Shown here one piece after another: positions 1 through 64,000 of a DNA stretch of 64,000 bases; positions within the stretch are counted from its first letter, which is position 1, and the number at the start of each line of letters is the position of its first letter. A program made the position numbers and the translations under genes. Under the pieces are notes generated by a model. That model had not been told where the DNA came from, did no database searches, and saw nothing but the letters and a program-made list of their open reading frames with translations. The stretch is from a virus (lineage: Duplodnaviria > Heunggongvirae > Uroviricota > Caudoviricetes). Location: the IMG/VR virus record IMGVR_UViG_2925939204_000001; one strand, 5' to 3'.

Positions 1-64
1 GGCATTTGAAAGTGAATCCAGCTCAGGCAGTCGGCTTCTTTCTTGTGTGAGATGTAGCGTATTT

Positions 65-88
65 GCCCATCTTCGGGTGGGCTTTTTT
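65..88 (+). terminator. Rho-independent terminator-like hairpin
   Basis: GC stem GCCCATCTTCGGGTGGGC followed by a T run. Confidence 0.5.
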
Positions 89-548
89 AGGGTTTTCGTC
101 ATGGTTAGCGACTTTGCGGCGGTTTAGAAACCGACCATTAAAGTAAATGCAAACGATGATCTGATGATGGTAGCGGCCTAAGAAGCCTGACGCCACGGGG
201 TATGAGTCGTCCCCCGTCGAAAAATCGACCGCAGAGTGTCCCCGTCTGTGTATTAGGGAACGGGGAGGCATAACAGGCAAGGGCGCTGGTGTGATTAACC
301 AGATGAATGAGAAGGGTCAGGTCTTTCTGGTCAGCGCCCTTACCTGTTACGTCCCTCCCGCGTAACAGCCATTGGTTAATGGCTTTCTGGGATAATGTCT
401 TGTAACGGGTATATCCCGTCATGCTGAAGGCGCTAATCACGCTGGAAGCCAGGGTTGTGCATCCCCTGTTACCGAATTGCAGCCAGGGCGCGGTGCGCCG
501 AAAAGCATACGGAGGTGGAAGCCCTCGCCGGAGACGTACCCGGCAAGT

Positions 549-625
549 GATGGTGTAGCTCAGTAGGATAGAGCAGCAGCCTTCTAAGCTGTCGGTCGGT
601 GGTTCGAATCCACCCACCATCGCCA
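549..625 (+). tRNA. tRNA-Arg (anticodon TCT)
   Basis: Cloverleaf readable by eye: acceptor GATGGTG/CACCATC, D arm TAGCTCAGTAGGATAGAGCA, anticodon loop CTTCTAA, T loop TTCGAAT, encoded CCA. Confidence 0.8.
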
Positions 626-630
626 ATTTA

Positions 631-717
631 GGGGAGTTAGTCCGTAGGGGTAGCGGGGTAGACTGTAAATCTACTGTCATTGCGACTCGGGTGGTTCGAC
701 TCCATCACTCCCCACCA
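631..717 (+). tRNA. tRNA-Tyr (anticodon GTA), type II with long variable arm
   Basis: Acceptor GGGGAGT/ACTCCCC, anticodon stem-loop GTAGA-CTGTAAA-TCTAC, ~15-nt variable arm, T loop TTCGACT, encoded CCA. Confidence 0.75.
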
Positions 718-721
718 AATT

Positions 722-797
722 GCCGGTTTAGCTCAGTTGGTAGAGCAGTCGCTTTGTAAGCGAATGGTCAGCGGTTCGATCCCGTTAACCGGCACCA
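722..797 (+). tRNA. tRNA-Thr (anticodon TGT)
   Basis: Acceptor GCCGGTT/AACCGGC, D arm TAGCTCAGTTGGTAGAGCA, anticodon loop TTTGTAA, T loop TTCGATC, encoded CCA. Confidence 0.8.
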
Positions 798-1252
798 ACA
801 CAACAGGTAAGAGCATTTGTAGAGTTCGACTCTCTACCGTGGGCTTTTTCCCGCGATGCGAGCCATAAATGCTCTTACCGTTGTGATGAAGTGCAGCTCT
901 TTGAAGCAACCAGAAGATAAGCATCTGGCTTCACAACATAAACCGCAGGAACGACCAATAAACGGTAGTCCGTATGGAGAACACCCCGTTGAGGAAGAGG
1001 CCTGGCCGGAACCGTAACCGGCACTACAACGTTGAGAACACTGGCGTAACGGGGTCATATCCCAATCTACGAATAAATGTTGCGTTGCAGCGTGACAACC
1101 AGTGTTCTCAACATTGTGGTGAATGCGCAGGCTGATGCGCGAAAGACATTGCAGCTATTGCGGAAAAGAGCTGTTCGGCGGGGCAATTAAACGCCCGTGA
1201 GAGTCTGAAATAACCGCAAGCCGGAGATCAGCACCGGTCGCCACAATAACGG

Positions 1253-1339
1253 GAGAGTAGGGAGCATGGTGCTCAAGCGGTCTTGAAAACCGTCCCATTG
1301 CGCAAGCGATGATGGTTCGATTCCATTACTCTCCGCCAG
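1253..1339 (+). tRNA. tRNA-Ser (anticodon TGA), type II; atypical D arm
   Basis: Acceptor GGAGAGT/ACTCTCC, anticodon stem-loop GCGGT-CTTGAAA-ACCGT, long variable arm, T arm GATGG-TTCGATT-CCATT, discriminator G, CCA; D stem imperfect. Confidence 0.55.
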
Positions 1340-1498
1340 TGCAACGTTAAGAGTATTTGGCTAATTAAGCGAATGCCGGAAGCAGAACCGGATCACCAAA
1401 TGCGTACAGGCGTCATCGCCGCCCAGCCAGCCAAGTGCTCTTACCATTGCGGTGAATGCGGCTAAGCGCACGCGGAACAGTTAAAACAATCCTCCTTA

Positions 1499-1822
1499 GT
1501 GGTTAAGTCAAACATCCCGGCGTTAATTGTTAACTGGTTAACGTCACCTGGAGGCACCAGGCACCGCAATCTAATAAAGTTTCAAGCAATGGAGTTTTTG
1601 TTGTCAGACTTCAGATATAGATGGTTGTGGAAGGAGAGCCTGTGCATAGTGCAGTTATTTCTTCCGCTATTTGTCTGCTTTGTCATGCTTCCTGAGCTGA
1701 AATACGCAATTTCAGACACTTTAAGCACTATCGTTACTTTTGTGTTTTATCTTTACTTTGATTACTTATTGAGCACTAAAATCAATGAATTATCCGAGGA
1801 AATTCAAGGTGGCTGTAAGTGA
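1499..1822 (+). CDS. hypothetical hydrophobic protein (107 aa)
   Basis: Complete ORF between tRNA genes; hydrophobic stretches; no recognisable motif. Confidence 0.3.
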   Translation: MVKSNIPALIVNWLTSPGGTRHRNLIKFQAMEFLLSDFRYRWLWKESLCIVQLFLPLFVCFVMLPELKYAISDTLSTIVTFVFYLYFDYLLSTKINELSEEIQGGCK

Positions 1823-1950
1823 TGAATTTTTGGGCGTTTGCCGATAAGAACCCTGGTTGGACATTTTTATTTTTGCTGGTGGTTGCATATGGGGTCGAGC
1901 AAGCGGCAAAAGCCTTACGCGGTTCTGGCAAAAAGCGTAAGCGGAATTAA
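1822..1950 (+). CDS. small membrane peptide (42 aa, MNFWAFADKNPGWTFLFLLVVAYGV...)
   Basis: ATG overlaps the stop of the upstream ORF; one predicted TM helix followed by a basic tail; below the ORF-track size cutoff. Confidence 0.3.
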   Translation: MNFWAFADKNPGWTFLFLLVVAYGVEQAAKALRGSGKKRKRN

Positions 1951-1959
1951 CAGTAATCT

Positions 1960-2035
1960 GGCCCTTTAGCTCAGTGGTTAGAGCTGGCGACTCATAATCG
2001 CACGGTCACCGGTTCAAGTCCGGTAGGGGCCACCA
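1960..2035 (+). tRNA. tRNA-Met or tRNA-Ile2 (anticodon CAT)
   Basis: Acceptor GGCCCTT/AGGGGCC, D arm TAGCTCAGTGGTTAGAGCT, anticodon loop CTCATAA, T loop TTCAAGT, CCA; differs from host elongator tRNA-Met. Confidence 0.8.
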
Positions 2036-2488
2036 TATTTGGTTGTAACACGGCGTCTGGCACATGCGTCGTTAGCGGTCTGGTGACGTTAAAGGGGTTA
2101 CCTTTTCCCCTAGCTCAGGCAACAAACCAGGTAGCCGGAATGTGCAAGCCCCGTTCATATGTCGGACCGAGGACTCACCATCCTGGCGATTCGGTGTGAC
2201 AGCCGGAAGAGTACGGCGCACAACAGGAAAAGGCGTTTAATTAACGCGAGCGCCGTTTCCGTTGTGGTAATTGCGGCTATGCGCTCGTGACGAAGCCATT
2301 TTCATTCATTGAGGTTCTGATAAGTGTCGTCGCCGGGCGTGGCTGACCTGGCAGGTGGAGGCACCACCGCCACAACTCCTTTCAATTCATCATATAGCCG
2401 CTCAGGCTGTAACCCTTAATTAATACGAAGTTTCGACATCTCTATCGGTTTAACCGAGAGATGGTCGCGCGTGTAAAAAGGAGACGTT

Positions 2489-3064
2489 ATGTTAATGGCG
2501 AACGATAACGCATATGCAGAAGAAGATCTCATTTTGAGTGACTTCATAGGGAAGCGGGAACGCTGGACCCAAAAGCGAGAGGAACTTTACGCCTCATTAG
2601 TTCGCAAAGGCGTCAATATCGAAACCGCACAGAGCGGCGATATGACAGTGGTAAGCGTTGGATTGCACGGTGTAAGCGTGTCAGCAATCAATCATGAGCC
2701 ATACGTTGCGTTATCCGAGTCAATGGTAAGGTTAGTTAAGTTCCTGAAGTACACAGAAGCGAATAATGTAATCATTGGCAAAAAGAATATCCCTTTTTCC
2801 TCGGCTTTTTACTGGATGATGAAAGGGCTTGATGCCCGGCGGACATCATGGCCTAAAGGGAGCTATATATCGATGTTCCGTGGCAGCATTGGCAGCAAAG
2901 AAAAGCTCTTCGAATTCTTGCCGGAAGAGGCATTCGATATTGTGGAAGGGTGCGATGTGATGGTGATGCCTCGCCTGGTAATGATGAATGGGGATTTACA
3001 GGCGCAGACAGACTGGTTTGCAACTGGTGTGGATATAATCGCGACTGACTGGGAGGCTTTCTGA
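2489..3064 (+). CDS. hypothetical protein (191 aa)
   Basis: Complete ORF with RBS-like AAAAAGGAGA upstream; translationally coupled to the next ORF. Confidence 0.55.
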   Translation: MLMANDNAYAEEDLILSDFIGKRERWTQKREELYASLVRKGVNIETAQSGDMTVVSVGLHGVSVSAINHEPYVALSESMVRLVKFLKYTEANNVIIGKKNIPFSSAFYWMMKGLDARRTSWPKGSYISMFRGSIGSKEKLFEFLPEEAFDIVEGCDVMVMPRLVMMNGDLQAQTDWFATGVDIIATDWEAF

Positions 3065-3456
3065 TGTACGGGACTACCAAATTAAGCACTCAACAGGCCA
3101 CCAATATGGAGTGGTCTATCGCTAACTGTAAGATCGTGTCATGCAATGCCACGCGTACTGATGTGGGCCATAAAAGCACTATAACAGGCTATCTAGTAAT
3201 GACCACCAGGGGGATGAGGGTTAGATTTCGCTGGAAAGCAGAGCAAGTAACGCCATTCAGAGAGCCATCAATGCCGCTGCAGGTTGAGCAGGATTATCTA
3301 TGTTTACCAGAAATAGATGGAGGAATGCTGGTGGAGTCTGATGGTAGTAAGGCTGATTTTGAAGCCAATTTGAAGCTGGCACAGGCCGTAATCAATAGTT
3401 ATCGCGGAAAGTGGATCGCAAAAGTGAAACATGTTGTTCGTTTGTCTCGCTGGTAG
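3064..3456 (+). CDS. hypothetical protein (130 aa)
   Basis: ORF start overlaps upstream stop (TGATG). Confidence 0.5.
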   Translation: MYGTTKLSTQQATNMEWSIANCKIVSCNATRTDVGHKSTITGYLVMTTRGMRVRFRWKAEQVTPFREPSMPLQVEQDYLCLPEIDGGMLVESDGSKADFEANLKLAQAVINSYRGKWIAKVKHVVRLSRW

Positions 3457-3474
3457 CGTTAGGTATTTAATATT

Positions 3475-3490
3475 AATTTTCTAATATAAT
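3475..3490. promoter_or_regulatory. operator-like site (weak copy, TTTTCTAATAT)
   Basis: Variant of the recurring TTTTCTAACA motif, upstream of the 3565 gene. Confidence 0.3.
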
Positions 3491-3564
3491 CATCTTTTTA
3501 CCAGTCTATACAGTTTTAACATTCTCATTATCATCCCCTCGGTCATTTCCTGCCCGGGGGATTA

Positions 3565-3957
3565 ATGGAACAAATCAGCAGCGCAGAAATTGCGGATATC
3601 ATGATCAGGGCTGACTGCTATCTGACAGTCACTGAAATTACCACTCTCGCCAAAGAAAAATACCCTCATCTCCATGTTTCACGAGTAAGTGTAACTAACA
3701 TCATTCGTCATTTTGTTCGTTCAAGCAGGGCAATCTGTGAGCTGGATGATCGTGTGTATCCACGAAAATACTGGCTACATGGTCTAAACGGATATCAGTT
3801 CAAGGTGCGCGGGCGCACGCCTGAATACGGTAGCTTACTGGTTAAAAACTGTAGCAGGAAATCAGTCGAACAGGCGCGAAAAGAGCAACGAGAGCTGGTG
3901 GACATGGCGAATAAGCTGTGGAATGCCGCCGTTAAAAAGCGTGGTGTTGCTTTATGA
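3565..3957 (+). CDS. putative HTH regulator immediately upstream of pacA (Lpa-like by position)
   Basis: 130-aa ORF with HTH-like segment LTVTEITTLAKEKY; position corresponds to the late-promoter activator gene of P1-type phages; preceded by an operator-like site. Confidence 0.4.
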   Translation: MEQISSAEIADIMIRADCYLTVTEITTLAKEKYPHLHVSRVSVTNIIRHFVRSSRAICELDDRVYPRKYWLHGLNGYQFKVRGRTPEYGSLLVKNCSRKSVEQARKEQRELVDMANKLWNAAVKKRGVAL

Positions 3958-5318
3958 GTCTGGTTAATTGGGAGGAGCACCGCGCCCGCTTTATAGCGTT
4001 GCGTGAAGAAAAAGGGATCACTGTAAAGGAATACTGTGAGGAGCATGGCCTTAGCTTCAATACAGCCAGAAAGCATCTCAATATGAAAAAAAATGAGGTG
4101 CGGTCGCAGGTAAAGACAACAAAAAAAAGCACCAAATCACCTGAAAAAAAACGGGCGGGAAGAGCAACAAAAAAGCTGGAAGAGGGTGCAGAAAAAACAA
4201 AATTTACAGAAATTGACAATTCGCAGGGCGCAGGTTCTTTCCGAAGTATGCCGAGAAAGAAAACTTCGGATCATGAAAATAATGCGAATAATAACAATGA
4301 GATAAAAGAATCTGTCAGGAGATCATTGCGCGAAAAAATGGCGAAAATGATCCCCGAAGAAGATAAAAGCGCCCCAAAAATTGAGGGATCTTCTGCAATG
4401 ATCCCCGACGGTGCTGTGCAGCGTGCCACATTGCCCACTACGAATGTGGCTCGCGATATGATGAAGAACGGCGCAGAAGAACACCTGCGGTTAGCAATTC
4501 AAATGGCGCAAGAGCGCGCACTTCAGTATCAAAGCATTGTTGATCAGGAGGCCGAACGTCTACAGGCGGAAATAGACGCCTTGGGCGATAAAGAGCCAGA
4601 AGGAATGCACCCTGGGCAGCGCCTTCTCGGTCTAATCAGTGGCGCGGCCTACTACATGAATGATTTTATCAGTAGGTTGGCAGCTATATATCAGTCCGAA
4701 CAAAAGCTGCGACAGGGGGATGAAAAGCTTCGTCAGAGCGCTCGCCAGCAAGCATTCAAAGAGGCTGAGGCCAGAGAAAAACTCGAATTAGCACGCCTAC
4801 AGGCCGAACAGCGTGGCAAAGAGATTGAATATCGCATTGGCGCTGACGCACGCGCAGCCAGAGTTATCGCCGCCGCTATACGTATGCGTGAGCGCGAGGA
4901 ACTGGATGATATCGGTGTTGCTGAATACATCGAGCGCCAGGGTGTCAGCGTCCCGGCTATCCTCGCGGCGCGCGCGGCGAAAGCTATCACTCTTCTCGAA
5001 CCACCTGTTTCTGACGTCAATGATGTTGATGATGAACAGCTGGACAAAGAGGCAAGGGAGTTTGCAACGCTTCAGGCTAACCATCCGCAATGGCTGGCAG
5101 AGCGCCGGGCGGATGTGGCAACCATTGTTGAAGAATTGGGGTGCGGAGATTACGACCGCAATGGCGAGCGTAAAGCTGGAGAATTCGAGGCCAACGACGA
5201 AGAGCTGGATATTGACCCTTCGGCAACGGCTGAAATTTACGGTGATTATGATGTATCTGATGCAGGGTATGACGCCGGAGATGATGATATCGCGATAGAA
5301 CCGCCGGAGGATGATTAA
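3954..5318 (+). CDS. pacA: terminase small subunit PacA-like
   Basis: 454-aa ORF, N-terminus MSLVNWEEHRARFIALREEKGITVKEYCEEHGL (HTH-like), coupled to the large subunit; GATC-rich cluster inside 5' part. Confidence 0.7.
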   Translation: MSLVNWEEHRARFIALREEKGITVKEYCEEHGLSFNTARKHLNMKKNEVRSQVKTTKKSTKSPEKKRAGRATKKLEEGAEKTKFTEIDNSQGAGSFRSMPRKKTSDHENNANNNNEIKESVRRSLREKMAKMIPEEDKSAPKIEGSSAMIPDGAVQRATLPTTNVARDMMKNGAEEHLRLAIQMAQERALQYQSIVDQEAERLQAEIDALGDKEPEGMHPGQRLLGLISGAAYYMNDFISRLAAIYQSEQKLRQGDEKLRQSARQQAFKEAEAREKLELARLQAEQRGKEIEYRIGADARAARVIAAAIRMREREELDDIGVAEYIERQGVSVPAILAARAAKAITLLEPPVSDVNDVDDEQLDKEAREFATLQANHPQWLAERRADVATIVEELGCGDYDRNGERKAGEFEANDEELDIDPSATAEIYGDYDVSDAGYDAGDDDIAIEPPEDD

Positions 5319-6826
5319 TGGCTGGCGGGCGCAAGATTAAATGCGTCACCAGCGATCCACGCTGGCGCGATATGGTAATCAAATACCGCTACAACTTTAC
5401 CCAGGCTGTTGTCGATATTTTTGGGATGTTCCCCTCCCACCAGCAGCAGCAGATCATTCAGTCAGTGCAGGAAACGGGGAGTAGGACTACCGTCACGTCC
5501 GGACACGGAACGGGGAAGTCGTCCCTTACCGCGATGTTGCTGTTGATTTTTATGATCCTGTTCCCCGATGCCCGTGTCATCATTGTTGCTAACAAGATAG
5601 GCCAGGTAAAAACAGGCGTATTCAAATACGTTAAACAGTATTGGGCGAATGCAGTTAAGCGTCATGGGTGGTTGCAGACCTATTTTGTCCTCTCTGACAC
5701 CATGTTTTATGAGCGCTCCCGTAAGGGGATTTGGGAAGTTCTCTGCAAAGGTTATCGACTCGGCAACGAAGAAGCGCTGGCGGGGGAACACGCGGCACAT
5801 TTGCTTCTAATTCTGGATGAAGCATCTGGTATATCTGATAAGGCGATCGGCGTAATGACCGGTGCTCTTACTGAAGAAGATAACCGGATGTTGATGCTAT
5901 CCCAGCCAACAAGGCCAAGTGGTTATTTCTACGATTCGCACCATTCTCGAGCAAAAACCCCAGACAACCCGAAAGGGATCTGGACAGCAATTGTTCTTAA
6001 CTCGGAAGAATCACCGTTCGTCACACCACAATTCATCAAGCAGAAGCTTCTGGAATATGGCGGGCGCGATTCTATTGAGTACATGGTCAAGGTGCTTGGT
6101 CAGTTCCCACGAGAAATTAACGGCTATTTGCTTGGTCGTGATGAATGCGATCGCGCTGCTCGCCGCAAGGTGTTGTTGGAGAAAAACTGGGGATGGGTGG
6201 CAACGGCTGACGTTGGTAATGGGCGAGATAAGTCGGTCCTCAACATCTGCAAGGTATCTGGTCACAGGGATAAGCGGCGCGTTGTTAACTTTAAGGTAAT
6301 GGAGATGCCTGGCACTATGGACCCATTGGCCTTTGCTGACTTCATATATAACGAATGTACGCCGGAAAAATACCCGAATATAACAATCGCGGTTGATGCT
6401 GATGGTTTTGGTTCTGATACGTGTGCGCAGTTGGTGCGTCGTGGTGCGAACCCGGTACGTATTCGGTGGGGAAAACCCATGTTTGCGAACAAAGACAGGG
6501 AGCGATTTGTTAATCAGCGTGCCTACGCAAATATTATGGCGCGTGATGCCATAAAGTCAGGGCGTATGCGGATAGACAGTGACCCTAAAACGGCAGAGCA
6601 AGCGTCAAAAATCCCCTTTTTACTGAATGAAGAGGGGAAAATGGCGATGATGCGCAAAGAGCACATGCGGCAAAAGCTAAACATCAAATCGCCTGACCGA
6701 TGGGATACCTACTGCTTCACTATGCTGGTGGACTATGTGCCTGCTAATGAAGATATTGGTGCCGAAATGGCAACTTTCCGAGATCAGGTTCTGGCGGATA
6801 TCGAAATGCCGGCTCTGGATATATAA
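5318..6826 (+). CDS. pacB: terminase large subunit PacB-like (ATPase/nuclease)
   Basis: Walker A SGHGTGKS and Walker B LLLILDEAS motifs; 502 aa; overlaps pacA stop. Confidence 0.85.
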   Translation: MAGGRKIKCVTSDPRWRDMVIKYRYNFTQAVVDIFGMFPSHQQQQIIQSVQETGSRTTVTSGHGTGKSSLTAMLLLIFMILFPDARVIIVANKIGQVKTGVFKYVKQYWANAVKRHGWLQTYFVLSDTMFYERSRKGIWEVLCKGYRLGNEEALAGEHAAHLLLILDEASGISDKAIGVMTGALTEEDNRMLMLSQPTRPSGYFYDSHHSRAKTPDNPKGIWTAIVLNSEESPFVTPQFIKQKLLEYGGRDSIEYMVKVLGQFPREINGYLLGRDECDRAARRKVLLEKNWGWVATADVGNGRDKSVLNICKVSGHRDKRRVVNFKVMEMPGTMDPLAFADFIYNECTPEKYPNITIAVDADGFGSDTCAQLVRRGANPVRIRWGKPMFANKDRERFVNQRAYANIMARDAIKSGRMRIDSDPKTAEQASKIPFLLNEEGKMAMMRKEHMRQKLNIKSPDRWDTYCFTMLVDYVPANEDIGAEMATFRDQVLADIEMPALDI

Positions 6827-6853
6827 AGCCCCGCGATGCGGGGCCGGTTGTGA

Positions 6854-7891
6854 TTACCAGAGCTTCGCGGCGTACTGCGTTTGGGGGAATGTGTATCCGT
6901 AACGTTCTTCGATTGCTTTGCCGTATTTTTTACGAGCTTCATTCAGTTTAATGCCGGTCAGGTCGTCTCCAGAGGCCATCATTACGTCTAACAATTCCAG
7001 ATCCATTTTATCCAGCCTTGCCATTGCTTCACGTGATGTACGTATCTTACGCTCAATGATATGGCGAATAGCCGGATCGGCATCCTCCAGCATCTTAGCG
7101 GATTTCTGCTTAAGGCTTTCATTGCGAATATCGATGTTCCTTAAGATGTACGACTTCGCAACATAGCTTGGCTGGTGTTTTTCCAGGTCACGAACACGAT
7201 ATAAGTTAAAATCGCCGAGAAGGCTGCAAGGTACCGATTCGACGCCAGAATAAATTGTAATGCTCCGGCGTTCACCAACATTATTGACAACGGGGATCGT
7301 TGTCTTCGGTAGTCTTGCGAAAACCAATGCACCATGTGCGCCAACTCTAAAGCGAGAAAGGGCATTGCTGCCTTCGATGTTTGTTGTCAGCACAACATCT
7401 GTATATGCCTCTTTACGCGCCCGGTAGATCTCGCCTTCAGGCTCAGCTTCAAAGAAGCGCTGTTCTTCTTCAAGAGCACCTACGATTTGAGAAAAAACCC
7501 TATTTTTCAGGCTTTTCTTTATGATTTTGTCGTATTTTTTGAGCAATTGTTCACGTGTAAATGTACGTGTTGTTGTAGCGCTTTGCACAACAACATGCGT
7601 GCTTTGATTGGTGTCCTCAATGATGAATGGGATCGGAGAATATACAGACTCAACAATGTTCGACGCTTTGCCGTCGGCATCGCGACACATGTCAACGAAG
7701 GCTTTCCATTCAGCAAGACATTTTTCAGCTTCTTCTAATATGTTTTGGTCATGCGTTAATGCAACATGGCGGAATTCCTCGCCAGCATAACTGGTATCAT
7801 GGAAAACAGAGTTTGCGACCACCAGCTCTTTCCACCGTTCAGCGGTTTGCAGGAACCGTTTGTACTCTTTCTCGATCGACTTCTTACTCAT
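6854..7891 (-). CDS. hypothetical 345-aa protein in the position occupied by the c1 repressor gene in P1
   Basis: Complete ORF convergent with pacB, divergent from rox-dre; operator-like motif just upstream of its start; sequence itself not recognised. Confidence 0.5.
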   Translation of the reverse strand: MSKKSIEKEYKRFLQTAERWKELVVANSVFHDTSYAGEEFRHVALTHDQNILEEAEKCLAEWKAFVDMCRDADGKASNIVESVYSPIPFIIEDTNQSTHVVVQSATTTRTFTREQLLKKYDKIIKKSLKNRVFSQIVGALEEEQRFFEAEPEGEIYRARKEAYTDVVLTTNIEGSNALSRFRVGAHGALVFARLPKTTIPVVNNVGERRSITIYSGVESVPCSLLGDFNLYRVRDLEKHQPSYVAKSYILRNIDIRNESLKQKSAKMLEDADPAIRHIIERKIRTSREAMARLDKMDLELLDVMMASGDDLTGIKLNEARKKYGKAIEERYGYTFPQTQYAAKLW

Positions 7892-7906
7892 TATTCCTAC
7901 TCGATT

Positions 7907-7920
7907 TAGTTTTCTAACAT
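7907..7920. promoter_or_regulatory. operator-like site TAGTTTTCTAACAT
   Basis: Copy of the recurring motif, 16 bp upstream of the 6854..7891 start codon. Confidence 0.4.
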
Positions 7921-8101
7921 AAAATTACTATGACAAATTTATGTCGAATAACAGAGTGAGTAAAGGATAGAACTGTGATTTTTTGTCATCAATTTTAGAA
8001 AACCAACTGTATAAACCACACTTCGCAAATTAAAGACCATGAAGGCAACGTGTTACTGGTCAGAATCAATCTGTGATGGATTAAAAAAAATCGCCATTTT
8101 A

Positions 8102-8133
8102 TAACTTTAAATAATTGGCATTATTTAAAGTTA
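8102..8133. other. rox site-specific recombination target (Dre target)
   Basis: 14-bp inverted repeats TAACTTTAAATAAT / ATTATTTAAAGTTA around a 4-bp spacer TGGC; matches the published rox sequence in reverse orientation. Confidence 0.85.
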
Positions 8134-8285
8134 GGCTATAATCATGGGTGGATGATCAGTGTTGACATCACTGAAAATACGTGCCTCGAATCAAAGGTTT
8201 GAATCTTGAAAATTAACTTATAGCTACCCTGTCATTTTTATATTTTTCGCGTAGCGTCATCTGTATATAGAGGTTAAATAGTTTC

Positions 8286-9314
8286 ATGAGTGAATTAATT
8301 ATCTCTGGCAGCTCCAGTGGTTTTCTGCGCAACATTGGCAAAGAGTACCAGGAGGCCGCAGAAAACTTTATGCGGTTCATGAATGACCAGGGGGCTTATG
8401 CGCCGAATACTCTGCGCGACCTCCGGTTGGTGTTTCATTCCTGGGCGCGCTGGTGTCACGCTCGCCAGCTTGCCTGGTTTCCGATCTCACCAGAAATGGC
8501 CCGCGAGTATTTTCTTCAGTTGCATGATGCCGATCTGGCTTCGACCACCATTGATAAGCACTATGCCATGCTTAACATGCTGCTTTCGCAATGTGGCCTC
8601 CCGCCGCTGTCGGACGATAAAAGTGTGTCTCTGGCCATGCGGCGCATCCGGCGCGAAGCGGCAACTGAAAAAGGCGAACGAACAGGCCAGGCTATACCGC
8701 TGCGGTGGGACGATCTGAAACTGCTCGACGTCCTGTTGTCCAGGTCAGAACGGCTGGTGGACCTGCGCAACCGGGCTTTTCTCTTTGTTGCATACAATAC
8801 CCTGTTGCGTATGGCTGAAATGTCCCGCGTGCGTGTTCGCGATCTGGAACAGACTGGTGACACTGTCACGCTACATATTTCACACACGAAGACAATAACG
8901 ACCGCCGCCGGGCTTGATAAGGTGCTTTCCCGTCGCACTACCGCTGTGCTGAATGACTGGCTGGATGTTTCCGGGCTTCGCGAACATCCTGACGCAGTGC
9001 TGTTCCCGCCGATACACCGTAGCAATAAGGCCAGGATCACGACAACGCCCCTTACTGCACCTGCAATGGAGAAAATATTCAGCGACGCCTGGGTGTTGCT
9101 GAATAAAAGAGATGCTACGCCAAACAAAGGAAGATACCGGACGTGGACCGGGCATAGTGCACGCGTCGGGGCCGCTATTGATATGGCTGAAAAGCAGGTG
9201 TCTATGGTGGAGATCATGCAGGAAGGAACCTGGAAGAAACCGGAAACACTTATGCGGTATCTTCGCCGTGGCGGCGTGTCTGTGGGGGCTAATAGCCGCC
9301 TGATGGATTCGTAA
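8286..9314 (+). CDS. dre: Dre tyrosine site-specific recombinase (Cre homologue)
   Basis: 342 aa, N-terminus MSELIISGSS...; Cre-family catalytic region with GHSARVGAA; adjacent rox site. Confidence 0.9.
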   Translation: MSELIISGSSSGFLRNIGKEYQEAAENFMRFMNDQGAYAPNTLRDLRLVFHSWARWCHARQLAWFPISPEMAREYFLQLHDADLASTTIDKHYAMLNMLLSQCGLPPLSDDKSVSLAMRRIRREAATEKGERTGQAIPLRWDDLKLLDVLLSRSERLVDLRNRAFLFVAYNTLLRMAEMSRVRVRDLEQTGDTVTLHISHTKTITTAAGLDKVLSRRTTAVLNDWLDVSGLREHPDAVLFPPIHRSNKARITTTPLTAPAMEKIFSDAWVLLNKRDATPNKGRYRTWTGHSARVGAAIDMAEKQVSMVEIMQEGTWKKPETLMRYLRRGGVSVGANSRLMDS

Positions 9315-9317
9315 ATT

Positions 9318-9331
9318 AAATTTCTAACACA
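9318..9331. promoter_or_regulatory. operator-like site AAATTTCTAACACA
   Basis: Copy of the recurring motif between dre and the next ORF. Confidence 0.4.
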
Positions 9332-9387
9332 TCTTTTTAGATTAACTCCTTTGATGTAAAGTACCCTCGCCTATTTAGGAGGGTGCT

Positions 9388-9732
9388 TTGCAGAGTCAAA
9401 TCACGGAATCAAGACGCTTCAAGGTGGATGGTTACACCGTAACCTTCGCCGCTGGTGTTAAGAACAGTCATGCTGTCGTTGTGTTCGGCATCATGACCGG
9501 GCTTGAGGCCGTTCCTGTGTTTACCCTCGAAAAAAACTGGCGAAATCTGGAGGAAGCAGAAAGCTACGTCCGGAAAGTAACCATCATTGCCGCCGAAAAA
9601 CTCCTGGCCCACTATCAGGAAAATTATCGCACTATGGTCGAGAAGATTAATCTCGCTTTCACTCGCCCCACTACCGGCTTTATTGCACCGGATACTAATG
9701 CAGGTCGATATCCGGCAAGGGGGCGTCGGTGA
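9388..9732 (+). CDS. hypothetical protein (114 aa)
   Basis: Complete ORF downstream of dre. Confidence 0.5.
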   Translation: MQSQITESRRFKVDGYTVTFAAGVKNSHAVVVFGIMTGLEAVPVFTLEKNWRNLEEAESYVRKVTIIAAEKLLAHYQENYRTMVEKINLAFTRPTTGFIAPDTNAGRYPARGRR

Positions 9733-10205
9733 AAACTTATTACACATCTCTGAATTGTTACCCGTCTTCCTATCCAGAATTATCAGGGAAGCTGTTAGCT
9801 CTATTAGCTAAAGCACCTACGGAATGGTTTAAGCCAGTCGTTATCAATCCACACTTCCTGGATTACGGATCTGTTCGCACTCGTAACGAACTCAAAAACC
9901 TACTGGCGCATGGATTCATTCGACACCGTGCCGGGAAAGGCTATCAGTTAGCGATTGCGCCAGAGGAGGCCGTGCGGCTATTCGCATATCGTGACAGCCA
10001 GACAAAAGCTCGGGTAATAGCTCAAATACTTCATAACGGCAGCACCTATGCCCGCCAGTTTGGCGGCGACACGTCGCAGTTCTTGCGGGCGGTGCGATCG
10101 CTGGAGGAGCAAGGAGTTATTGAAAGTTCCTGTCTTCCTGTTCCTACCGTTCCACATATCAAACGTCGGGTTTACACCTTCACGCAGAGAGCTAAAAAAC
10201 AATGA
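9729..10205 (+). CDS. hypothetical protein (158 aa)
   Basis: ORF overlapping upstream stop. Confidence 0.5.
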   Translation: MKTYYTSLNCYPSSYPELSGKLLALLAKAPTEWFKPVVINPHFLDYGSVRTRNELKNLLAHGFIRHRAGKGYQLAIAPEEAVRLFAYRDSQTKARVIAQILHNGSTYARQFGGDTSQFLRAVRSLEEQGVIESSCLPVPTVPHIKRRVYTFTQRAKKQ

Positions 10206-10696
10206 TTTACGTAAAAGTGAAACGCCTACATCCGGCAGCAAAACTTCCAGCTTATGCCACCTCCGGATCGGCGGCGATGGATTTTGAGGCTGTTGAAATA
10301 AAACCATGCGTCGATAGCAATGGTGCAATTTCCTCAAGCTGGTGGGTGTATACCGGACTGGCTATGGAGATCCCGCCCGGCTGGTGTCTGAAACTCTATC
10401 CGCGATCCGGATTGGGCTGCAAAAAACATACTCGCCTGGCTAACTGCGTAGGAATTATCGACTCCGATTATCGCGGCGAAATCATGGCAAAACTGATTAC
10501 TGATCCCGGCGGGGAAGGCGTTTGTCTCAAGCCTGGAATGGCTGTCATGCAAGGAATTTTTGAACGTGTTGAACAAGTCTCACTAGTCGAGGTTGAGGAA
10601 CTCAACGAAACGGAACGTGGTGCTGGTGGCTTTGGTAGCACATCGGAAGGCCACTTTGAAATTAAGCGTTCACCGCTTCAGTACGAAAAGTTATAA
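10202..10696 (+). CDS. dut: dUTP diphosphatase (dUTPase)
   Basis: Trimeric dUTPase motifs RSGLG, GIIDSDYRGE and a C-terminal RG.GGFGSTS-type motif. Confidence 0.85.
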   Translation: MIYVKVKRLHPAAKLPAYATSGSAAMDFEAVEIKPCVDSNGAISSSWWVYTGLAMEIPPGWCLKLYPRSGLGCKKHTRLANCVGIIDSDYRGEIMAKLITDPGGEGVCLKPGMAVMQGIFERVEQVSLVEVEELNETERGAGGFGSTSEGHFEIKRSPLQYEKL

Positions 10697-10710
10697 GCAG
10701 AGAAAAGACT

Positions 10711-11388
10711 ATGAATAACATGGCAACGAAAGAGCTTTTTAAGTTCCTTCCCAAATACAAAGCTCACAAAAACGTTAGTGCATCGAAAATCAAAAATGTT
10801 GTTATTTTCGGAGTAACTGATGCCCCACTTTGGGGCTGCATCGAACTCGTTGAACCAAAAGGGGCAACAGTTTGTGTTGACGCAATGTTTTTACAAAAAC
10901 ACCGACCAAAAACTGGCGGATATCTGATCGTTTATGAAAACGGTTATCTGTTCTATGCCCCGGAGAAACCATTTGAGGAACGCTATGGCCTGGTTAACGA
11001 CGCCTCCAAAAATGGAACCACGGTCATCATTACGGATGACAACGGCGTGATGATTAATCTTACCGGGAGCGTAACTATTTCTGCTGGTGGCATCACCACC
11101 CAGCAAGAAGAAATCGACCTTGAAGCAGCCGACTTTTCTGACGCGCTGATGTGGCTGAAGGATGGCAAGAAAGTTGCTCGACGCGGGTGGAACGGCGAAA
11201 ACCAATTCTGCTGGCTGGTTCCTGAAGGACAGTACCCGGCACGAATGGAAGCCATTAAGGGATATTTCCCCGGCGACCTCGTTCCGTATGGTGCTTATTT
11301 CGCCTTAAAAAATGCACAAGGTGTAGTTGTTCAGTGGGTTCCTTCTGTAGGCGACTTACTGGCATGTGACTGGTTTGTAGTGGAGTGA
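10711..11388 (+). CDS. DUF2829-like phage protein
   Basis: C-terminal segment ALMWLKDGKKVARRGWNG...CDWFVVE resembles the DUF2829 fold as I recall it. Confidence 0.45.
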   Translation: MNNMATKELFKFLPKYKAHKNVSASKIKNVVIFGVTDAPLWGCIELVEPKGATVCVDAMFLQKHRPKTGGYLIVYENGYLFYAPEKPFEERYGLVNDASKNGTTVIITDDNGVMINLTGSVTISAGGITTQQEEIDLEAADFSDALMWLKDGKKVARRGWNGENQFCWLVPEGQYPARMEAIKGYFPGDLVPYGAYFALKNAQGVVVQWVPSVGDLLACDWFVVE

Positions 11389-11394
11389 TTTAAC

Positions 11395-12195
11395 GTGGAA
11401 AATACTAAAACAATTCAATACCGCTTGCGTAATGGCCTGCTGGTGGCTGTTAACGCCGACATGTCACTGCCGTTTGACACGATTGAACGTACTATCATGA
11501 CGTATCTCGGCTTTAATGAAGAGCTGAATGAAGAGCATGGCGTAGCTATATGGAGTGATGCAGAAAGCGGCGTTCATCGTTACATCACCGCCAGGGGTAA
11601 AGACTACTCTCTGGAAGAACTGTTTACCCTTGCACAGTCTTTCGAATGTGTAGCATTAGACATGTTTAATGATCCTGCTATAGCGCAACGACTTATACGC
11701 GAGCTTGGGCTATCCGTTACACCAATTATCTTTAAGAATGGCAGCCTGACTGGCACATGGCGCGTAGAACGCATCTCAAACTACCTTCCATATAACCGAC
11801 AGTTAAATGGAGTAATCTCCGGCGTTAATCAGCCCGTAGCGTGTGAAAATGTAAACCTGGTTGCCGCTGTTTTGGCAACCGCATGTCGTGTTATCGGTTT
11901 GGCTAAACAGGCTTTTATTCATTTCCCAAATGGTGCAGAAGGTAGCGCAGAGATTATCGCGTGTGATTTCGAATTTACCTGGATGCTACGCGAATATCTG
12001 GACCAAACAGTGTTCCGCGCCGAAGAACTGGATATGTATATCACGTCAACGATTCCTGATGATGTGCGTGCTGAAGCAATCGCCACAGCAAGGGCCAAAT
12101 GCCGTGCGGCGATTGCAGAGCAGGCCAAAGAAGAACCGTCCGATGAAGCCGTGGCTGATGTTGAAGCAGAGGTAGCGGAGGATGCTGACGCCTAA
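11395..12195 (+). CDS. hypothetical protein with acidic C-terminus (266 aa)
   Basis: Complete ORF; C-terminal Glu/Asp/Ala-rich tail. Confidence 0.5.
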   Translation: MENTKTIQYRLRNGLLVAVNADMSLPFDTIERTIMTYLGFNEELNEEHGVAIWSDAESGVHRYITARGKDYSLEELFTLAQSFECVALDMFNDPAIAQRLIRELGLSVTPIIFKNGSLTGTWRVERISNYLPYNRQLNGVISGVNQPVACENVNLVAAVLATACRVIGLAKQAFIHFPNGAEGSAEIIACDFEFTWMLREYLDQTVFRAEELDMYITSTIPDDVRAEAIATARAKCRAAIAEQAKEEPSDEAVADVEAEVAEDADA

Positions 12196-12249
12196 AAACA
12201 TCACCGAATTAGCTGGCTGACAGCAGAAAAAATCATTGAGTGATAGTAG

Positions 12250-12280
12250 GAAGCCCGCCTGGTTGAGCGGGCTTCTTTTC
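12250..12280. terminator. bidirectional terminator hairpin between 11395..12195 and doc
   Basis: GAAGCCCGC-CTGGTTGA-GCGGGCTTC stem-loop followed by TTTTC. Confidence 0.55.
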
Positions 12281-12659
12281 AAATATTGGAACCAAATAAT
12301 TCACGTAGTTTTTCCGCTACTGAAGATACGGGGATTTCACCAGTTGCGGCCCCCACCGCAAGTTCCACCAGCACGGGAGAATCATATACCTGTATGCCGT
12401 TACGGCGTAGAAATAGCAGCGCACTGTTTAGCGCGGTACGCTTATTGGCATCATTGAATATATGCCCTCTCGCCGTAGCTACCAGGTAGGTGGCGGAGAC
12501 TTCGAAAAGGTCGGTGATCTCTTCGTAGGCAACTCTGGCCTGAACTCTCCCGATAATGGCCTCTGCCCTACCCGGATCAGACATTCCCGGCAGGCCGCCG
12601 TAGCGGTTTATATTCGCATCATGAAGCGCAATAAGTTCTTCTGGTGATATATGCCTCAT
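12279..12659 (-). CDS. doc: Doc toxin (Fic-fold kinase of the phd-doc addiction module)
   Basis: 126 aa; [17 protein letters not shown]...[13 protein letters not shown] matches P1 Doc as I recall it. Confidence 0.9.
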
Positions 12660-12880
12660 TATCGGTTAACCAGTTCCTTGTTGGTGGAGTCCAGGGTGTC
12701 AAACAGGGATGCAAATTCAGCATCCAGCGCCGCTTTTTTGTAGGCTTCAAAAGTAGCCTTGCTGACAATTACTGCTGGCTCTCGGCCTCTGCGGGTGATT
12801 TCAACCTCTTCCCCGGCTTCAACATTGTTGAGCACTTCAGAAAGGTTGCCGCGCGCGGTACGGAAGTTAATGGATTGCAT
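12659..12880 (-). CDS. phd: Phd antitoxin
   Basis: [39 protein letters not shown]; start overlaps doc; real start taken at the internal Met. Confidence 0.9.
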
Positions 12881-12952
12881 AAACACCTCATGTACTCGTT
12901 ATGTGTACACAACTATAAACTTCACAGGTATAAAGCACCAGCACTTTGCAGC

Positions 12953-13342
12953 TTAAATCACCGGACAATCATCAAATTCCCCACTTCGGGCATCATTGAT
13001 GGCATGAGTGATCACACCAAAAACAGCATTACTGCCCGTGTATCCATCGTCATCTACTGGTAACGCCTCTTTCTTCCCGGTGCTTAAGTCCTCCAGGTGC
13101 TGGCGCGGATACTTCCTGTATCTCTTTATGCGATATTCACCCTCCATAGCGCACACAAGCAGAGAACCATCAACCGGAGTAAGCGAGGAATCAACCACCA
13201 GCAAAGCACCCTGCAATATTCCCTCACGGTGATGGCTGTCTGCCGCCCGCATGAAGTAGGTCGCTGATGGATGCCTGATTAGTTGCTGATCAAGAGAAAT
13301 TCGGCTTTCAACATAATCCGCCGCAGGAGAAGGGAAGCCCAT
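12953..13342 (-). CDS. humD: HumD, UmuD'-like translesion synthesis accessory protein
   Basis: GFPSPAADYVE.RI.L.Q.LI.HPSATYF matches the UmuD core; lacks the UmuD N-terminal extension. Confidence 0.88.
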   Translation of the reverse strand: MGFPSPAADYVESRISLDQQLIRHPSATYFMRAADSHHREGILQGALLVVDSSLTPVDGSLLVCAMEGEYRIKRYRKYPRQHLEDLSTGKKEALPVDDDGYTGSNAVFGVITHAINDARSGEFDDCPVI

Positions 13343-13362
13343 AGCGTTTTACCTCAATGATA

Positions 13363-13378
13363 CTGTTTATTCATACAG
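13363..13378. promoter_or_regulatory. LexA box (SOS operator) upstream of humD
   Basis: CTGT-ttattcat-ACAG matches CTGT-N8-ACAG; 21 nt upstream of the humD start codon. Confidence 0.6.
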
Positions 13379-13379
13379 T

Positions 13380-15300
13380 GTGCGCCGGGAGACCGGTAGA
13401 GATCAAGGGGTGAAAGTCCCCGACCATTGAAGGACCAGCAATCCACAAGGTCCCCGAGTCATGCGTTGCATACCGCGAGGTATGGGGCGAAGCGTTGACA
13501 GGGGTGTTGACAGGCCAGCCATTGAGCCACGAAATGTATATTAAATTACCGGGTGCCGACGTTGTACTGTTAACGGAAGGCAACATCATAGGGTGCGATA
13601 CTGCGAGTGCCACATGGACCCGGCGGGGTCTGAGACCCTGGCATGTCAATACGATCTCTACGCGGGAACCGGGAGATCTCCCCTCTGACCATCTGCCAGT
13701 GTCGGAGATGGCCCGCACCGGGAAGACGAGGAGTCATAGCCGGTGATGTACGGAGAGGAGAAGTCGGACTCGCTCATAGTAGCGGCGAAGCAGGCGAACA
13801 ACCCGAAAGGAGCGGAGTCAGTGGAGCGAAGGAGCGGGGCCAAGGGGAACGCGGAACAGCCACACATGCGCCGGACACAGAGCCGGGAAAGCATGTCACA
13901 GAGGCTGTCACGCGTGCGGGAAGCTGCGAAGCAGCAGAAGAAAGAACGGTTTACAGCATTGTTCCACCTGCTGACAGTCGAAGCACTGGAAGCCGCATTC
14001 CTCTCCCTGAGCAGGAAAGCGGCCGCGGGAGTGGATGGCATCAGGTGGATGGACTACGCCGGAAACATGAAGAACAACATAACAGATCTGCACCGGAGGC
14101 TACATCAGGGCAGCTACAGGGCGCAGCCCGGCAGGCGTCACTACATCCCAAAAGCGGATGGAAAACAACGCCCGCTCGGCATCGCCTCGCTGGAGGACAA
14201 GATCGTCCAGTATGCGCTGGTGAAAATCCTGAACGCAGTCTATGAAAACGACTTTATGGGGTTCTCATACGGGTTCAGACCCGGGCGAAACCAGCACGAT
14301 GCACTGGACGCACTGGCCACAGGGCTGGTACGCACTAACGTAAACTGGGTACTGGATGCCGACATCAGTCAGTTCTTCGACAGGGTGAGCCACGAATGGC
14401 TGATCAGGTTCACAGAGCATCGGATCGGCGACCGGAGGGTAATCAGGCTCATACGTAAGTGGCTCACAGCCGGGACGTCGGAGGAGGGTCAATGGCGAGC
14501 AACGGAGGAAGGCACCCCACAGGGTGCGGTCATCTCACCGCTGCTGGCAAACATATACCTCCACTACGTCTTCGATCTGTGGGCGCATCAGTGGCGACGT
14601 CGCTATGCCACAGGCAATGTGGTAATGGTCAGATACGCCGATGACATCGTCATCGGGTTCGACAAACGATACGATGCCCGGCGCTTCCGTATAGCCATGC
14701 AGCGCAGACTGAGGGAGTTCGGACTCACGGTTCACCCGGAGAAAACCCGTCTGATGGAGTTCGGCCGCTTCGCTGCCGAAAACCGTGCCATCAGGGGAAA
14801 AGGCAAACCAGAAACGTTCAACTTCCTCGGGTTCACGCACATCAGCGGGAAAGATCGCAACGGCAGGTTCATGCTGATACGAAAGACCCGCCGGGATCGG
14901 ATGACGGCAACTCTGAAAGCCATCAAAGACGGTCTGCGAAGGCGCTGGCATTACTCAATCCCCGAACAGGGAAAATGGCTCAGGAGAGTGGTTCAGGGAT
15001 ACCTGAACTATCACTCGGTACCGGGCAACTTCCCCACCATGCAGAAGTTCAGGACACACGTAACAAACCTCTGGCGCCGGGCGCTCAGGCGCAGGAGCCA
15101 GAAGGATGATACGACCTGGACGAAAGCAAACAAACTGGCAGCCGCATGGCTACCAAGGGTTCGGGTTCTTCATCCATGGCCTGTGGAGCGGTTCACCGCC
15201 AGACACCCGAGGCAGGAGCCCGGTGCGTAAATCGCGCACGCCGGGATCTGTGCGGGGGGTATCCGGTAACGGGTATCCCTACCGCGACATACATTGAAAA
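13380..15300 (+). mobile_element. group II intron (bacterial, ORF in domain IV); 3' boundary approximate
   Basis: 5' end GTGCGCC; internal RT/maturase ORF; 34-nt domain V-like hairpin with GUAA tetraloop and 2-nt bulge at 15252-15285 after the ORF. Confidence 0.7.
13743..15230 (+). CDS. group II intron-encoded reverse transcriptase/maturase
   Basis: RT motifs including GTPQGAVISPLLANIYL and YADD; C-terminal maturase region; no Cys-rich HNH endonuclease domain visible. Confidence 0.9.
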   Translation: MMYGEEKSDSLIVAAKQANNPKGAESVERRSGAKGNAEQPHMRRTQSRESMSQRLSRVREAAKQQKKERFTALFHLLTVEALEAAFLSLSRKAAAGVDGIRWMDYAGNMKNNITDLHRRLHQGSYRAQPGRRHYIPKADGKQRPLGIASLEDKIVQYALVKILNAVYENDFMGFSYGFRPGRNQHDALDALATGLVRTNVNWVLDADISQFFDRVSHEWLIRFTEHRIGDRRVIRLIRKWLTAGTSEEGQWRATEEGTPQGAVISPLLANIYLHYVFDLWAHQWRRRYATGNVVMVRYADDIVIGFDKRYDARRFRIAMQRRLREFGLTVHPEKTRLMEFGRFAAENRAIRGKGKPETFNFLGFTHISGKDRNGRFMLIRKTRRDRMTATLKAIKDGLRRRWHYSIPEQGKWLRRVVQGYLNYHSVPGNFPTMQKFRTHVTNLWRRALRRRSQKDDTTWTKANKLAAAWLPRVRVLHPWPVERFTARHPRQEPGA

Positions 15301-15374
15301 GGCATAGTTTGTGAAAGCGGGGTTTGTAGGCGCGCCACGCTGGGGGCTAATCACATTTCTCCCCCATCTTGCCG

Positions 15375-15647
15375 TTATTTTTTTGGTGCATCCTCGTTCT
15401 GATACACCGGATCGCTCCCTTTTGGCAACTGGAGGCTTAACTGCCGATAGTGCCGTAACCGTTCCATGAAATAGGTGCGCAGATTCTCTGGTTGCTCGCG
15501 GGCTACCTGTTCAGCTATGACAGGTATGTTCAATCGCTCTTTGTACGCCACACCGCTGGCAGCCAGATCAACGTTAACCTTATCCCGTTCTTCCTGACTT
15601 TTAGCTGCAATATTCCAATCGTGCATATCAAATCCCATCCAGAACAA
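15375..15647 (-). CDS. hot: Hot, homologue of DNA polymerase III theta subunit (HolE)
   Basis: [33 protein letters not shown] aligns with the HolE core. Confidence 0.8.
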
Positions 15648-16075
15648 TTGCGTAACGACTATTATTTAACCAGCAAAGTAACTTTTAATTTTTTTTCTTT
15701 TCCCATTGATTTTTGTGCACAGCTTATCTGCCTTGCCGTGCGCAGAATCAACTTTTTTCTTCCTGATTTATCCACAAAGTTATGCACTTGCAAGAGGGCC
15801 ATTTTCTAAATATTGTGATGTTTCACAAATGAAATGAATTTTGATTAATGAAGATAAGGAGAAAATTTGAGATGCAATCATGACGTTAATAGATAGGGTC
15901 TGCATTACAGACCCCATCCGCATCAAGGAATTAGCCGTTCCCTGATGTTGTTCCGAAAACATGTGCCGTAAGCTCACGTTAACGACTTTCTTTCACCGAA
16001 TCCAACTATATAGGGGTTGGGTTTCTACGTCAACGTGAGCAAGTGCTCCTTTACATTTGACAAGGAACCACCTTA

Positions 16076-16213
16076 ATGACTGCTTTTTTTCAGTTCCTGA
16101 GTGCATTTTTAGATGCGCCTGTTATTAGCCAGATTCTGGCGATCATCCTCATCATCGTTTTGATTTTGCTTTTAAGGTCAGTAAAAAATGGAATTATGCA
16201 CTGGCTTACTTAA
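16076..16213 (+). CDS. small hydrophobic peptide (45 aa, MTAFFQFLSAFLDAPVISQILAIILIIVLILLL...)
   Basis: Short ORF in the gap between hot and the pmg operon; one TM helix; weak RBS; below the ORF-track cutoff. Confidence 0.25.
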   Translation: MTAFFQFLSAFLDAPVISQILAIILIIVLILLLRSVKNGIMHWLT

Positions 16214-16287
16214 TGTTCAGTGAAACATTAAAATCTCCTTGATGTGGAAACAATCATTTTCTGTATGTGCTGGTGGGTACCTGTAGT

Positions 16288-16650
16288 TCAGCTTTCGTTG
16301 GCATTTAACTTCGTCTTTGCTTTCTCCACCAGCAACTTCCAGATGCCTATTTCATTAGCAGCCGCCTTGATGGCGGCATAAAAAGCATCTTGCTGATCGT
16401 AACGCTGAATCTGTTTTTTCAGTTTTGCCTCCACCAATTTAATTTCATTACGTGCTTTCTGAAGCCGCAGCGCCGCCCGGTTACGTCTGTTCTTGTATAG
16501 CGCGTTAATCTCTGATAATTGCTTTAATTTACCAGCCTGACTGCGGATTATCGCCTCTCTGACTTCTGCCGTGCGTCTCATCTGATCTCTTAAGAGTTCA
16601 CCGTTTTCGATAATTCTTTCAAGGTGTTTGATGTGATCTGCAACTCTCAT
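16288..16650 (-). CDS. hypothetical coiled-coil protein (120 aa)
   Basis: Last gene of the leftward operon; start overlaps upstream stop. Confidence 0.5.
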   Translation of the reverse strand: MRVADHIKHLERIIENGELLRDQMRRTAEVREAIIRSQAGKLKQLSEINALYKNRRNRAALRLQKARNEIKLVEAKLKKQIQRYDQQDAFYAAIKAAANEIGIWKLLVEKAKTKLNANES

Positions 16651-17579
16651 ACTTCACCCTCGCTTGTATCGCCAGCATCCACCAGCGGCAATAAAGCCCT
16701 GGCCATCTTATGAACCAATAGTGCATCAATAATGCCAAGCGTATGCCCCGGCTTAATGTTTAATGCCGCCTCAAGGTGACACCTTTCCAGGCCACTTTTC
16801 TCGGCTTGTTTATGATGATCTGGTGTAATAACGTCGCCCAAAACACGGCTAATTCTTTCTCGTAATTGCTGGGTGCCAGCACACTTGATCGCTGTATCGT
16901 GGAGACGGTTAACCAGTTCGCGATAAACATGCGGCTTAATTCGGATACGTTCACCGGTGACGCCCTTTCCTGGTGCTGGCACCGAACTATCCGGAATATC
17001 CGGATAGTTGCCAGCCTCGTAAGCTACCCGCAGCCAGTGCATGAATGTTTCAGTGGACACACAACCACAGTCCACATCGATTTTCCCGCGTTGCTGTTCC
17101 AGCCATTGCCCAAAATCCAACCTGTAAGTCTTACTTTCAAGTTCATCACCATTGAACTCGACTTTCTGCGACGCTATGAGAGCTGATTCGTATTGTTCGC
17201 GAGTGACAACTGACTGGTATTCATCGCTATCAAGGTCACCAATTGGAAGCTCAATCTCACAACAAAAATTGCGCCCAAAGAAAGTGTCTTTTTTGTGGTC
17301 TGAGCCAAAAGCAAAAGTCGCGCATGGTGCCATTAAATTGACACTGGGTAGGTAACAATAACTCATTCCATCAGGCCACCCGCCGCACTTAGGCAGTTCC
17401 TTCACTAACAAGTCGATAAACTTCATTTTTTTATCATCTTTGCAAGCCGCCAAAGCCATTTGGGCAAGTGCCAATACTTCATCTGCCGTATATCCAGCAC
17501 CGTGACCATACATTTCGATACGGGAAATAATCTCTGATATGCGCTCTTCAGTGATTCTGGTCATTTCTTTTTGCGCCAT
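16647..17579 (-). CDS. hypothetical protein (310 aa); segment PHVYRELVNRLHD...QQLRERISRVLG resembles the C-terminus of 28390..29001
   Basis: Complete ORF, translationally coupled; internal paralogous segment. Confidence 0.55.
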   Translation of the reverse strand: MAQKEMTRITEERISEIISRIEMYGHGAGYTADEVLALAQMALAACKDDKKMKFIDLLVKELPKCGGWPDGMSYCYLPSVNLMAPCATFAFGSDHKKDTFFGRNFCCEIELPIGDLDSDEYQSVVTREQYESALIASQKVEFNGDELESKTYRLDFGQWLEQQRGKIDVDCGCVSTETFMHWLRVAYEAGNYPDIPDSSVPAPGKGVTGERIRIKPHVYRELVNRLHDTAIKCAGTQQLRERISRVLGDVITPDHHKQAEKSGLERCHLEAALNIKPGHTLGIIDALLVHKMARALLPLVDAGDTSEGEV

Positions 17580-17935
17580 TTCTTTTCACATTCCTTAGTC
17601 CATTCTTCAATGTTCATTTTGGCAATATCAGTCATTCCATCACCTAAGAAATACTTTTTCCGGTATGTCTTGCACTTAAACCACACTACAACAGCCACCA
17701 GCCAGAAAATAAAAGGCCATACAGCAATACCAACGACAGCCGCGATAAAGCCCAATAGCCATAAATGAAGCTCTCCAACTTCTGTTTCCGGCAATATTCT
17801 TAAAGAATTAAACAGCAGGATGAACGAATGGTCGTATGCATTGGCAGTATAAGACATGCAATCCATATAATTAAAGTCATAGCCTGCGGCTGCCGCCCAT
17901 AATGGGCGGTCAAGAAAATGTTTTAGTGTCATCAT
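17561..17935 (-). CDS. small membrane protein (124 aa)
   Basis: Two hydrophobic helices (LWLLGFIAAVVGIAVWPFIFWLVAVVVWF). Confidence 0.5.
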   Translation of the reverse strand: MMTLKHFLDRPLWAAAAGYDFNYMDCMSYTANAYDHSFILLFNSLRILPETEVGELHLWLLGFIAAVVGIAVWPFIFWLVAVVVWFKCKTYRKKYFLGDGMTDIAKMNIEEWTKECEKKWRKKK

Positions 17936-17941
17936 ATAAAT

Positions 17942-18331
17942 TTAAGGTTCAGACCAGTTATCTTCAATAGCAATGCTTAATCTTTGTAGCCATTCTGCTA
18001 ATTTCAGCATTGCTTCTCTTTCGCTTAAACCACGAGGAAAATCATCAAGCGAAATTGTTGGCTTGAAGCCCCCGTAATTATCCATTTCAACAGTCAGATT
18101 TTGCTCCAGCACGGTATTCCTTACGCGGCTATTGTGCCGAAGCAAATATACTGAACGTGATTTATTGGTTTTATGGTCAAACTGATATTCGGTAAGTATC
18201 ATCTGGCTTTTGCCATGACTATTACCTCTCCACATACTTACCTCACTTAATAAAACAACTCCATGCGTAGTTGATGATTTTTTCCCACGTAATATAAATC
18301 TGCACTCCGGCAGTAAAACCAAAGCCAACAA
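17942..18331 (-). CDS. hypothetical protein (129 aa)
   Basis: Complete ORF in operon. Confidence 0.5.
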   Translation of the reverse strand: MLALVLLPECRFILRGKKSSTTHGVVLLSEVSMWRGNSHGKSQMILTEYQFDHKTNKSRSVYLLRHNSRVRNTVLEQNLTVEMDNYGGFKPTISLDDFPRGLSEREAMLKLAEWLQRLSIAIEDNWSEP

Positions 18332-18413
18332 TTGCTGAAAAAATCAAAACATTTACTTTTGACATTATAAATTTTCTCTCGGCGTCGTAGGTGATAGCAC
18401 CATAATTGATAAT

Positions 18414-18647
18414 TTAGTGAGTTAGCAGCTCCATTTTTTGGATGATTTCCGCATGAGCATCATCGTTATCAACACTTAACTCGTTTAATGCCTCTCGCAC
18501 TACATCAACTTCTTCTGGTTGGAAGAAGTCATCTCGGTAGTCACCAAATAGAACCGAAACAAGCCTGCCACCAGCAACATCAAGATTGGCGCTAACAGGT
18601 GGCTCTTTGCCATCCTCAAATTCGACTACAAAAGTTAATTTTCCCAT
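18414..18647 (-). CDS. hypothetical acidic protein (77 aa)
   Basis: Complete ORF in operon. Confidence 0.45.
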   Translation of the reverse strand: MGKLTFVVEFEDGKEPPVSANLDVAGGRLVSVLFGDYRDDFFQPEEVDVVREALNELSVDNDDAHAEIIQKMELLTH

Positions 18648-18723
18648 CGTTACCCCCAGAAGATAAAAATAGCGGCAATCGCCATAGCTACGCCTACAAT
18701 CGCAAATGCTTCAGGCCAGCTTA

Positions 18724-18984
18724 TTACCTCACCTCCAGTCTCCATACCGCCTGACCAATCCGGCTGGCATGGGTATCTTTGGATACTGTTCCATCTTTAG
18801 CCATCTCCATAAGAATTTTGCGCAAATCTGCCGAACGCCATTCTTCATCAGGAAATTCCTTCTCCATTGCCAACCGCAGATTCCAGGTTGCCATCCTGAA
18901 TGGATATTTCCCGCCGAGAGCTTTATCTTGCAGGGCAGCCCGGGAACGCATCACCTGCAAAACCTTCTCTTTTACATCCATCAT
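18724..18984 (-). CDS. hypothetical protein (86 aa)
   Basis: Complete ORF; start overlaps upstream stop. Confidence 0.45.
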   Translation of the reverse strand: MMDVKEKVLQVMRSRAALQDKALGGKYPFRMATWNLRLAMEKEFPDEEWRSADLRKILMEMAKDGTVSKDTHASRIGQAVWRLEVR

Positions 18985-19856
18985 TTCGCCTCCTGCGGCG
19001 GTTCTGGTAGAGGCATCCAGTGGGTTACACCGCCAATTGGCTCATCGTCGTCGTACTCCAATGCGGCTATATAGAACCCGTCACGACGAGAATAAGAAAT
19101 CCCGGACATTACAATGCCATCCGAAACAACAATAATGTCACCCGTTTCTTTCGGCATTCGCTCACTACAGCTTATCCAACCATCCGGAGTTACCGGAGAG
19201 TTGCCCGATAGTGCATTCTGCTCCAGTGATGCTTTTACAAACCACGCTGCCTGAACTATAACGCCATGAATCCAGCGCAAATCAGCATCGCGATCTTTCT
19301 TTTTCATCTTTTCGCCACTTAAGGCCTTGCTTATGTGGCTGCGTACCAGGTCTTCATGTAATTCCTTCGCCTCCTCAATGGTGAAACCACCAGGCAGAAG
19401 AGCCGGAGTTACCGGAGAGCTGGTTGACGCTTCCGGGATTTCCCGAAAATTATTGGTTGACGAATCTTTATTTTCCCGAAAGTTTCCGGACTGAAGCATG
19501 GCTTCGCGGCAATCGTTCCAGCCTGTAGCGTATGCAGCCGCTTTGCTGCTGCCTTCAACTGGCGCATCCTGCCAATACATTTCTTCCGGCACTATCGGCG
19601 CTGGAGGGGCGGCAAATAGATATCCGCCAAAGTCAGGAAGCTCTCTAATGGCCTGTACGAATTTTTGTTTGCCTACGTCAACTCCTAATGGGTAATGAGC
19701 TATAATCTTTGCCACCGGCTCTGCTGCCAGTGATGCCAGAGCAATTCGTGCCAGTTCTTCCGCTTCTTCTGCTGGCAGTACAACGTTGCTACCCGGTCCG
19801 TATGTTTCGCGCCACTGCTTGATTGTCAGTAGTCGATCTTTGGCAATAGTGGTCAT
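18981..19856 (-). CDS. hypothetical protein with DUF551-like C-terminus (291 aa)
   Basis: C-terminal ...WISCSERMPKE...HWMPLPEPP pattern; N-terminal region similar to the N-terminus of 21139..21591. Confidence 0.5.
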   Translation of the reverse strand: MTTIAKDRLLTIKQWRETYGPGSNVVLPAEEAEELARIALASLAAEPVAKIIAHYPLGVDVGKQKFVQAIRELPDFGGYLFAAPPAPIVPEEMYWQDAPVEGSSKAAAYATGWNDCREAMLQSGNFRENKDSSTNNFREIPEASTSSPVTPALLPGGFTIEEAKELHEDLVRSHISKALSGEKMKKKDRDADLRWIHGVIVQAAWFVKASLEQNALSGNSPVTPDGWISCSERMPKETGDIIVVSDGIVMSGISYSRRDGFYIAALEYDDDEPIGGVTHWMPLPEPPQEAK

Positions 19857-20368
19857 GCCGCGTTTCCTTCTTTCTTATTAACAATTACACCGTCATATAT
19901 TTCATTAAGGTGCCCTCTCAACTCCATACGCCTTAATGCAGATAACATGTAATCGCATTCAACCTGCTTATTTCCAGTAAATGGCTTATCGTCAGGATTA
20001 CCCCAACAGCAATTACCCTTGGGCCACCCATGTACTTTCCGTACTCTTCCGTTAACAACGTGAAGTAATCCCCAGCCAGGTGGTAAATCCTCAATTGAAA
20101 TAATTCCCGGCTCACTAATAAAGAATCGCCAGTCGCCCATTCCAAGAGACGGATTTTTACGAAAACGCTTTTTTCTATCTGCCAACAAGTCAGCACGAGA
20201 ACATTTCGCCTCTATCAGGCATGATGCTGAATTTCTGAATCCCATAGCATCTGGCTGTTCTCCGGTACTGGTTACAGCTATAAAGCGGTCATGAAAACAA
20301 ACCTTGAACCCGTTGCGCTTAAGGAACTTGTACGCAATCTGACAGAGTTCGCGGTGTGTTAACGCCAT
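19853..20368 (-). CDS. putative PD-(D/E)xK-type nuclease-like protein
   Basis: Segment TGEQPDAMGF...SCLIEAKCS fits a PD...(D/E)xK core; start taken at internal Met after the overlapping upstream ORF. Confidence 0.45.
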   Translation of the reverse strand: MALTHRELCQIAYKFLKRNGFKVCFHDRFIAVTSTGEQPDAMGFRNSASCLIEAKCSRADLLADRKKRFRKNPSLGMGDWRFFISEPGIISIEDLPPGWGLLHVVNGRVRKVHGWPKGNCCWGNPDDKPFTGNKQVECDYMLSALRRMELRGHLNEIYDGVIVNKKEGNAA

Positions 20369-20369
20369 A

Positions 20370-20558
20370 TCACTCTCCTTTAGTGCGCAAGTGGTTTTTC
20401 CAGCGGTTTTGCGCCGCGCTGGGCTTTTTGCAAAAACCACAATCCATCATCCCGTAATATTTCATCAACCCCATCCGTCGGTTGCTGAGTCTCACCCACT
20501 GCCAGACGCCAGGAGCGTTTCTACGAACTAACAGAATCTTTGCTTTACGGTTTTTCAT
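20370..20558 (-). CDS. small basic protein (62 aa, MKNRKAK...)
   Basis: Complete ORF; a second MKNRKAK-initiated short ORF lies at about 20570-20740 on the same strand. Confidence 0.35.
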   Translation of the reverse strand: MKNRKAKILLVRRNAPGVWQWVRLSNRRMGLMKYYGMMDCGFCKKPSAAQNRWKNHLRTKGE

Positions 20559-20891
20559 CTTACAGCGTACCCTTTCTTCCGCCTGTTCTGTGACGCAGTA
20601 GGCTTACGCTTTGCGGCAAAAGCCACCTGACCAAATGGATGGAGTACCGCTATCTTATGGTTGCTAATAACCAGCTCCACCACACGCACAGGTCGCTGTA
20701 AAAAAAGTCGTTTTGCCTTACGGTTTTTCATCGCTTTGCTCTCCTGCGTTTCTTTGCTGCACGCCGAGCCGCCGCGATACCAGTACGACGCTTTGATGCA
20801 GGAATACCGGTTCCATCAGAAAAGACATGCGACTTTATGAGTGATGTTGACGCCCAAAGGCGAATTGGGTGTGGAAGCAAGCCGAAGAACA

Positions 20892-21137
20892 CTATCTGCA
20901 TTTCACACCACCATTTGTATTCGGTGAGCTATTTACTTCTTTCGCGTTAGCTTTGCGCTCAGCTTCACGAATGGTATAAGCAATGTCATTTAGCATTATG
21001 ACCGACGCGAGGATGTTGCTATGCAGTTGTTCTTCAACGCGGTGCAGCACCACTATTAAATCAGGATGCTCTCTTTCAAACTTTGCACGCTCAATCTGCC
21101 ACAGATTGGCAGCTTCTAACGTTTTATTAGTCGCCAT
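20892..21137 (-). CDS. hypothetical protein (about 81 aa)
   Basis: ORF in operon; start set at internal Met (MATNKTLEAANLW). Confidence 0.4.
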   Translation of the reverse strand: MATNKTLEAANLWQIERAKFEREHPDLIVVLHRVEEQLHSNILASVIMLNDIAYTIREAERKANAKEVNSSPNTNGGVKCR

Positions 21138-21138
21138 A

Positions 21139-21591
21139 TTATTCTCCTTTTTCTTTAAGCATGGCCGCGCGGCAGGCATTCCACCCCTTCACATAACCGA
21201 ACGCCATCAACTGATCACTCATGGCGGGCAGCATTGTGTGGGTCGTACTGATTTCTTCCGGCACTACCGGCGCTGGCGGGGCGATGCGTCCAAGCAACTT
21301 ATTTACCTCTTTCGCCATCGCGTCATATTTATCTAAATGGCGATTAGCTTCTAAGCAGACTCGGCGCATCTGATCTGAGTTAACTCGTTTAACTGGATCT
21401 GCTTCCAGCGATGCCAGCGCCAACTTGAACGCCTGAAGCTCAATGGCACTGTTGGTATCCAGTCCAAACGGTAATTCATCACGATTGGCTTCGTATTCAG
21501 CGATAGTTTGCTTCAGCCATTCTTTGGTTAGTTCAGCCATATCCCTAATTCCCCTTGATGCTGACTTTGACGCCAACCTTGCGAATCTCAT
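21139..21591 (-). CDS. hypothetical protein (150 aa)
   Basis: Complete ORF in operon. Confidence 0.5.
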   Translation of the reverse strand: MRFARLASKSASRGIRDMAELTKEWLKQTIAEYEANRDELPFGLDTNSAIELQAFKLALASLEADPVKRVNSDQMRRVCLEANRHLDKYDAMAKEVNKLLGRIAPPAPVVPEEISTTHTMLPAMSDQLMAFGYVKGWNACRAAMLKEKGE

Positions 21592-22204
21592 CGGCGCATC
21601 TGTTCACGATACTCCGGTGAAACTCACAAAAAATTTTCGCCGACTGCGGCCCTAATGGGTGAACATCGTGCGCACGCGGCAGTACAACCTCCCGTGCTTC
21701 CAGTTCTGCTATGCGATTCTCTGCGGATTCCAGCTTCTCGCGCATATCGTCAACGTACTCGACCAGAGATCCGCCAGCAGGAATTTCGCACTCCTCGACC
21801 AGTTGGAAGTAGATATCAGCTGCGGCCCGTGTGTTGCTATGCCTAGCGTCGCCCATCTCACCTTCACGAAGAGCATCGCGTTCGGCGGTAAGATTGGCTA
21901 TTTTGCTGTCTTTGCCTTCCAGCTCAACGCGCAGCTTCCCTACCGTTAGCGCAATATCCTCGTTCTCCTGGTCGCGGCATTTTATGTATTGCTGGTTTCT
22001 TTCCCATTCATCCAGTAGTGCCAGCACGGTTTCTGGTCCGGTCAGAAATTTGAAGGCGTTGAGCGCATCAATATCCACACCGTAATCCTTAAGTTCCTGT
22101 TCAGTTAACAAATCATCATCAGCTGGCAACATTAACAGGCGTTCCATTGCTGGAATTGCACGTTCCGCCACCTCACGCAGTGCCTGGTAATTAATTTCGC
22201 TCAC
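21545..22204 (-). CDS. hypothetical protein, paralogue family A ([26 protein letters not shown]...)
   Basis: 219 aa; N-terminal ~90 aa near-identical to 27107..27592. Confidence 0.55.
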   Translation of the reverse strand: MSEINYQALREVAERAIPAMERLLMLPADDDLLTEQELKDYGVDIDALNAFKFLTGPETVLALLDEWERNQQYIKCRDQENEDIALTVGKLRVELEGKDSKIANLTAERDALREGEMGDARHSNTRAAADIYFQLVEECEIPAGGSLVEYVDDMREKLESAENRIAELEAREVVLPRAHDVHPLGPQSAKIFCEFHRSIVNRCADEIRKVGVKVSIKGN

Positions 22205-22613
22205 TGGATGACTCCTTTACGAAGCTGTTCAGCGATATCTTCGAGAACGCCATCAGAGAATGAGCGGTCAAAATCTCCTTCCGGCGCATTAGCCATAAAC
22301 TCAGTAGAGGTAAGAATCATCCTGGCAATATCCGCGGCGTTCTTCGCAGTATCATCAATAAAACCAGCTACCCAGGCAGCCAGCATTCTGTTCGCCACAA
22401 AGTAGGCGCCTTCCTTGCGTGCTTCAGTCTTCACTTCAGCCAGGAAAGCGTCGGTGGCTGACATATTTCCTGTTGCCTTCATGGCCTTCAAAATAACCAG
22501 AACGCCATCTTGCCCTACCAACTCGGAGATAATCTCAGTGTTGTCGCCAACAACCTCACAGAATGCCTGAACAGCTTTACGAGCAAGTGCATTCTCCGCC
22601 GCCAGCGCCGCGC
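21916..22613. repeat. ~700-bp direct repeat, copy 1 (partner at 27304..28002)
   Basis: Long near-identical runs visible by eye, e.g. CTGGATGACTCCTTTACGAAGCTGTTCAGCGATATCTTCGAGAACGCC at 22204 and 27592. Confidence 0.8.
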
Positions 22614-22860
22614 ACTTGGCCTCAAGAGCGGCAACCACTTCCTGATGGTCTTTGTACTTAACGTATGAGCCGGAGATGTCATCACCTTCGGTGTTTAGCC
22701 ATGCGTCATTGCAATTCACTGCGTAGGTTCTGATGCTCATGCTGATGCTCTCCCGCCCCTGACAGACGCCAGGCCAGTCAATAAAGTATCCGCAATGCCT
22801 ACCCTCAGACGTGCGCGCAGGATAAATGCCGTTATGACCGGCAAAATATATGCTACCCAT
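22201..22860 (-). CDS. hypothetical protein, paralogue family B
   Basis: 219 aa; C-terminal ~115 aa near-identical to 27589..28086. Confidence 0.55.
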   Translation of the reverse strand: MGSIYFAGHNGIYPARTSEGRHCGYFIDWPGVCQGRESISMSIRTYAVNCNDAWLNTEGDDISGSYVKYKDHQEVVAALEAKCAALAAENALARKAVQAFCEVVGDNTEIISELVGQDGVLVILKAMKATGNMSATDAFLAEVKTEARKEGAYFVANRMLAAWVAGFIDDTAKNAADIARMILTSTEFMANAPEGDFDRSFSDGVLEDIAEQLRKGVIQ

Positions 22861-22905
22861 TCATCTTGCGTTGCCTGGTCCGCCGCCTCGCGCAGTTCTT
22901 GATAG

Positions 22906-23502
22906 TTAATTTTGCTCACTGGTTGCCCCCTGAATACGCTTAAACTCGATTACCCATACCCACGGGTTAGATAGCCAGTTATCCTGCCCGTAAATACTGC
23001 GCCAGATATCACCAAAACCAACGCGATAAACAGCTTCAGGTGGCGTAATCTTGTACGTCGCCGGAGTTGCGCCTTCTGCTTTAGCATCTGCCTCGCTCAT
23101 GTCACGCAGCCGTTCCACACGCACGTCGGTAATTTCCAGAAGAATGCGCGATGCCCAGCGCGGCATGTGAATTGATGGCGTCCACTTTTCTGATACTGGT
23201 TTATTACAAACATCGACCGGAACCCGGTGCGTTTGTTCTGTCCAGGAGTTACGCACGCTTGCGCGATAAACCAGCGTTGCGACGTCCGTCGCTTTGCCAT
23301 GTACCCGGTAGGTTTCGCGAACCCAAATACGATCGCCCGGTTGACCATATGGACAATGCTTGGCAAACAACTCTGCGGCAACTGCTCGTCCATAGAATTT
23401 TTCTTCAACAATCCTGCGAGTCTGTGTTTTATTCCCGCCAAGAATTGCCCGGACCATCTCATCGTTAAAAATCATCCCGCGTTCTTTCATTTTTTGATCC
23501 AC
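22906..23502 (-). CDS. hypothetical protein (198 aa)
   Basis: Complete ORF in operon. Confidence 0.5.
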   Translation of the reverse strand: MDQKMKERGMIFNDEMVRAILGGNKTQTRRIVEEKFYGRAVAAELFAKHCPYGQPGDRIWVRETYRVHGKATDVATLVYRASVRNSWTEQTHRVPVDVCNKPVSEKWTPSIHMPRWASRILLEITDVRVERLRDMSEADAKAEGATPATYKITPPEAVYRVGFGDIWRSIYGQDNWLSNPWVWVIEFKRIQGATSEQN

Positions 23503-23506
23503 TCCA

Positions 23507-24502
23507 TCAGTTATTGAACGTGATCACTCCGCGCTCGATGGCGAAGTCGAAAAGCTGGTTGGCGGCTACGTAAAGGCGTATGCCATGTGCTTTTTCCCAT
23601 GCCCGGACATCGTTTTCTGCGCTTCTGGCGCATTCATCGCAAAGAGGAACGGCCCAGCGATCGTGTTCGTTTAACGAGCGGGCGCGGTACATGAACGGGT
23701 GATTAACTTTGCCTCCGCATCCGATGCACGGACGAGAAATCACAAACCGGAGATAAGCCGGGCTTTTACCGAGAACCGCTTTTGGTCGGCGCATATACAG
23801 CAGGCCGGAATCCTCATCTACAGACAGGTTGACGATCTGCTCTGCGGTTATGTCCACCAGCTCACGGGTGCTGTGCTCCCAGGTGATATCCGATTCTTTC
23901 AGTGTGCCGGTAGGGATTTCCTGTTTTGGCTGACAAAATGCAATGCGACCGGCTTCATCTGGCAGCTCGTCTTTCAGATTCCGGCGAATGGCCCAAAAAG
24001 TGAGTTCAACCATGCTCAGATCGCGTTCTGGCGGTAGTTTTAACTCGCTCGCAGCCCAGTTCATAACCCAGTTGGCACGATTCAGGGATAACTGGTCATC
24101 CAGCTTGCCGTACCCCTTCATCATGTATTCCGCATCATGCTTCCAGCACAGGCGAACGGCAGAGCCGTTATAGAAATGAGTGGTTAGCTGGTGGCTGCAA
24201 TCGCGCTTATCGTGCGCCTGGCAATCGTGGATATTGGAACTTACCCAATGAACAAGCGAATCTTCACCGCCTAATGCGTTAAATACGCGCTCGCTTTGAA
24301 AAAATGCTTTCAGAGACTGGTTGGCAACCAGCGAATAGTTCAGATCCACTACGCCATCTGGCGTGTTTTCAGCCTGTTCGCGCGGAAGTGGAGAGATAAT
24401 GAAACGGCGACCTGCGCCAATGTAGTTGCTGGTGGGCTTGTCTACCGGAAAGACAGCCACACCAGCTCCGTTTACGAAATGAGGTGTGATTATTGCACTC
24501 AT
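23507..24502 (-). CDS. hypothetical protein with C-terminal Cys cluster (331 aa)
   Basis: CIGCGG...CDEC pattern near C-terminus suggests a zinc-binding module. Confidence 0.5.
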   Translation of the reverse strand: MSAIITPHFVNGAGVAVFPVDKPTSNYIGAGRRFIISPLPREQAENTPDGVVDLNYSLVANQSLKAFFQSERVFNALGGEDSLVHWVSSNIHDCQAHDKRDCSHQLTTHFYNGSAVRLCWKHDAEYMMKGYGKLDDQLSLNRANWVMNWAASELKLPPERDLSMVELTFWAIRRNLKDELPDEAGRIAFCQPKQEIPTGTLKESDITWEHSTRELVDITAEQIVNLSVDEDSGLLYMRRPKAVLGKSPAYLRFVISRPCIGCGGKVNHPFMYRARSLNEHDRWAVPLCDECARSAENDVRAWEKAHGIRLYVAANQLFDFAIERGVITFNN

Positions 24503-24542
24503 AATGTATACCGACTCTGTTTTGTTCCGAGCGGTACAATAA

Positions 24543-24576
24543 TATGTTAGAAAACTAAAATCAATGTTCTAACACG
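24543..24576. promoter_or_regulatory. paired operator-like sites (TATGTTAGAAAACTAAAAT and TGTTCTAACAC)
   Basis: Two copies of the recurring motif in opposite orientation, upstream of the 23507..24502 gene. Confidence 0.4.
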
Positions 24577-24599
24577 TATTGAGTGCGTAAATGATTTGA

Positions 24600-25292
24600 T
24601 CAGACTTTAAGCTGCCCTCCCTTCACATGCATTAGCGTCAGATTTCCGCAAAAAACCGCGCCCGTGTCTATGTAGTGCTGATTCCAGTATGCTTTTGGTC
24701 TTCGTACCGGTGTGTGCCCAAAGATAAAGCGATCTGCGCCTGTGATTTCTCCACCAATGCCATCTATCGAATCACCGACGCGACTGCGCGACCAGACAAC
24801 ATCAAAAAGCGACACATCCTTACCGAACTGGTACTCTCCACCTGGATAGTCGGCATGGGCTATAACGATAGTTTCATGCCCGGTGTTCAGCTCAATGATA
24901 TAGGGCAGACGCTTTACCAGCTCCACCAGCGCCCTGGCTAATATTTCCTGATCAGTGTCCAGCATGAAGAACCATTGACCGCCATTCATTAGCCAGTTAT
25001 TCACATTGCCTGCGGGACTTAACGCATCGATCATTAATCGCTCGTGGTTTCCCATAACCGACCGAAACCAGGGCATCTGCAATAGCTCTAGGCATTCAAC
25101 ATTTTCGGTGCCGCGATCGATAAGGTCGCCAACCGATATCAGTAAATCCTGTGTCGGGTCAAAATCCACACGATGGAGTTCATTCATAAGTAGGGTGCAG
25201 CAACCGTGCAAATCACCAACAACCCATATGTTTCTGTAGCCTGAACCATCAATACGGCTATATAAATTCACTTCATGCAGCGCCTGATTCAT
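24600..25292 (-). CDS. Ser/Thr protein phosphatase (lambda-PPase / PrpA-like metallophosphatase)
   Basis: Metallophosphatase motifs GDLHG, GDLIDRG, GNHE. Confidence 0.8.
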
Positions 25293-25600
25293 GCGGCAAC
25301 CTTCTCCCGCAGCCAGATACAAACCGGGCCATCTTCAGTGTCATGAATAGAGCCTACAAACCATCCTTCGCCCTCTGGTCGCTCTGGTTCCCAGGCGGCA
25401 ATATCGGGACCATCTGCGTCCAGATTAAAATCATCTTCATCCATACTGCGAATAGTCCACTGAAGATTATTTTCCTTCATCCAGGCGTCAAATTCCTCAG
25501 TGGATATATATTCACGACCTGCGCAAAACTTTTCATACTCCGGATGTGTCCAGCAGCCATATTCATCACGTTCTACCGGCATTTCTTTAATTGTGTTCAC
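25289..25600 (-). CDS. hypothetical protein (103 aa)
   Basis: Complete ORF; coupled. Confidence 0.5.
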
Positions 25601-25821
25601 TCTTCATCCTCCAAATCAGCAACCGCGTCCATCACATCAGAACCGCGAATAACTTCAAAAGCGCGGCAGGCCATTTGAAATACCCGTTGCTCTTGCGGGT
25701 GCGGAGACTCCCAATATTTGAAGCCTGGGCGATGCGTGTACCCCATCATGGAATAAAAATCGCCAGCAAGTTCAATCGCGGCATCAACAAGTTCGCGATT
25801 TGTCATCGTCTGTTCTGTCAT
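25597..25821 (-). CDS. hypothetical protein (74 aa)
   Basis: Complete ORF; coupled. Confidence 0.45.
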   Translation of the reverse strand: MTEQTMTNRELVDAAIELAGDFYSMMGYTHRPGFKYWESPHPQEQRVFQMACRAFEVIRGSDVMDAVADLEDEE

Positions 25822-26093
25822 TTGGTTTTATCCTGTCTGAACATCACTATCATCAGGTCGCCTTTTGTCGCTATCCTCGCTGTTGTGCCTGGTTCAATGC
25901 TGCCAAGTTCAAATGCGTCATAGAACGCTTCTAATGCCTTCTGGCGTAGTTCCTGTTTGCGCCGTTTTTTCCACTGTTTCAGGAAAATGGAACCCAGCCA
26001 TCGCCATGTACGGGACATGATGTAAAGCCAACCGAGAAGTGCCAGACCGGAATTTAGGAGCGTATCGATCGTTATTGTCGTGTCGATATTCAC
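25818..26093 (-). CDS. small membrane protein (91 aa)
   Basis: Hydrophobic helix LLNSGLALLGWLYIM. Confidence 0.45.
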   Translation of the reverse strand: MNIDTTITIDTLLNSGLALLGWLYIMSRTWRWLGSIFLKQWKKRRKQELRQKALEAFYDAFELGSIEPGTTARIATKGDLMIVMFRQDKTK

Positions 26094-26785
26094 TGGCTGC
26101 CTCCTCTTCGAAGCTCATCGGCAAAGTCAGTTGCATGTTCACCGAGTAGTTTCCAGTTATCGCGTATATCAGATGCAAGCGACTGTTCGGATTTTGAGTT
26201 ACATTTCTGTGCAAACATCTCCAATCCCTGCGCCCGGACTTCAGCCAGGAAAGCATCAGTGGTTGGCGTTTCAGGTATCTGTCTCCTCATCCGTTCTATT
26301 GCATGATTGAACCCGAAGTCTTCCGCGAGAGATACGTCATCCATATTGTCATTGTCATCCTCAATATCCCGTGATTCTGGAATTGCAGACTTTATTCCCG
26401 CATTCTCCGCCGCCAGCGCCGCGCAATTACCCTCCAGCTCTGCAATGCGCTGTTTTGCGGCATCAAGTTCAATCGATAATTTTTCCAACTGCTCTTTATG
26501 CTTCTTGTATTCCTGATATGCGTGCCAGGACTGACCTTTGCGCACACTATCAGTAATATCAGTAATCTGTTCTGGTGTTAGCGTGGTCAGTGGCTGTGCT
26601 GGGAAAATCAGCACTTTCCCGGAATCCCAATCAAAACCAGCGTGAATTGACTGAACCTCAACTGAAGGTGTTGAACCAATGCTGCCAGGCGAATGAACAA
26701 CGATCGTTACATCCATATCGCGACGATGGCTGTGGTTGTTGGACAAAATACGATTCACCAACTCAGAAAATTTGGAAAATTTCAT
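26090..26785 (-). CDS. hypothetical protein with coiled-coil segment
   Basis: Contains the LAAENA motif shared with the paralogue-B family; start set at internal Met overlapping upstream stop. Confidence 0.5.
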
Positions 26786-27138
26786 GCTGATTCCCTTTGA
26801 TCTTCCTGGATAATGTTGTTGCAATCTTTCACGCACTCGTTGCAGATGAAAGCGTTGTCCCCGGCAATTAACTTTTTAACGGTGTGCTGGGATTTGTTGC
26901 AGAAGCTGCAATAAAGCGTTGGACTGGCTGATACGGATGGTGCGCCAGATGTCAGCCGCGCGATGTCGTTCTTGCGACGCAATATCACACGGCTGCACTC
27001 AACCAGCATCTCCGGGGATATACCCTCCTCCGTGGCGAGCGCCTCCAGACGTTCGAGCAAGCGAAATACTTTTTCCTGGGTGATTGCATAATGCGATGTG
27101 GCCATCTCACTCTCCTTTGATGCGAATGCCTGTTGCAA
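26782..27138 (-). CDS. small protein with ClpX-type zinc-binding domain
   Basis: [29 protein letters not shown] closely resembles the ClpX N-terminal C4 zinc-finger (LYCSFCGKSQHEVRKLIAG...ICDECV); no AAA+ module. Confidence 0.6.
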
Positions 27139-27592
27139 TGCTGTTTATGATGCTGTCAGTGCATGGGGTAGAAAGCTGGGCATCTCCAGCAATTTTCATG
27201 ACCTCAACATCTGCATATCGAATACCGAGGTGTATCAGACCGGCTATGCCTGACTTAAGCCGAGCATTTTCCATAAATAGAACTTTTGCCCGCTGTTTTT
27301 CTGCTTCAAGCTCAACGCGCAGCTTCCCTACCGTTAGCGCAATATCCTCGTTCTCCTGATCGCGGAGTTTGATGTATTGCTGGTTTTTTTCCCGTTCATC
27401 CAGTAGTGCCAGCACGGTTTCTGGTCCGGTCAGAAATTTGAAGGCGTTGAGCGCATCAATATCCACACCGTAATCTTTAAGTTCCTGTTCACTTAACAAG
27501 TCATCATCAGCTGGCAACATTAACAGGCGTTCCATTGCTGGAATTGCACGTTCCGCCACCTCACGCAGTGCCTGGTAATTAATTTCGCTCAC
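27107..27592 (-). CDS. hypothetical protein, paralogue family A (second copy)
   Basis: 161 aa; N-terminus near-identical to 21545..22204. Confidence 0.55.
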
Positions 27593-28002
27593 TGGATGAC
27601 TCCTTTACGAAGCTGTTCAGCGATATCTTCGAGAACGCCATCAGAGAATGAGCGGTCAAAATCTCCTTCCGGCGCATTAGCCATAAACTCAGTAGAGGTA
27701 AGAATCATCCTGGCAATATCCGCGGCGTTCTTCGCAGTATCATCAATAAAACCAGCTACCCAGGCAGCCAGCATTCTGTTCGCCACAAAGTAGGCGCCTT
27801 CCTTGCGTGCTTCAGTCTTCACTTCAGCCAAGAAAGCGTCGGTGGCTGGCATATTTCCTGTTGCCTTCATGGCCTCCAAAATAACCAGAACGCCATCTCT
27901 CCCAACCTCCTCACAGATAACCTCAGTGTTGTCGCCAACAACATCGCAGAATGCCTGAACTGCTTTACGAGCCAGCTCATTCTCCGCAGCCAGCGCCGCG
28001 CG
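27304..28002. repeat. ~700-bp direct repeat, copy 2 (partner at 21916..22613)
   Basis: Same near-identical runs as copy 1. Confidence 0.8.
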
Positions 28003-28086
28003 CTCTTTCTCAAGTCGGGAAATTTCCGTTACATACTCAGCGTTACGCTCTGCCAGTTGTGCGGGCGTTAAACCTTCAGACTTCAT
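27589..28086 (-). CDS. hypothetical protein, paralogue family B (second copy)
   Basis: 165 aa; C-terminus near-identical to 22201..22860. Confidence 0.55.
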   Translation of the reverse strand: MKSEGLTPAQLAERNAEYVTEISRLEKERAALAAENELARKAVQAFCDVVGDNTEVICEEVGRDGVLVILEAMKATGNMPATDAFLAEVKTEARKEGAYFVANRMLAAWVAGFIDDTAKNAADIARMILTSTEFMANAPEGDFDRSFSDGVLEDIAEQLRKGVIQ

Positions 28087-28393
28087 ACACTCTCCTTTCG
28101 AAATAAACGTACTGATTAATCATGCCCAGGGGCATTTCGAGTTTTTCCGCGATCTCACGGCGGGGAACACCACACTGATGAAGCTGCCGTGCCAGTTCTA
28201 TATCGCTCTGCCGGTATTTGGTTGACGGATGAAAGTCTCCTTTCAGAATCATGCTGATCCCCAGCTCCCGCGCTTTAGTCCTGACGGCATCACCGGTACG
28301 ACCGATCAGCTTCCCAATACTCTCTACCGTCATAGTTCCGGCGCACTGGCGGAGTATCATGATTTCTGCCCTTCCCCATCCCAGCCAGCTCAC
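28076..28393 (-). CDS. putative HTH DNA-binding protein (105 aa)
   Basis: HTH-like segment ESIGKLIGRTGDAVRTKARELG. Confidence 0.45.
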   Translation of the reverse strand: MSWLGWGRAEIMILRQCAGTMTVESIGKLIGRTGDAVRTKARELGISMILKGDFHPSTKYRQSDIELARQLHQCGVPRREIAEKLEMPLGMINQYVYFERRVYEV

Positions 28394-29001
28394 GCAGAAC
28401 TCCTTCTAACCAAAAGAACGCCATCTTCAGAAACAACGTTGCAGGACTTCAGGTAATTCATTGCCTCTTTCGGTAATGGATTCTTTGGATCGGCGTTTGC
28501 CAGGGATTTCGATAACCTCATGATAAATTTGATCATTACCTTCTGGCGGAGCTTGTGCTCATGAGATAAAGAAAGGTAATAGGAAATGGTATGGGCTAAA
28601 CGCTCACGAAGCTGTTCTGTGCCGTGATATACAGCAGCGATATCACGCAGTGCATTGACCAGTTCCCGGTAAATATGCGGAGCAACCTGGCATTCAATGT
28701 TGGTTGGTGACTCATAAATTACAGTCAGCCCCAGCTTTTCAGCCAGCGCGTGCTCTGCACGAGCACCAACCGAATCTTCCCATCGATTGAGCAAATAGAT
28801 CGCATCAGCAGAACGCACCATTGCCAGGCAAATATCCATGTATTCACTCTGACAAAGGCCACCAGGTAACACAGCTGGATTCAGAACGATATGCCCTTCA
28901 GCCATCAACTCGCTCGCTTTCGCATTAAACGCCGCACGGTTGTAATCTGGATAACCTGTCATCGGCCCCGCGATGTAAATTTTCAAAACACGTTTCACCA
29001 T
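28390..29001 (-). CDS. nucleoside 2-deoxyribosyltransferase-like (Rossmann-like) protein
   Basis: N-terminal KIYIAGPMTGYPDYNRAAF...VLNP pattern; start set at internal Met; first gene of the leftward operon. Confidence 0.45.
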   Translation of the reverse strand: MVKRVLKIYIAGPMTGYPDYNRAAFNAKASELMAEGHIVLNPAVLPGGLCQSEYMDICLAMVRSADAIYLLNRWEDSVGARAEHALAEKLGLTVIYESPTNIECQVAPHIYRELVNALRDIAAVYHGTEQLRERLAHTISYYLSLSHEHKLRQKVMIKFIMRLSKSLANADPKNPLPKEAMNYLKSCNVVSEDGVLLVRRSSA

Positions 29002-29193
29002 CAAAATTTCCCCAGAATCGTGACGCAAAACATAAGCACTGCGAAAAGCTCAATACCAAGCTCAAGTAGCGCCAACGCCCCGAAAACCAACACATAGAAC
29101 AGGCCAATCTCATTCACAGATGGCTGGTGGATCGCACTTAAAGCTATAAGCATCATGTCCTCCAAACATTTATCAGTGATGATATTAATGTTT

Positions 29194-29230
29194 TGTGTTA
29201 GAAAATCAATTTTGAATATCTAACAGTTTT
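29194..29230. promoter_or_regulatory. paired operator-like sites in the divergent promoter region between the pmg operon and ref
   Basis: TGTGTTAGAAAATCAAT and ATATCTAACAG copies of the recurring motif. Confidence 0.4.
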
Positions 29231-29273
29231 GATCAATCATAGAAAAATCGTTGAAAAGTAAGAGACTGCCATC

Positions 29274-29852
29274 ATGCAGAAACAGAGCTATTGGGAGAAA
29301 CAGAGACAAAAAGCCATGCAAAAATTGGCTGACTCAGCCTGGCGAGAGGAACAAAGGGCAAAGCGCCTTCAACAAGCTCAACGCCAGCAGCAGCGAGCGA
29401 GAGAAAAAGCCGCATCGCCTGAATATCGGCAAAAGAAAATTGAAAAAGCAAAGCAATATGAACAGCGGAGAAAAGATAAAGCTGTATCCGCTCCGTCCAA
29501 AAAAACACGCACGTCACGCGGCCTGAAAGGCAGATCACTCACAGCCGATGAACGCCGGATACAGACCGCTATCGGTGCTCTCCCCTGCATTGCCTGCCAT
29601 ATTCACGGGCAACATAGCCCAGTGGTATCCCTGCACCATATCTTCGGGAGAACGGCAGAGAACGCGCATAAATATGTCCTCCCTTTGTGTAAATGGCACC
29701 ACCAGTACGCAGCGCCAGCCGAGGTCAGAGAACAATATCCCTGGCTGGTCCCTGTTCATGCTGACGGAAAAATAGGCGGAAAAGCAGATTTCATGCGGCA
29801 CAATGCCGATGAAATGACGTTGTATCAGATGGCGATTGAGTTGATAAATTAG
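29274..29852 (+). CDS. ref: Ref-like HNH endonuclease (recombination enhancement function)
   Basis: Lys/Arg/Gln-rich N-terminal ~80 aa then Cys/His-rich HNH-like core CIACHIHGQHSPVVSLHHIF...CKWHH; architecture matches P1 Ref. Confidence 0.6.
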   Translation: MQKQSYWEKQRQKAMQKLADSAWREEQRAKRLQQAQRQQQRAREKAASPEYRQKKIEKAKQYEQRRKDKAVSAPSKKTRTSRGLKGRSLTADERRIQTAIGALPCIACHIHGQHSPVVSLHHIFGRTAENAHKYVLPLCKWHHQYAAPAEVREQYPWLVPVHADGKIGGKADFMRHNADEMTLYQMAIELIN

Positions 29853-29863
29853 TTTTCTAACAT
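29850..29863. promoter_or_regulatory. operator-like site TAGTTTTCTAACAT
   Basis: Copy of the recurring motif just downstream of ref. Confidence 0.4.
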
Positions 29864-30456
29864 TTTAAGTTGAATTGAAAAACTCTCCGATGTACATTCA
29901 CTACCGATTGGCACACCGGTCAACTTTTTGAGACAAACTGTTTAGTTTTTCGTATTATTGCCTCCGCCATACCTATGGCGGTGCAATATAGGTGGCTGAA
30001 AAGCCCCCGTTGACTCACGGTGTTCCAGCCTTTATTGCGCCGCCACCAGACCGTGGAACAGTCGATGGCGGCTCCGAAAGCAAGGAGTCACAACACTATG
30101 AACAACTACAGTCTTTTCCCATCACTCGTCGTCCACCACTCACGCGATAATCTGCATTCTTTACTCGCGCTGGGGGTGTCAAAATGACTGTTCGCTACCT
30201 CAACTTTCAAATCAAGAACATTACTGGCGGTTGCTATGACTGGTTTGTCACTCTCGGAAAAGAAGTGATCACCGGGAAGCTGGATGAAGTGAAAGCTAAA
30301 GCAATGGCCTACGCCTGCAAGCAAGCCCGGAAGAAATCCGCCAAAGCATAAAATACTGACTGTTGCGCCCTGGCATTATCGTGGGGTATATTTCTACGGC
30401 ACCTTAGAAAAACGGGTGCCGGGATTGGAACCCCGGATAATGCAAAAGGCGACACA

Positions 30457-30478
30457 GACGCCGAAAGCGTCTTTTTTT
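30457..30478 (+). terminator. Rho-independent terminator
   Basis: GACGCCGAAAGCGTC hairpin followed by TTTTTTT. Confidence 0.6.
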
Positions 30479-30479
30479 G

Positions 30480-30640
30480 TGTCATGCCATCGCACAGCCA
30501 TACGTAGCGTTTAGCTCAGAGATCAATGGTAGTGCTGGCTGGGCTGCCGAAAGGCAGGCCGGTTCCCTTTTGCGCCGGTAGTTCCAACCCAGTCAGTGCT
30601 ACCGCCATTGAGATTGGAACCTCACGCGGTAGCTCCTTAA
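30480..30640 (+). ncRNA. putative c4-like antisense RNA / immI leader region
   Basis: Non-coding leader upstream of an icd-ant pair with short mutually complementary elements (GTTCCAAC at ~30579 and TTGGAAC at ~30613) near the icd RBS; boundaries not determined. Confidence 0.3.
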
Positions 30641-30663
30641 ATTAGCAAAAGGAGGCTGCCATT

Positions 30664-30879
30664 ATGGCTACTACCCCTACCCCAACTCATTCTGAATTTA
30701 TCTGGCGTTTCTATTCCTGCCAAAAACACCTCTATATCTGCGTCATGGCTGCTACCGAAGCAGAAGCGCGCTCATACCTTCCCGAAGAACCCTGCATTTT
30801 TGCTGCTCGCTTCACTCTTGATGCGATGGAGATCCTCAATTACTGGAATCTGCCGATGAACTGCGTGGAGGTGCACTGA
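30664..30879 (+). CDS. Icd-like small protein (71 aa)
   Basis: Small ORF directly upstream of and coupled to the antirepressor gene; paralogue of 51308..51523. Confidence 0.5.
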   Translation: MATTPTPTHSEFIWRFYSCQKHLYICVMAATEAEARSYLPEEPCIFAARFTLDAMEILNYWNLPMNCVEVH

Positions 30880-31820
30880 TGAATCTGTCCATCTCTCAAA
30901 AAGCGACAATGACCAGTATTGAGATCGCGGAACTGGTAGGTAAGCGTCATGATAATGTGAAGCGTACCATTGAAGTATTAACTAAAGGTGGTGTCATTCA
31001 ATTTCCTCAAATTGAGGAAATTGAAAATAAACAATCAGTTGGCCCTCGTCGATTTTCCAAGGCTTACATCTTTGAAGGCGAACAAGGCAAGCGTGACAGT
31101 ATCATTGTCGTCGCACAGCTTTCTCCCGAATTTACCGCCCGGCTGGTGGACCGCTGGCGCGAACTGGAGAATGCCCGGGTACAGTTAAAATCAAAAGCCG
31201 AAATCCTGGCTGAAATGGCGCAAATGCATCTTGAGCATGAACGCCGGATCAACGCCGTAAATGCCCAGGTAGCCGAGGTATCAGCACAAGTATCGATGGT
31301 CGCTGAAACACTCGAGCAAATAAAGAAGGGCAATATTCCGGAAGGCTACATTGGCTACCGCCAGCTGGCTGCGAAATGTGGCCTGACTGAAGCCAAATGC
31401 CGAAACCTGGTCAACGCTTACCGGATTCCCACCGATACGCATGAGTTTTTAACTCCCGATGGTTTGCTTGCGCGACGCTCCATTGTGGCCCTGGCCCCCT
31501 TCCGGAAAGCCTTTAAGCAGGTGATGTCGGAGGCAGAACCACGCAATAAACGCTGGTATCATCCAAAGATGGGGATGTTTCAGGCAATCCACCATCCTGT
31601 GCCTGAAAGCCCAAAGGATAATCTGTCACTACATACCGCCAGAGAGAAGATCAGGACTGGATACGCAACAGTGTGTCGTCGTTCTTCCTGGCCTGAAGGT
31701 ATATGGGTGTGGCCCGAAGGTGGATCACGAAAGCACTGGCGCACCATCCGTGACGGGAAAATCCATGCTATTGATTTAGCTCCAGAGGATGTTATTGCTA
31801 TGGACTGGATTGTTAGTTAA
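30879..31820 (+). CDS. antirepressor-like protein (Rha-type N-terminal domain, shared Ant C-terminal domain)
   Basis: N-terminus TSIEIAELVGKRHDNVKRTIEVL resembles phage Rha regulatory domain; C-terminal ~210 aa near-identical to 51523..52521. Confidence 0.6.
   Translation: MNLSISQKATMTSIEIAELVGKRHDNVKRTIEVLTKGGVIQFPQIEEIENKQSVGPRRFSKAYIFEGEQGKRDSIIVVAQLSPEFTARLVDRWRELENARVQLKSKAEILAEMAQMHLEHERRINAVNAQVAEVSAQVSMVAETLEQIKKGNIPEGYIGYRQLAAKCGLTEAKCRNLVNAYRIPTDTHEFLTPDGLLARRSIVALAPFRKAFKQVMSEAEPRNKRWYHPKMGMFQAIHHPVPESPKDNLSLHTAREKIRTGYATVCRRSSWPEGIWVWPEGGSRKHWRTIRDGKIHAIDLAPEDVIAMDWIVS
31185..31820. repeat. ~635-bp direct repeat, copy 1 (partner at 51887..52521)
   Basis: Near-identical DNA across the 3' two-thirds of both ant genes. 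Confidence 0.85.
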
Positions 31821-31879
31821 ATGCTGCATCCCCGGCGACGCCGGGGATTTAACTGCCAAATAATCGGATTATCCGCACG

Positions 31880-32191
31880 ATGAAAAAAATAGATTTCACT
31901 TATTCTGCCGCCACACTTGAGCGGCGCTTCACCCTCATTAGAGAGTTGGAACTGTCAAAAGTCTGGTATCAAATCCTACTGGATGAAGAGTTTTCACTGA
32001 TGGTTATAGCAGAAAAATTGGCTATGCCTAATGACCGGCACAAGGTCATAGCCAGCCTCGATCTGGTGACAAACAGATACTGGGAAACAGAGGAACTACA
32101 TGAGGCGGGAGTAATTCGTGACCTGATGGAGAATTCCGTTCCCCGCCGCTATCGTGCAGGGAACGGCATCTCCGTGGTTAAAGGTGTTTAA
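31880..32191 (+). CDS. hypothetical protein (103 aa)
   Basis: Complete ORF after terminator hairpin CCCCGGCGACGCCGGGG. Confidence 0.45.
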   Translation: MKKIDFTYSAATLERRFTLIRELELSKVWYQILLDEEFSLMVIAEKLAMPNDRHKVIASLDLVTNRYWETEELHEAGVIRDLMENSVPRRYRAGNGISVVKGV

Positions 32192-32580
32192 AGCTCACCT
32201 GCGCGCTGTTTTTCAAGCACAGATTTAACATTTGGCGCTTTCCCTTTAAAAGAATGGAAAGTGCCACATTTTTCTGTTTTAACCTCGCGCAGAGCTTCGC
32301 CATCGGCGTTCTGCCATTGATGGGATAATGTCATATCACCGCGAGAAGGAACATCCAGCGAGTACAGCGTGTAAGTTCCCCCCATCTCCGCATACTCCTG
32401 GAACACATAGCTCATTACGTCAGATTCAGTTTTTCGGTGTGCGTTATCAACCTTATTCCCATTCAGAAATATGGCATCTGGATAGATTTTTATATCAAAC
32501 CTACCGCACTTAACTTGTAAATTTCCGGCGCTCGCGATCAAAGGGAAAGACGCCAGTAAAGCAATAGCCAATCTTTTCAA
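32188..32580 (-). CDS. secreted protein with N-terminal signal peptide (130 aa)
   Basis: MKRLAIALLASFPLIASA signal-peptide-like N-terminus. Confidence 0.5.
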   Translation of the reverse strand: MKRLAIALLASFPLIASAGNLQVKCGRFDIKIYPDAIFLNGNKVDNAHRKTESDVMSYVFQEYAEMGGTYTLYSLDVPSRGDMTLSHQWQNADGEALREVKTEKCGTFHSFKGKAPNVKSVLEKQRAGEL

Positions 32581-32600
32581 TTCTGCCTCCGCTGCGTAAC

Positions 32601-33224
32601 TTATTGCCCGTATTTTTTACACCATTGCTCTGCCATTTGTTTGGCTAAAGGCCCGGCTACTGCACTGTATTCTGCTGTTTTACTTTGCACACATGAAGCA
32701 GATGGTTTTTTATTTCGCTGCTCGGTTAGTTTGCGCTCATAAGCCATCATGCTATCGAACCCGGCAATATCACTTTGGCGAAGCATTCCCTTTTTAACCA
32801 AAAATTGCTGCCCCTCGGGCACCAGCGCAAGCATAAAAAGTGGTTGTAATAACTCACCTAATCCTTGCTGGCGATACACTTCGAATTGCTGCCATCCCTG
32901 ACTTAATCTGGAAAGAGTATCTTTGGTTGAATAACCTGTTTTTGTTATAGCTTTGTCCGTCAGATATGCTGTATATGCAAAAACGCAAAAGTCAGTTTTA
33001 CCAATAAACTGAGTTCCAACAGGCCGTAATGGAATGCCCTCTCTCTTGCAAAAGTCCATAATTGCCGCTTGTGAATGATCCCCACCAGCGTTATTCATAA
33101 CCTGCTGCCCTGCCCTGAATTGTGCAGGTAACGCAGTTGCATTGGCTGTATTAACAGATACGCATCCCAACATAGCCGCGAGCGCGGTCCCTAAAACCCT
33201 TAACTTCACTACACCGTCCTTCAT
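32601..33224 (-). CDS. secreted/periplasmic protein with signal peptide (207 aa)
   Basis: N-terminal hydrophobic region ending ...VNTANA. Confidence 0.5.
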   Translation of the reverse strand: MKDGVVKLRVLGTALAAMLGCVSVNTANATALPAQFRAGQQVMNNAGGDHSQAAIMDFCKREGIPLRPVGTQFIGKTDFCVFAYTAYLTDKAITKTGYSTKDTLSRLSQGWQQFEVYRQQGLGELLQPLFMLALVPEGQQFLVKKGMLRQSDIAGFDSMMAYERKLTEQRNKKPSASCVQSKTAEYSAVAGPLAKQMAEQWCKKYGQ

Positions 33225-33492
33225 GTAAACAAAATGAAGTTTTATGTTACAAAAACAATCAACTACATCAACATGATTTAGGCCAAATTTCGGTCAAAAA
33301 ATAAAATCCACAAAAAGTGGTTGACACTATTTTGGAAATCACAAACTGCACATAATCCATCGCGCTAACGGCTCCCGTTGAAGGTTCTTTTGACGATTAA
33401 CTTTCAGCCGAAGCGCGGTAGGGAGTCATAACGCCAAAGCAGGCCGCCATGTGCGGCCTTTTTTTGTATCCGTCATCCGTGGAGGAAGGACA

Positions 33493-34146
33493 ATGGAAAA
33501 GATCGCAATATTCAGCCTGACCACCAGCAAGCCTCAAATGCTCACTGCAATACTGAAAGACGGTGCTCTCATTATTAACGAAGTAAAACCCCTTCCCGCG
33601 TCAGCATTGGAGCAAAAGCAAAAAATTCCTCCAGCCATAGCAGCCCTGCGGAAAAGCAAATTTAAGGTACTGGTAGACGAAATTACGCCAACGATCTCCG
33701 CTGGCACCGGAGCAAGCCAGGTGACTCTCAAGACCCGTCATGCCGATGGCAGAGCAGCAATCATCGTCGGGATGGAAAGATACAGAGAGTTAAAACTCCA
33801 GAAGCTATTATCCCTGCCGCAAAATAACAAAGGTGCTTTCGAAATCCCCGACTCTATCGTTGATACCGAATACAACGGTAACGGAGAAGAAGTCTACAGG
33901 GTGAACTGGCAGGATATCAGGCCGGAGCATATTCTGATGATCCTGTGTTGCTACGCGACCGTATACCACAACGTTGCCAGTGCGGATTACGTAGAGCAGA
34001 TGACCGGTACAGTCGATAAAGAGCAAAAAACAGGCATACTCGCTTCGTTCCTTTCCATTATTGGGCATGAAAAAGTTAAAGCAGGCACCTCCCAGCCAAA
34101 GTCACTGGCTGGGAAAGAAGTTGATGAAGATACCGTGATACTTTGA
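33493..34146 (+). CDS. hypothetical protein
   Basis: ORF with GGAGGAAGG RBS before the ATG at 33493. Confidence 0.5.
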   Translation: MEKIAIFSLTTSKPQMLTAILKDGALIINEVKPLPASALEQKQKIPPAIAALRKSKFKVLVDEITPTISAGTGASQVTLKTRHADGRAAIIVGMERYRELKLQKLLSLPQNNKGAFEIPDSIVDTEYNGNGEEVYRVNWQDIRPEHILMILCCYATVYHNVASADYVEQMTGTVDKEQKTGILASFLSIIGHEKVKAGTSQPKSLAGKEVDEDTVIL

Positions 34147-34474
34147 TCACATTAGTAGCTTTGTTAACTCCCTCAATACCAGGTAGAAGAGTAACAAAAA
34201 TATTGACGCGAGTATTTGAGTGGTCAATGAAGCGTTCATAAACAGATCAATTAGCATTAATAATTCGAAGATAACATCCATGTCATTCACTCCGTTTAAT
34301 TTTTAATCTAATGCCAGCAAATGAAGCTGGCCCCCGCATAAAGATTAATGAAAGTCACTTGTCACCAGTGAGGGGATTTATGAACCACATCCCCCTGAAC
34401 TGGTGGCCTGTCTGTTTCTCGCATTTCACACCCTGCATACAGTTTCCCCCAGGTTATGACTGAGAGGCTTTGTT

Positions 34475-34804
34475 ATGGGCTATAGCAGACTCGACGATAG
34501 GTACATTGAAGACGATATTTTTCGTGCGCTGTTTCACCAGGAAATGATTAAGCGGGTATCGGAGTATCACTCTGATAATTTCCAGTACACGATAAAGATT
34601 GATGAAGTATATCGTTCAGACCTTGCAGCCTACAGGGCGTATGGCAATGCAGATTTGCGCTGGGTATTCCGGGTGCTGGTGGGCCATGAGTCAGAAATGG
34701 AAGAAATGCCCGCCGGGACCACGTTAACTCTTCCTGATGTGGCATGGCTGAGGAACAAGATCCGTGATTACGCGAGCGCGGAACCGGAGATAGAAAATGC
34801 CTGA
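34475..34804 (+). CDS. hypothetical protein (109 aa)
   Basis: Complete ORF, coupled to the next. Confidence 0.45.
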   Translation: MGYSRLDDRYIEDDIFRALFHQEMIKRVSEYHSDNFQYTIKIDEVYRSDLAAYRAYGNADLRWVFRVLVGHESEMEEMPAGTTLTLPDVAWLRNKIRDYASAEPEIENA

Positions 34805-35990
34805 TTTCCTGAAAAACCAGGACGGGCGCTATATCACTGACGGCCTGTCCTCTAAGGACTTCACGCGTTTATTCGAGCTTATCAGGAAAGAACAAACCCG
34901 TAAGCGCCGACAAGCTCACCGGACGCTGACGCCAGGTAGACTGAGGAACAAATCCGCCGAAGATATTCTCAAGTTAGGGAAGAAAAAAGGCGGCACGTTC
35001 TTCACGCGAGACGACCTGAAAGGTTTCGAAAAGCTACGGAGTAAAACGCGCGAAAAATATGACAGCAAGACGGCTGGCATCACATACGCCCAGCTGGTGG
35101 CATCCAGCCAGGCAATCGATATTAAGCGTGCAAATAACGCCGTGGATGACGGATCTGGTATCAAAAGAGCTACACCCGTATCTCTTCGCCACAACGTGAT
35201 TAATATCCGCGTAGAAGCATCGGATATATCCGTCCACCAGCACCATATCGTCCGGATACGCTTTGAAGAATGGGATCAGATGGTCGATAACATCGCAGAA
35301 GACGATAAATCAGCTCTGAAAATCACTAAATCACTGTGCGCCGGGCGGGTGTCTTTCGATTGTGACTGTGGTCGTCATCAATACTGGTATCGTTACATCG
35401 CTACTGCGGGTAACTTTGCCCTGGCCCCGCCAAAAGAATACGCCTATCCAAAAGTTCGCAACCCGAAGCTGCAAGGCGTCGCCTGTAAACACGTGATCCA
35501 CTCAATGACGCGGTTACAGTCCGCCAGTTGGCAAATGAGTATTGCTCGTGCGCTACAAAAGGCTGCAACGCAAATTGCATTTGGTGACGATCGCCGCCGT
35601 ACAACCAAACACTTCTCAAAAGAAGACGAGAAGGAGTTTAATCGCAATCGTAGCAGTAAAACGAACGTTGAAGCCGCCAAACGCGAATGGAGGCTCTATC
35701 AGAAGCGCCAGGCAGCTTTAAGTACAAAACTGGCAAAGGACAACGGCAAGATCGACAAACTACGTGACCAATTGACCAAGGCCAGAAAGTTGTCAGATGC
35801 ACAGAAAAAACGGGCGGCAGCAAAAGAAGCGGCCTTGCAACGTGAGAAACAGAAAAACAAGGAGCTTCAGCAACGCCTTGCCGATCAGTTCGCACTGAAG
35901 AAGCAGGCGTTCATTGATGCGCTTGTCATGGCTGGAACACCACCAGCACAAGCTGAAAAAATGTTCATGGAGTATGTAAAAAAAGCATAA
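34797..35990 (+). CDS. hypothetical protein with Lys/Arg/Glu-rich coiled-coil C-terminus (397 aa)
   Basis: Complete ORF; Cys/His cluster CDCGRHQYW...CKHVIH mid-protein. Confidence 0.55.
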   Translation: MPDFLKNQDGRYITDGLSSKDFTRLFELIRKEQTRKRRQAHRTLTPGRLRNKSAEDILKLGKKKGGTFFTRDDLKGFEKLRSKTREKYDSKTAGITYAQLVASSQAIDIKRANNAVDDGSGIKRATPVSLRHNVINIRVEASDISVHQHHIVRIRFEEWDQMVDNIAEDDKSALKITKSLCAGRVSFDCDCGRHQYWYRYIATAGNFALAPPKEYAYPKVRNPKLQGVACKHVIHSMTRLQSASWQMSIARALQKAATQIAFGDDRRRTTKHFSKEDEKEFNRNRSSKTNVEAAKREWRLYQKRQAALSTKLAKDNGKIDKLRDQLTKARKLSDAQKKRAAAKEAALQREKQKNKELQQRLADQFALKKQAFIDALVMAGTPPAQAEKMFMEYVKKA

Positions 35991-36023
35991 ACCACACATA
36001 GCCTAGCTGCCTAGGCTAGGCTT

Positions 36024-36752
36024 TCATCTTTTTGAAAAATCAATTTCCGTTTTATCAAATAAATTTGAAATATCAGCAACCAATTTATTAAAATCATGAT
36101 CGCCATTATAAAGCGAAGTCTTCTTTATTGCCATTACAAAATCATATAACTTTTCTGGGGAGTCAATACCAACCCCTCTACTTTTAAAAAGCTCAATGAT
36201 AACTCCAACATCATCATATAATAACTTTATTGCCGCCATAATCTCTTTTTGCTGCCTAAGCAATCTCTCAAGTTCATTTTTATTTTCATCCATAATTCTT
36301 TTGTTGAATTGTGTATCATTAATACTTTTTATTATTTCAGCCTCTTTTATTTGCAACGCCTTTCTTTTATTTTGATCCATGTCAGCATCCAAATACCTTA
36401 TCTCTGTGTATATTTTACTTGTTAGCTTTGATACGCAAAGAGTGACAATCGGAGCTGCAATTGATGCAATAATTCCAAAAATAAATGGCAAGAAAAAATG
36501 ATAAAACCAAGGAGACAAAACGCCTTCATAAACTAGAGGAATCTTACCTCCAACAAATGTTACAGATAAAGTATATAGGATATCATCCTTTGACTTCATC
36601 AATATTAGTATATCTTTCCAATTAATAATTAGAAAAGAAATTAATATATATGCAAACACTTTATTAAAAAGCTTGTCTTTTATGGCATCTCCAAAAGATA
36701 CTTTGATTAGATCATTTTCAGTCAATTTTTCTGTTGATGAATCTGTATTCAT
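36024..36752 (-). CDS. AT-rich membrane protein, candidate defence/abortive-infection effector
   Basis: 242 aa; two hydrophobic helices then coiled-coil region; gene visibly much more AT-rich than neighbours; last gene of a minus-strand cluster. Confidence 0.55.
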   Translation of the reverse strand: MNTDSSTEKLTENDLIKVSFGDAIKDKLFNKVFAYILISFLIINWKDILILMKSKDDILYTLSVTFVGGKIPLVYEGVLSPWFYHFFLPFIFGIIASIAAPIVTLCVSKLTSKIYTEIRYLDADMDQNKRKALQIKEAEIIKSINDTQFNKRIMDENKNELERLLRQQKEIMAAIKLLYDDVGVIIELFKSRGVGIDSPEKLYDFVMAIKKTSLYNGDHDFNKLVADISNLFDKTEIDFSKR

Positions 36753-36814
36753 ATAAACTACCGTGATTTCTAATATCTATTTTATGAAAATAGCTGTCAT
36801 CCAGACCGCCAAAC

Positions 36815-37174
36815 TCAAATACCAACCAAGCTTTCAAGAGGAATGCCAAACTGGGAATGTAAACGGCGAATCATAGGTAACGTCAAATTTCGTGTCCCAT
36901 TTAGCACTTCGTAAACACGATTTGACTTACCAATCGCCGGCTCCAGATCCTTCACGGTCAGCCCTTGCTGTTCCATACGGAATTTAATGGCCTCAATAGG
37001 TGATGGTGGCTCAATTGGGTAATGTTTTTTCTCGTACTCCTCAATGAGAAGACTCATAACCTCAAAGAAATCACCTTCCGGAGTATTCATTTCCGGTTCG
37101 TTATCGAACATCGGTTCGACCGCACGCAGTGCGGCCTCATAATCTTGTTCTGTACGGATAGGTTTAATGTTCAT
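36815..37174 (-). CDS. HigA-family HTH antitoxin-like protein (second copy, C-terminal HTH)
   Basis: C-terminal LTVKDLEPAIGKSNRVYEVLNGTRNLTLPMIRRLHSQFGIPLESL resembles E. coli HigA-type antitoxins; no cognate RelE-like toxin directly upstream. Confidence 0.65.
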   Translation of the reverse strand: MNIKPIRTEQDYEAALRAVEPMFDNEPEMNTPEGDFFEVMSLLIEEYEKKHYPIEPPSPIEAIKFRMEQQGLTVKDLEPAIGKSNRVYEVLNGTRNLTLPMIRRLHSQFGIPLESLVGI

Positions 37175-37230
37175 TAATTACAAAGGAAAGCCCACTTGCT
37201 AAGTGGGCTTTTTGTATGTGTTTTACTATA

Positions 37231-37569
37231 TCAGGCTGCTTTTTTATTCAGGTTCCGCTGAGAAATAAATTTTTCAGCAGTATTGATACGACTTAACTCT
37301 TCCTGGACGCGCATATCATTTTCGACTTCCCACAGATCTACTGCGGTCTGAAGATTAATCCAAAAATCTACAGAAGTATCGAATGCTTTTGCCAGGCGAT
37401 ATGCCATATCCATCGTTAGCTTACGATTGTTATTAACAAGAGCGCTTACGGTGTTACGATGAACATGAAGTATTTCTGCTAACTCGTTGATCTTCAGCTC
37501 TAACGGCTCCAGGTATTCGTACAGCAGGATATCACCTACGGTCGTCGGTTTTCTGGTTGCCTGTTTCAT
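37231..37569 (-). CDS. higA: HigA antitoxin (XRE-family HTH)
   Basis: TVGDILLYEYLEPLELKINELAEILHVHRNTVSALVNNNRKLT; immediately downstream of the higB-type toxin gene. Confidence 0.75.
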   Translation of the reverse strand: MKQATRKPTTVGDILLYEYLEPLELKINELAEILHVHRNTVSALVNNNRKLTMDMAYRLAKAFDTSVDFWINLQTAVDLWEVENDMRVQEELSRINTAEKFISQRNLNKKAA

Positions 37570-37639
37570 TTTTTGCCCTTACTAGCGTGCGTATTAAGTG
37601 GACTCTGGTCAGAACCCGGTCCGTAACCGGGTATCTGTT

Positions 37640-37942
37640 TTAGTATTTGTGAGGGTCGAGATACAAGTCCTCGGCCTTTCCGTTAACCCACTTAAAAATT
37701 AACCTATATTGCTTATTCACCCTTACTGATGAATAGCCATTTAGCTTCCCTGACAGTTCCTCATACCGATTACCTGGTGGTGATCTTAAATCCTTACAGG
37801 TAGTTGCGGCATTGATAATGTCCAACTTCCGTGACAATGTCATATGAATATCAGGAGGTATCTTTCTATGTGGTGTTGAAAATTCAAAAAAATCATCAAG
37901 CCACGCATCCCTGAAATCCTTTATGTTAATTTTTTTGGTCAT
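37640..37942 (-). CDS. higB: HigB toxin (RelE/ParE superfamily)
   Basis: 100 aa; C-terminal YRLIFKWVNGKAEDLYLDPHKY resembles the HigB killer-protein core; toxin-first gene order. Confidence 0.75.
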   Translation of the reverse strand: MTKKINIKDFRDAWLDDFFEFSTPHRKIPPDIHMTLSRKLDIINAATTCKDLRSPPGNRYEELSGKLNGYSSVRVNKQYRLIFKWVNGKAEDLYLDPHKY

Positions 37943-38104
37943 TAGTCATTTGATCCTCCGTGATGATTACCGAATGCCATAACTATAGCGCACCGTTGCA
38001 CTGTGCGCAAGTGCATTTTATGAATTCCCCCTCCTTCATCCAAAATCACAATCTCCCGAAAATCTTCCTTTCGATACCTGACAGATCGACCTTTGAGGAT
38101 GCTT

Positions 38105-38896
38105 ATGGGCCGTTTTGACGAATGGTTTGCTGACGATGCAAACCTGGCAAGTAAGGAGTCAGAACATGACAGCACGCAGAGAGAAACGCCAGCGCCGATT
38201 GAAGCGAATGCAGGAGGCGCGCCGGAACATGGCAATACCGGTTCGGATTCATTCAGCATTCTGGAAGAGCAACCCGCCGCCAAAGCTGATAGCCATGATA
38301 ATTTTGCTGATAGCAACGGTGGCCTTACTCCGGATGCTGGCGAATCAGATATAGCCATACTTCCATCTTCCCTGGCTGGCAGAGAACCGACTCCACAGTT
38401 AAAAGCACGCTATAACGGGCATAAAGCCTTTAACGACCAAATCCGCGCAGACTGGATGCTGATTATTGAATCCAGCCCAGACGCGTTTCAGGCTCTCTTA
38501 TATCGACCAGATGTTGGCACATATGGGGTAGTCAGCGACGAAACAGGAGAAGAGTCATTCACTGAACTGGATAACAACCAACGCGAACTGACTTACCAGG
38601 AACCTGAAATCGTTTATGTGCTGGATAACCCTGACGGGCGTGACTCTTTCCATGCGATTGACGCAGACGGTGAGCAGGATGGCTTAACCGATGATGTTCT
38701 GATTCTGCGTATTGCAGCAAATAACGTCCCCGTCGGCTCAATTCTTGAATGGAATGAAGAGATGGTAAACGGCGTAGCGCGCCGCTGGTGGTACGTGCAC
38801 CGTATTTTTAGCTACGGCACACAGCATGTTGGTTCGCTTTACTACTGCATACCTGCCAGGAATTTTGATACGACTCAAAACGGAGTGATCGAATGA
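38105..38896 (+). CDS. putative virion/baseplate protein; true start uncertain
   Basis: Long ORF with ordered C-terminal half; N-terminal ~100 aa low-complexity and overlapped out of frame by a strongly-initiated small ORF (38166..38354). Confidence 0.45.
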   Translation: MGRFDEWFADDANLASKESEHDSTQRETPAPIEANAGGAPEHGNTGSDSFSILEEQPAAKADSHDNFADSNGGLTPDAGESDIAILPSSLAGREPTPQLKARYNGHKAFNDQIRADWMLIIESSPDAFQALLYRPDVGTYGVVSDETGEESFTELDNNQRELTYQEPEIVYVLDNPDGRDSFHAIDADGEQDGLTDDVLILRIAANNVPVGSILEWNEEMVNGVARRWWYVHRIFSYGTQHVGSLYYCIPARNFDTTQNGVIE

Positions 38897-39660
38897 CTTC
38901 AAATAAAACCCTCCTGGCGCGAACAGGTGAATGGCAAACCTCACGTACAGGAAAATTCCAGACCACGGGCTTTGAAAACGTGGATAACGCGTTTGCGACG
39001 CTAATCAGCAACATTTTTTCTGATATCTTACTGGTGGCCCCCGCGCCGGAAGAAAAACGCTTTGCGTCATTCCTGAATCGTCCACCAGCAGAGCGTGTCT
39101 ATGTGGCCCGTTTCGACAATGCGATCGAGTTTCTTAAAGCAGTTCGTCGCGCAAATGCCGGGCAAGGGAGAAAACCTGAAAACCAGAACATTAACCGGGA
39201 TGCTCTCCCCCTGGTCAATATCTCACGCACTATGGATATCAATTATATCAACGATGATCAGCAGATTGACCGCAAAAAAGTAGCCAGTTTTTGCGAACCG
39301 GATACCGGAATGCCTTTAGCAGAACTGGAATACACCCAGGCCATTCTGACGTATGACGTTACGTTAATGGCAACTGATAAAGCGACCATGAGTCTGATGT
39401 GTAATTCGCTGGGCGCACGGCTTCGCCTGATGACAGGTACACAATTTGAAGCAACCACTCACCTTGTTCGTGTCCCGGTCCCGCTGATTTGCTCGATACA
39501 GGATGCCAAAGAAGTCGGCTTTACGGATGTTTCAGCACCAATTGGAGAAGAGCGTATTTATGCCACACAAGCGCCGATAAGTGTGATTGCAGACGTGATC
39601 ACAGCATGGGAGTTGGACGCAAAACGTATTATTACCGAAACCTCGATATCTATGGGGTGA
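38893..39660 (+). CDS. putative virion/baseplate protein (255 aa)
   Basis: Coupled ORF in a structural gene cluster. Confidence 0.5.
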   Translation: MTSNKTLLARTGEWQTSRTGKFQTTGFENVDNAFATLISNIFSDILLVAPAPEEKRFASFLNRPPAERVYVARFDNAIEFLKAVRRANAGQGRKPENQNINRDALPLVNISRTMDINYINDDQQIDRKKVASFCEPDTGMPLAELEYTQAILTYDVTLMATDKATMSLMCNSLGARLRLMTGTQFEATTHLVRVPVPLICSIQDAKEVGFTDVSAPIGEERIYATQAPISVIADVITAWELDAKRIITETSISMG

Positions 39661-39663
39661 TAA

Positions 39664-40644
39664 GTGGCCCAGGAGTTACAACAATATTTTCTACAGTCAG
39701 TGCTCATTAACGATAACAAAGTGCCACGAGACTGGATTTTTACCGCAGTATATGTAGAAAAAACCAGCCTCAAAGCCCCTTTGCTAAAACTGGAAATTCA
39801 TGACGCTACCGGCACCGTAATTGATGACTGGAAAGCCAAATACGGTGCATCGCTGGTGGCTGAAATGGGCGATCCAAACGGTAATGCAGGCACTTTTAAA
39901 ACAGATTTCTTTGTTACGTCTGCAATGCTGGCTGGTGATGTTGTTACCGTTATTGCTGTCAGTGAAGACGTGCGCAGGTTTAAGATCCCCTCCCCGCGCA
40001 CAAATTTACATACCAACAAAACACCAGACGCTATATTCAAGGCATATTCCGGCAAACTTAAAATTACCAGCAGCGTGCTAAAACGCGCAGTTACATATCA
40101 TCTGAATGCCGGTGACAAACCGTCAAAAATGCTTTCGGAGATAGCGCGAGACAAAGGTGCATTGTGTTGGGTATGTCGGGGGGAATTTAACTTTTACACC
40201 CTGGCTGATCTGATGAAGCAAACGCCATCATTTACCTACGAGGGGAATAACCCTAAAGCAGAATACACTTTGTCCAAAATGCGCCTACTCCAACAGGAAC
40301 ATGCGACAACAGCAAAGAATCAATATCGTTTTGTTGGGTATTCCATGACCGATGGCTACGTCGAATATGGCGATAGCTCACTCCCAGTGCGTTATATATC
40401 CGACTCTGATATGGAAACTCTTCGCAATATGCAGCTGTCTCTCGTCCCCAAAATGGATATAGAAGTCGCAGGCAATCCTGATATAAAACCGGGGATGGTA
40501 ATAGAGATTATCGTATACCGCTATGACCAGGAAAACCGCATTGATGAATCAATGCCCCGTAAGCTGATAGTAAAAAATGTTGCGCACTTTGAGGACCGCG
40601 TAGGCTACACAACACGAATGATATTGGGAGTGCCTAACAAATGA
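39664..40644 (+). CDS. putative baseplate protein (326 aa)
   Basis: Coupled ORF directly upstream of a gpV-like spike gene. Confidence 0.5.
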   Translation: MAQELQQYFLQSVLINDNKVPRDWIFTAVYVEKTSLKAPLLKLEIHDATGTVIDDWKAKYGASLVAEMGDPNGNAGTFKTDFFVTSAMLAGDVVTVIAVSEDVRRFKIPSPRTNLHTNKTPDAIFKAYSGKLKITSSVLKRAVTYHLNAGDKPSKMLSEIARDKGALCWVCRGEFNFYTLADLMKQTPSFTYEGNNPKAEYTLSKMRLLQQEHATTAKNQYRFVGYSMTDGYVEYGDSSLPVRYISDSDMETLRNMQLSLVPKMDIEVAGNPDIKPGMVIEIIVYRYDQENRIDESMPRKLIVKNVAHFEDRVGYTTRMILGVPNK

Positions 40645-41294
40645 AGCGTAGAGCGCAAATTGTTGGAACTGTGCACCCGGCAGGGCTTATGCGTGCTCAA
40701 GTCCGTGTTTTACCTGACTGGAATGGCGTTCCTGATGACGATCTACCCTGGGCGGAATACCAGTTACCCATCGGGAACGCTTTTGTACCTACAGTCAAAG
40801 GTGACCTGGTCTGGGTAGAGTTTCCTTATTTAGATGTTAACGGTCGAATAGACACCAGACGCCCAATGATAGTTGGTGCCGCTCAGGATGCACCGGGAGG
40901 AATTCCAAACGTTGCACCAGAAGCATCTGGTAAAGGCAACGGCTGGACGCCGCCGGAAGTAGATGGAGCACCTCCCCGCCCCCAAATCTCAGCAACGAAA
41001 GACTTCGTTATTCACCGCAACAATATTCTTGAAGTACGAACTGCTGGTGGCGGCTATGAAATTGCCAATACGGCAGCAGGCTCAAGGATTGGCATGAATG
41101 AGTCCGGGCAGATATATATCATTGGTCCGGCTGATGTAATCGTGAATGCAGGAGGGAGTGTTAACGTCAAATCAGCCAACAACATCAATGTTAATGGGGA
41201 AAATATAGCTGTCACCGCTAACGGAGACATAGCTTTCAAGGCAGGAGGAACCTTTCAGGCCACTGCTGGCAACTTCGATTTCAAGAAAGGATAG
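40641..41294 (+). CDS. baseplate spike/hub protein (gpV-like)
   Basis: Size and Gly-rich repetitive beta-strand C-terminal region typical of gpV/gp5-type spike proteins. Confidence 0.45.
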   Translation: MKRRAQIVGTVHPAGLMRAQVRVLPDWNGVPDDDLPWAEYQLPIGNAFVPTVKGDLVWVEFPYLDVNGRIDTRRPMIVGAAQDAPGGIPNVAPEASGKGNGWTPPEVDGAPPRPQISATKDFVIHRNNILEVRTAGGGYEIANTAAGSRIGMNESGQIYIIGPADVIVNAGGSVNVKSANNINVNGENIAVTANGDIAFKAGGTFQATAGNFDFKKG

Positions 41295-41304
41295 AAAATG
41301 CACC

Positions 41305-41346
41305 CATTTGTGTTAGATAATTAATATGTATTTTCTAACACAAATG
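41305..41346. promoter_or_regulatory. inverted pair of operator-like half-sites (CATTTGTGTTAGA ... TCTAACACAAATG)
   Basis: Perfect 13-bp inverted repeat with 16-bp AT-rich spacer directly upstream of hrdC. Confidence 0.5.
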
Positions 41347-41353
41347 GTGAGAC

Positions 41354-42259
41354 ATGAGATCAGTCGCTTTCAAAAATATCTTCATCTATCGTCTTTCACG
41401 CGAAGTTAGCTGGGATACTGCAGAAGTAAATGCAGCCCTTAGCAAGTTTGTGTTTACCCCATGCGGTTCTCAGGATATGGCTAAAGCTGGTTGGACCTCC
41501 GTTCTTGGTGACAACCTCACCCATGAATACCAGGGTTTTCTTCTGATACAGCATAAACGAGAGGAAAAAATCCTACCTTCTCAAGTGCTCAAAGAAGAGT
41601 TACAGAAAAAAATCCTGACACTTGAAGAAGAGCAAGACAGAAAGCTGAAGAAGACCGAAAAAGATTCGCTGAAGGATGAAGTGCTTCACTCTCTTCTTCC
41701 TCGTGCTTTCACGAGAAAATCACTCGCCAAAATCCTGATCGACCGCAGCAACCATCTGGTATTCGTTGAGGCAAGCAGCGCCAAAAAGGCAGAGGACCAG
41801 CTGGCTTTATTGCGAAAATCGCTCGGCAGCCTGCCTGTCATTCCATTCACACCACGCGAACCGCTGGAAATTACAATGACCGAGTGGTTTAAAAACGGCT
41901 TCCCTGCCGGATTTACAGCAGGTGAAGACGCCACATTAAAGGGTCTGCTCGATAATGGTGGTGCCGTTCGCTGCAACAAAGTTGATCTACAGTCCGACGA
42001 GATTATGTCTCACATTGAGGCGGGGAAAGTAGCTACGACCGTTGCAATTAACTGGATGGACCGCGCGTCGTTCAGAGTCAACGATGATATGAGTATCAAA
42101 GCCCTGACATTCTGTGATGATCTCTATGACCAGAACGACGATATCGACCGGGAGGATGTAGCACAACGATTTGATGCTGATTTCGTGCTCTTTACGGGCG
42201 AATTATCTGCACTGTTTAACGCGCTGGTGGAGGCCATTGGCGGTGAAGCAGAACGTTAA
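41354..42259 (+). CDS. hrdC: RdgC homologue (recombination-associated protein)
   Basis: Collinear similarity to E. coli RdgC, e.g. [60 protein letters not shown]. Confidence 0.85.
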
Positions 42260-44399
42260 CCTTCGATATGGTTCAGTTTGCAGTGGAATTGAAGCCGCGA
42301 GCATTGCCTGGGAACCGTTGGGTATGCGTCCGGCGTGGTTTGCTGAAATTGAGCCTTTTCCATCTGCCGTTCTTGCGCACCGCTGGCCTCATATCGCCAA
42401 CCTTGGCGATATGACAAAACTTGCCAAAAAAGTCCTGGCTGGGGAAATCGAATCCCCTGATGTGCTCGTCGGGGGAACACCTTGTCAGGCATTCAGTATC
42501 GCGGGATTACGTGGTGGGCTTGATGATGAGCGCGGCGCGCTAACTTTGAAGTATGTGGAGCTTGCAAATGCAATTGACGACAAACGGTCTGAGTCCTTCC
42601 TCAAACCGACAGTTATCGTCTGGGAAAATGTCCCAGGAGTCCTGTCATCGGCAGATAACGCCTTCGGATGTTTCCTTGCCGGATTGGCTGGAGAAGATGC
42701 ACCATTTGAACCAGGTGATCGACCTGAATCAGGAAAAAGTAACGCGTTCTGGCGGTGGGATGGCAAAACCGGTTGCCATGCTCCAAAGTGGCCGCAGTGT
42801 GGTTGTATTTATGGACCGCAGCGAAAGGTGGCCTGGAGAATACTTGATGCCCAATACTTCGGAGTGGCACAACGACGCCGACGCGTGTTTGTTGTCGCAA
42901 GTGCTCGAACAGACCTCGATCCCGCAACGGTACTTTTTGAGTTCGAAGGCGTGCGCCGGGATATTGCGCCGAGCAGAGGCGAGGGGAAGGAAGTTGCCGG
43001 AAATGTTGGAAATGGCATTAAAAGCGGGAGCCATTGGGATAACCCTGTAAATCCTCACCCGACACTTGCCCGATCGCACAATACCGGCGGGACGGGTGCA
43101 AGCAACCAGGAGATTTTTTCACAGCGCGGAAGTGGGCTTGTCGGTGCTTACCGGATGGTAGCATTTGGTGAGTATGCGGATGATGAGGCGGCTTCCACGG
43201 TCAAGGCCAGAGATTTTAAGGATGCAACCGACCTGGCTGTTTTTGACAGTGCGAACGTCGGAGTGGCAGTACGTCGCTTAACGCCTGTCGAGTGCGAACG
43301 CCTGCAGGGCTTTCCTGACGGGCACACGTTGATCCCTACGGAAAAGCGTAAAAAAGTTTCTTCAGATGAACTGGCATACCTTCGCAATCACTATCCAGAT
43401 TTAAGCGAAGAAGAGGCCGCGATGCTTGCAGCTGACGGACCGCGTTACAAAGCGATCGGCAACAGCATGGCAGTTCCTGTTATGCAATGGATAGGGTGTC
43501 GCATTCTTGCGACCGTAGCGGATAAACAGCAAAAAACAATAAATACCATTACCTACACAAGAAAACTCCGGACTCCGGATGAATATGAACGCCCAATATT
43601 CAAATGGGTAGGCGGTAAATTCTCAGAGTTGCCTACAGTGCTTGAGCATCTACCACACGGCAAGCGGTTAATAGAACCATTCGTTGGTGGCGGTTCCGTA
43701 TTTACGAATGCAGGATTTCGCCACAACCTGCTTAATGATATTAACGGTGACCTGATTAACTTCTATCAGACATTGCAGCGAGAGGGACATTCGCTCGTCA
43801 CGCTGGCATATAGTTTTTTCAAAAATTACAACAACGCTGACGCTTACCTCGAAGTGCGCGAGGCATTTAACAGAGGAAAGTATGACCAGCTACATCATGC
43901 TGCCGCCTTTTTGTACCTTAATCGGCACTGTTTTAATGGCGTAACGCGGTACAACCAAAATGGCGAGTTCAACGTGGGGTATGGCAAATACAAAGCGCCC
44001 TACTTCCCACATGCAGAGATGGAGGCATTTTTGGCTGATGACGTACTCAAAAACACGTCCTTTGTATCAGGTGACTTTGCTGGCGTCATCGAGGCGGCTG
44101 GTGAAGGCGATGTGATTTTTTGCGATCCGCCGTATGAACCGCTGCCGGATACAGAAGGGTTTACCAGTTATTCAGGAAATAGCTTCCGTTTCGACGAACA
44201 GAAACGGCTGGTATCTCTATTGGTGGAAGCCCACCAGCGCGGCGCTAAGGTAGTGATAACAAATAGTGGTGCGCCAAACATCCGTGAACTATATGAACGA
44301 AACGGGTTTAAAGTACATCATATGGCAGCCAGACGGTCGGTGTCCTGCAAGGCGTCAACACGTGTAGTTGCTAACGATATAATTGCAATAATGAAGTAA
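42171..44399 (+). CDS. dmt: bifunctional DNA methyltransferase Dmt (N-terminal C5-cytosine MTase, C-terminal Dam-like N6-adenine MTase)
   Basis: C5-MTase motifs GTPCQAFS and ENVPG; Dam-type DPPY motif in C-terminal half; real start probably near GTG 42243 just before the hrdC stop. Confidence 0.85.
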
Positions 44400-44404
44400 A
44401 AAAC

Positions 44405-44435
44405 GCCGCAGTAGCGGCGTTTACTTTTTTATGTG
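44405..44435. terminator. bidirectional terminator between dmt and glnS
   Basis: AACGCCGC-AGTA-GCGGCGTT hairpin flanked by A and T runs. Confidence 0.55.
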
Positions 44436-44447
44436 GCGAAATACCTA

Positions 44448-46109
44448 TTAACCTAACTTCGCCCAGGTATCACGCAGCCCAACGGTGCGGTTAAATACCG
44501 GTTTTTCCGCCGTAGAATGGCGGCTGTCGAGGCAGAAATAACCTTCACGCTCAAACTGGAATGCTTTACCCGCTACCGCTTCTTTCAGCGACGGTTCAGC
44601 AAAACCCTGTTTGATCACCAGCGATTCCGGGTTAATCACCGACAGGAAATCATCCGCAGCACCTGGGTTCGGCACGCTGAACAGACGATCGTACAGGCGG
44701 ATTTCAACCGGCAGCGCATGTGCCGCGCTCACCCAGTGAATAACGCCTTTCACTTTACGACCATCTGCCGGATCTTTGCTTAAGGTGTCGGCGTCATAAG
44801 TACAGAAGATGGTGGTGATATTGCCTTCGGCATCTTTCTCCACGCGTTCAGCCTTAATGACGTAAGCATTACGCAGACGCACTTCTTTACCCAGCACCAG
44901 ACGTTTGTACTGCTTGTTAGCTTCTTCGCGGAAATCGGCGCGGTCGATCCAAATCTCACCGCTAAACGGCACCTGACGGCTACCCATTTCCGGTTTGTTT
45001 GGATGGTTCGGCATGGTGACCATTTCGCCTTCGCCCTGGTAGTTTTCGATAACCAGTTTCACCGGATCGATAACCGCCATTGCGCGCGGCGCATTTTCGT
45101 TGAGATCTTCACGGATGCAGGATTCCAGCGACGCCATCTCAATGGTGTTGTCCTGCTTGGTCACGCCGATGCGTTTGCAGAACTCACGAATAGAAGCCGC
45201 AGTGTAACCACGACGACGCAGACCGGAAATGGTCGGCATACGCGGGTCATCCCAGCCTTCAACGTGCTTGTCGGTCACCAGCAGGTTCAGCTTACGCTTG
45301 GACATCACAGTGTATTCCAGATTCAGGCGCGAAAATTCGTACTGGCGCGGGTGAACAGGAATGGTGATGTTGTCCAGTACCCAGTCATACAGACGACGGT
45401 TGTCCTGGAACTCAAGCGTACACAGAGAGTGCGTAATACCTTCCAGCGCATCGCTGATGCAGTGGGTGAAGTCGTACATCGGGTAGATGCACCACTTGTT
45501 GCCAGTCTGGTGATGTTCAGCAAACTTAATGCGGTACAGCACCGGGTCGCGCATCACGATAAACGGCGAAGCCATGTCGATTTTCGCACGCAGGCAGGCT
45601 TTACCTTCTTCAAAACCACCGGCACGCATTTTTTCGAACAGCGCCAGGTTCTCTTCAACGCTGCGGTCGCGGTACGGGCTGTTTTTACCCGGCTGCGTCA
45701 GGGTGCCGCGGTATTCGCGGATCTGTTCCGGCGTCAGTTCGTCAACATACGCCAGGCCTTTGTTGATCAGTTCAACAGCATAGGCATGGAGTTTGTCAAA
45801 ATAATCGGAGGAGTAACGGATGTTGCCAGACCAGTGAAAACCTAACCATTCAACGTCGTTTTTAATCGACTCGACGTACTCGATATCTTCTTTTACCGGG
45901 TTAGTGTCGTCGAAACGCAGGTTGCACTGGCCTTTATAGTCCTGGGCGATCCCGAAGTTCAGGCAGATAGATTTCGCATGACCAATATGCAGATAGCCAT
46001 TCGGTTCCGGCGGGAAACGGGTATGTACTGTGGTGTGCTTACCACTGGCCAGATCTTCATCGATGATCTGACGAATAAAGTTAGTCGGGCGGGCTTCTGC
46101 CTCACTCAT
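44448..46109 (-). CDS. glnS: glutaminyl-tRNA synthetase
   Basis: 553 aa with class I HIGH ([11 protein letters not shown]) and KMSKS (VMSKR) motifs; full-length match to E. coli GlnRS as I recall it. Confidence 0.95.
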
Positions 46110-46377
46110 TGTGGATTCCTCAAAGCGTAAACAACGTATAACAGCGTATGATCTTATAAGCCGAATAGGCTGACAACCACTAGTTGATTAGAAATTACTT
46201 TCTATCGTTATTTCAATAATGAGCTTTTTCATGAAGCCCACTTTTGCGCATAAGTAAATTAATGACAAATGGTACACAATTGGAACCAAAAAGGATGTAA
46301 AGGTGCACCAAATTAGTGGTGTATTGGTGCACCTTTGGTTCAAGACTTTTTAAGTTCTAAAACCAACCTGAAAGACT

Positions 46378-46665
46378 TTATTTTGCTTCCTCAGACTCCG
46401 CTAACATGAGGATAGCATGGCGGATCATATTCAATTTGCTGCGATTATGCTTTTTGCTCAACGCATCAAGTACCTGGTACTCGTATTCATTGAAACCAAC
46501 ACGAATAGATTTAAAATCACGTGGAGCGTCCTTATCGAGCACTTTGTTGTCTTCTGGTTGCTCACCCGGCACCAAATCAGCCTTACTTGCAAAATCCTCA
46601 ATTCGGCGTTCAAGATCGGGGTCTTTTACTTCGGGGGCTTTTACCGATTTACGAGGCTTAATCAC
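46378..46665 (-). CDS. ParG-like centromere-binding protein (ribbon-helix-helix)
   Basis: 95 aa; basic flexible N-terminus and C-terminal RHH-like segment; immediately downstream of, and overlapping, the ParF-like ATPase gene. Confidence 0.5.
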   Translation of the reverse strand: MIKPRKSVKAPEVKDPDLERRIEDFASKADLVPGEQPEDNKVLDKDAPRDFKSIRVGFNEYEYQVLDALSKKHNRSKLNMIRHAILMLAESEEAK

Positions 46666-47329
46666 TTAATAACTCCTTAACCAACATCTGGATTTCACCT
46701 TTAGCTTTCCCGTTGTCCATCTCAACAACGCCCTTCCCTTCAGCCATGCAATCGCGGTAAACCTTACGATCACGAATGATGGTTTTCAGCAACTTCAGTT
46801 GCGGATATTCAGCCAGGTACTCTTTGGCCTCATTGGTTTCATTCACAACCGGATTGGATGGGGCCATTGTTAAGACTGCGAACGCCTTAATGCTAGGATT
46901 AGGCATCAGGTCCAAAGCCTCTTCAAACACTTCAACAAAGTGTGCCAGCGTGTCTAAATCTGGTTGAGATGGTCTGAATGGGACCAACACAATATCTGCA
47001 GCGGTTATGCCTGTACGCATCTCTTTGCTATCGCGCCCGGCTGTATCAACAACAACAAATTCATAACGCTTATCCAGATCGAGAAGTGTTTCTCGAATAT
47101 TACCAAACTTCTGGACACAATGAATTACAGGAGAAACCTCTGCCGTGTTACGGTCAGCTGCCCAGCGGGCAGCTGTTCCTTGCTTGTCTGCATCTAGTAA
47201 CACTACATCCTTATTTGCGCGGGCAAGCTCCGCACAGATGTTTACGCTTGTGGTTGATTTTCCACAGCCACCTTTTTGGCTGACTACCAATATAATCATA
47301 TCCGTTCCTCGGTGTGATTTTGGTATCAA
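46658..47329 (-). CDS. ParA/ParF-family partition ATPase (small type Ib)
   Basis: Deviant Walker A VVSQKGGCGKST; probable real start at internal Met (MIILVV...). Confidence 0.8.
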   Translation of the reverse strand: MIPKSHRGTDMIILVVSQKGGCGKSTTSVNICAELARANKDVVLLDADKQGTAARWAADRNTAEVSPVIHCVQKFGNIRETLLDLDKRYEFVVVDTAGRDSKEMRTGITAADIVLVPFRPSQPDLDTLAHFVEVFEEALDLMPNPSIKAFAVLTMAPSNPVVNETNEAKEYLAEYPQLKLLKTIIRDRKVYRDCMAEGKGVVEMDNGKAKGEIQMLVKELLSD

Positions 47330-47580
47330 AACGGTTCCAGATAAGAGCCTTTTTGATGCGGGACAGGCTCTATAATGGAGTCATGAATGTTTGGCAAAGT
47401 ATAACATCAATCAGACCAAATACACCTTATATTGCATCCTATTTAACACGAAATCAGCCCTAAATTGGAACCAGATACAAAATTGCACCATAACAGCACC
47501 TAAATGGTGCCAGTTCAACACTAATTAGACACCATTAAGGCACAAAAAGGGCTGCAATTTGCAGCCTTAAACCAGCACAT
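47330..47580. repeat. iteron-like repeat cluster upstream of the ParF-like gene (putative centromere/operator)
   Basis: Repeated AAATTGGAACCA / AAATTGCACCAT / AAATGGTGCCAG units; related units also at 46241-46320 and 50255-50300. Confidence 0.4.
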
Positions 47581-47586
47581 CTTCTG

Positions 47587-47931
47587 TCAATCAGGTAGAG
47601 AGTCAGCCAGATTGCGCGCCGACGCGCTTTTGGCAACAACTTGCTCCTTCACTGGCTCAATGGAGGCAGGGCGCTCCTCAACCGCAGCTGGTAGTTCCAG
47701 GAAGGATGCCAGCATTTTTCGGATCAGCTCCGGGTTATTGTCTTCGGTCAGCAGGGAAGCCAGTAATCCTGGAAGCCTGCTATCGACTTCTCCCAGCGCA
47801 AGCCCTGCCAACAATGCAGTTCTTGCCATATCGCTATGTTTTTTTATCTTCTCGCTCGCCGCCTTTTCATTGGCATAAGCCTCTGGGCGAAGATAAATCA
47901 TCACTTTCTTACGTTCCTGAGACATGGACAT
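47587..47931 (-). CDS. ParR/StbB-like partition adaptor (114 aa)
   Basis: Small protein directly downstream of the ParM-like gene; assignment by position and size. Confidence 0.45.
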   Translation of the reverse strand: MSMSQERKKVMIYLRPEAYANEKAASEKIKKHSDMARTALLAGLALGEVDSRLPGLLASLLTEDNNPELIRKMLASFLELPAAVEERPASIEPVKEQVVAKSASARNLADSLPD

Positions 47932-47937
47932 ACCTCG

Positions 47938-48918
47938 TTAACCGATTGCTTTCAGGCCATGAACAAGAGCAAGTTGCGGGTCATCCGCCACGAAGAAACG
48001 GTCATCACGAATATTAACTTGCTCGCGAATTGCATCTGCCACCAGCGGTGCGCCACCACCGATCACCATGACATGCGTATATCCTTTAAAGTCGCCAATC
48101 ACATCAAGAACGCGGGTACGCAGACGGTCAATGCTTGCGGCAATGGCCTTTTTCACATCACCAATCGCTGATGGGTCATTGATATTGTCGTTCAGATAAT
48201 CTTCATCGTGGCGGTTAATAATGAGCTGATCAACATTGTAATTTGACGTTTCGGTATTGGCTCTGGCAAGTGCTTGCCTTACTTCCCTGGTAACCAGAGA
48301 GACGCCAAGATTCGAATCGCCAAAAACACGGGAAACTGCCGTCATTTGCCCGGCGACCATTGAAACATCAAGGGTAGTTCCACCCAAATCGACGATAAGA
48401 ATAGAATGGGCAGGGTTCAGATTGTCGCACAGGCCAATTCCTGCCGGAATAGACTCCGGTCGTACCGTAACTTTCTTAATCGTGAACACATTGCCTTTAT
48501 TCAGCGTGACGGGGCGCATAAGGCTGGCTTTCTTGCGCTCGATGTTATCGAGATTGTATTGCGCGTCGTCGTCGTAAAACTCCGCCAGAGGCAGCGTGAC
48601 CACAATTTCTACTTCCTGCGGCTCAATGCCACTTGTCAGCAGGGCATGGTGAACAGCCAGGACGTTAAGCGGGCTGTATTGCCATTCCACGTTATTCGTC
48701 GGCAGAACATCTGGCGAGATCAAATCATACGAATACTTTTCGTCGTCAATGACATAGTTAAACGGCTTGCCAGCACCAAATGTTGCTGACCATCCGCGCT
48801 TAAAGCTGTTAGGGCTGATGTGAGTGCGAGTTTCCCCGTCGTGCTCCCACAGCATTTTGATATTGGTTGAACCATCATCGATAAAAATGCGCATCTTCTT
48901 GCTCCACTTCTGAGACAC
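47938..48918 (-). CDS. parM: ParM/StbA actin-like partition ATPase
   Basis: Actin-fold phosphate motifs IFIDDGSTNIK and LIVDLGGTTLD, GGGAP near C-terminus. Confidence 0.75.
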   Translation of the reverse strand: MSQKWSKKMRIFIDDGSTNIKMLWEHDGETRTHISPNSFKRGWSATFGAGKPFNYVIDDEKYSYDLISPDVLPTNNVEWQYSPLNVLAVHHALLTSGIEPQEVEIVVTLPLAEFYDDDAQYNLDNIERKKASLMRPVTLNKGNVFTIKKVTVRPESIPAGIGLCDNLNPAHSILIVDLGGTTLDVSMVAGQMTAVSRVFGDSNLGVSLVTREVRQALARANTETSNYNVDQLIINRHDEDYLNDNINDPSAIGDVKKAIAASIDRLRTRVLDVIGDFKGYTHVMVIGGGAPLVADAIREQVNIRDDRFFVADDPQLALVHGLKAIG

Positions 48919-49090
48919 ATTTGAGAATCAAAATGTAATTTTAAAAGAGAAGCACCCAAAAATCCACACCAAACGAGATAAAGAAGAGCGATTGTTGAGT
49001 TTATTTTGAGAATATCTTGATCACCCACCGAATGATGGTCTGACAGTGAGATTTATTTGAGAACGAATTGAGAATGCAAAAATATTCCGA
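48919..49090. repeat. parC-like centromere/promoter repeats upstream of parM
   Basis: Five TTGAGAA(T/C) units between 48920 and 49076. Confidence 0.4.
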
Positions 49091-49160
49091 AATTTAACTC
49101 TCCGTTTGAATGACGAAATAACAAAGTGATGACAATAGGAGGATAACCAGGAGGTGAAGA

Positions 49161-49445
49161 ATGAGCGCAATAGCCACCAGCGACACCCTTTGTTCTGGTC
49201 ACGGAGGATTTCCGCCGCGACTGGTAGCTGAAACCGTTCCCTGGTTCACCGTTAACGGTAAGCCAGTTGTTGTAGATGGTGCCATGTTTCCCAGTCACAC
49301 TGACGGTAACAGTGCACATCCAGGGGCAGCTGTATCGACGCGAGTATGGTTTTCGATAGGTGGAAAGGGAGTTGTCTGTGTAGGCGATCCGCTTTCTTGT
49401 GGTTCTGTTATCGCCAACGGCGAGGATATTTTTCAGGTTGCATAA
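49161..49445 (+). CDS. PAAR-like spike tip protein
   Basis: 94 aa Gly-rich protein with CSGHGG...VNGKPVVVDGA...CVGDPLSCGSV pattern reminiscent of PAAR repeats. Confidence 0.45.
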   Translation: MSAIATSDTLCSGHGGFPPRLVAETVPWFTVNGKPVVVDGAMFPSHTDGNSAHPGAAVSTRVWFSIGGKGVVCVGDPLSCGSVIANGEDIFQVA

Positions 49446-50251
49446 TGCTTGATTCAATAGGTGAAGTTAAAGCCTTCAAAATTCTGTCAGATGCCGGTAT
49501 CTCTACACCAGAATCTATAACCATAAGCCGGGCAGCTTCTGTAAAAGCCTCATCGCTCGCCAGCGCCATACAGGGAATAGTTCACGCCGATAAAACCTAT
49601 CCTGATTCTGTTTCGGCCTGGACTACTCAATTGCTTGGCTTTTCTGAACAGCTCAATGAGGCCAGCAAAGCGTCTTCATCACTGGCTGATTCTCTTTCCC
49701 CATACACCAAGCCATCAGAGCTGTTACAGATGAAGATTGGCTGGGAATGCTACGCAAAAGGTAACGAGCTGACCCCCATACCTGCTTTCGCCCTTGTTGA
49801 GGGAATGGGGAATGTTTCCATTCCGCAATCTCTAACGGACGCATTGACGGCGCTAAAACTTGATGCTCTGAAAACCGCCATGAACGCCATTAACGCAAAA
49901 ATTGAAGCTGCCGGAAGTGCTGGTGGTGGTGATAGCAATGGTGGACAGGGTGGTGCTGGGGGCGCTCAGGCTCCAGTCATTACTCAGGATGAAATTGATG
50001 CTTTACGGGAAGCAGTGACAGCCGCCGAAGCTTTACTCTCCGAAATTAACTCAGCAAGTGAGAGTGTCGTAGCCCTTACAGGTCGCATTAAAACGTCAAC
50101 CACTCAGGCAACCAAAGGTTTAGAGAACGCTGTCGCCATCACGTTAACTGGTTCTCTACTGGATGATGCAGTAATGAGTCCGGCACTCAGTTTAATCATG
50201 CCACAAGGCGTTATCGATGCGCTCCAAAAGAACACCAAAAAGGAACCATAG
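49445..50251 (+). CDS. hypothetical protein (268 aa), Ala/Ser-rich
   Basis: ATG overlaps the stop of the PAAR-like gene (TAATG). Confidence 0.5.
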   Translation: MLDSIGEVKAFKILSDAGISTPESITISRAASVKASSLASAIQGIVHADKTYPDSVSAWTTQLLGFSEQLNEASKASSSLADSLSPYTKPSELLQMKIGWECYAKGNELTPIPAFALVEGMGNVSIPQSLTDALTALKLDALKTAMNAINAKIEAAGSAGGGDSNGGQGGAGGAQAPVITQDEIDALREAVTAAEALLSEINSASESVVALTGRIKTSTTQATKGLENAVAITLTGSLLDDAVMSPALSLIMPQGVIDALQKNTKKEP

Positions 50252-50306
50252 CAACACCACTTAGGCACACAAAAGGATGTAAATTGGCACATGTTTAACA
50301 CCAAAA

Positions 50307-50780
50307 ATGAACCTGAAGAGGATGGTTTTGAAAAAGATAATTTTGATTGTAATTGCGCTTTTAGCCATTTCTGGAATTTACCGAACAACGACGGCAGTTA
50401 TCGAACACATCAGGTATGTCCGATCGCTTGAAGACTCAAAATCACAACTGGAAAGCACGAACAACACGCTTTCTGCCGCATTACAGTTAAGTGAGAACGC
50501 TCGCTCAGCCATGCTGACCGAAAACGAAAGAATTAAAGCACTGGAAAAGGAGTACCAGCGCAAAACAGCAGAACTGAATGCCAACCTAATCAAACAACGA
50601 GAGGAAAGCCAGAATGAAATCACTCGCCTTGAAAATGCGTTACGCCGTGCTGGGATTAACGATGTGCGTGTGCCTGATGACGTTATCAGGATGCAGCGGG
50701 AACGGGCAAAAGCCATCAACCAGCGTGCCAGTGAAAATTACCGTAGAAGCCACCAGCAAGCCGCAGGCAAATCTGATTGA
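50307..50780 (+). CDS. Rz-like i-spanin
   Basis: N-terminal TM anchor then coiled-coil periplasmic domain; contains an embedded out-of-frame lipoprotein ORF. Confidence 0.5.
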   Translation: MNLKRMVLKKIILIVIALLAISGIYRTTTAVIEHIRYVRSLEDSKSQLESTNNTLSAALQLSENARSAMLTENERIKALEKEYQRKTAELNANLIKQREESQNEITRLENALRRAGINDVRVPDDVIRMQRERAKAINQRASENYRRSHQQAAGKSD

Positions 50781-50940
50781 TTACTCCCCTTGTTTAGTGC
50801 CAGAGGACACGCCAGTGCTGTTAAACAAGTATCCGACATACGCTGAACAGTTATTCAGCACGATCGACGAATGCAACCAACGAAACGCACTGAATAACCA
50901 AAGAAACAGGGAGATTTGGGAAGGGAAGGGGCGGCAGTGA
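50614..50940 (+). CDS. Rz1-like o-spanin lipoprotein (overlapped architecture)
   Basis: Lipobox LSGC after signal peptide; starts inside the Rz-like gene in another frame and extends beyond it. Confidence 0.45.
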   Translation: MKSLALKMRYAVLGLTMCVCLMTLSGCSGNGQKPSTSVPVKITVEATSKPQANLIDYSPCLVPEDTPVLLNKYPTYAEQLFSTIDECNQRNALNNQRNREIWEGKGRQ

Positions 50941-50966
50941 GCTTCACAAAATCTATATAGCTATTT

Positions 50967-51003
50967 TATGTTAGAAAAATAATTTGAATTTTCGAACATA
51001 AAC
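50967..51003. promoter_or_regulatory. paired operator-like sites (TATGTTAGAAAAATAAT and variant TTTTCGAACAT)
   Basis: Copies of the recurring motif upstream of the second immI-like module. Confidence 0.35.
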
Positions 51004-51134
51004 AATAAAATAAATCATCAAAAATTTGATGTTGATCTTCCATGTTTTCAGGCTTATATTCACGCCGTTGCAGCAAATTCTGCGACCGGGTTTAGCAGCC
51101 TGAATGTACATGCGGACAACCGCAGATATCCGAT

Positions 51135-51300
51135 ATTGCGGTATTTTTGTGTCCGTAAAACCATGTTACGCCCGAATTATGGTGGGGCGTGATGGGGAGG
51201 CTTCGGCCTGCTGGTTTCATGTACGCCAGTCTGCTAACCCCGTCACGTCCTGCCACCCGTTTAGCAGCGGGTAGCAGGTTGTTAAACCTGTACATGAGGC
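51135..51300 (+). ncRNA. putative c4-like antisense RNA / immI leader region (second copy, different sequence)
   Basis: Same architecture as 30480-30640: hairpin with T run at ~51101-51130, then leader with self-complementary TGTACA-containing elements near the icd RBS. Confidence 0.25.
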
Positions 51301-51307
51301 CGTAACT

Positions 51308-51523
51308 ATGGTTAATGCCAATCCTTGCGCACGCCCGGAATTTATCTGGCGCTTTTATTCCTGCACAAAACACACCTACATCAGCGTAATGGCAGCTACT
51401 GAGGCTGAAGCGCGTTCATTTCTTCCTACAGATCCATGCATTTTTGCCGCTCGCTTTAAACTCGATGCTCTGGACGTTTTGACCTACTGGAACCGCCCAA
51501 TGAACTGCGTGGAGGTGCATTAA
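51308..51523 (+). CDS. Icd-like small protein (71 aa)
   Basis: Paralogue of 30664..30879 (shared EFIWRFYSC...VMAATEAEARS...PCIFAARF...NCVEVH). Confidence 0.5.
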   Translation: MVNANPCARPEFIWRFYSCTKHTYISVMAATEAEARSFLPTDPCIFAARFKLDALDVLTYWNRPMNCVEVH

Positions 51524-52521
51524 TGGACGCAGTAACTATCAATAACAAACCATTCCCGACTCTCGAATATAAAAATCAGCGTGTAGTGACCTTTGAGATG
51601 ATTGATGAGGTGCACGAACGTGTTGATGGGGCAGCCAGGGGAACATTTAAGCGAAACAGAAGTCGTTTCATTGAAGGGGTGGATACTTATGTTATTGATT
51701 ATTCTGAAAAGGGCTTTTTAAGCCCATTTGGAATTGATGTCCCCCCGCGCGGTTTGCGCGTGTTCACTGAGTCCGGCTATCTGATGATTGTTAAGTCATT
51801 CAATGACGATCTGGCCTGGCAAGTGCAACGTGAGCTGGTAAACAGCTATTTTCGTATTAAGCAATTAATACCGGAGCACTCACCGCTAAAATCAAAAGCC
51901 GAAATCCTGGCCGAAATGGCGCAAATGCATCTTGAGCATGAACGCCGGATCAACGCCGTAAATGCCCAGGTAGCCGAGGTATCAGCACAAGTATCGATGG
52001 TCGCTGAAACACTCGAGCAAATCAAGAAAGGCAATATTCCGGAAGGCTACATTGGCTACCGCCAGCTGGCGGCGAAATGTGGCCTGACTGAAGCAAAATG
52101 TCGCAACCTGGTCAACGCTTACCGGATTCCCACCGATACGCATGAGTTTTTAACTCCCGATGGTTTGCTTGCGCGACGCTCCATTGTGGCCCTGGCCCCC
52201 TTCCGGAAAGCCTTTAAGCAGGTGATGTCGGAGGCAGAACCACGCAATAAACGCTGGTATCATCCAAAGATGGGGATGTTTCAGGCAATCCACCATCCTG
52301 TGCCTGAAAGCCCAAAGGATAATCTGTCACTACATACCGTCAGAGAGAAGATCAGGACTGGATACGCAACAGTGTGTCGTCGTTCTTCCTGGCCTGAAGG
52401 TATATGGGTGTGGCCCGAAGGTGGATCACGAAAGCACTGGCGCACTATCCGGGACGGGAAAATCCATGCTATTGATTTAGCGCCAGAGGATATTGTTGCT
52501 ACGGACTGGATTGTTAGTTAA
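51523..52521 (+). CDS. antirepressor-like protein (KilA-N/Bro-N-type N-terminal domain, shared Ant C-terminal domain)
   Basis: N-terminal ~110 aa unrelated to 30879..31820; C-terminal ~210 aa near-identical. Confidence 0.6.
   Translation: MDAVTINNKPFPTLEYKNQRVVTFEMIDEVHERVDGAARGTFKRNRSRFIEGVDTYVIDYSEKGFLSPFGIDVPPRGLRVFTESGYLMIVKSFNDDLAWQVQRELVNSYFRIKQLIPEHSPLKSKAEILAEMAQMHLEHERRINAVNAQVAEVSAQVSMVAETLEQIKKGNIPEGYIGYRQLAAKCGLTEAKCRNLVNAYRIPTDTHEFLTPDGLLARRSIVALAPFRKAFKQVMSEAEPRNKRWYHPKMGMFQAIHHPVPESPKDNLSLHTVREKIRTGYATVCRRSSWPEGIWVWPEGGSRKHWRTIRDGKIHAIDLAPEDIVATDWIVS
51887..52521. repeat. ~635-bp direct repeat, copy 2 (partner at 31185..31820)
   Basis: Near-identical DNA with a handful of substitutions. 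Confidence 0.85.
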
Positions 52522-52556
52522 TTACTGTTGCCCCGGCCTGTCCGGGGCTTTCGTGA

Positions 52557-52961
52557 CTAAAAATCTGTTCGCTGTCGCCATGCGTTTTTTAACTCAGGAA
52601 TATCCGCCATTTCAATTAACTTGCGAAGTCCAGCACTGACTTTCCCATTGCCAACCATAGCAAGCCAATCTCTTACTGCTTTCGGCATGTAGAGCGTTGC
52701 AGTTACCGGCTCTTCAACCCTGGCAGGACATCCGCATACAGGCCATTTAACTGATTCCATAACTTCGGATGCCGGGGTGAGGGCGGGGACATTGAGTATA
52801 TCTCTACCAGAAAACTGGATAACGATCCGTTCAGCGAGCGAGAGTATCTCACTTTCGGCAAGAATTGATGCCAACTGCGCCTCAACAAGAAAGCGACTTG
52901 TTGTGTTCAGAGAGTGGCTCTTAGCGCCATTTTTATACGAAACAAAGATTCGATACGCCAT
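52557..52961 (-). CDS. hypothetical protein (134 aa)
   Basis: Complete ORF; operator-like motif just upstream of its start. Confidence 0.45.
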   Translation of the reverse strand: MAYRIFVSYKNGAKSHSLNTTSRFLVEAQLASILAESEILSLAERIVIQFSGRDILNVPALTPASEVMESVKWPVCGCPARVEEPVTATLYMPKAVRDWLAMVGNGKVSAGLRKLIEMADIPELKNAWRQRTDF

Positions 52962-52974
52962 AACTCTAATGATT

Positions 52975-52993
52975 TGTGTTAGAAAACTAAAAT
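52975..52993. promoter_or_regulatory. operator-like site TGTGTTAGAAAACTAAAAT
   Basis: Copy of the recurring motif in the divergent region between 52557..52961 and 53120..54817. Confidence 0.4.
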
Positions 52994-53119
52994 TAAATCA
53001 CATAACAACATGCGTGTTAATAGATTTTATTTTACTAAACCTATTGACTAAATCACAAAGTAGGTATTGTTAGCCCGTCAAAAGAACCTTCACGCCGCGC
53101 CCGAATTTAGGGCTTAACC

Positions 53120-54817
53120 GTGAATAAAAACATTCAGCCAGCTCGTGATCGCGAGCGCGAGATTATGAATCGGGCGGCAAGCGTCATGGCTATGACCGTC
53201 GATCCGACCACCGATGCAGCAGGCAACATGATTGCTGACCAGGCAGTAATGATGGAAAACCTGGATAAAGCAATCCAGAAAGTGCCTATGTTTGAAGGCG
53301 TAAATCCAGAGGTCGCTCGTCAGATCACTGGTGGGTGGGCTATGTCTCTGCATGAGTATAAACGTCAACATGGTCATTACCCGGCAAGTGACATCCTGGC
53401 GAACGCACACATGGCTCTTGAGCGCCTGATGACTGAATGTGCCAGTGATACCCATGAAGGCACGGGTAAGGCAATGTTTGAGTCTGTCGCGCAATCAATG
53501 CGTAGCTCTGACGGCGTAATGAAAGTTGCTCAATATGCTGCTCTAATTCTGCCTGCCTCTCTGGGCGCTGCTACCAGTGATGCCTGTACTTTTGTTCCTT
53601 GTGATCGTGACGAGTCAAATATTTATGAACTGGTCAACGTAGCAGGCACAAAATTCGGCACCTTCAAACAAGGTGACGAACTGAATATGCAGTCAGCTGG
53701 TGTTTATTCTCAAATGAAGCGCCTGTATACCCTTTCCACTAAAGGGGATGGCAGCACCAAAACCTTCCAGTTCGACATCCAAAATTTTGAGGGACAATCC
53801 TGCCCGCTTCGCGCTGGTTATAACAAACTGCTGATCAACCGCAAACCGTCCAAAGTTGACGACGGCGATGGCAACCTTTATTTCAATGCTAAAGACAGCA
53901 AAGGTAATGCTTTCTCAGCGACTGCCAAAGTTGCCTATGACACTGGTGTCATTGACATTACATTTACCCAGGCTCCGCCAGTAGGTACTGAAATTGCTGT
54001 TCAGGTCGAAATTAACATCGAGCGCAATCCAAGCCTGATTCCGGTGATCAACCAGGCTATGCGTAAGTACGAAGTTCGTCCGTCCCAGTACGTACTTGCT
54101 TCCGAACACACGGTAATGTCCGCATCCGATTTAAGCCGTGAGCACGGCCTTGAATTAGCGGCACTTCAGTTCTCCGCGATGCGTAACTGGATCTCCCATG
54201 AAACCGACATCATGCGTCTGCGCACCCTGGTATTCCATACCGTTTATGGTCGTGAATTTGATGTGGCTCTGCCGGAAGCTCAAAACTATGAGTCCTGGGT
54301 CGGCCTCCTGCGTCACGCAGTAAACGCTCTGTCTCAAGAAATGGCAAATCGTACCCTGACAACGGGTATTCGTGGCGGCTTTGCTGGTAGTGACGCCGCG
54401 AACTTCCTGCGCTCTCTGCCTCCACAGCACTTCCAGATCGCACCAGGTTACGTTCAGTCGCCGTATGTACAGTACATCGGCACCCTGTTTGGCACGATTC
54501 GTATTTACGAAGTGCCGCAACCTGTCTGTGAGCAATTCCTGGCACAGGGATATGACTTCGGGCTGGATGACATCTTCTTCTATGGGCGTGGCGAAGGCAT
54601 CGGTAAAGCCGGTCTGATTGCTGGTGATGCAGTCCCAGCAATCCCTTACGTTCACGAAACCAATCCGTCTCTCGTTAACCGTACCACTCTCTGGGGCAGT
54701 GCCATCAACGAAGTACATCCTCGCAACGGTGAAAACTACTTCACCCGCCTGCGTCTGACTCGTGCCAAAGAAGGTGCTATCGACATGCTGACAGGCAAGG
54801 TTAACGAAAAAAAGTGA
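53120..54817 (+). CDS. large virion structural protein (565 aa; head-protein size class)
   Basis: First gene of a rightward structural cluster; no motif recognised by eye. Confidence 0.45.
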   Translation: MNKNIQPARDREREIMNRAASVMAMTVDPTTDAAGNMIADQAVMMENLDKAIQKVPMFEGVNPEVARQITGGWAMSLHEYKRQHGHYPASDILANAHMALERLMTECASDTHEGTGKAMFESVAQSMRSSDGVMKVAQYAALILPASLGAATSDACTFVPCDRDESNIYELVNVAGTKFGTFKQGDELNMQSAGVYSQMKRLYTLSTKGDGSTKTFQFDIQNFEGQSCPLRAGYNKLLINRKPSKVDDGDGNLYFNAKDSKGNAFSATAKVAYDTGVIDITFTQAPPVGTEIAVQVEINIERNPSLIPVINQAMRKYEVRPSQYVLASEHTVMSASDLSREHGLELAALQFSAMRNWISHETDIMRLRTLVFHTVYGREFDVALPEAQNYESWVGLLRHAVNALSQEMANRTLTTGIRGGFAGSDAANFLRSLPPQHFQIAPGYVQSPYVQYIGTLFGTIRIYEVPQPVCEQFLAQGYDFGLDDIFFYGRGEGIGKAGLIAGDAVPAIPYVHETNPSLVNRTTLWGSAINEVHPRNGENYFTRLRLTRAKEGAIDMLTGKVNEKK

Positions 54818-54964
54818 TGGTGGCGAACGTGTCGGTATCACCAACGTCACTTGACGTAGATGAAGGTGAAACTATCGCCGCGAACACTTCAAAGGCACAG
54901 AAAAAAACAAAGCAGAAGTAAGGCAAAAACACGCCCCTGATTAAGGGGCGGTAAGGAGAAAAAA

Positions 54965-55243
54965 ATGGCAAACATTCAAGTAACTATCACGCCACCTGAC
55001 GCAACAGACAAATCTTTCACTGTTGAGTCAGATCACCCTGATATTGTCCAGGTTGATGGCACTACATGTACCGCTCTTAAGGCCGGGCAGGCAGTGCTGA
55101 CAATCAAAACAAATGACGGCAATAAAACCGCACAGTGCACAGTCACTGTTAGGGAGGCACATAAAAGCGTAAGCACCGTCAGTGTTGAACCAACTACGAA
55201 AGAAGTAACTGTAGGCGATAACTTCACGGTAAGCGAATCCTGA
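54965..55243 (+). CDS. Ig-like (Big_2-type) domain protein, possible decoration protein
   Basis: 92 aa with Thr/Val-rich beta-strand pattern VTITPPDATDKSFTVESDHPDIVQVDG typical of bacterial Ig-like domains. Confidence 0.5.
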   Translation: MANIQVTITPPDATDKSFTVESDHPDIVQVDGTTCTALKAGQAVLTIKTNDGNKTAQCTVTVREAHKSVSTVSVEPTTKEVTVGDNFTVSES

Positions 55244-55310
55244 TCAGAGGCTGCCCATTAACCGTGGGCAGCCTTGCCTCGTTCTCTCGCTTTAGAGGAT
55301 AAGAACCAGC

Positions 55311-56969
55311 ATGAATAAGATTAGTTTTTCGGTAGGGCAGGCAGCTGGCGTTGCTGTAATGTCAGTAAATGCTGACGCTAACCTCACCAATACCAGCGGT
55401 GGCGCATCCGTCTTTGCTGGGCTTGTAATATCGCGTCGTGGCGCACCGGGTAAGGTACTGAAAGTTGACGATACGACTTATCAAAGCGTATTAGGTTCAC
55501 CGATTCACCCTCGCCTGGGCGCGGCATTTGAACCATATCGCCACGTGGAGCGTGCAGTAAAAGGCGGCTCTGGATATGTCGTTCGAGTTTGCGCTAAAGA
55601 CATGAAGGTGCCGGGTATTTCTGTTTCCGTTGTGGGCAAAGCAAAAGCGGCAAAGGCGAGCAAAGAACTTTCCGTTGAACCTACTGAAACCACAGCAAAT
55701 CTAGGTGACACATTAAGCGTTGGTGTTGCTCCAACTGCAACGACTCAATCAGTGACCTTCACACCCAAAGAGACGCCCCAGATTAAAGGTGGAGAGAAGG
55801 CATTATTCTTCATCAAAGATGGTGATGCATCTCAAAATCGCACGTTATCACTAACTCGCGATGATGAAGAAAGCAAACTCTTTACGCTGACGCTGAAAGA
55901 AAAACAAACCGATGGGTCCATTGAGGTGCTGGAAAGCCACCAAGTGTCTTTCAATCCAGAAGGCACCAACGACATGGGCCAACCAGCATGGATTCCGACA
56001 CTGCTTGAAAGCCAGTCCGCTCGCATTGGTGCCGTACTGGCAGATAATGCAGAAGCATCCGCTGCTCAACTCATTTTTGAGGATGTGGCTTTTGAAGGTG
56101 GTACTGATGGAAATCTGTCCGAAATTGCCGCTGCAGACTATCTGGAAGCATTAAAGGTTCTCGAAGCTTCAGAGGTTAATTACACCGCATTGCTGTCATT
56201 GGGTTGTTATGACGCATCCGCCTTAGCCGCAATCAAAAAGCTGGCTGAAGATGTTCGCGTAGACATGTTCTATGACCTGAAGGGCAACCAGACACCTGAA
56301 AACGCTATTTCAGAAGCGAAAAGCCATAGTTTTGGCGGCTCACATCAACCAAGCCGTTACTACTTCCCGCTCTCCTGCCGAGATACTTTCACTGGAATGA
56401 ATGTCGTCTATGGCATTAGCTGCGACGCATTCGTAGCGAAGGCAAAAGGAGTGGCGCTGGTACCGGATGTTGGTGGTTGGCATTACGCACCGGCAGGTAT
56501 ATCACGCGCGATTATTGATCGACAGAACATTGCCCGAATTCCAAATATCGGTGCAGTTGATCGTGAAGCGTTCGTTCTTGCGCGCATTAATCCAGTTTCA
56601 GTTGCTGCTGACGGGTCCGTTTACATTGACGACTCTTTAACAACTTACAGCAAAAACAACTATCTGCGATTCCAGCATGTGTCTTCCTTGATGAACGCCA
56701 TCGCCAGAGATTTCTATGAAGTAGCTCAGGCGATTAAGCACGAACCGGATGGCATTACCAAAGAAGCGCTAATGAAAGCAATGACTGAATTGCTTGACCG
56801 TTACGTTGCAGCCGGTGCGCTGGTTACTCCACGTGACAAGTCCCAGGGTGAAGATCCATATGTTGTTCAGGTTGTCCAAAAGGACATCGATCTGTGGGAA
56901 GTGCCCTGGTCTGTTTGTCCGACCGGTACAGCTCGCCGAATCGCCGGTAAGCCAATTCTGATGCGCTGA
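55311..56969 (+). CDS. putative contractile tail sheath protein
   Basis: 552 aa; N-terminal pattern ...SVFAGLVISRRGAPGKVLKV... resembles sheath N-termini. Confidence 0.45.
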   Translation: MNKISFSVGQAAGVAVMSVNADANLTNTSGGASVFAGLVISRRGAPGKVLKVDDTTYQSVLGSPIHPRLGAAFEPYRHVERAVKGGSGYVVRVCAKDMKVPGISVSVVGKAKAAKASKELSVEPTETTANLGDTLSVGVAPTATTQSVTFTPKETPQIKGGEKALFFIKDGDASQNRTLSLTRDDEESKLFTLTLKEKQTDGSIEVLESHQVSFNPEGTNDMGQPAWIPTLLESQSARIGAVLADNAEASAAQLIFEDVAFEGGTDGNLSEIAAADYLEALKVLEASEVNYTALLSLGCYDASALAAIKKLAEDVRVDMFYDLKGNQTPENAISEAKSHSFGGSHQPSRYYFPLSCRDTFTGMNVVYGISCDAFVAKAKGVALVPDVGGWHYAPAGISRAIIDRQNIARIPNIGAVDREAFVLARINPVSVAADGSVYIDDSLTTYSKNNYLRFQHVSSLMNAIARDFYEVAQAIKHEPDGITKEALMKAMTELLDRYVAAGALVTPRDKSQGEDPYVVQVVQKDIDLWEVPWSVCPTGTARRIAGKPILMR

Positions 56970-57006
56970 TTTATAACCCCCGCTAAATGATGCGGGGGAG
57001 AGAGGT

Positions 57007-57747
57007 TTGAATATGAAAAATTATACTGCTGATCCGTTTATGCGTGCGATTTTCGGTTCTGGCTGCTTTGAAAGCGGTGATAAATCCACTCAGGACAATA
57101 ATGATAACGCCATGCTGGAAAGCGCAGGACAGAAAGGAAAGGACACTCAACCAAAGCCCAAAGACGACATTGAAACCGCGATGATGGAAGCGGTTGAATC
57201 CCGTGCACAAGGTGATATGCGCAGCCTGGCAGCGTCCATGCTTGCTGGTTGGGTTGAAGATGGTGATCCGGAGGCTGACTCATTTGATGCATTAGCAATC
57301 ACTATGGCTGGCCTGGCTGATATCGATGAAGGCACCGATTTCACCGATGAACAAATCGATGCTTATAACGATGCTCTCGCAGCTCTTGCTGATGCAGCTG
57401 TTGCGCTTGGCGCTGATCAGGACGATGTAACCGAAATGATCGACGATGAAGATGACTCAGCTGCCGAACGTGTTTATGACGCTCTTTCCGAAAGCGACAC
57501 CGACATGATGGAAACAGCTATTGCCATTTACACCGTTGCTGGTGGTGATAGCGCAATGCTGGAAGCGGTACGTAAAAAAGTGGTTCGTGATGGCAAGGTT
57601 ACCATCATCCGTAAACGCCCGCGTCCTCGCCGCATGACGTCATTGCAAAAACAGGCGCTGAAAAAAGCACGCCGCAAAGCACATACATCCGTAGCGAATA
57701 TCAACCGCAAAAAATCAATGCGCATTCGCAAAAAACGCGGTTTGTAA
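57007..57747 (+). CDS. acidic protein with basic C-terminal tail (246 aa)
   Basis: Asp/Glu-rich body and KKARRKAH...RKKRGL tail; in structural cluster. Confidence 0.5.
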   Translation: MNMKNYTADPFMRAIFGSGCFESGDKSTQDNNDNAMLESAGQKGKDTQPKPKDDIETAMMEAVESRAQGDMRSLAASMLAGWVEDGDPEADSFDALAITMAGLADIDEGTDFTDEQIDAYNDALAALADAAVALGADQDDVTEMIDDEDDSAAERVYDALSESDTDMMETAIAIYTVAGGDSAMLEAVRKKVVRDGKVTIIRKRPRPRRMTSLQKQALKKARRKAHTSVANINRKKSMRIRKKRGL

Positions 57748-57795
57748 GTGACATAGGCCGCCTGCAAAGGTGGCCTCTACCTGGGAGAAATAGCT

Positions 57796-58392
57796 GTGTA
57801 TTGCGGAGCAAGTTTAGCTGATGGCATAAGCCCTTTTTTAAAGGTTTATATTATAAACGAGTCCAATACAGATATGGTGGTCGGCTATATTGGAGAAGGT
57901 TCGTCGGCGGAATTAGCATCACTATGGCAATCCCCATTTGAAGATAAAGCTATGGGAAGTTTGTTAGGCTCAATTAGTGAAGCAGCGTCATCATTTGCCA
58001 GCATAGTTCAAAATTTAAGTGGACTGACAAGCAAAAGCCGATTCAATTCCACGTTAATCTGGGAAGGACAACAGCCACCAGAGTTCAATCTTGTGCTGGA
58101 TTTCTTAGCAACATCCAATGCAAAAATTGAAGTTAATGACGCAATTACAACCTTATTGAAAATGGCCTCTCCAGAGTTAAATGACGTTGCGCCAATGGGA
58201 AGGATTCCTGAAACAGTCACAATTAATATTGGCAGAAACGTCCTGCTAACTGGCGTTGTTATCAAAAGCGTGAGTTACCAACTGGACGCCCCGCGCACAC
58301 CAGAAGGCTATTTCACTCATAACACGGTAACCCTGCAATGCAGCGGTAATACATCGATCAACCGTAGCAATATCTCATCTGTTTTTGTGTAG
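57796..58392 (+). CDS. putative virion protein
   Basis: ORF in structural cluster; true start possibly at internal Met. Confidence 0.45.
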   Translation: MYCGASLADGISPFLKVYIINESNTDMVVGYIGEGSSAELASLWQSPFEDKAMGSLLGSISEAASSFASIVQNLSGLTSKSRFNSTLIWEGQQPPEFNLVLDFLATSNAKIEVNDAITTLLKMASPELNDVAPMGRIPETVTINIGRNVLLTGVVIKSVSYQLDAPRTPEGYFTHNTVTLQCSGNTSINRSNISSVFV

Positions 58393-58400
58393 GAGTATTT

Positions 58401-58892
58401 ATGTCCGGTTTTGCAAATACAAAAGCCGATATGGCCTTTCTAAAATCCCGGTTTAATAAAAACCTGGCTGCAGGCGAAAAACTTATTGGTTCTGAATATT
58501 GGATGACCATTAAGGGTTACGAACATCTGTCTGTACTTGTTCGTTCCACTCAGTTACCAGAAATGACACGCGAAGATGTGGAGGATTACGCCCCTGGCGG
58601 CATGAAATTCAACCAGCACGGACCATTACGCAACTCTGGTGAATTTCAGGTCACATGCGCGGAAACTATCGAAGGCGCAGTTCTCGCCGCTGTAAAACAG
58701 ATGGTATACGGAAAAGAATATCTGGAAATTACCTTACAGGCGGCGGCTGAATCGAATAGCGGTAACCATAAAGGTCTGATCCGCACATATTCTCATTGCA
58801 AAGTGTATTCCGACGCCGTGGACTTCTCATCCGAAGACGTAACGGCGGTCGTTAAACCTTCCCTGCGCATTGTTTACAACTGGGCGGAATAA
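58401..58892 (+). CDS. putative tail tube-size protein (163 aa)
   Basis: Size and position downstream of the sheath-like gene. Confidence 0.4.
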   Translation: MSGFANTKADMAFLKSRFNKNLAAGEKLIGSEYWMTIKGYEHLSVLVRSTQLPEMTREDVEDYAPGGMKFNQHGPLRNSGEFQVTCAETIEGAVLAAVKQMVYGKEYLEITLQAAAESNSGNHKGLIRTYSHCKVYSDAVDFSSEDVTAVVKPSLRIVYNWAE

Positions 58893-58946
58893 TCCCTATC
58901 CCGCCCTTGTGGCGGGAACATCCTTGTTATTGAGTTGTAGGCAACA

Positions 58947-59498
58947 ATGACACCAATTGAATTATTAGAAAGCGTTAAAGAGCGATTTAATCCGCTGCTT
59001 GTGCGTGAAGAAGAAACGTTGAAAGCATTCCTGATCAAAGCTCTGACCACGTATCAGGACAGGGCAGGGGTAGTGAAAACGTTAAAACTTGAAAAAGCTG
59101 GTGGTACTGCAATCCCGTTGCCAGAAGATTATCTCTCTTTGGTTCATGTTACCGACAACAACGGCTTGTTGGTCTATTCGGATGAATTATCCGGATTTAT
59201 TGAATTAGAACTAACAGGTTCAGAACGCTGGCCTTTTCGAATGCTGTATCTGGTTAATCTACGCGACAGAGAGCTGGATGAATGGCAAGTGCCTCCTGCA
59301 ATCATTGGAATGCTGGAGGAATATCTGGAGGCGCTTATCAATGTAAGAAATGTCGCCCGGCAGCGTAGAGCGTCCATCGACGGGAAATTTGACTACTCCG
59401 ATCTGCCCGATGAAGCCACGCTATATGCCCGCGTGCAGGAGATTGAGGAAAAAATGTCCTCAAACCGGGCCATTATTCCGGGGGCTACCATTTTTTAA
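58947..59498 (+). CDS. putative virion protein (183 aa)
   Basis: ORF in structural cluster. Confidence 0.45.
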   Translation: MTPIELLESVKERFNPLLVREEETLKAFLIKALTTYQDRAGVVKTLKLEKAGGTAIPLPEDYLSLVHVTDNNGLLVYSDELSGFIELELTGSERWPFRMLYLVNLRDRELDEWQVPPAIIGMLEEYLEALINVRNVARQRRASIDGKFDYSDLPDEATLYARVQEIEEKMSSNRAIIPGATIF

Positions 59499-59513
59499 CG
59501 CTGGAGGCGCAGA

Positions 59514-60221
59514 GTGAGTATTTTCAGCAGCGTTGGTAGAACGTTGACCACCGCATTGTCATTTAACACGAAATCATTCACCAGCAACCTCATTAGCGAC
59601 ATTCTTGATAAAGCCATATCAGGCGGCGGGGTAAGCGGGAATTACAGTAGCGATATTGCCTACGGGAAAAATATTGTTGCTGCCGCTATGCGTATCCGTT
59701 ACGCCCAGGGGTGGCAGTGGACCGTTGAAGTGGATGGTCTGAACGGCTTCGATATGTTCGTGAAGGATATCACCTACAGCAGTGGGAACATCGAGACAGA
59801 AAGCAAGGTGATCGGCAGCGTAGAATTCAGCAAGCCAACCTATGTTAGCGCCGGACCGGTCACTATGACCGTGAGGGATACCGAAGATGGCAAGATCATG
59901 GACTGGTTCAAAGAGCGTCGTTCTCGTGTAACAAATCCTGATGGAACAATAAACCTTCCTCCGGAATATCTGATGAAAATCCGTGTCTACCGGGTAACTC
60001 AGGACGGCGGAAAAGAACTGGAAGAAGAAATGCGCGTATTTCCTACTCAACTTGGGGAAATCACCCGCTCACGTGATCAGGTGTCAGAGTTCTTGTCATA
60101 CCCAATCACTTTCCAGAAATACACATCCGCAGGCTCAGGTGTTTCTGCTTTGGTCAACGGTGCCGCTGGCATGGCTACAAGTGCGTTAAAGGGGGCTGTG
60201 AGTGGAGTGATCAAATTCTGA
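59514..60221 (+). CDS. putative virion protein (235 aa)
   Basis: ORF in structural cluster. Confidence 0.45.
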   Translation: MSIFSSVGRTLTTALSFNTKSFTSNLISDILDKAISGGGVSGNYSSDIAYGKNIVAAAMRIRYAQGWQWTVEVDGLNGFDMFVKDITYSSGNIETESKVIGSVEFSKPTYVSAGPVTMTVRDTEDGKIMDWFKERRSRVTNPDGTINLPPEYLMKIRVYRVTQDGGKELEEEMRVFPTQLGEITRSRDQVSEFLSYPITFQKYTSAGSGVSALVNGAAGMATSALKGAVSGVIKF

Positions 60222-60299
60222 ATAGCTTTAATTATGTGTGCTGGAGGGTTGCTCATTTCCCGTCAGCACCCACGACCTCAACGATAGCGGGTAGGGAAG

Positions 60300-60606
60300 G
60301 TAGCGCAATGTTGAGGGCATTTTTTACATCATCAATCCATCAGCAATGAAGGCATTCTTTACATATTTCAATAATATCAATCAGTTAACACAGTGAATGA
60401 TAATAAAAAAGCGCAATAAGAATGCACGATACGCACGATATTGGTTGAGGGCGATTTTTACATAATCCTTACATATCAATATGTTATATAAAAACACAAC
60501 TTGCTAATAACGAGATACATGCAATTAAGATGTAAAAATTGCCCTCAATTGCCGATCGTTAAGGGCAAATTCTACACCTTGAGAGGGGTGTAAAAATTGC
60601 CCTTAA
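60300..60606. repeat. incA-like iteron array downstream of repA
   Basis: About six 19-bp units related to TTGAGGGCAAATCTTACACC in both orientations. Confidence 0.55.
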
Positions 60607-61391
60607 GACTGCTGATAGGTAAATTTTATCCTGGTAACTTTGCCGCCTTCCGTCACCTCTGAGAAGACTATTTTCATTTTTGTATTTTTTTCAATCTCTG
60701 CTACAGCCTTCGTTAAAAAACTTCTCTTAAATTCGGCATACCGCTGATAGCTTTTTGGTAACCCATAACGCTCCCGCATCCATTCGACGCCAAGTATGGC
60801 AAAGCCGCTTCCATCATCCTTCCTGTACTGGCATAAGGACTCATAAAGCCGCATAGAATAAGGATTTGTAAGGCGAGATACTTCGGTAAAATTCAGCCTT
60901 GTGAATCTCTTATCAAGCAGAGTAAAAAACGGCATGAGATATGGATTAAGATGAATAATGTAAGTCCCGCGCCGTGGTGAATAGGCATCCTTAATCATCC
61001 AGGGATAAGACTCATAACTGTCTTCTGATTCGGTCGATTCATCAGGGTTATATATCGTAACTTTCTTCTCGCTAAGACCTGAAATGGCCTTACGAATATC
61101 CTTGCTGGCTTCAGCAGAGGGCAAATTATACATCTCTGCATATTCGTTGACCGTCAACTCACAGGCACCTGAACCAAGAACGCCATCCTTAGAAGCATAG
61201 CGAAGTCTTCCCACCACAATAAACAACAGTCGCTTTTGGTCGCGAGTCAGGTGATAAGCAGCCTCCGTGATCTCATTGGCTTGTGCCAGACTACGACTAA
61301 TAGGTGTCGCTGACTCAATCAGGCTGACGGCTTTTGCTGTTAATTCCGCTCTGTTCATAACCCTGTGTGATCCTTCAAATGGTGAGGGCAA
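60603..61391 (-). CDS. repA: iteron-binding plasmid replication initiator RepA
   Basis: ORF bracketed by iteron arrays on both sides as in the P1 R replicon; probable real start at internal Met (MNRAELTA...) since the first iteron overlaps the upstream codons. Confidence 0.7.
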   Translation of the reverse strand: MPSPFEGSHRVMNRAELTAKAVSLIESATPISRSLAQANEITEAAYHLTRDQKRLLFIVVGRLRYASKDGVLGSGACELTVNEYAEMYNLPSAEASKDIRKAISGLSEKKVTIYNPDESTESEDSYESYPWMIKDAYSPRRGTYIIHLNPYLMPFFTLLDKRFTRLNFTEVSRLTNPYSMRLYESLCQYRKDDGSGFAILGVEWMRERYGLPKSYQRYAEFKRSFLTKAVAEIEKNTKMKIVFSEVTEGGKVTRIKFTYQQS

Positions 61392-61500
61392 TTTTTACAC
61401 CACTTTGAGGGCAATTACTACACCTTTTGAGGGCAAATCTTACACCTTCTGAGGGCAAATCTTACACCGATCGTATTTAATTGAGGGCAAATCTTACACC
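61383..61500. repeat. incC-like iterons (5 direct copies of TGAGGGCAA(A/T)TNTTACACC)
   Basis: Five ~19-bp direct repeats at roughly 22-23 bp spacing immediately upstream of repA. Confidence 0.65.
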
Positions 61501-61660
61501 AGCCTCCTCTACAGCCCGCGCCACTACTGGCCCCAGCGACGCCTAAAAAGGATCTAAAAAGGATTAAAAATGGAAAAAGGTTTATAAAAATACTCTGTGG
61601 ATATGTGAGTAGCGTCACTTAAGGTGTAAAAATCACCCTCAATAATCGCTTCTCGACCGG
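61500..61660. other. putative plasmid origin region (oriR-like)
   Basis: AT-rich segment with GATC sites, DnaA-box-like TGTGGATAT and one inverted iteron, adjacent to incC-like iterons. Confidence 0.4.
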
Positions 61661-61746
61661 CAAAGATCTTCATTCAATCCCCATCGCAAATCACACACTC
61701 CCTATCCTCTGGAAAATGAACAGATACCTGCTTTTCGGAGGAATAA

Positions 61747-62568
61747 TTGAACATTCCAAAATTCCCATTGCCTTCCCGTCCTGAGACAGAAATTCAGTTC
61801 CACGCCCCTACCGTGAAGGATGCGCTGAAATATTCTGACCTGAACCCGGCAGAAGATGAGGCAACGACTACAGAGTACCTTAACTCTATGCAGGATGGTG
61901 AAATTAACGACAGTGCTAACTGGACAGTTCAGGACCGCAGAACTGCTCTTTGGTGGATATTTGTTAATTCGCGCCCCGATGCAGTAATGACCTACTCCTA
62001 TGAGTGCAGTCACTGCGGTAATACGCATCATGCAGATATTAACCTGAGCGACCTGGCCCAAACAGTAGAAATACTCACTGTACCTCCTTACGTGAAAACC
62101 AACGTACCAGTAAATGGAGTACCAACTGACTGGATACTTAAACCATTAACCGGGAAAGGCGCGGAACTCCTTGAACGAATGCGAGCGTCACTTCCTGATA
62201 TGAAAACTCCCGAATACAGTGCTGGCGTAGCACGGATGCGAATTGCTGAACTCGCTTTATGCACGGCGCTTGAAGACGATCCGGAGGACTTCACGCAGGC
62301 CGCTAACCGACGCTTTGACATCATTGAAAGCATGGCGCTTGAAACCGAATTTACCCCGCTTGTGGCTCGCATACAGCTTATGCAAAAAGACCTACGCCAC
62401 GGCCTGAAAATGTCTATTGAGAGAGGCTCAAGCCGACTGATCCTGCCTCCGCAACATTGCAAAAACGCTAAGGAGGGTGCAGATGTGACAACCACACTGT
62501 ACGTCCCCTTTCTCAATAGAGAGTTTATCCCATCAATTAGATCTGAATGGATGGCTAACCATTATTAA
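61747..62568 (+). CDS. hypothetical protein (273 aa)
   Basis: Complete ORF next to the origin. Confidence 0.5.
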   Translation: MNIPKFPLPSRPETEIQFHAPTVKDALKYSDLNPAEDEATTTEYLNSMQDGEINDSANWTVQDRRTALWWIFVNSRPDAVMTYSYECSHCGNTHHADINLSDLAQTVEILTVPPYVKTNVPVNGVPTDWILKPLTGKGAELLERMRASLPDMKTPEYSAGVARMRIAELALCTALEDDPEDFTQAANRRFDIIESMALETEFTPLVARIQLMQKDLRHGLKMSIERGSSRLILPPQHCKNAKEGADVTTTLYVPFLNREFIPSIRSEWMANHY

Positions 62569-62622
62569 CAACCTGACTCTGTATGGATATCAGCCCGTTA
62601 GTGACGTTGAACAATTGCCACA

Positions 62623-64000
62623 ATGGCGAGCACTCCATATGTCAAAAGCCCTGGAAGAAAAATACAAAGCTCAAGCCGGGAAACGTTGATCGCCGCTGGC
62701 AAAAGAGAGGTTATTTTGAAAGAGAATAAAGACCGTATCGCAATAATTGACGCTATTCAGGGGGCGAGCACAAACGAACTTAACGCTCTTGCTGAGATCA
62801 AAGACGCCATTCTCTCTGGTAGAGGGTCTATAACTCAACTTGGTGAAAATCAAGGTAATGTAAGTCAAAGACTATCCCGTAGACTCATAGCAAGCGAACC
62901 CTATGTCTCTGATGATGCCAAGAATACCCAAGCTAACCCATATATAAAACGCCTTCCGATGAAAAAAGGGAGGACGCAGATCAACAACGGAGAAGAACGT
63001 CTCATTGTTGCAACCAACACATCAGAGCGCGTTCATTTTGCGTCATCACGCCAGTCAGCCCAAAAGTTGAAAGGTTCTGTGCCAGTAGCCGCTAATTCTG
63101 CTCCTCTTGAACCACAATCCCCCCAAAGCCAAAAAGGACCGCTTCGGGATAGTAACGGACGCTTTGTATCCCAGAAAAACAACGAAGATATAGCCAGAAA
63201 AAAAGAATGGCAGAAAGCACGTAAGGCTGACGCCAAACTACAAGAAGGCTTCCTCCGAAAATTAGGCTCCATTATAGGGGTAGATGGCAATCAGTCTTCC
63301 AGTGAAGAGTCTTTAACAGATGCCGCAGGTGTTGGCGCTGGTGGTCCGTTGTGGATGGCTGCTCGCGGCATGTACGACATTACTAAAGAGATCACAGGTA
63401 AAGCAGAATCTCTTAAAGAATGGGTAGAAAAGGGGAAAGGTGAGGCTTCACCTTCGAAAGCGACATCTCCAGCTATCACTTATCCGGCGGTGGTGAACAC
63501 TCAAAAAGCAACCTCTGCAACAGCATTTAATACTGCTGTTGAGACAAAATCAGCACAAGCAGTAGAAGAGCAAACAAAAATTCTTCAGACCAATGACAAC
63601 AAAATCATTGATGGTCTGGAAAATGTCTCCGACGAAGTAGTTAAGCTACGCAAATCAGTATCTTCTGGGGATAAGTTCGGCTTAAGTGATCTCTGGAAAA
63701 ATCGAGCAAGCAGAAGAAATAAAATCAATATTGGCGATCAGGCTGGTAAAAATAAACGGAACAAACCGAAAAGGAAAGGTCGCAATCTGGGGAAAAAAGC
63801 CCTTTCTGTTGGTGAAAAAGCCGCTGCCGGAACCGCTGCTGCTGGAGCTGGTGCCGGAGCTGCAAAGGCTGTTAAAACAAAGGTTAGTAAAGCCAAAGAC
63901 ATCAGCACCACAAGCGACGCATCTAAGGGTATTGCTAAAGAAACAAAAAACACAACAAAGGCAGTTAAGCCAGCAGGTGTTGTTGCCGAAGAGGCCACAA
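62623..64000 (+). CDS. hypothetical protein, 3'-truncated by window end (Ala/Gly/Lys-rich C-terminal region)
   Basis: Open frame from ATG 62623 to the window edge with no stop; absent from the ORF track for that reason; antisense ORFs in the track look spurious. Confidence 0.5.
   Translation, partial: MASTPYVKSPGRKIQSSSRETLIAAGKREVILKENKDRIAIIDAIQGASTNELNALAEIKDAILSGRGSITQLGENQGNVSQRLSRRLIASEPYVSDDAKNTQANPYIKRLPMKKGRTQINNGEERLIVATNTSERVHFASSRQSAQKLKGSVPVAANSAPLEPQSPQSQKGPLRDSNGRFVSQKNNEDIARKKEWQKARKADAKLQEGFLRKLGSIIGVDGNQSSSEESLTDAAGVGAGGPLWMAARGMYDITKEITGKAESLKEWVEKGKGEASPSKATSPAITYPAVVNTQKATSATAFNTAVETKSAQAVEEQTKILQTNDNKIIDGLENVSDEVVKLRKSVSSGDKFGLSDLWKNRASRRNKINIGDQAGKNKRNKPKRKGRNLGKKALSVGEKAAAGTAAAGAGAGAAKAVKTKVSKAKDISTTSDASKGIAKETKNTTKAVKPAGVVAEEAT

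Follow-up and report, generated by a model that had tools for sequence, protein, structure and literature searches.

The locus described here raises the question of whether a helix-turn-helix (HTH) gene of the HigA family and the membrane protein gene that lies beyond it form a functional unit, or whether the two are separable neighbours. The original prediction took them for a regulator or antitoxin with its effector, placed behind a canonical higB-higA pair. The window, by which we mean the whole stretch of 64,000 nucleotides that was analysed, belongs to a D6-type phage-plasmid and is 99.4% identical to Escherichia phage D6. All of the predicted features (higB, higA, the second HTH gene, here called orf72, and the membrane protein gene, here called X) were confirmed on the minus strand (Table 1), where they make up a 2.1-kb antisense block inserted between two tail genes, the homologues of P1 genes 25 and 7.

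Table 1. Features of the antisense block and its borders (positions in the window; a point marks features given for neither strand).
Feature	Position	Strand	Description
P1 gene 25 homologue (tail)	34797..35990	+	Slot border; D6 orf74, 'similar to P1 gene 25'
Hairpin	35999..36022	.	Lies where X and the gene-25 homologue converge
X (D6 orf73)	36024..36752	-	242 aa; uncharacterised family; AT-rich hypervariable allelic cassette
Hairpin and U-run	36793..36810	-	Short, terminator-like, just past the orf72 stop
orf72	36815..37174	-	119 aa; E. coli K-12-type (YgjM-like) HigA antitoxin/repressor, orphan
Hairpin	37187..37211	.	Terminator-like, closes the PF05015 higBA unit; reads as a terminator on both strands
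higA antitoxin	37231..37569	-	112 aa; partner of PF05015 higB; D6 orf71
higB toxin	37640..37942	-	100 aa; RelE/ParE superfamily, Rts1/'HigB-like' type; D6 orf70
P1 gene 7 homologue (tail)	38093..38896	+	Other slot border; D6 orf69, 'similar to P1 gene 7'

The gene-25 homologue is 57% identical to P1 gp25. In P1 itself, genes 25 and 7 are contiguous, with a 3-bp gap and no insert, and X is absent; it is therefore not a conserved structural or lysis gene of the P1 family, the case that would have told against the original prediction. When slot states were surveyed in 38 IMG/VR loci and several plasmids, the interval was found to hold PF05015 higBA with orf72 and X, with a 66-aa piece of orf72 and X, or with a C-terminal piece of orf72 and X; a PF09907 higB with orf72 and X, or with orf72 and no X (L061/L062); a higBA pair of 103 and 139 aa, with or without X; X alone (L078/L079); and, in some D6-like elements, other cargo or next to nothing. 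The interval between genes 25 and 7 is thus a cargo hotspot. A related-locus search with a narrow alignment found D6-like loci only. The hairpin that separates the block from the gene-25 homologue is terminator-like, common to both convergent genes, and weak (-15.5 kcal/mol, z -1.9).

The first two genes of the block form an intact, ordinary addiction or defence module. HigB matches PF05015 over residues 8-98 of its 100 aa (E 4.4e-35) as well as phrog_3066, 'toxin of TA system', and HigA matches TIGR02607 (antidote_HigA; E 7.9e-30, above the curated 47.7-bit cut-off) and HTH_3 (E 7e-11). A PF05015 toxin followed by a TIGR02607 HTH antitoxin (orf70, orf71) is the arrangement of Rts1-type HigB-HigA. 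A higBA pair also stands alone, both in the same slot and in phage JK004. The hairpin that closes the module has an 11-bp perfect stem and a 3-nt loop (-17.9 kcal/mol, z -5.2; none of 200 shuffles folded equally well), and the start codon of orf72 lies 13 nt past it. The predicted canonical pair, set apart by a hairpin from a second HTH gene, is therefore borne out, as is the claim that this second, HigA-family gene has no RelE-type toxin of its own, for a PF09907-type HigB is absent from the window and from the complete D6 genome.

orf72 is an E. coli K-12-type HigA. HTH_3 is matched at residues 63-115 (24.2 bits against a 23-bit cut-off), and in a phmmer search of PDB sequences residues 6-112 aligned with residues 24-132 of K-12 HigA (5IFG_B, E 8.7e-8; 5YCL_A likewise, approximately 8e-8). 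The alignment with the K-12 HigB-HigA system (YgjN/YgjM; 5IFG, 5YCL) runs across both the N-terminal and the HTH domains, and orf72 has the layout of the YgjM family, an N-terminal toxin-binding domain followed by a C-terminal Xre-type HTH. However, the similarity is low (E 8e-8), K-12 HigA is longer (138 aa against 119 aa), and the PF09907 HigB that belongs immediately upstream of a K-12-type HigA is missing in both the window and D6. It is found in sister elements (L004, L013, L034-36, L040), in which PF09907 HigB directly precedes an orf72 of 97-98% identity, in the toxin-first order of K-12 and with a 4-bp junction. K-12 higBA is not known to have an X-like gene downstream. Homology to the PF09907-carrying elements resumes at position 37181, 7 nt before the orf72 ATG, which marks the replacement junction. 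We count orf72 as an orphan member of its family because PF09907 HigB is absent here and present in the sister elements; since the cognate toxin gene has been replaced here by the PF05015 higBA cassette, orf72 is, as judged by these sequence comparisons, the relic of a displaced PF09907 higB-higA pair. Its pN/pS of 0.0-0.1 indicates strong purifying selection, but truncated and nonsense forms nonetheless exist. The commonest form is a 66-aa N-terminal piece, and in most of the 94 E. coli genomes that gave a match, this was confined to the first ~180 bp of orf72. Two element families retain the N-terminal domain as an ORF of 66-68 aa, L037 and L070 keep only a C-terminal piece, and the orf72 of L033 contains a stop codon.

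X differs sharply from its surroundings in base composition. Its GC content is 0.292, against a mean of 0.478 (sd 0.04) for the window, in which only 0.04% of 729-bp segments are as low, so that X is essentially the lowest such stretch in the 64 kb; in 11 of 11 contexts measured, the gene was lower in GC than its surroundings. Hydropathy identifies two hydrophobic segments (residues ~32-52 and ~84-108) that are conserved across 34 family members. An AlphaFold2 model built on these 34 sequences (mean pLDDT 81) shows a single unbroken helix spanning residues 81-191, with two short helices after it at the C-terminus; a run on 5 sequences only was weak (pLDDT 62). The predicted layout thus begins with a short polar stretch at the N-terminus; two hydrophobic helices with a loop of ~30 aa between them come next, then a long helix (or coiled coil), and finally a small helical C-terminal domain that is variable. 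The K/R count favours an N-in/C-in topology, and the variable part is therefore predicted to be cytoplasmic.

No named family accommodates X. It has no match in Pfam, NCBIfam or PADLOC, and its PHROGs matches are to families of unknown function only (phrog_8191, E 4.7e-114). Scanning the 34 members singly against Pfam and PADLOC returned mainly coiled-coil noise (LmuB, JetC, ZapB), a profile search of PDB sequences with the family returned coiled-coil noise only, and fold searches gave no significant analogue: the top Foldseek PDB matches were the pore domains of NaK, KcsA, MthK, K2P and Kv channels, which were not significant (E 2-10, TM-score 0.1-0.3), and the loop motif 'TFVGG' is not conserved beyond close relatives. 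Like the SLATT/2TM effectors of CBASS and Pycsar systems, X has two predicted transmembrane helices followed by a cytoplasmic helical region; however, none of the 34 members matches SLATT in Pfam, one gives a weak PADLOC match to '2TM effector' (E 4e-4), and no cyclase, TIR or other signalling enzyme was seen nearby in the loci examined. Literature searches by protein accession and for similar membrane/coiled-coil prophage proteins yielded nothing relevant, and recent work on defence toxins and domain-centric discovery does not describe the arrangement. The original description of X as far more AT-rich than its setting, with two predicted membrane helices, a long coiled-coil region and no known family, was accurate on each point.

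Several candidate identities for X were rejected. A spanin, a holin or another P1 late protein does not fit a gene that P1 lacks and that is transcribed against the late genes; a SecB-like chaperone of a toxin-antitoxin-chaperone (TAC) system would have a different architecture; and, at 242 aa, X is too long for a small membrane toxin and is tolerated without any antitoxin. Known membrane-toxin peptides are far shorter.

The X family is rare (53 clusters at E<=1e-3 among 1.84e9 representatives), and among 50,697 phage records D6 was the only one with X. Where the family does occur, its alleles are diverse. X proteins encoded on near-identical backbones are 34-60% identical, and orf72 is 93-100% identical whichever X allele comes next, even though the X alleles differ by 40-65%. 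DNA identity to sister elements falls from 91-100% to 40-74% near the orf72 stop and rises again at the stop codon of X, which restricts the divergence to X and its 60-bp leader. Between alleles dN/dS is 0.2-0.45, and dS is about 1 or higher when distinct alleles are compared; X is a real coding gene under purifying selection. More distant homologues are stand-alone antisense genes between gpS and gpV in Klebsiella P2-like prophages and also stand alone in a lambdoid prophage; others are found in ICE- or island-like DNA and on a chromosome. X also occurs on non-phage plasmids, and in Klebsiella plasmids it is interrupted by an IS. None of ten stand-alone loci tested contained a trace of HigA or HigB, a weak HigA-like match in L090 lying ~5 kb off, and no known defence family or system was found among the stand-alone neighbours examined.

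These distributions bear directly on whether orf72 and X form a pair. The two genes lie side by side on one strand, 62 bp apart, and the strong constraint on orf72 and the retention of its N-terminal ORF in two element families also speak for a pair. However, X is intact beside truncated forms of orf72, cut at either end (L002, L021-28, L037, L041), which are the majority, and beside a nonsense form (L033), and it is intact where orf72 is missing altogether (L078, L079, L009, L014, L016, L018, L043). In the phage-plasmids compared, the two genes are separable and do not co-vary, and the obligate co-occurrence expected of a type II antitoxin and its toxin was not found. The gap itself contains a short hairpin with a stem that is kept in 10 alleles (-9.7 kcal/mol here and -11.6 in L004, in which GCGGTC..GACCGC is followed by TTTT; z about -3). 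L006, L007 and L089 have hairpins of other sequences at this position, so that terminator-like hairpins part higA from X in four lineages. An A/T-rich stretch follows the hairpin, and a promoter-like site (ATGACA-17-GATATT, 36800-36772) lies upstream of X; such sites are no more numerous in the region than expected by chance, and the X promoter is a prediction. A candidate operator, the palindrome ATGGGAC-N16-GTCCCAT upstream of PF09907 higB in L004, is absent from the intergenic regions of the window, including that upstream of X, although this is a weak test of sharing because the palindrome is a candidate operator only. Because X is intact beside broken copies of orf72 and also occurs alone, and because higBA occurs alone in the same slot, we conclude from these comparisons that orf72 is not the antitoxin of X and that the two are not a dedicated toxin-antitoxin pair; the proposed unit of an HTH regulator or antitoxin with X as its effector is not upheld.

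Our preferred reading, which we hold tentatively, is that the antisense block is mosaic cargo made up of three separable units, and that X is independent of orf72 and possibly an exclusion factor. The ancestral order would have been higB(PF09907)-higA-X. In the present lineage, a PF05015 higBA cassette and its terminator would have replaced the promoter and higB, leaving orf72 with neither its toxin nor any evident promoter. Although decaying in sister elements, orf72 may have kept its DNA binding or the ability to counter a PF09907 HigB that arrives from elsewhere. X, set off by its hairpin and provided with its own promoter-like site, would have no need of orf72. It would be a two-helix hairpin in the inner membrane, with both termini inside; the coiled coil that follows would be long and cytoplasmic, and the small domain at the C-terminus variable. 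The old, deeply diverged alleles of X may have been swapped by recombination through the conserved flanks (orf72 on one side, the end of gene 25 on the other). X may act at the lysogen membrane to exclude or abort infecting phages or competing elements, with specificity perhaps set by the variable cytoplasmic part.

Proteins with such roles are known. HK97 gp15, P22 SieA and T4 Imm are prophage 'moron' membrane proteins that block superinfection, and TraS and SXT Eex are inner-membrane entry-exclusion proteins of conjugative elements. Proteins of both kinds are small, accessory and located in the inner membrane, and some are encoded inside tail clusters; the exclusion proteins exist as divergent specificity alleles on conserved backbones. 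X likewise has divergent alleles on conserved backbones, but it shares no sequence similarity with these proteins, its variable part is predicted to be cytoplasmic, and no known homologue ties it to phage exclusion. Should X prove to act in exclusion or abortive infection, it would represent a compact membrane system of one gene that the libraries of present defence finders overlook, and its carriers are phage-plasmids found in circulation among clinical E. coli, Salmonella and Klebsiella. The alleles that nature has placed on near-identical backbones could then serve directly as a panel for specificity. Should X have no phenotype, what is left is an ordinary cargo slot rich in TA modules.

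A somewhat unlikely alternative is a facultative three-part system, in which X would be the third component, a sensor or effector, of a TA-based higB-higA-X defence cassette. The TA 'warhead' would be exchangeable (PF09907 HigBA, PF05015 HigBA or TacAT), and X would sense infection at the membrane or be expressed by read-through once the TA promoter is derepressed. The working unit in the window would then be PF05015 higBA with X, and orf72 would be a leftover or an extra regulator. The order HigB(PF09907)-HigA-X is found in three deeply diverged lineages (HigB 22-54%, HigA 28-53% and X 22-39% identical) that occupy two separate clades of a rough X tree, with the genes on a common strand and a spacing of 55-90 bp. 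In two independent element families, moreover, the lost higB was not simply deleted but replaced by another TA, with a higA relic and X retained both times, and every sampled X-carrying D6-like element with a gene 25 of at least 93% identity has an intact TA upstream. The recurrence of X downstream of three diverged PF09907 higBA pairs, together with the TA replacement, argues for some functional tie between X and a neighbouring TA. One and the same event is recorded twice at the locus: another TA took the place of a toxin gene, and X stayed behind with the older antitoxin or with the half of it that binds the toxin. This repeated displacement bears on the competition between TA modules and on the origin of orphan antitoxins.

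There are also published HigBA-based precedents with a modular third part. PD-lambda-2 is a three-gene abortive-infection system consisting of a HigB-like protein, a HigA-peptidase fusion and a P4-antitoxin-like protein (Vassallo et al., 2022; PMC9519451), and, as here, a third gene lies downstream of its HigB/HigA-type core. The match of orf72 to PADLOC PD-Lambda-2_B (E 4e-43) covers only profile positions 1-119 of 402, however, and the C-terminal two-thirds, an ImmA/IrrE-type peptidase, is lacking; neither X nor the PF05015 HigB has a PADLOC match to the A (HigB-like) or C (P4 antitoxin-like) component. In the TAC systems HigBAC and CmdTAC, a modular third part pairs with different TA warheads (Mets et al., bioRxiv 10.1101/2024.02.24.581848). 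These systems resemble the present locus in that a HigBA-type TA is followed by a third gene in prophage hotspots, and here X was kept while the TA upstream of it was swapped. They differ in that X is not SecB-like (its model is all-helical, with hydrophobic helices and a coiled coil) and also occurs alone, and in that orf72 ends with its HTH and has no chaperone-addiction-like (ChAD) extension at the C-terminus. The stand-alone X loci free of HigA and HigB, the higBA modules free of X and the terminator-like hairpins between higA and X all weigh against a three-part system.

We regard it as unlikely that X is the first of a new family of proteins anchored in the membrane and directed against phages or other elements, possibly by forming pores or channels, which act on their own or as an interchangeable third part (sensor/effector) joined to various TA warheads (PF09907 HigBA, PF05015 HigBA, TacAT), with the orphan HigA as an anti-addiction decoy. 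In such a family, the diverged coiled coil and C-terminal domain of X would set target specificity, and HigA N-terminal remnants would be kept as decoys against rivals that carry a PF09907 toxin.

Less probable still is a role for X in the life cycle of the element or in host physiology rather than in defence, for example in lysis timing or in association with the holin, as an aid to injection or assembly, in membrane stress or lysogenic conversion, or in plasmid maintenance. Such a role would suit a protein that combines a membrane segment with a coiled coil and has no enzymatic domain, that sits among clustered tail or baseplate genes in D6-like as well as P2-like phages, and that is present as some allele in all sampled D6-like elements with a close gene 25 and a filled slot. 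On the other hand, X is missing from P1 and from some D6-like elements, in which the slot is empty or holds other cargo; it is antisense to the late tail genes; it occurs on non-phage plasmids, in islands and on a chromosome, and the IS-interrupted copies of Klebsiella plasmids are a further difficulty. Ancient allelic diversity on near-identical backbones would also be unexpected of a housekeeping phage function.

Finally, the model of the original prediction, in which X is a toxic membrane effector and orf72 acts as its antitoxin or repressor in a two-gene abortive-infection or TA-like pair, is very improbable in view of the separability described above, the terminator-like hairpin between the two genes and the cognate PF09907 toxin that orf72 has in sister elements.

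Sequence identity between the window and Escherichia phage D6, a phage-plasmid related to P1, is 99.4%. The four genes higB, higA, orf72 and X (the 242-aa gene) correspond to orf70-73 of D6, whose annotations read RelE-family toxin, 'HigA family' antitoxin (twice) and hypothetical protein. The layout was as originally predicted: all four genes, the hairpin, the orf72-X gap, the AT-rich character of X and its two hydrophobic segments were confirmed. In P1, genes 26-25-7-24-6-5 form an unbroken run with 3 bp between 25 and 7, and the block in the window lies antisense between the homologues of these two tail genes. Because genes 25 and 7 adjoin in P1, the block is an accessory insertion, and X does not belong to the conserved structural or lysis genes of the P1 family, a possibility that the original prediction had raised against itself.

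Features of the locus in the window and of related loci (L-numbers)
Feature	Position	Strand	Details
higB	37640-37942	minus	PF05015, E 4.4e-35
higA	37231-37569	minus	TIGR02607, E 7.9e-30
Hairpin, terminator-like	37187-37211		perfect 11-bp stem, -17.9 kcal/mol, z -5.2
orf72, 119 aa	36815-37174	minus	HTH_3 barely over Pfam cut-off
X, 242 aa	36024-36752	minus	62-bp gap from orf72
ORF, 138 aa	37942-38358	minus	looks spurious
Gene-7 homologue	38093-38896	plus	
Inverted repeat	L004 3202-3241		candidate HigA operator
X split by insertion sequence	L007 3938-5764		transposase ORFs 4427-5394; X C-terminal part resumes 5429-5764
higB, higA, distant X homologue	L089 4221-5708		~95-kb element
TacA, GNAT toxin, higA remnant, X	L044-L046 2781-4714		sisters of ~95-kb element
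179-aa protein	L077 7432-7971		no Pfam/PADLOC match
66-aa protein	L067 7261-7461		AlpA-like HTH
higBA, 103/139 aa	L048 1028-1755		PF09907 type
RelE/ParE + HigA pair	L003 6424-6995		pAPEC201603

The orf72 product aligns over nearly its full length with E. coli K-12 HigA (PDB 5IFG, 5YCL; E 8e-8). It also matches the PADLOC profile PD-Lambda-2_B (E 4e-43) over profile positions 1-119 of 402 only: it corresponds to the HigA-like part of that PD-lambda-2 component and lacks the peptidase part (PMC9519451). In sister elements (p95_MLI121 and a number of contigs from IMG/VR and Logan) orf72 is 97-98% identical and is preceded, 4 bp upstream, by a gene for a 100-aa HigB toxin of the PF09907 family. 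Homology between the window and these elements is lost at about 38043 and returns at 37181, 7 nt before the orf72 start; the replaced segment holds the PF05015 higBA pair together with the terminator hairpin. Because no PF09907 HigB was found in the window or in the complete D6 genome, orf72 is an orphan antitoxin, without a RelE-type toxin of its own as had been claimed, and a leftover that lost its toxin gene and promoter when another toxin-antitoxin (TA) cassette took their place. Selection on orf72 is strongly purifying overall (pN/pS 0.0-0.1). In elements that lack the toxin, however, the gene degenerates along several routes, most commonly to a 66-aa N-terminal piece, elsewhere to a C-terminal piece (L037/L070) or to a form with a stop codon and extra replacements (L033). 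Among 5,426 complete E. coli genomes, 94 contain orf72 sequence, plasmid-borne in every case. At most, orf72 may retain a residual repressor role, or protect against addiction as an antitoxin to the PF09907 HigB of competing elements. The inverted repeat CCAGCATGGGAC-N16-GTCCCATATTGG, which overlaps the PF09907 higB promoter region in L004, is gone from the window together with the toxin gene. PF09907 HigB homologues, mostly unannotated, also occur in Stx-converting phages, within the immunity region or close to it; those of the Stx1/H-19B records (H71-H94) are 42% identical to the D6-like HigB.

The GC content of X is 0.292 (window mean 0.478 ± 0.04), essentially the minimum for any segment of that length in the 64 kb. 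X had no match in Pfam, NCBIfam or PADLOC and matched only unknown-function families in PHROGs; a profile run against 1.84 billion representative proteins returned just 53 clusters at E ≤ 1e-3, and none of the 34 family members searched matched a meaningful family. The AlphaFold2 model (34 sequences; pLDDT 81) predicts a helix pair, a loop, a single long helix (81-191) and, at the C-terminus, two short helices. Conservation is concentrated in the N-terminal third, where a KD-L-N motif, a first hydrophobic helix with invariant N-W, a K-S-K turn, a loop of 20-30 residues and a second hydrophobic helix with two invariant prolines recur; both hydrophobic segments are conserved family-wide, and the long helix and C-terminal domain poorly so. 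The Lys/Arg distribution (189 in the flanks versus 85 in the loop) favours cytoplasmic termini.

At least six alleles of X exist, with 34-60% protein identity to each other, the membrane part averaging about 60% and the remainder 26-35%. Elements whose backbones share 96-100% identity drop to 40-74% DNA identity around the orf72 stop codon and recover to 93-100% at the X stop. The alleles are old, functional and moved by recombination; pseudogenes or recent hypermutation are rejected by a dS of about 1 or more between distinct alleles and a dN/dS of 0.2-0.45. The allele of the window is present in only three of the 5,426 E. coli genomes. Matches to X were found by tblastn on 55 Klebsiella plasmid records, and the eleven long matches listed cover residues 8-126 only, as in the IS-split gene of a Klebsiella pneumoniae IncFIB/IncHI1B plasmid (L007). 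Many public X entries in the protein clusters are labelled 'partial' and lie where a ~55-kb contig ends; short-read assemblies therefore often break inside this AT-rich gene, which may conceal alleles or co-resident elements.

The original prediction, which joined orf72 and X as a candidate novel defence or abortive-infection pair, picked a good candidate gene in X and gave it the wrong partner. The slot between the gene-25 and gene-7 homologues is a mosaic. It may hold PF05015 higBA with X and an orf72 that is intact or truncated at either end; PF09907 higB and orf72 with X or without it (L061/L062); a 103/139-aa higBA, accompanied by X in L076 but not in L081; a solitary X (L078/L079; hmmsearch E 1e-58 to 1e-61); other cargo (L077, L067); or almost nothing (L075, L082-84). 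Distant X homologues also stand alone in P2-like prophages of Klebsiella (antisense, in the gpS/gpV gap), in a lambdoid prophage, within DNA resembling islands or ICEs, and on a chromosome, and no trace of HigA or HigB was found near X at these loci. Because all these combinations occur, X is found solo, orf72 and X do not co-vary, and four lineages have a terminator-like hairpin after higA (same position, different sequences), there is no support for an obligate antitoxin/toxin pair or a dedicated regulator/effector pair. X is independent of orf72.

A looser arrangement, in which X would be the third component of a facultative three-part system and combine with exchangeable TA warheads, as in the analogous PD-lambda-2 and HigBAC, seems rather unlikely when set beside the solo X genes. 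In its favour, the neighbourhood is not random: PF09907 higB-higA-X exists in three versions, with all three genes deeply diverged among them, namely a 100/119-aa pair in D6-like elements, a 103/139-aa pair in a D6-like element of Enterobacter and in Klebsiella IncFIB/HI1B plasmids (X being IS-split in Klebsiella), and a 103/138-aa pair in an unrelated ~95-kb phage-plasmid-like element (with a Gp23-type capsid gene, ParA and SLT), where a distant X homologue lies 55 bp 3' of higB and higA. Sisters of the latter element carry TacA and a GNAT toxin in the slot, followed by a 68-aa N-terminal higA remnant and X; higB has therefore been displaced by another TA twice independently, and both times a higA relic and X were retained.

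As a gene independent of orf72, X would encode a protein inserted in the inner membrane with its variable coiled-coil domain on the cytoplasmic side. Such a protein may counter incoming phages or rival elements from within the lysogen, either blocking entry or damaging the membrane upon sensing, and frequency-dependent selection could maintain its alleles. The neighbours of stand-alone X genes matched no known defence family, and guilt by association is therefore confined to TA modules and the hotspot position. The TA parts (higBA and orf72) are of already known kinds; the X family, itself uncharacterised, most probably falls within a known kind as well, that of element-borne membrane factors for exclusion or abortive infection. 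Its putative function is easily tested, and the natural allele series is unusual.

The P1-like Cronobacter phage JK004 (L048) carries higBA beside its mat homologue with no X; the 103/139-aa higBA therefore also travels alone. In the window, the 138-aa minus-strand ORF, taken from a mechanical ORF list, overlaps the 5' end of the gene-7 homologue, and D6 annotates only the plus-strand tail gene, with a start slightly downstream of that of the longest ORF. The additional TA pair of pAPEC201603 (L003) lies between gene-26 and mat homologues, where the window has only short unannotated ORFs (about 34147-34463), and suggests a further cargo slot nearby.

Follow-up and report, generated by a model that had tools for sequence, protein, structure and literature searches.

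A host-type glutaminyl-tRNA synthetase gene in D6-like phage-plasmids: a probable old insertion, mosaic with its chromosomal counterpart

The glnS locus and its flanks

In the window, that is, the whole 64,000-nt stretch of phage-plasmid DNA analysed, positions 44400-46377 are exactly the interval from the dmt stop to the stop of a 95-aa ORF, and the ORF list places a single long ORF within it, glnS (44448..46109, minus strand). On the left lies dmt (42171..44399, plus strand), a 742-aa ORF for a fused cytosine/adenine DNA methyltransferase that is convergent with glnS and was assigned from the ORF list, orf63/orf64 of phage D6 and P1 dmt. The right flank (46378..47329, minus strand) is co-directional with glnS and upstream of it. 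It comprises the 95-aa ORF (46378..46665, from the ORF list; orf61 of D6) and the gene for a ParA-type partition ATPase (46658..47329; NF041546 ParA_partition, E = 1e-47), the assignments being based also on D6 orf60/orf61. A preliminary description of this DNA had placed glnS between dmt and the partition genes without a chromosome junction, and this was confirmed by the phage or plasmid genes found on both sides.

The same description had stated that in P1 dmt is followed by tRNA genes, which is the arrangement in NC_005856 (dmt, then the ban promoter region, then trnA and trnT), and that none of the five phage tRNAs of the window is a tRNA-Gln. ARAGORN agreed, identifying Arg-tct, Tyr-gta, Thr-tgt, Ser-tga and Met-cat, 42 kb distant from glnS, and no tRNA-Gln in the 64,000-nt window. 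With no cognate tRNA alongside the synthetase, the locus is by this criterion not a module of a tRNA and its cognate aminoacyl-tRNA synthetase (aaRS).

Identity and intactness of the encoded enzyme

The ORF starts with ATG and encodes a 553-aa canonical glutamine--tRNA ligase, as judged from the ORF list, the TIGR00440 profile, the PDB match and the identity to K-12. In the profile search the protein scored 1067 bits against TIGR00440, the NCBIfam equivalog model for glnS (curated cut-off 425.8 bits), with residues 28-551 covering model positions 1-524 of 524. Over its whole length it aligned with 1o0b and 1gsg, E. coli GlnRS chains from the PDB, and the pairing of its residues 1-553 with residues 1-553 of 1o0b gives it the full domain set, including the C-terminal anticodon-binding barrels. 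At the nucleotide level 64 of the 1662 positions differ from K-12 glnS (96.15% identity); 55 codon changes are synonymous, and the protein departs from K-12 GlnRS by V97I, Q106K, I112V, D510E and V552L together with loss of the final residue, E554. The class I motifs HIGH (residue 41) and VMSKR (residue 268; the KMSKS equivalent in E. coli GlnRS) are unbroken. The earlier reading of a full-length gene whose product is essentially E. coli GlnRS thus stands, and no inactivating changes were found. Judged by its sequence, the window protein is an ordinary GlnRS, five substitutions and one C-terminal residue away from that of K-12, and its near-identity to the characterised enzyme suggests that it would aminoacylate tRNA-Gln with glutamine.

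Seven of eight D6-like alleles from E. coli and Salmonella hosts are intact, and all seven share V552L and the loss of E554 (a KLG end), neither of which occurs in the E. fergusonii allele; V97I and Q106K are missing from two alleles. The eighth, from pNCYU-25-82-5, is frameshifted near codon 57, whether genuinely or through a sequencing error. Additional aaRS genes on mobile elements often confer resistance, as plasmid ileS2/mupA does to mupirocin, and the plasmid gene could by analogy encode a GlnRS that escapes a toxin, a defence system or a natural inhibitor aimed at host GlnRS or tRNA-Gln. This we regard as most improbable, given that there are only five substitutions and one lost residue, that just the two C-terminal changes are common to the intact D6-like alleles, and that the E. 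fergusonii allele lacks both. Nor was the clear divergence of an altered-specificity or resistant enzyme of the mupA/ileS2 type found, most of the five substitutions not being conserved among alleles.

In plasmid-plasmid comparisons dN/dS was about 0.02, with dS of up to 0.22. This is weak evidence of selection on the plasmid copy itself, because the divergence of the 5' part may be older than the capture, and conversion from the selected chromosomal gene has repeatedly repaired the 3' part. Chromosomal glnS was found at 5,427-5,428 places in 5,426 E. coli genomes and is kept in essentially every carrier; the second copy is therefore not needed as a replacement for a lost gene.

Anatomy of the transcription unit

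The preliminary description had also proposed that the gene carries its own upstream region, and similarity to the chromosomal glnS locus does extend at least 75-95 nt 5' of the ATG, with a sigma-70 promoter retained. A Shine-Dalgarno sequence, GAGGAA (46117..46122, minus strand), identified by sequence reading and alignments, lies 7 nt before the ATG as in the chromosomal glnS leader, and the leader itself (...TTTGAGGAATCCAC.ATG) is kept across the alignments. The promoter scan returned TTGTCA-17 nt-GATCAT (46148..46176, minus strand), in which a Dam site, GATC (46150-46153), falls within the -10 hexamer. Of 23 aligned glnS copies from Enterobacteriaceae and plasmids, 22 keep the hexamers with the GATC, the exception being a Citrobacter cronae plasmid copy with GAAC. 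In dam mutants the chromosomal promoter of glnS is relieved of repression (Plumbridge & Soll 1987, cited in PMC11741368), with a change of +1.08 log2 by RNA-seq (PMC11741368). Further upstream, a part of the insert with a fuzzy boundary (46177..46270, minus strand) is weakly similar to chromosomal nagE-glnS intergenic DNA when aligned with chromosomes including those of K-12 and E. ruysiae; plasmids that carry glnS have this part, and relatives with an empty site lack it.

At the other end, the terminator scan identified a bidirectional intrinsic terminator, AAACGCCGC-tact-GCGGCGTTT (44401..44422, both strands), which is the native glnS terminator, now also ending the convergent dmt. In most Enterobacteriaceae this motif follows the glnS stop by 20-35 nt; the distance is about 200 nt in K-12 and E. 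ruysiae and 26 nt in D6-like plasmids. Unlike the K-12-type chromosomal locus, the plasmid copy has no REP elements between stop codon and terminator. Compared with chromosomal E. coli glnS (b0680), the window copy is thus alike in the -35/-10 hexamers with their Dam site, in the leader and in the terminator stem, and differs in its context and in its C-terminus, b0680 ending in KVGE. Read in this way, the insert is a whole predicted transcription unit, consisting of a Dam-sensitive sigma-70 promoter, a ribosome-binding site, the coding sequence and the native terminator.

The promoter and the phage tRNAs bear on whether glnS serves the lytic phase, in which replication after induction would amplify the gene and boost Gln-tRNA charging alongside the phage tRNAs. 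The five tRNA genes on the same element would fit such a role, and a Dam-sensitive promoter beside a phage Dam-type methylase could link expression to the replication state. GlnRS-family genes are also found in very large phages, in uncultured 630-640 kb genomes or unannotated contigs; these are distant, with protein identities of only 50-57%, and no host-identical copies are among them. Against this, the promoter is of the host housekeeping type and not P1-type late or C1-controlled, the phage tRNAs do not include a tRNA-Gln, and a survey of 50,697 phage records found a close homologue of the window gene in D6 only. A glutamine-rich phage proteome was likewise rejected, Gln making up 3.6% of residues in the 56 long ORFs of the window, which is no enrichment over the approximately 4.4% of the E. 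coli proteome. A lytic-phase function is thus very unlikely.

Distribution among D6-like phage-plasmids

The same gene is present at the same locus in phage D6 (MF356679 / NC_050154) as orf62, annotated as glutaminyl-tRNA synthetase. D6, which is a sequenced virion genome, is 98.3% identical to the window over the gene and 98.5% identical over 2.2 kb with the same junctions. The 2.2-kb glnS region of the window (44300-46500) is 100% identical to plasmid NZ_CP117014.1, and 97 plasmid records from E. coli, Salmonella and Shigella hosts match at least 80% of this query. D6 orf62 and the glnS genes of D6-like plasmid prophages such as pYU39_89 resemble that of the window in locus (dmt to orf61/parA-like), in a 553-aa product ending in KLG, in promoter and in terminator. 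The window itself has the gene order of MF356679, the plasmid-specific fixed sites at positions 87-348 described below, the KLG end and a terminator 26 nt past the stop, and so belongs with the D6-like elements that carry glnS as cargo. One difference lies in the neighbouring dmt, annotated as two shorter genes in D6 and forming one 742-aa ORF in the window. The gene is thus a known feature of the lineage as a whole, already annotated, and described as a cargo gene of D6-like prophages in a 2019 paper (PMC6799933).

About 1.7% of complete E. coli genomes (93/5,426) contain a D6-like phage-plasmid, and these elements are found in Salmonella and Shigella as well. All 93 matches to the adjacent par region in the 5,426 E. 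coli genomes are on plasmids and none is chromosomal; an element integrating into the chromosome through glnS homology was rejected on this count. The junctions recur in the D6 virion genome and in the 97 plasmid records, which refutes the suggestion in the preliminary description of an assembly chimera. A chimera or a chromosome-plasmid junction might have been suspected from the high identity to the chromosomal gene, and has practically no likelihood in view of the same junctions in D6 and some 100 independently assembled complete plasmids, of a 5' part whose best E. coli chromosomal match is 94.4%, and of a flanking par region that is never chromosomal.

It is not strictly true that all D6-like genomes carry glnS. 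In seventeen E. coli D6-like plasmids (about 18%) the dmt-orf61 junction is unbroken and the terminator is a different one, and because of these empty sites glnS can be recognised as an insertion. The same plasmids indicate that the gene is dispensable for the element. Conversely, glnS is present in a D6-like plasmid whose neighbouring par region is only about 82% identical.

Origin of the plasmid gene

The 96.15% identity to K-12 glnS is not evenly spread along the gene. At gene positions 150-450 (codons 50-150) the window is 92.4-94.4% identical to all 5,427 E. coli chromosomal copies, outside chromosomal diversity, and at least 95% identical to every plasmid copy; thus none of the 5,427 chromosomal copies exceeded 94.4% in the segment that carries the plasmid 5' signature, and a spread of this signature into E. 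coli chromosomes was rejected. In a neighbour-joining tree of positions 1-450, the eight D6-like alleles from E. coli and Salmonella hosts formed one clade outside E. coli and E. ruysiae, and the divergent E. fergusonii plasmid allele (pEF-4) formed its own branch beside it. Six plasmid-specific fixed sites were found in this part of the gene, at positions 87, 105, 129, 246, 261 and 348.

A recent capture from E. coli was rejected on the 5' segment identities and the tree. The recent capture of a host gene raised in the preliminary description is accordingly not supported, the gene being common to plasmids with par genes about 82% identical and its 5' part lying outside the 5,427 E. coli copies. 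Most D6-like phage-plasmids probably descend from an ancestor that acquired a host-type glnS unit in a single insertion, in the space separating dmt from the partition operon. For the 5' part at least, the source was probably an Escherichia-lineage chromosome outside present-day E. coli; the Escherichia chromosomes compared were the 5,427 E. coli copies and, as the only other Escherichia among the matches listed from species-representative genomes, E. ruysiae, with E. albertii, E. fergusonii and E. marmotae outside this comparison.

Recombination with the chromosomal gene

In contrast to the 5' part, the 3' segment of plasmid glnS is 99.0% identical to some E. coli chromosomes. For the triplet of window, D6 and K-12, the maximum chi-square was 38.9, with a breakpoint between positions 820 and 1071, a value reached in none of 2000 permutations. 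D6 and the window differ at 29 nucleotides of the gene, nearly all of them in the 3' half; there the alleles of D6 and pYU39_89 correspond to chromosomal alleles of the K-12 type and that of the window to a different E. coli allele. A tree of positions 1001-1650 interleaved plasmid and chromosomal E. coli alleles, and the plasmid copy therefore keeps recombining with the host gene. As judged from these alignments, different plasmid alleles are mosaics, the 3' two-thirds having been overwritten by different E. coli chromosomal alleles, and the first 400 nt and last codons keep the signature of the plasmid lineage. Recombination would be continuing because the plasmid copy is 96-99% identical to the resident gene.

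Such exchange raises the question of whether glnS is a neutral hitchhiker, of no benefit and intact only through frequent gene conversion from the selected chromosomal copy. The clearly mosaic 3' two-thirds could be read in this way, as could the absence of the gene from about 18% of relatives with no obvious consequence and the amino-acid substitutions that are not common to all plasmid alleles. We nevertheless consider it unlikely. The 5' 400 nt, the promoter and the C-terminal codons have not been converted to the chromosomal type, and yet seven of the eight D6-like alleles found in E. coli and Salmonella have them intact. The resident glnS of Salmonella is only about 85% identical, which should make conversion rare, and there the one hosted allele examined is intact and most other records annotate glnS. 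Furthermore, 1.8 kb has been kept in a packaging-limited phage genome across backbones diverged to 82%, and there have been three independent captures of glnS by different plasmids.

Other aminoacyl-tRNA synthetase genes on mobile elements

Two of these captures are on plasmids unrelated to the D6-like elements. Citrobacter cronae p.S175-1.4, with a MOBP/MPF_I conjugative backbone and cysS next to glnS, and Enterobacter ludwigii CM-TZ4 unnamed2, a 133-kb plasmid with integrases, dinQ and an SNF2 protein, each carry, like the D6-like plasmids, a complete glnS with its promoter region. In the tree each clusters with chromosomal glnS of the genus that hosts the plasmid. That unrelated plasmids have independently taken up glnS, each from its own host genus, suggests an advantage that recurs.

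What this advantage might be is suggested in one form by pBT1 of Salmonella Typhimurium ST313 D23580, whose cysS is likewise a full-length class I housekeeping aaRS gene on a plasmid besides an intact chromosomal copy (PMC6333337). By analogy, plasmid glnS could be a retention device, in which the plasmid copy is the main source of GlnRS, chromosomal glnS is down-regulated and plasmid-free cells grow poorly. In the pBT1 precedent the plasmid cysS is needed for growth, the intact chromosomal cysS being down-regulated and dispensable (PMC6333337), and the authors of PMC6799933 have proposed retention for D6-like glnS. The adjacency of cysS and glnS on the Citrobacter conjugative plasmid and the position of D6-like glnS, which immediately follows the partition operon in a neighbourhood of further stability functions, point the same way. 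On the other side, essentially all E. coli genomes with the plasmid gene also have chromosomal glnS, and we know of no feedback regulation of glnS able to silence it. Seventeen related plasmids persist without the gene, and D6-like plasmids already have two partition systems and toxin-antitoxin modules (D6 annotation; PMC6799933). The two cases also differ, pBT1 cysS being only 79% identical to the chromosomal gene at the nucleotide level and the proven required copy (PMC6333337), and D6-like glnS being 96-99% identical, recombining with the chromosomal gene and carried on a phage-plasmid. Retention of the pBT1 type is thus doubtful.

A broader proposal is that plasmid glnS is an active device, either making the lysogen dependent on it, as with pBT1 cysS, or sustaining Gln-tRNA charging under attack on GlnRS or tRNA-Gln, with the Dam-sensitive promoter beside the phage Dam-type methylase coupling expression to replication state. 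We give this a small but real chance.

A second source of an essential enzyme in the lysogen

The explanation we favour, and consider probable, is that D6-like phage-plasmids carry a functional host-type glnS unit, an old single insertion now mosaic with chromosomal alleles, as a redundant second source of an essential enzyme in the lysogen. The intact reading frame and control signals imply that plasmid glnS would be expressed and active. Transcription in the lysogen from its own housekeeping promoter would provide a second, plasmid-borne supply of GlnRS, which would charge the host tRNA-Gln. The benefit, we infer, would be to give the lysogen redundancy, or a higher dosage, in an essential function, making the gene cargo or a 'moron', and it may also tie host and plasmid together; PMC6799933 takes the same view. 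Gene dosage or backup, one of the possibilities raised in the preliminary description, would be compatible with all the observations. One by-product can be seen already: the phage-plasmid serves as a shuttle for recombining glnS alleles of different Escherichia lineages.

The mosaic alleles directly show a phage-plasmid exchanging sequence with a core chromosomal gene. Essential housekeeping genes are rare on plasmids and phages, and the D6-like phage-plasmids offer a natural system for asking why such a gene is kept. Since the 5' SNPs tell plasmid from chromosomal alleles, tests of expression, dependence and stability would be straightforward.

A glutaminyl-tRNA synthetase gene between dmt and the partition genes

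The interval 44400-46377 contains a single long ORF, glnS (44448..46109, minus strand), with an ATG start and encoding 553 aa. It converges with dmt on its left (42171..44399, plus strand), while a 95-aa ORF (46378..46665, minus strand) and a ParA-family ATPase gene (46658..47329, minus strand) lie upstream and are co-directional. The product matched the glnS equivalog TIGR00440 in a profile search at 1067 bits (cut-off 425.8), and residues 1 to 553 align with solved E. coli GlnRS structures. The gene is 96.15% identical to K-12 glnS, the 64 differences over 1662 nucleotides giving 55 synonymous codon changes, the substitutions V97I, Q106K, I112V, D510E and V552L, and loss of the terminal E554. 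Alignment revealed an intact ORF with the HIGH and VMSKR motifs retained, and the product is thus predicted to be an ordinary GlnRS.

ARAGORN located five tRNAs at 549-2035, Arg(tct), Tyr(gta), Thr(tgt), Ser(tga) and Met(cat), and no tRNA-Gln in the whole window. P1, in which tRNA genes do follow dmt as stated in the preliminary description, differs in carrying Asn, Thr and Ile, and pYU39_89 is reported to carry Asn, Thr, Ser and Met (PMC6799933); the set seems to differ among relatives, or calling differs. The original observation of a full-length, essentially E. coli GlnRS gene between dmt and the partition genes, with no tRNA-Gln among the five phage tRNAs, was therefore confirmed as written. 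The neighbouring dmt is a single 742-aa ORF (42171-44399), like that of P1 and NZ_CP091837.1; in phage D6 (locus L002, 6522-8100) it is annotated as orf64 (cytosine methylase) and orf63 (adenine methylase), with ~640 nt less in total, and in NZ_CP159120.1 it is a pseudogene without the N-terminus.

Distribution and empty sites

The 2.2-kb glnS region matched plasmid NZ_CP117014.1 from E. coli MLI121 at 100% identity, was covered over at least 80% of its length by 97 plasmid records from E. coli, Salmonella and Shigella, nearly all ~90 kb and non-mobilisable, and showed 98.5% identity to the phage D6 genome, which disposes of the assembly chimera considered initially. The phage D6 record lists it as orf62, "glutaminyl-tRNA synthetase, similar to E. 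coli GlnS", with orf63 (dmt) on one side and orf61/orf60 (parA-like) on the other, and a population study from 2019 on D6-like prophages placed glnS "in all D6-like genomes" (PMC6799933). Its presence in this lineage was thus already known.

Of 5,426 complete E. coli genomes, 93 have the D6-type par region, always plasmid-borne; the same set holds ~75 plasmid copies of glnS, and the dmt-orf61 junction was uninterrupted in 17 plasmids. The two of these inspected, NZ_CP159120.1 and NZ_CP091837.1, possess the full D6-like gene order devoid of glnS; their dmt is followed by another terminator, AAAAGCCCC...GGGGCTTTT, and then directly by a repeat-rich region before orf61. The 3' end of dmt is a different allele in glnS-bearing and empty-site plasmids. 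On this comparison glnS is an insertion, and it is not universal in D6-like plasmids.

Palindromic GGTGCACC boxes and AATTGGAACCA repeats flank the parA-like/orf61 operon on both sides (46278-46336 and 47463-47510), the former including a perfect 13-nt inverted repeat (46299-46311/46324-46336). Similar boxes occur in the empty-site relatives; they may be a centromere, operators or the par operon terminator.

Structure of the inserted unit

The gene is homologous to its chromosomal counterpart from at least 75-95 nt 5' of the ATG, and the suggestion that it carries its own upstream region was borne out. The promoter within this homology, TTGTCA-17-GATCAT (46176..46148, minus strand), has a GATC within the -10 hexamer and is followed by a leader with the Shine-Dalgarno GAGGAA (46122..46117, minus strand). 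A bidirectional hairpin terminator (44401-44422) lies 26 nt past the stop codon. This motif, AACGCCGC-loop-GCGGCGTTT, is found 20-35 nt after glnS in most Enterobacteriaceae, whereas in K-12 and E. ruysiae, where REP elements precede it, the distance is ~200 nt; the element thus took up the entire transcription unit, in the REP-less arrangement.

Dam methylation represses the chromosomal glnS promoter according to Plumbridge & Soll 1987, as cited in PMC11741368, and likewise by RNA-seq in PMC11741368. The Dam site is kept in the window promoter and a Dam-type methylase gene directly adjoins, and we infer that the two may be linked in regulation.

Origin and recombination

Over gene positions 150-450, all 5,427 E. 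coli chromosomal copies were only 92.4-94.4% identical to the window, arguing against the recent host-gene capture first proposed, while plasmid copies were at least 95% identical. The plasmid alleles have six fixed sites of their own at positions 87-348, and this 5' signature occurred in none of the 5,427 chromosomal copies. Over positions 1100-1620, the best chromosomal copies reached 99.0%. Trees agreed with both the segment-wise identities and the fixed sites. For positions 1-450, eight alleles from E. coli and Salmonella hosts formed one clade outside E. coli and E. ruysiae, with an E. fergusonii plasmid allele on a separate branch beside it; for positions 1001-1650, chromosomal E. coli and plasmid alleles were intermixed, D6 and pYU39_89 falling with K-12 and the window with strain 2020CK-00188. 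In the triplet window/D6/K-12 a breakpoint was placed between positions 820 and 1071, with a maximum chi-square of 38.9 that none of 2000 permutations reached. The divergent 5' part, interleaved 3' part and breakpoint together indicate that glnS was captured once, long ago, from a donor at the Escherichia level, and has since recombined repeatedly with the chromosomal glnS of its hosts.

The E. fergusonii D6-like plasmid pEF-4 (L006, NZ_CP137859.1, 7001-8665) has a divergent glnS at the same locus, 95.1% identical to the window and encoding 554 aa ending in KVEG; conversion by the chromosomal glnS of E. fergusonii is a possible source of this allele. In pNCYU-25-82-5 (L088, CP042632.1) a 1-nt insertion at ~codon 57 frameshifts glnS. 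The many small indels in glnS and neighbouring genes of pSa1423-160k (L005, NZ_MK356558.1, 7001-8648) look like uncorrected long-read assembly rather than biology.

glnS on other plasmids and phages

The glnS genes of a Citrobacter cronae conjugative plasmid and an Enterobacter ludwigii plasmid each group with their own genus, and are thus independent captures. On the former, p.S175-1.4 (L004, NZ_CP060445.1, 3331-7155; MOBP/MPF_I), whose glnS groups with Citrobacter chromosomal glnS, cysS and glnS lie ~770 nt apart beside a HigB toxin module; this resembles a two-aaRS version of the plasmid-borne cysS case of pBT1. On the latter, a 133-kb plasmid (L003, NZ_CP116349.1, 3715-15656), the genes bordering the Enterobacter-type glnS are two for site-specific integrases, dinQ and a very large SNF2-related gene. 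Among phages, the very large uncultured genomes LR745206.1 and LR756502.1 (630-640 kb) have distant GlnRS genes (50-57% protein identity), as do CAKLQF020000030.1 and CAKLQH020000029.1, contigs labelled Acinetobacter phage MD-2021a; these also carry gltX, on 240-kb contigs, and may be bacterial DNA.

Possible roles

The plasmid glnS is most probably a redundant second copy of an essential gene, predicted to be constitutively expressed and carried as cargo in the lysogen for a putative benefit; a gene-dosage or backup role, as proposed at the outset, is possible. Chromosomal glnS is kept in essentially all E. coli carrier genomes, so the plasmid gene does not stand in for a lost one. This presence is compatible with plasmid retention through takeover by a plasmid-borne essential aaRS, as in the experimentally backed case of cysS on pBT1, where the chromosomal gene was intact but silent (PMC6333337); nevertheless, we regard such a takeover as unlikely here. 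The 2019 study had called glnS a moron and, with this cysS as its model, suggested that it serves the fitness of the host or the maintenance of the plasmid (PMC6799933), and we found no later literature with functional data on D6-like glnS. dN/dS was ~0.02 across all comparisons, but it supports selection acting on the plasmid copy itself only weakly, since chromosomes may be the source of the variation. That the gene is a neutral hitchhiker also seems improbable. A dedicated lytic-phase role is very doubtful, since Gln is not enriched in the element's proteins (3.6%), the window has no phage tRNA-Gln and the promoter is of housekeeping type. A resistant or re-specified enzyme is likewise unlikely, as the seven intact D6-like alleles of E. 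coli and Salmonella hosts have no changes in common other than V552L and the missing E554.

To what was known of glnS in D6-like elements, the present analysis adds the capture of a whole transcription unit, relatives with an empty site, a 5' signature that lies beyond E. coli diversity, a recombinant 3' part, and independent captures of glnS on other plasmids.

Follow-up and report, generated by a model that had tools for sequence, protein, structure and literature searches.

The closest known system to the locus described here is the double par locus of the E. coli plasmid pB171, said to have been described by Ebersbach and Gerdes in 2001, in which par1 reportedly comprises parMR with its parC and par2 has the order parC1-parA-parB-parC2. 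Among type Ib systems, those of pB171, pSM19035 and pESBL carry repeats in arrays on either side of the operon, upstream as well as downstream (PMC7602700). In pSM19035 the ribbon-helix-helix (RHH) protein binds three separate parS arrays of short contiguous repeats which overlap the promoters of different genes, and its unstructured N-terminal tail contacts the ATPase (PMC3074150).

The locus lies between 46.1 and 50.4 kb of a 64,000-nucleotide stretch of viral DNA (the window). E. coli plasmid NZ_CP020051 is identical to this region (100%), and phage D6 matches it at 98.5% identity. Its genes had been annotated previously (the D6 GenBank record lists StbA/StbB and a "possible ParA") and its design resembles that of pB171. 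Judged from the sequence, a D6-type phage-plasmid carries two complete, unrelated segregation machines side by side. We consider it quite probable that this is a plasmid-maintenance double partition locus of two independent tandem operons, in which the repeat arrays described below are binding sites of the type Ib protein.

The type II and type Ib cassettes

The minus strand encodes a type II pair (ParM and ParR) and a type Ib pair (a 213-aa ParF-like Walker ATPase and a 95-aa protein with an RHH fold). A preliminary description had recognised two unrelated partition systems lying head to tail, and the positions and Pfam families of the open reading frames bear this out. The catalytic residues of both ATPases were checked and are conserved: DDGSTNIK and DLGGTTLD in ParM, and KGGCGKST, D38 and D85, which are invariant in the alignment, in ParA.

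ParM/StbA (318 aa, D6 orf58; 47938..48894) is an actin-like ATPase. The open reading frame reaches 48918, the start probably being the ATG at 48894 as in the D6 and RefSeq annotations, and its product matched StbA_N (1.8e-69), the ParM C-terminal domain (3.7e-55) and, over its full length, the R1 ParM structures 1mwk and 4a62 (1e-111). The adaptor ParR/StbB (112-114 aa, D6 orf59; 47587..47931, minus strand) matched Plasmid_stab_B (3.5e-11) and the pB171 ParR structure 2jd3 (1e-6). Upstream of parM lies the type II centromere parC (48907..49079, plus strand) with seven or eight TGAGAAT-type iterons at 48911, 48922, (48974), 48996, 49007, 49047, 49058 and 49069, grouped 2 + 2(3) + 3 and spaced 11 bp. 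The 5-mer TGAGA occurs six times where 0.16 would be expected, and TTGAGAA four times within 48921-49074 against 13 times on both strands of the entire 64 kb. A scan of the minus strand upstream of parM for sigma-70 promoters gave none that was convincing. The operon is closed by a hairpin resembling an intrinsic terminator (47550..47566, minus strand; GGCUGCA-AAU-UGCAGCC followed by CUUUUUGUG), which was found by a terminator scan. Its folding energy is -11.5 kcal/mol, but this does not stand out from shuffled sequence: the z-score is -1.3, and 18 shuffles in 200 fold equally well. The hairpin is kept in L003 and L004, two of the four diverged D6-like plasmids compared here (the others being L018 and L019).

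The type Ib ParA (213 aa, D6 orf60; 46658..47299, minus strand) is a small deviant-Walker-A ATPase. Its open reading frame extends to 47329 but the ATG at 47299, used in the D6 and RefSeq annotations, is the probable start. Pfam assigned it to the ParA-type Walker ATPase families AAA_31 (2e-17), CbiA, MipZ and VirC1, and the closest solved structure is TP228 ParF (4dzz, 1e-18). The start of the next gene overlaps the parA stop. It encodes the candidate centromere-binding protein (95 aa, D6 orf61; 46378..46665, minus strand), whose N-terminus is basic (MIKPRK). Residues 16-29 are predicted to form a helix, and an RHH domain occupies the C-terminal part, at about residues 50-93. A Pfam scan of this product returned no match to any family, ParG included. 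The earlier label "ParG-like" therefore holds for architecture and fold, this being a small RHH protein downstream of ParA, and not for membership of the sequence family. A candidate extended -10 of the parA operon (47398..47406) reads TGTTATACT on the minus strand, and AGTATAACA in this region is invariant across three otherwise diverged alleles. Because a consensus promoter scan gave no canonical -35/-10 pair at this position, the assignment is tentative.

The 11-bp iteron arrays

The preliminary description had also noted an element of about 40 bp occurring three times. It does recur: 47529-47561 and 50254-50286 are 79% identical over 33 nt, and 46282-46308 and 50264-50290 are 78% identical over 27 nt. 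However, the reading of the copies as brackets is not supported, one being internal between the cassettes. They belong to three degenerate arrays of 11-bp iterons with the core G/A-N-A-C-C, and simply mark where these arrays resemble each other most. Array A lies downstream of the type Ib operon, array B upstream of it, and array C at a distance of 2.7 kb, where upfB is followed by a spanin-like gene.

Array A (about seven units; 46270..46346, plus strand) contains a perfect 13-bp inverted repeat (46299-46311/46324-46336) and has a lag-11 self-match of 0.49, compared with a window mean of 0.25 (sd 0.05). Its minus-strand RNA has a predicted fold of -24.8 kcal/mol (z -6.35) followed by a U-run, and the array may therefore double as the terminator of the parA operon. 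Array B (about 13 units; 47411..47550, plus strand) is situated just upstream of the parA promoter region and abuts the parMR terminator. It is laid out in 11-bp register, with a lag-11 self-match of 0.45-0.51. Between the probable promoter and the parA start we found an inverted set of about four units (47316..47361, minus strand), whose best six-unit run reaches about 47381 and which we read as a putative proximal operator; equivalent hits are present in L003, L018 and L019. The earlier placing of AAATTGGAACCA units at 47330-47580 was right in that the repeats are real, but they are degenerate 11-bp iterons concentrated in array B and the inverted set and leave part of that interval unoccupied. 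Each cassette thus has its own upstream cluster of 11-bp iterons, as had been proposed: array B for parA and parC for parM. Array C (about eight units; 50230..50321, plus strand) runs from the last codons of upfB across the 55 bp between the genes and into the first codons of the spanin-like gene.

All three arrays persist in all four diverged plasmids, array A in the same place. In L003 and L004 the motif and phase of array B are conserved while the sequence has diverged, and array C retains both in all four plasmids despite substitutions. Since array C is partly coding sequence, some of its conservation may be at the protein level.

When all 90-bp windows were ranked in an unbiased scan by their self-similarity at lags of 11 and 22, those at 47471, 46256, 50201 and 48931 came out as numbers 2, 3, 5 and 6 of the whole window. 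Motif matrices were built from units aligned by eye and cross-validated between plasmids. With a matrix from array B alone, arrays C and A were the best other matches in the 64 kb, array C being the top non-B match (z 5.3), and the inverted set scored 21.1. Across the complete 91-kb plasmid, each of the six highest-scoring runs fell within one of the three arrays, and no other such arrays were found. An independent matrix, derived from the arrays of the Serratia plasmid pELP1.10, gave six-unit scores of 50.1 for array B, 38.3 for array C and 23.2 for array A, with 29.4 for the inverted set (47316-47381) and 24.6 for proximal B, compared with a maximum of 13.8 and a mean of 5.0 in 60 Markov shuffles of the window and 9.7 in 32 kb of P1. 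With four units it gave 33.1 (C), 27.4 (inverted set, minus strand) and 21.8 (A) over a null maximum of 19.6. As the last value barely exceeds the shuffle maximum, the support for array A comes from its six-unit runs, periodicity, position and conservation.

The iterons are degenerate, with about 0.2-1 bit of information per position, and their A-rich tracts are in 11-bp phase, so that intrinsic curvature or another protein could contribute. It might be thought that the arrays are not sites of the 95-aa protein at all but either DNA curved by phased A-tracts or targets of another factor such as RepB, IHF or a phage repressor: the units are A/T-rich and phased at 11 bp, the 22-bp iterons on the RepB side also contain TACACC, and array C is distant from the type Ib operon and adjoins a lysis-type gene. 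We regard this as improbable. The D6 matrix found its best run within about 130 bp of the ParA/RHH operon, and above the respective null maximum, in all six unrelated plasmids with a homologue of the small protein (from Serratia, Acinetobacter, Arsenophonus, Rahnella, Aeromonas and Marinobacter), which differ in their replication genes. In other words, the motif tracks the small-protein family. The same matrix found no G/A-N-A-C-C arrays at two control type Ib loci (pB171-type and pESBL-type) whose small proteins are unrelated. Moreover, the rep iterons score 8.6 with the Serratia matrix against 23-50 for the arrays, and the arrays occupy the positions known for type Ib centromeres, which flank the operon upstream and downstream (PMC7602700).

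Position of the par block in the D6 lineage

The arrangement is identical in D6, in about 100 D6-like plasmids and in the four diverged relatives. This marks the par block as backbone of the D6 lineage and not as a recent insertion; the preliminary description had proposed a modular insertion bracketed by a shared element. That the element copies are the ends of a cassette that moved or recombined, or the scars it left, and that this cassette was inserted with glnS into the tail-gene cluster, could be argued from the pairwise similarity of the three sites (78-79% over 27-33 nt), from the direct orientation of A and C at the edges of the par + upfCB segment, and from P1, which has neither cassette at this position. 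The megablast similarity of L003 and L004 to the window begins only inside array B, showing that recombination does occur there. Nevertheless, this explanation is largely refuted and we hold it to be highly improbable. One of the copies is internal, the similarity belongs to longer 11-bp periodic arrays, and homologous operons on non-phage plasmids have the motif beside them as well. The block showed no gene for a transposase or integrase, no target duplication and no terminal inverted repeats, and the gene order is the same in every D6-like record examined.

Nor does glnS travel with the block. This glutaminyl-tRNA synthetase gene (44448..46109, minus strand; tRNA-synt_1c, 6e-130), previously grouped with it, comes and goes independently: it is missing in the relatives from E. 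marmotae, S. dysenteriae and CP042620 (L004, L018 and L019 as a set), all of which keep both cassettes, and it is therefore a separable neighbour. Between parC and array C lie upfC (49161-49445, plus strand; PAAR_motif, 4.5e-6) and upfB (49445-50251, plus strand), annotated in D6 as "similar to P1 upfC/upfB". They are P1-backbone genes belonging to neither par system. The interruption of the tail-gene region pointed out earlier is not peculiar to this locus: P1 too has about 9 kb of non-structural genes between upfC/upfB and its baseplate genes 5-6-24-7, and this island also holds the P1 rep/par cluster. The RepB gene of the D6 types is about 11-12 kb away from the par block.

Proposed function and comparison with known systems

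By homology to R1 and pB171, ParR dimers would coat the iterons upstream of parM, and the ParR-parC complex would then hold on to the ends of ParM-ATP filaments, so that sister plasmids would be pushed apart as the filaments grow. In the type Ib system the 95-aa RHH protein would bind the G/A-N-A-C-C arrays while its basic N-terminal tail stimulates the nucleoid-bound ParF-like ATPase, with the result that plasmids would be distributed at intervals along the nucleoid. By binding at array B and the inverted proximal set, the protein may also repress the operon's own promoter. We infer the binding, the autoregulation, the partition activity of each cassette and any role of the remote array C.

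Two partition systems on one replicon need not both partition it. The ParAB and StbAB systems of Shigella pINV look redundant and temperature-dependent (PMC6519299), and among D6-like plasmids the type Ib allele varies more than the type II allele: in L003 and L004 the small protein shares 78% identity, against a DNA identity of 84-92% for the ParMR region. One cassette might then be redundant, decaying or repurposed, for instance as a transcriptional regulator, a determinant of incompatibility or exclusion acting on competing plasmids, or a condition-specific system. We think this rather unlikely, because both operons retain their full length and their motifs in about 100 plasmids from E. coli, Salmonella and Shigella, and because iteron cores are conserved against diverging spacers in both centromere-like regions, the TGAGA cores of parC being invariant in L003 and L004. 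Conditional redundancy would be compatible with all of this.

P1 ParABS does the same job in a sister phage-plasmid lineage and lies in the same non-structural island between baseplate and capsid/sheath genes. It is, however, a single type Ia system (large ParA, ParB, and parS with an IHF site) next to repA, and the D6 types have no homologue of it here. TP228 provides in ParF the closest solved relative of the D6 ATPase, and ParF works with a small dimeric RHH protein whose N-terminal tail is flexible, the architecture predicted for the D6 95-aa protein, which nevertheless lacks a ParG-family match in the Pfam scan. ParG, at 76 aa, is also the smaller protein, and the arrangement of its sites is different. 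R1 ParMRC shares with D6 the full-length ParM match with conserved nucleotide-binding motifs and iterons at 11-bp spacing upstream of parM. R1 parC likewise consists of 11-bp iterons, in two groups of five, whereas the D6 iterons have a sequence of their own and form three groups, and D6 ParR matches pB171 StbB (2jd3) and not any R1 PDB entry. That a system may have more than two arrays, some of them beside genes outside the par operon, has a precedent in pSM19035 delta/omega, but pSM19035 is a Firmicute plasmid with 7-bp heptads (WATCACW) in place of 11-bp units, and its proteins are unrelated in sequence.

As in D6, pB171 has type II and type Ib systems adjacent on a low-copy enterobacterial replicon. 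Compared with a pB171-type locus, ParM is 43%, ParA 43% (8e-59) and ParR 32% identical, while the small DNA-binding proteins have no detectable sequence similarity and the pB171-type locus lacks G/A-N-A-C-C arrays. A single regulatory region serves the two pB171 operons, which are divergently oriented (PMC6519299), whereas the D6 operons follow one another in tandem, separated by a terminator-like hairpin. Finally, the D6 locus differs from pB171 in its third, remote array and in residing on a phage-plasmid.

The double partition locus and its gene products

From 46100 to 50400 the sequence showed 100% identity to E. coli plasmid NZ_CP020051.1 (91,291 bp), and its identity to Escherichia phage D6 was 98.5%. 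At least 80% of this region was covered in about 100 plasmids of E. coli, Salmonella and Shigella, and among deposited phages both ATPases were found together only in D6. The gene content of the double par locus has been annotated before. The D6 record gives the order orf62 (glnS), orf61 (hypothetical), orf60 ('possible ParA'), orf59 (StbB-type) and orf58 (StbA-type), followed by orf57 (upfC/PAAR) and orf56 (upfB), and the partition genes of D6-like plasmids have been listed as 'cop, parA, stbB and parM' (PMC6799933).

Pfam, motif and structure matches bore out the preliminary description in that two partition systems, one of type Ib and one of type II, are present and their ATPases have kept the catalytic residues. 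In the type II system both domains of ParM (47938-48918, minus strand) were recognised by Pfam (1.8e-69 and 3.7e-55). The probable start codon of parM is the ATG at 48894 on the minus strand (MRIFIDDGS, with GGAG ahead), in agreement with the public annotation. ParM could be aligned end to end with ParM of R1 (1e-111), the motifs DDGSTNIK and DLGGTTLD included, and is thus an actin-fold ParM with nucleotide-binding motifs. These comprise the Asp equivalent to R1 D170, the residue of the second motif that is essential in R1 ParM and in Shigella StbA (PMC6519299). The gene of the ParR/StbB adaptor (47587-47931, minus strand) lies immediately downstream of parM; its product matched Pfam Plasmid_stab_B (3.5e-11) and the structure of pB171 ParR (2jd3; 1e-6). 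Upstream of parM, parC consists of seven or eight TGAGAAT-type iterons with 11-bp spacing, whose TGAGA-core units were located at 48911, 48922, 48996, 49007, 49047, 49058, 49069 and possibly 48974. TGAGA occurred six times upstream of parM, with 0.16 occurrences expected. In two diverged alleles the cores were unchanged and the spacers differed.

Pfam also identified a PAAR protein at 49161-49445. A sigma-70-like match at 49057-49086 on the plus strand points toward upfC (TTGAGA, 18-nt spacer, AATATT), and a ParR iteron forms its -35 element. Judging from this consensus match, ParR binding could also influence transcription of upfC/upfB.

The type Ib ParA is a Walker ATPase recognised by Pfam (46658-47329, minus strand). 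Its probable start, the ATG at 47299 on the minus strand (MIILVVSQKGG, with GAGGA ahead), agrees with the public annotation and gives a protein of 213 aa in which KGGCGKST, D38 and D85 are all conserved. It belongs to the small deviant-Walker-A ParA proteins (about 200-220 aa) without an N-terminal DNA-binding domain, and its nearest solved structure is ParF of TP228 (4dzz; 1e-18). Directly downstream of parA a small non-HTH, ribbon-helix-helix (RHH) protein is encoded (46378-46665, minus strand), which is the candidate centromere-binding protein. Arrays of short repeats are found upstream (B) and downstream (A) of the operon, and homologous loci on six plasmids are laid out likewise.

Taken alone, the small protein had no match among the Pfam families at E <= 0.01. 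In the PDB, searches with the single sequence and with a profile yielded no significant match (CopG sub-threshold only), nor was a BLASTP comparison with ParB of the pB171-type locus L006 significant. A word-indexed homologue search retrieved close relatives only, and a full HMMER search reached further, yielding 101 cluster representatives of 55-130 aa. Among 75 relatives scanned with Pfam, 24 matched NikA-like and 17 RHH_1; others matched RHH_7, TraY or TacA, every one of which is a ribbon-helix-helix family. The ParG profile matched neither the small protein nor any of these 75 relatives, for which the matches were to general RHH families only. Because its relatives belong to RHH families, the small protein is ParG-like in its architecture (RHH, N-terminal extension, translational coupling to ParA). 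The earlier designation 'ParG-like' is therefore appropriate for the architecture but not for the sequence family, since the protein lies outside that of ParG. A basic N-terminus of the type M-I/V-K-x-R is common to the relatives and, if other type Ib proteins are a guide, could be a tail contacting the ATPase (PMC3074150). Covariation between alleles and iterons was considered; the D6-lineage alleles hardly differ in the RHH region. Plasmid pMUB-MIN14-1 (L009), a possible 56%-identical allele, was dropped because of broken ORFs that seem to be frameshifted.

A family of 11-bp iterons

The two systems had been described as bracketed by a shared element of about 40 bp, which was taken to indicate a modular insertion. 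The pairwise similarities between the copies are real. Laid out in an 11-bp register, however, the three sites turned out to be arrays of degenerate units, each with a G/A-N-A-C-C core and then an A/T-rich tail. Array A (46270-46346; about 7 units) lies downstream of the type Ib operon and array B (47411-47550; about 13 units) upstream of it. Array C (50230-50321; about 8 units) is located between upfB and a spanin-like gene, the start of which it overlaps. In addition, the start of parA is separated from the probable promoter by an inverted set of iterons, with its best four units at 47316-47361. Since the copies are internal periodic 11-bp arrays, the reading as brackets of a modular insertion is not supported. 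A mobile cassette bounded by terminal repeats was rejected for the same reason and because the block contains no recombinase ORF; none of 131 matching plasmids represented a relative with an empty site.

When every 90-bp window of the 64 kb was scanned for self-similarity at lags of 11 and 22, B, A, C and parC ranked 2, 3, 5 and 6, rank 1 being taken by 22-bp iterons on the rep side. With a matrix derived from B alone, C and A were the best other direct arrays within the window, and across the 91-kb plasmid as a whole the six top matrix runs were all inside the A, B and C loci. Tandem Repeats Finder detected none of the par arrays because they are too degenerate. A 22-bp unit, TGAGGGCAAATCTTACACCTTT (3.9 copies, 61383-61468), and an 11-bp unit, CTAAAAAGGAT (2.6 copies, 61543-61570), are repeated next to the gene that encodes the RepB initiator in the identical plasmid. 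This site is probably the plasmid origin with its iterons, some 11-12 kb from the par block. We rejected the idea that arrays A, B and C are RepB iterons, as motif and period differ. Raised 11/22-bp self-similarity was also seen at 36181-36555, which falls within an ORF on the minus strand (36024-36752), at 4111-4200 and at 13171-13260; these three windows gave no match to the par iteron matrix.

The arrays are conserved within the D6 lineage. In four diverged D6-like plasmids (from E. fergusonii, CP042620, S. dysenteriae and E. marmotae) the small protein was 78-95% identical and the intergenic DNA was partly unalignable. The top matrix hits fell again at A, B and C in all four, and at the inverted set in three. 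The D6-derived matrix was also applied to six unrelated plasmids bearing homologues of the small protein, from Serratia, Acinetobacter, Arsenophonus, Rahnella, Aeromonas and Marinobacter. In each of the six the best run was at most about 130 bp from the operon and scored above its own shuffle maximum. On L006 and the pESBL-type L005, two type Ib loci that have unrelated small proteins, the matrix found no arrays. Because the motif goes with the homologues on six plasmids and is absent from L005 and L006, the simplest reading of these sequences is that the G/A-N-A-C-C iterons would be bound by the RHH protein.

The Serratia plasmid pELP1.10 encodes a ParA and a small protein that shares about 50% identity with the D6-type one, and has these same iteron units directly upstream and downstream of the operon plus three further arrays round the next gene. 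A matrix built from the pELP1.10 units only was used to score six-unit runs in the window. It gave 50.1 for B, 38.3 for C, 29.4 for the inverted set, 24.6 for proximal B and 23.2 for A, with a mean of 5.0 and a maximum of 13.8 in 60 shuffles and a score of 9.7 in 32 kb of P1. The likely type Ib centromere can thus be defined as an 11-bp G/A-N-A-C-C iteron in three conserved arrays, common to a broad family of ParA/RHH cassettes that has no name of its own. So far as the literature could be checked, the iteron family and the three conserved arrays appear to be undescribed.

Operon layout and possible regulation

The stop codon of parR and the start codon of parA are 255 bp apart. After parR a hairpin is followed by a T-run (47566-47550); it is conserved, although it is predicted to be no more stable than shuffled sequence. 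Because of this conserved terminator-like element the two par cassettes look like separate transcription units. In the transcript, array A can adopt a strong hairpin (-24.8 kcal/mol, z -6.35) with U's after it, and it may thus also serve to terminate the type Ib operon. A consensus promoter scan revealed no convincing promoter for parM or parA. Judged by conservation only, TGTTATACT (47406-47398, minus strand) is a candidate extended -10 element for parA. With this element as the -10, array B would cover the -35 side and the inverted set would fall in the leader, a layout that would suit autorepression.

Regulatory cross-talk, in which the type Ib protein represses both operons, belongs to the pB171 type of double par locus. 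In the window a matrix scan found no G/A-N-A-C-C array in the parM upstream region, which argues against direct cross-repression. Between arrays B and C lies a segment of 2.7 kb that holds ParMRC together with the PAAR/upfB genes, and the RHH protein might be more than a centromere binder, bridging or silencing this segment via array B and the conserved remote array C. We consider this unlikely. If it were true, the two partition systems would be coupled, or plasmid-maintenance status would be tied to late/lysis gene expression. The Serratia relative with its five arrays suggests that control of nearby genes may be common in the RHH protein family, and hints at multi-array regulation as a habit of this family. 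Its extra arrays (3520-4340) surround a hypothetical gene (3554-4192) that follows the par operon. Next to array C of the window two overlapping ORFs, 50307-50780 (N-terminal membrane helix and coiled coil) and 50614-50940 (lipobox LSGC), resemble an i-/o-spanin pair in the position of P1 ppfA/mlp; it is the start of the first that array C overlaps.

Neighbouring genes and comparison with P1 and pB171

The gene glnS (44448-46109), which the preliminary description had grouped with the par block, is stated to be present in all D6-like genomes (PMC6799933). Between dmt and the gene of the small par protein it was missing from three of the four diverged D6-like plasmids (L004, L018 and L019; E. 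marmotae, S. dysenteriae and CP042620). For this reason glnS is an independent addition, behaving as an independent moron and not as a member of the par block. The ORF at 42171-44399 (742 aa) encodes a C5-cytosine methylase fused to a Dam-like methylase; the D6 record has two genes (orf64 and orf63), and E. marmotae likewise has one long gene. At 51308-52521 the window and NZ_CP020051 carry Icd-like and ORF6N/KilA-N-type genes that are not at that position in D6, a small accessory difference inside the D6 lineage.

It might be thought peculiar that the par block interrupts the tail-gene region. P1 has a gap there too, with about 9 kb of non-structural genes between upfC/upfB and the baseplate genes and the rep/par module in the same island. 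The order in P1 is 21-22-23, parS-parB-parA-incA-repA-oriR, upfA-mlp-ppfA-upfB-upfC, followed by the divergent uhr-hrdC-dmt...ban-dbn and then 5-6-24-7. In the D6 types, by contrast, the two par cassettes occupy the slot divergent from upfC, hrdC-dmt is co-oriented with gene 5, and RepB is about 11-12 kb away. The placement of par is a module replacement between sister lineages.

Stable carriage of D6-like phage-plasmids, which are common in E. coli, Salmonella and Shigella, relies on loci of this sort. The D6-type double par locus reveals no new kind of system. Two ideas are corrected, that the repeats are insertion marks and that glnS is a member of the par block, and the presence in the D6 lineage of a type II and a type Ib system in a pB171-like pair offers targets for work on stability, incompatibility and curing, concretely two proteins and four DNA sites.

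Of the known arrangements the double par locus of pB171 comes closest; in it a type II and a type Ib system are adjacent and parC1 and parC2 flank parAB (PMC4270457, PMC7602700, PMC6519299). The IncF locus L006 served as a stand-in for pB171 itself (AB024946); compared with its proteins, ParM and ParA were each 43% and ParR 32% identical. As in the pB171 type, the D6-type type II and type Ib loci are adjacent on one replicon. The operons of L006 are divergent, whereas both D6-type operons are on the minus strand with the terminator-like hairpin between them, and divergent operons sharing one central centromere/regulatory region (parC1) are absent. The D6 type differs further in its unrelated small protein, its different iteron and a third array 2.7 kb away. 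For three arrays beside different genes there is a precedent in omega of pSM19035 (PMC3074150).

Follow-up and report, generated by a model that had tools for sequence, protein, structure and literature searches.

The DNA analysed in this study is a stretch of 64,000 nucleotides, hereafter the window, from a D6-like phage-plasmid of E. coli. At 50969-52548 lies an entire immI transcription unit of the P1 type (module 2), with a related cassette further to the left (module 1), and the parts of both modules described below are all on the plus strand. From 5' to 3', module 2 consists of an operator-like site, a promoter, a leader with the target copies a1 and b1 and a terminator, a C4 RNA, the targets a2 and b2, icd, ant and a terminator. 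A previous sequence-only reading had described it as immI-like, and this was borne out; C4, matched targets, icd and a coupled ant are all present. However, the start given there, 51101, is too far to the right and leaves a1, along with the promoter and the operator-like site before it, outside; the unit begins at about 50966. The b1 site of module 2 (51106-51112) lies only just inside the 51101 start.

The left edge of the cassette is the operator-like site TGTTAGAAAAATAATTT (50969-50985). It belongs to a repeated motif, TGTTAGAAAAyTAA, of which the window holds 8 copies, some of them in front of c1 and ref; one copy also precedes a repL-proximal module. We regard it as a candidate site for a D6-type C1 repressor. 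The consensus of the P1 C1 operator had no match within the window at up to 3 mismatches. A promoter scan and the alignment with the annotated P1 promoter placed a sigma-70 promoter-like sequence, TTGATC-17-TATATT, at 51032-51060, and this is the positional homologue of the P1 promoter P1c4 (formerly P51b). The leader (51054-51141) scored 53.5 bits against Rfam c4-a1b1 (RF03163, gathering score 46.7). It carries exact target copies, a1 TTAGCAG (51092-51098) and b1 GTACATG (51106-51112), and folds into a terminator-like hairpin at 51120-51141, followed by a U run. The C4 antisense RNA (51175-51260) scored 71.7 bits against Rfam C4 (RF01695, gathering score 45), aligned with the c4 of P1 and P7, and had the canonical fold (-45.4 kcal/mol, z -5.2), with the b' loop CATGTAC at 51218-51224 and a' CTGCTAA at 51231-51237. 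The target region (51261-51299) contains a2 (51261-51267) and b2 (51290-51296), which are perfect 7-nt complements of a' and b'; the target positions are as in P1, and b2 extends into the icd ribosome-binding site GAGG. From leader to icd, module 2 is 88-91% identical to the immI regions of P1 and P7. The icd-like open reading frame (51308-51523, 71 aa) matched phrog_1426 at E 4e-37 and corresponds to RefSeq WP_023908691.1, "host cell division inhibitor Icd-like protein". Its stop codon is overlapped by the start of the open reading frame ant2 (51523-52521, 332 aa; TAATG), which matches PHROG antirepressor families, and a terminator hairpin at 52530-52548 (-16.7 kcal/mol, z -3.3) forms the right edge of the cassette.

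Module 1 is the resident cassette. Its IsrK-like leader (30399-30477) scored 62.5 bits against Rfam isrK (RF01394, gathering score 50) and contains a1 TTGGAAC (30425-30431), b1 GCAAAAGG (30442-30449) and an intrinsic terminator, placed by the terminator scan at 30456-30472. The C4 RNA of module 1 (30522-30609; b' CCTTTTGC at 30566-30573, a' GTTCCAA at 30581-30587) scored 76.7 bits against Rfam C4 (gathering score 45), has the canonical fold (z -5.5), and is followed by a2 (30614-30620) and b2 (30645-30652). In both modules, the a and b complements are perfect over 7-8 nt and stand at the P1 positions. The icd-like open reading frame of module 1 (30664-30879, 71 aa; phrog_1426, Icd-like in RefSeq) is 73.6% identical to that of module 2 over 216 nt, in line with the approximately 70% claimed before. 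ant1 (30879-31820, 313 aa), the orthologue of D6 orf82, starts within the icd stop (TGATG), and a terminator hairpin follows at 31829-31847 (-17.2 kcal/mol, z -3.1).

The two ant genes share their 3' part. Exact alignment of 31186-31820 with 51887-52521 gave an ungapped direct repeat of 635 bp with 14 mismatches (97.8% identity), so that the near-identical block of about 635 bp reported from the sequence alone held up, rather than turning out much less similar. The 20.7 kb reported between the copies was measured as 20,701 bp. A stretch of 235 bp within the block (31404-31638) is perfectly identical. The mismatches comprise 10 synonymous and 4 non-synonymous differences. To the left of 31186/51887, identity drops at once to chance level, leaving an abrupt edge, whereas to the right the similarity continues for 30 bp past the stop codons (20/30 identical), where the homologous terminator hairpins lie. 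The whole aligned stretch, 31186-31850 against 51887-52551, is a single ungapped block with 641 of 665 positions identical (96.4%). In the window repeat search, only three repeat families of at least 60 nt were found in the 64 kb. The block in module 2 comprises 211 codons, starting at aa 122 of ant2, and encodes a coiled-coil linker, a conserved "mid" domain and a 65-aa tail.

The heads of the two proteins are unrelated, as had been stated. ant1 has a Phage_pRha domain (PF09669) at residues 11-98 (E 4e-9, 37.3 bits against a gathering score of 29.9), which agrees with the Rha-like head proposed for it. However, the head proposed for ant2, KilA-N/Bro-N, has to be replaced by ORF6N (PF10543; residues 14-92, E 5e-12, 46.4 bits against a gathering score of 27.8), since the KilA-N and Bro-N Pfam models had no match in ant2 and ORF6N alone appeared at E 0.01 or lower. 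The ORF6N-type protein cluster has 193 member sequences, and the mid domain is common to representatives with a Rha head and with an ORF6N head. BLASTP of the window ant proteins against P1 Ant1 found nothing significant, and the Pfam ANT/KilAC model (PF03374), which matches P1 Ant1 at E 1e-30, had no match in them. At the profile level, the ant family aligned with residues 114-287 of P1 Ant1 at an hhalign probability of 98.3% (E 1.6e-14). A search of PDB chain sequences with ant2 and the family profiles returned chance or coiled-coil matches only. Judged by these alignments, ant2 is a chimera: where the conserved linker starts, an ORF6N head gives way to the effector half of an ant of the D6 module-1 type. 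That half corresponds to the shared 635 bp, and an antirepressor function is suggested for it by analogy. Purifying selection maintains the block, probably because every cassette needs to target one and the same resident partner.

The 65-aa tail, in which both ants end, was compared with Tad2-like/DUF2829 proteins (PF11195). The tail of the window ants had no Pfam match; a stand-alone homologue next to repL matched PF11195 weakly (E 0.05), and the tail homologue P0161 reached 23.9 bits, below the cutoff of 25. BLASTP and hhalign comparison of the ant tail with the Tad2-like protein of the window gave no support, and the tail profile found nothing among PDB sequences. For the AlphaFold model of the tail (pLDDT 70.5), the Foldseek matches of highest probability were Tad2 structures, 8wje (0.92, TM 0.54) and 8v3e (0.87, TM 0.58), with E-values of 0.16-0.4. 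More speculatively, as an addition to the key-ring idea set out below, a fused Tad2-like tail might tie antirepression to a nucleotide signal.

We believe that the most interesting feature of the locus is the antisense-RNA specificity of each cassette, in what is otherwise a real and fairly ordinary case of phage module shuffling. The C4 recognition of module 2 is a hybrid, with a' as in P7 and a new allele of b'. In the alignment with the annotated P1 features, only the a and b sites change, and all three copies change together. Module 1 has a different C4 specificity, and the repL-proximal module, which lies outside the window in the reconstructed source-like plasmid, is of the P1 type. The C4/target survey covered four complete plasmid or phage genomes (D6, CP042620.1, NZ_CP122828.1 and the reconstructed source-like plasmid), and for every C4 examined there, a1/b1 and a2/b2 partners that match perfectly over 7 nt stand at fixed positions. 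In the duplex-energy matrix for the b' interaction, matched pairs on the diagonal gave -11.7 to -12.4 kcal/mol and off-diagonal pairs -7.9 kcal/mol or weaker, a separation comparable to or better than that of P1 versus P7. For the a' strand, there is in addition a partial match, TAGCAG, that is conserved in every leader of the P1 scaffold. Module 2 has its own specificity, and therefore it should neither silence nor be silenced by module 1 or the repL-proximal P1-type module; this orthogonality in vivo is predicted from the pairing sites. Some sister plasmids hold two cassettes that differ at just one of the two sites (a or b); pAPEC201603 and CP042620.1 each have such a pair. Among the loci fetched, the P1/P7 scaffold had at least five b' alleles and two a' alleles, with nine of ten combinations seen, and the module-1 scaffold had three of four a'/b' combinations.

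The cassette was also found elsewhere. In the window, module 2 stands where D6 has orf53, which it replaces. NZ_CP122828.1 and CP099081.1 have the same unit between repB and tub, and CP042620.1 has a cassette with a Rha head at the very site of module 2. Homology between the cassettes of site A and site B runs from the operator-like site at 50969 to the terminator hairpin at 52548. On these comparisons, the cassette is a mobile transcription unit present at several sites, with the operator-like site and the terminator as its apparent edges. The sequence-only reading had noted neither this mobility nor the matched specificity of each module nor the third module next to repL. We consider it likely that module 2 adds to the plasmid one more full immI-type cassette, of about 1.6 kb and probably functional, with its own C4 specificity and a chimeric ant2.

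Several other explanations of the repeat and of module 2 were considered. A collapse or mis-join in the assembly has a negligible chance of being the cause, since at least eight independent complete plasmids from different hosts and countries show this arrangement at 99-100% identity, and the two copies carry 14 differences and have distinct flanks. A short-read metagenome assembly (L030/L031) breaks exactly within the block at both copies, as a real repeat would lead one to expect. The earlier proposal of a recent domain swap or gene conversion holds in part. A recombinational swap is the right kind of event, and "recent" is true only in a relative sense (2.2% overall divergence, estimated by hand at approximately 0.07 per synonymous site). 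By contrast, we think it unlikely that continuing gene conversion within the plasmid keeps the 3' blocks alike in concerted evolution. In NZ_CP122828.1, the blocks of module 1 and of the extra cassette are 99.4% identical and mutual nearest neighbours, with similarity over 1,157 bp; the two blocks of the window fall into one clade within a population spanning 87-99%; they contain the 235-bp perfect stretch; and the plasmid encodes Ref and RdgC. However, the 14 mismatches are spread along the block, copy 2 agrees marginally better with module-1 alleles from other genomes (98.1%) than with copy 1 of the window itself (97.8%), and sister plasmids with the same cassette have within-genome identities of 96.1, 95.1 and 93.9%. 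Therefore, ongoing conversion is not keeping the copies alike here. Across plasmids, the within-genome identity of the block ranges from 91.9% (CP042620.1) to 99.4%, which indicates domain shuffling with occasional recombination instead of steady gene conversion. Continuous conversion as a general explanation was rejected on these identities and on the nearest alleles across genomes.

It is very unlikely that module 2 is a decaying, non-functional duplicate. Such a reading could draw on RefSeq, in which several of the ant genes on these plasmids carry the label of incomplete pseudogene. However, translation of the module-1 ant genes gave intact open reading frames of 313 aa, so that their "missing C-terminus" flags are annotation artefacts and wrong, and ant2 is annotated as intact (332 aa) in all carriers. 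In module 2, the three a sites and the three b sites match perfectly, the differences in the shared block are mostly synonymous, and the promoter and terminators are kept, none of which fits decay. We also find it quite improbable that the direct repeats serve mainly as a substrate for a RecA-dependent deletion of 20.7 kb, giving a smaller natural variant of the plasmid. Repeats of such length and identity are ample for homologous recombination in principle, and with 635 bp at 97.8% in direct orientation, 235 bp of it perfect, the deletion suggested by the sequence-only reading is plausible on physical grounds. However, neither the 72,556 plasmids of PLSDB nor 5,426 complete E. coli genomes contained the predicted junction. 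The sole PLSDB record covering at least 80% of the junction query is a full-size plasmid of 93.7 kb with a Rha-type cassette at the same site. The interval also holds both partition systems and homologues of mat and of the P1 tail/baseplate genes 5, 6, 7, 24, 25 and 26; without them, the product would be a defective phage and, being unpartitioned, an unstable plasmid. The 80-kb plasmid pVTB432v-3 was tried as a deletion derivative and rejected, as it retains both modules and the whole interval.

Returning to module 2 as a complete immI-type cassette, we propose a mode of action by analogy with P1 immI and Gifsy-1 IsrK, and its expression and antirepressor activity are suggested on the same grounds. 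A constitutive promoter would produce a leader with the target copies a1/b1 and a leaky terminator, and processing of the read-through RNA would yield the C4 antisense RNA. With its b' loop and a' joint, C4 would pair with a2/b2 on transcripts of the same kind and cover the icd ribosome-binding site. As translation of ant is coupled to that of icd, the antirepressor would then be off in the lysogen. Once C4 is outrun or titrated, both Icd and Ant would be made, and Ant would inactivate the prophage repressor, which by analogy may be of the C1 type. If the modules are orthogonal as predicted, nature has provided in these plasmids a panel of matched pairs of antisense RNA and target in which just one or two 7-nt sites differ, and the site that sets heteroimmunity of the P1/P7 type becomes directly testable. 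Orthogonality would also account for the way in which related phage-plasmids in shared hosts escape or trigger mutual induction, and the shuffling of antirepressor domains would be documented at nucleotide resolution. In this study, we tentatively speculated that D6-like phage-plasmids collect two to four immI cassettes as a "key-ring", in which C4 alleles are combined from a small pool and the antirepressors have one common effector half, although we would not put its chances above one possibility among several. If it is true, the key-ring would act in conflicts among co-resident plasmids of the P1, P7 and D6 types. An extra C4 would silence incoming antirepressors of its specificity, an extra ant would escape the C4 of a resident and induce that resident, and the unit that moves would be the cassette from operator to terminator.

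Known systems share many of these features. The immI of P1 (c4-icd-ant1/ant2) has the same order of promoter, a1/b1, C4, a2/b2, icd and ant. Its leader, c4 and icd start are 88% identical to those of module 2, b2 likewise falls on the ribosome-binding site of icd, there is an overlap between icd and ant, and the P51b-type promoter is conserved. In contrast to P1, module 2 has a different b' and the a' of P7, has neither the P1-type C1 operator nor the P51a promoter, encodes an Ant of another sequence family that is related at the profile level only, is not followed by kilA-repL, and is one of three cassettes rather than a single one. P7, which is heteroimmune to P1, has identical a'/a1/a2 sites (CTGCTAA/TTAGCAG) and a scaffold 91% identical to that of module 2, but its b'/b1/b2 sites are CACAATC/GATTGTG instead of CATGTAC/GTACATG, so that module 2 has a hybrid specificity that neither P1 nor P7 shows. 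In phage D6, the icd-ant region orf83-orf82 is the orthologue of window module 1 (94% identity), and orf19-orf18-orf17 corresponds to the repL-proximal module of the source-like plasmid; however, D6 has only orf53 at the site of module 2 and no ORF6N-headed ant. Iyer et al. reportedly described in 2002 domain shuffling among phage regulators with Rha, ORF6N, Bro-N, KilA-N and KilA-C modules. The present case has the same exchangeable N-terminal heads on a common C-terminal half, but here the exchange is between two paralogues of one genome and is resolved to nearly identical nucleotides. Studies have shown that isrK-orf45-anrP of the Salmonella prophage Gifsy-1 begins with a leader sRNA and its leaky terminator, followed by a processed RNA and by a small ORF that is translationally coupled to the antirepressor, and that the reported role of the IsrK leader RNA is activation in trans (PMC4825925). 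The module-1 leader matches Rfam isrK, and the layout of leader, processed RNA and coupled gene is the same, whereas Gifsy-1 is a lambdoid prophage in the chromosome.

The window is a D6-like plasmid prophage and a distant relative of P1, because the phage-plasmid D6 aligned with it collinearly, though reversed, at 92–99% identity over most of the window. The E. coli plasmid NZ_CP020051.1 (91,291 bp) was 100% identical to it over the tested region. D6 has module 1, the immI-like unit that holds ant1, and a module next to repL, and its orf53 occupies the site of module 2, the extra immI-like cassette that holds ant2. Four tRNA genes, one of them weak (41.9 bits), lie at 549–2032 (+), as in D6-like plasmids. 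About 3.3 kb (about 13380–16675) has no D6 counterpart and contains a strong match to RF02005 (Rfam, group II intron domains D1–D4; 186.6 bits, 13413–13638, +), pointing to the insertion of a group II intron. Directly 5' of module 2, two overlapping ORFs (50307–50780 and 50614–50940, +) matched Rz-like spanin families, and the second has a lipobox-like LSGC motif, suggesting a spanin pair.

The sequence-only reading had claimed that the ant genes have near-identical 3' ends, and exact local alignment bore this out. A single ungapped block (31186–31850 versus 51887–52551) was identical at 641 of 665 positions, and its coding part, the shared block (635 bp, 31186–31820 versus 51887–52521), had 97.8% identity, with 14 mismatches (10 synonymous and 4 non-synonymous) and a mismatch-free stretch of 235 bp. 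The 30 bp past the stop codons were only two-thirds identical, yet held homologous terminator hairpins, and on the left side of the block the identity dropped at once to chance level. The ant1 product (30879–31820, 313 aa) has the Rha head, or N-terminal domain, that had been assigned to it; the head of ant2 (51523–52521, 332 aa) is ORF6N, so the earlier KilA-N/Bro-N-like label, though close in spirit, named the wrong family. The identity of the icd genes, estimated at about 70 percent, was measured as 73.6%. Because at least eight independent complete plasmids carry the same two-copy arrangement at 99–100% identity, and a metagenome assembly from short reads is interrupted within the shared block at both copies, an assembly artefact is excluded. 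In several plasmids, the module-1 Rha-type ant was marked "incomplete, missing C-terminus" by PGAP and omitted by PLSDB; since the 313-aa ORFs are intact in the flagged plasmids, the flag is an annotation artefact.

Rfam matches above the gathering threshold placed a c4-a1b1 leader at 51054–51106 and a C4 antisense RNA at 51175–51260 in module 2, and an IsrK-like leader at 30399–30477 before a C4 RNA at 30522–30609 in module 1. Both C4 RNAs have the canonical fold, with the recognition sequence b' as hairpin loop and a' as single-stranded joint, and in every case perfect complements of both lie upstream (a1/b1) and downstream (a2/b2). The b2 target extends into the icd ribosome-binding site, and the overlap of icd and ant (TAATG in module 2, TGATG in module 1) is what translational coupling would predict. 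Module 2 was aligned to P7 and to the P1 record, which is richly annotated. Promoter P1c4 (formerly P51b), leader, C4 scaffold, and icd start were conserved among all three at about 90%; the short recognition sequences differed. The a and b targets are TTGACAG and GTTAGTG in P1, TTAGCAG and GATTGTG in P7, and TTAGCAG (the P7 allele) and GTACATG (new) in module 2, respectively; module 1, on another scaffold, has TTGGAAC and GCAAAAGG. The new b sequence was present in all three places (b1, b' loop, and b2). Module 2, with an ant that differs in its head, is real and had been correctly spotted; its anatomy and covariation were observed directly.

The C4 recognition sequences are combinatorial. 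Among the loci fetched, including P1 and P7, the P1/P7 scaffold showed nine of the ten possible combinations of five b' alleles (CACTAAC, CACAATC, CGTAAGT, CATTCGT, and CATGTAC) and two a' alleles (CTGTCAA and CTGCTAA), and the module-1 scaffold showed three of four combinations of two a' and two b' alleles. The C4 targets matched wherever checked. P1/P7-scaffold cassettes in the same genome always differed in at least one site, and in some genomes in one site only. In a simple duplex-energy matrix, cognate b' duplexes had energies of −11.7 to −12.4 kcal/mol and non-cognate ones −7.9 kcal/mol or weaker, and the distance of module 2 from both P7 and the P1-type module was as large as that between P1 and P7. 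P1 and P7 are heteroimmune, as is also generally known (PMC6906374).

A third c4-icd-ant unit adjoins repL in NZ_CP020051.1 (1–1400 and 90000–91291), outside the window. Because it matches phage P1 exactly in its a/b sequences and a2–b2 leader, a lysogen with this module is expected to keep the ant of an incoming P1 silent. Homology between the window cassette and those of other plasmids starts at the operator-like motif TGTTAGAAAAATAATTT (50969–50985) and stops at the terminator (52530–52548); we take the cassette to be a transcription unit that can move. In NZ_CP122828.1 and CP099081.1 a module-2-type unit is located between repB and tub, and CP042620.1 has it at the window's own site, but with a Rha head. 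Plasmid pAPEC201603 (NZ_CP127300.1) carries four cassettes, namely module 1, one at each of the insertion sites A and B, and the repL-proximal one; its C4 RNAs at sites A and B have b' (CATGTAC) in common and are distinguished by a' alone. The ORF6N-headed module 2 is rare, being found in 9 of 5,426 complete E. coli genomes (coverage ≥80%).

Relatives of the shared block numbered only 50 among 1.84 billion representative proteins. Its residues 1–135 comprise a coiled-coil linker and a conserved "mid" domain, which form the C-terminal half of 230–290-aa proteins headed by Rha or ORF6N. The last 65 residues (52324–52518 in ant2 and 31623–31817 in ant1, +) otherwise occur only as small stand-alone proteins, so this tail fusion is peculiar to the D6 ant1/ant2 type. 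The repL-proximal ant (235 aa) ends after the "mid" domain and is followed by a separate 65-aa ORF homologous to the tail. Since the family profile matched P1 Ant1 residues 114–287 (hhalign probability 98.3%), a relationship undetected by pairwise BLASTP and Pfam ANT, we consider the ant1/ant2 family distant relatives of the P1 antirepressor. For the tail, a Tad2-like (DUF2829) fold is weakly indicated by convergent hints, all below significance: tail homologues gave sub-threshold Pfam matches (E 0.05 to 6e-5), Foldseek against Tad2 structures gave probabilities of 0.87–0.92 but E >0.1. Two profile tests were negative. Elsewhere in the window, a 225-aa protein (10711–11388, +) has a clear Tad2-like domain (Thoeris anti-defence 2, PF11195; residues 141–224, E 8e-22), and its gene, adjoining dut, is a candidate anti-Thoeris gene.

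The similarity of the two blocks had been attributed to a recent domain swap or gene conversion. The module-1 and module-2 blocks of the window fall within one clade, and in NZ_CP122828.1 the within-genome identity reached 99.4%, with similarity over 1,157 bp. However, within-genome identity was 96.1, 95.1, and 93.9% in sister plasmids with the same cassette and 91.9% in CP042620.1, and the module-2 block of the window was marginally nearer to alleles of other genomes (98.1%) than to its own partner (97.8%), so that steady concerted evolution was not supported. Module-1 blocks had 87–99% identity across the population, and the Rha heads were far more variable (69–100% at the protein level); the ORF6N-headed architecture also occurs elsewhere. 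The simplest reading is that an ORF6N-headed antirepressor gained its effector half from a D6 module-1 ant through recombination at the linker's conserved start, that the cassette subsequently spread among D6-like backbones, and that further exchanges took place occasionally.

Deletion between the direct repeats, also proposed, is mechanistically plausible, but besides both partition systems and hig, dmt, and glnS the interval holds homologues of P1 genes 5, 6, 7, 24, 25, 26, and mat; the predicted junction was absent from PLSDB and the complete E. coli genomes. A second direct repeat (21916–22215 and 27304–27603, +; 300 nt, 97% identity, 5,388 bp apart) matched the D6 ead/Ea22-like gene region (D6 82202–82325) in both copies.

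The asymmetric motif (T/G)TGTTAGAAA(A/T)yTAA occurred eight times in the window, at 7918(−), 9328(−), 24546(+), 29197(+), 29861(−), 41339(−), 50970(+), and 52978(+), and also before the repL-proximal module. It precedes c1, ref, module 2, and orf52, among others, and the P1 operator consensus had no occurrence in the window. The motif is a candidate operator for the D6-type C1 repressor and likely serves in that role.

In P1 immI, C4 blocks icd/ant expression via a2/b2. The Gifsy-1 leader RNA IsrK has a leaky terminator, contains the upstream copies of the targets, and switches on translation of a small ORF together with its coupled antirepressor (PMC4825925). By analogy with both, module 2 would be kept off in the lysogen by its own C4, would not respond to the C4 RNAs of the other two modules, and would yield antirepressor when its own C4 is outrun; its expression, target, and orthogonality are inferred in this way. 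In our view, what deserves attention is the stacking of differently keyed cassettes rather than the repeat itself, and module 2 adds to the known immI system of P1 and P7 a variant with a new b allele.
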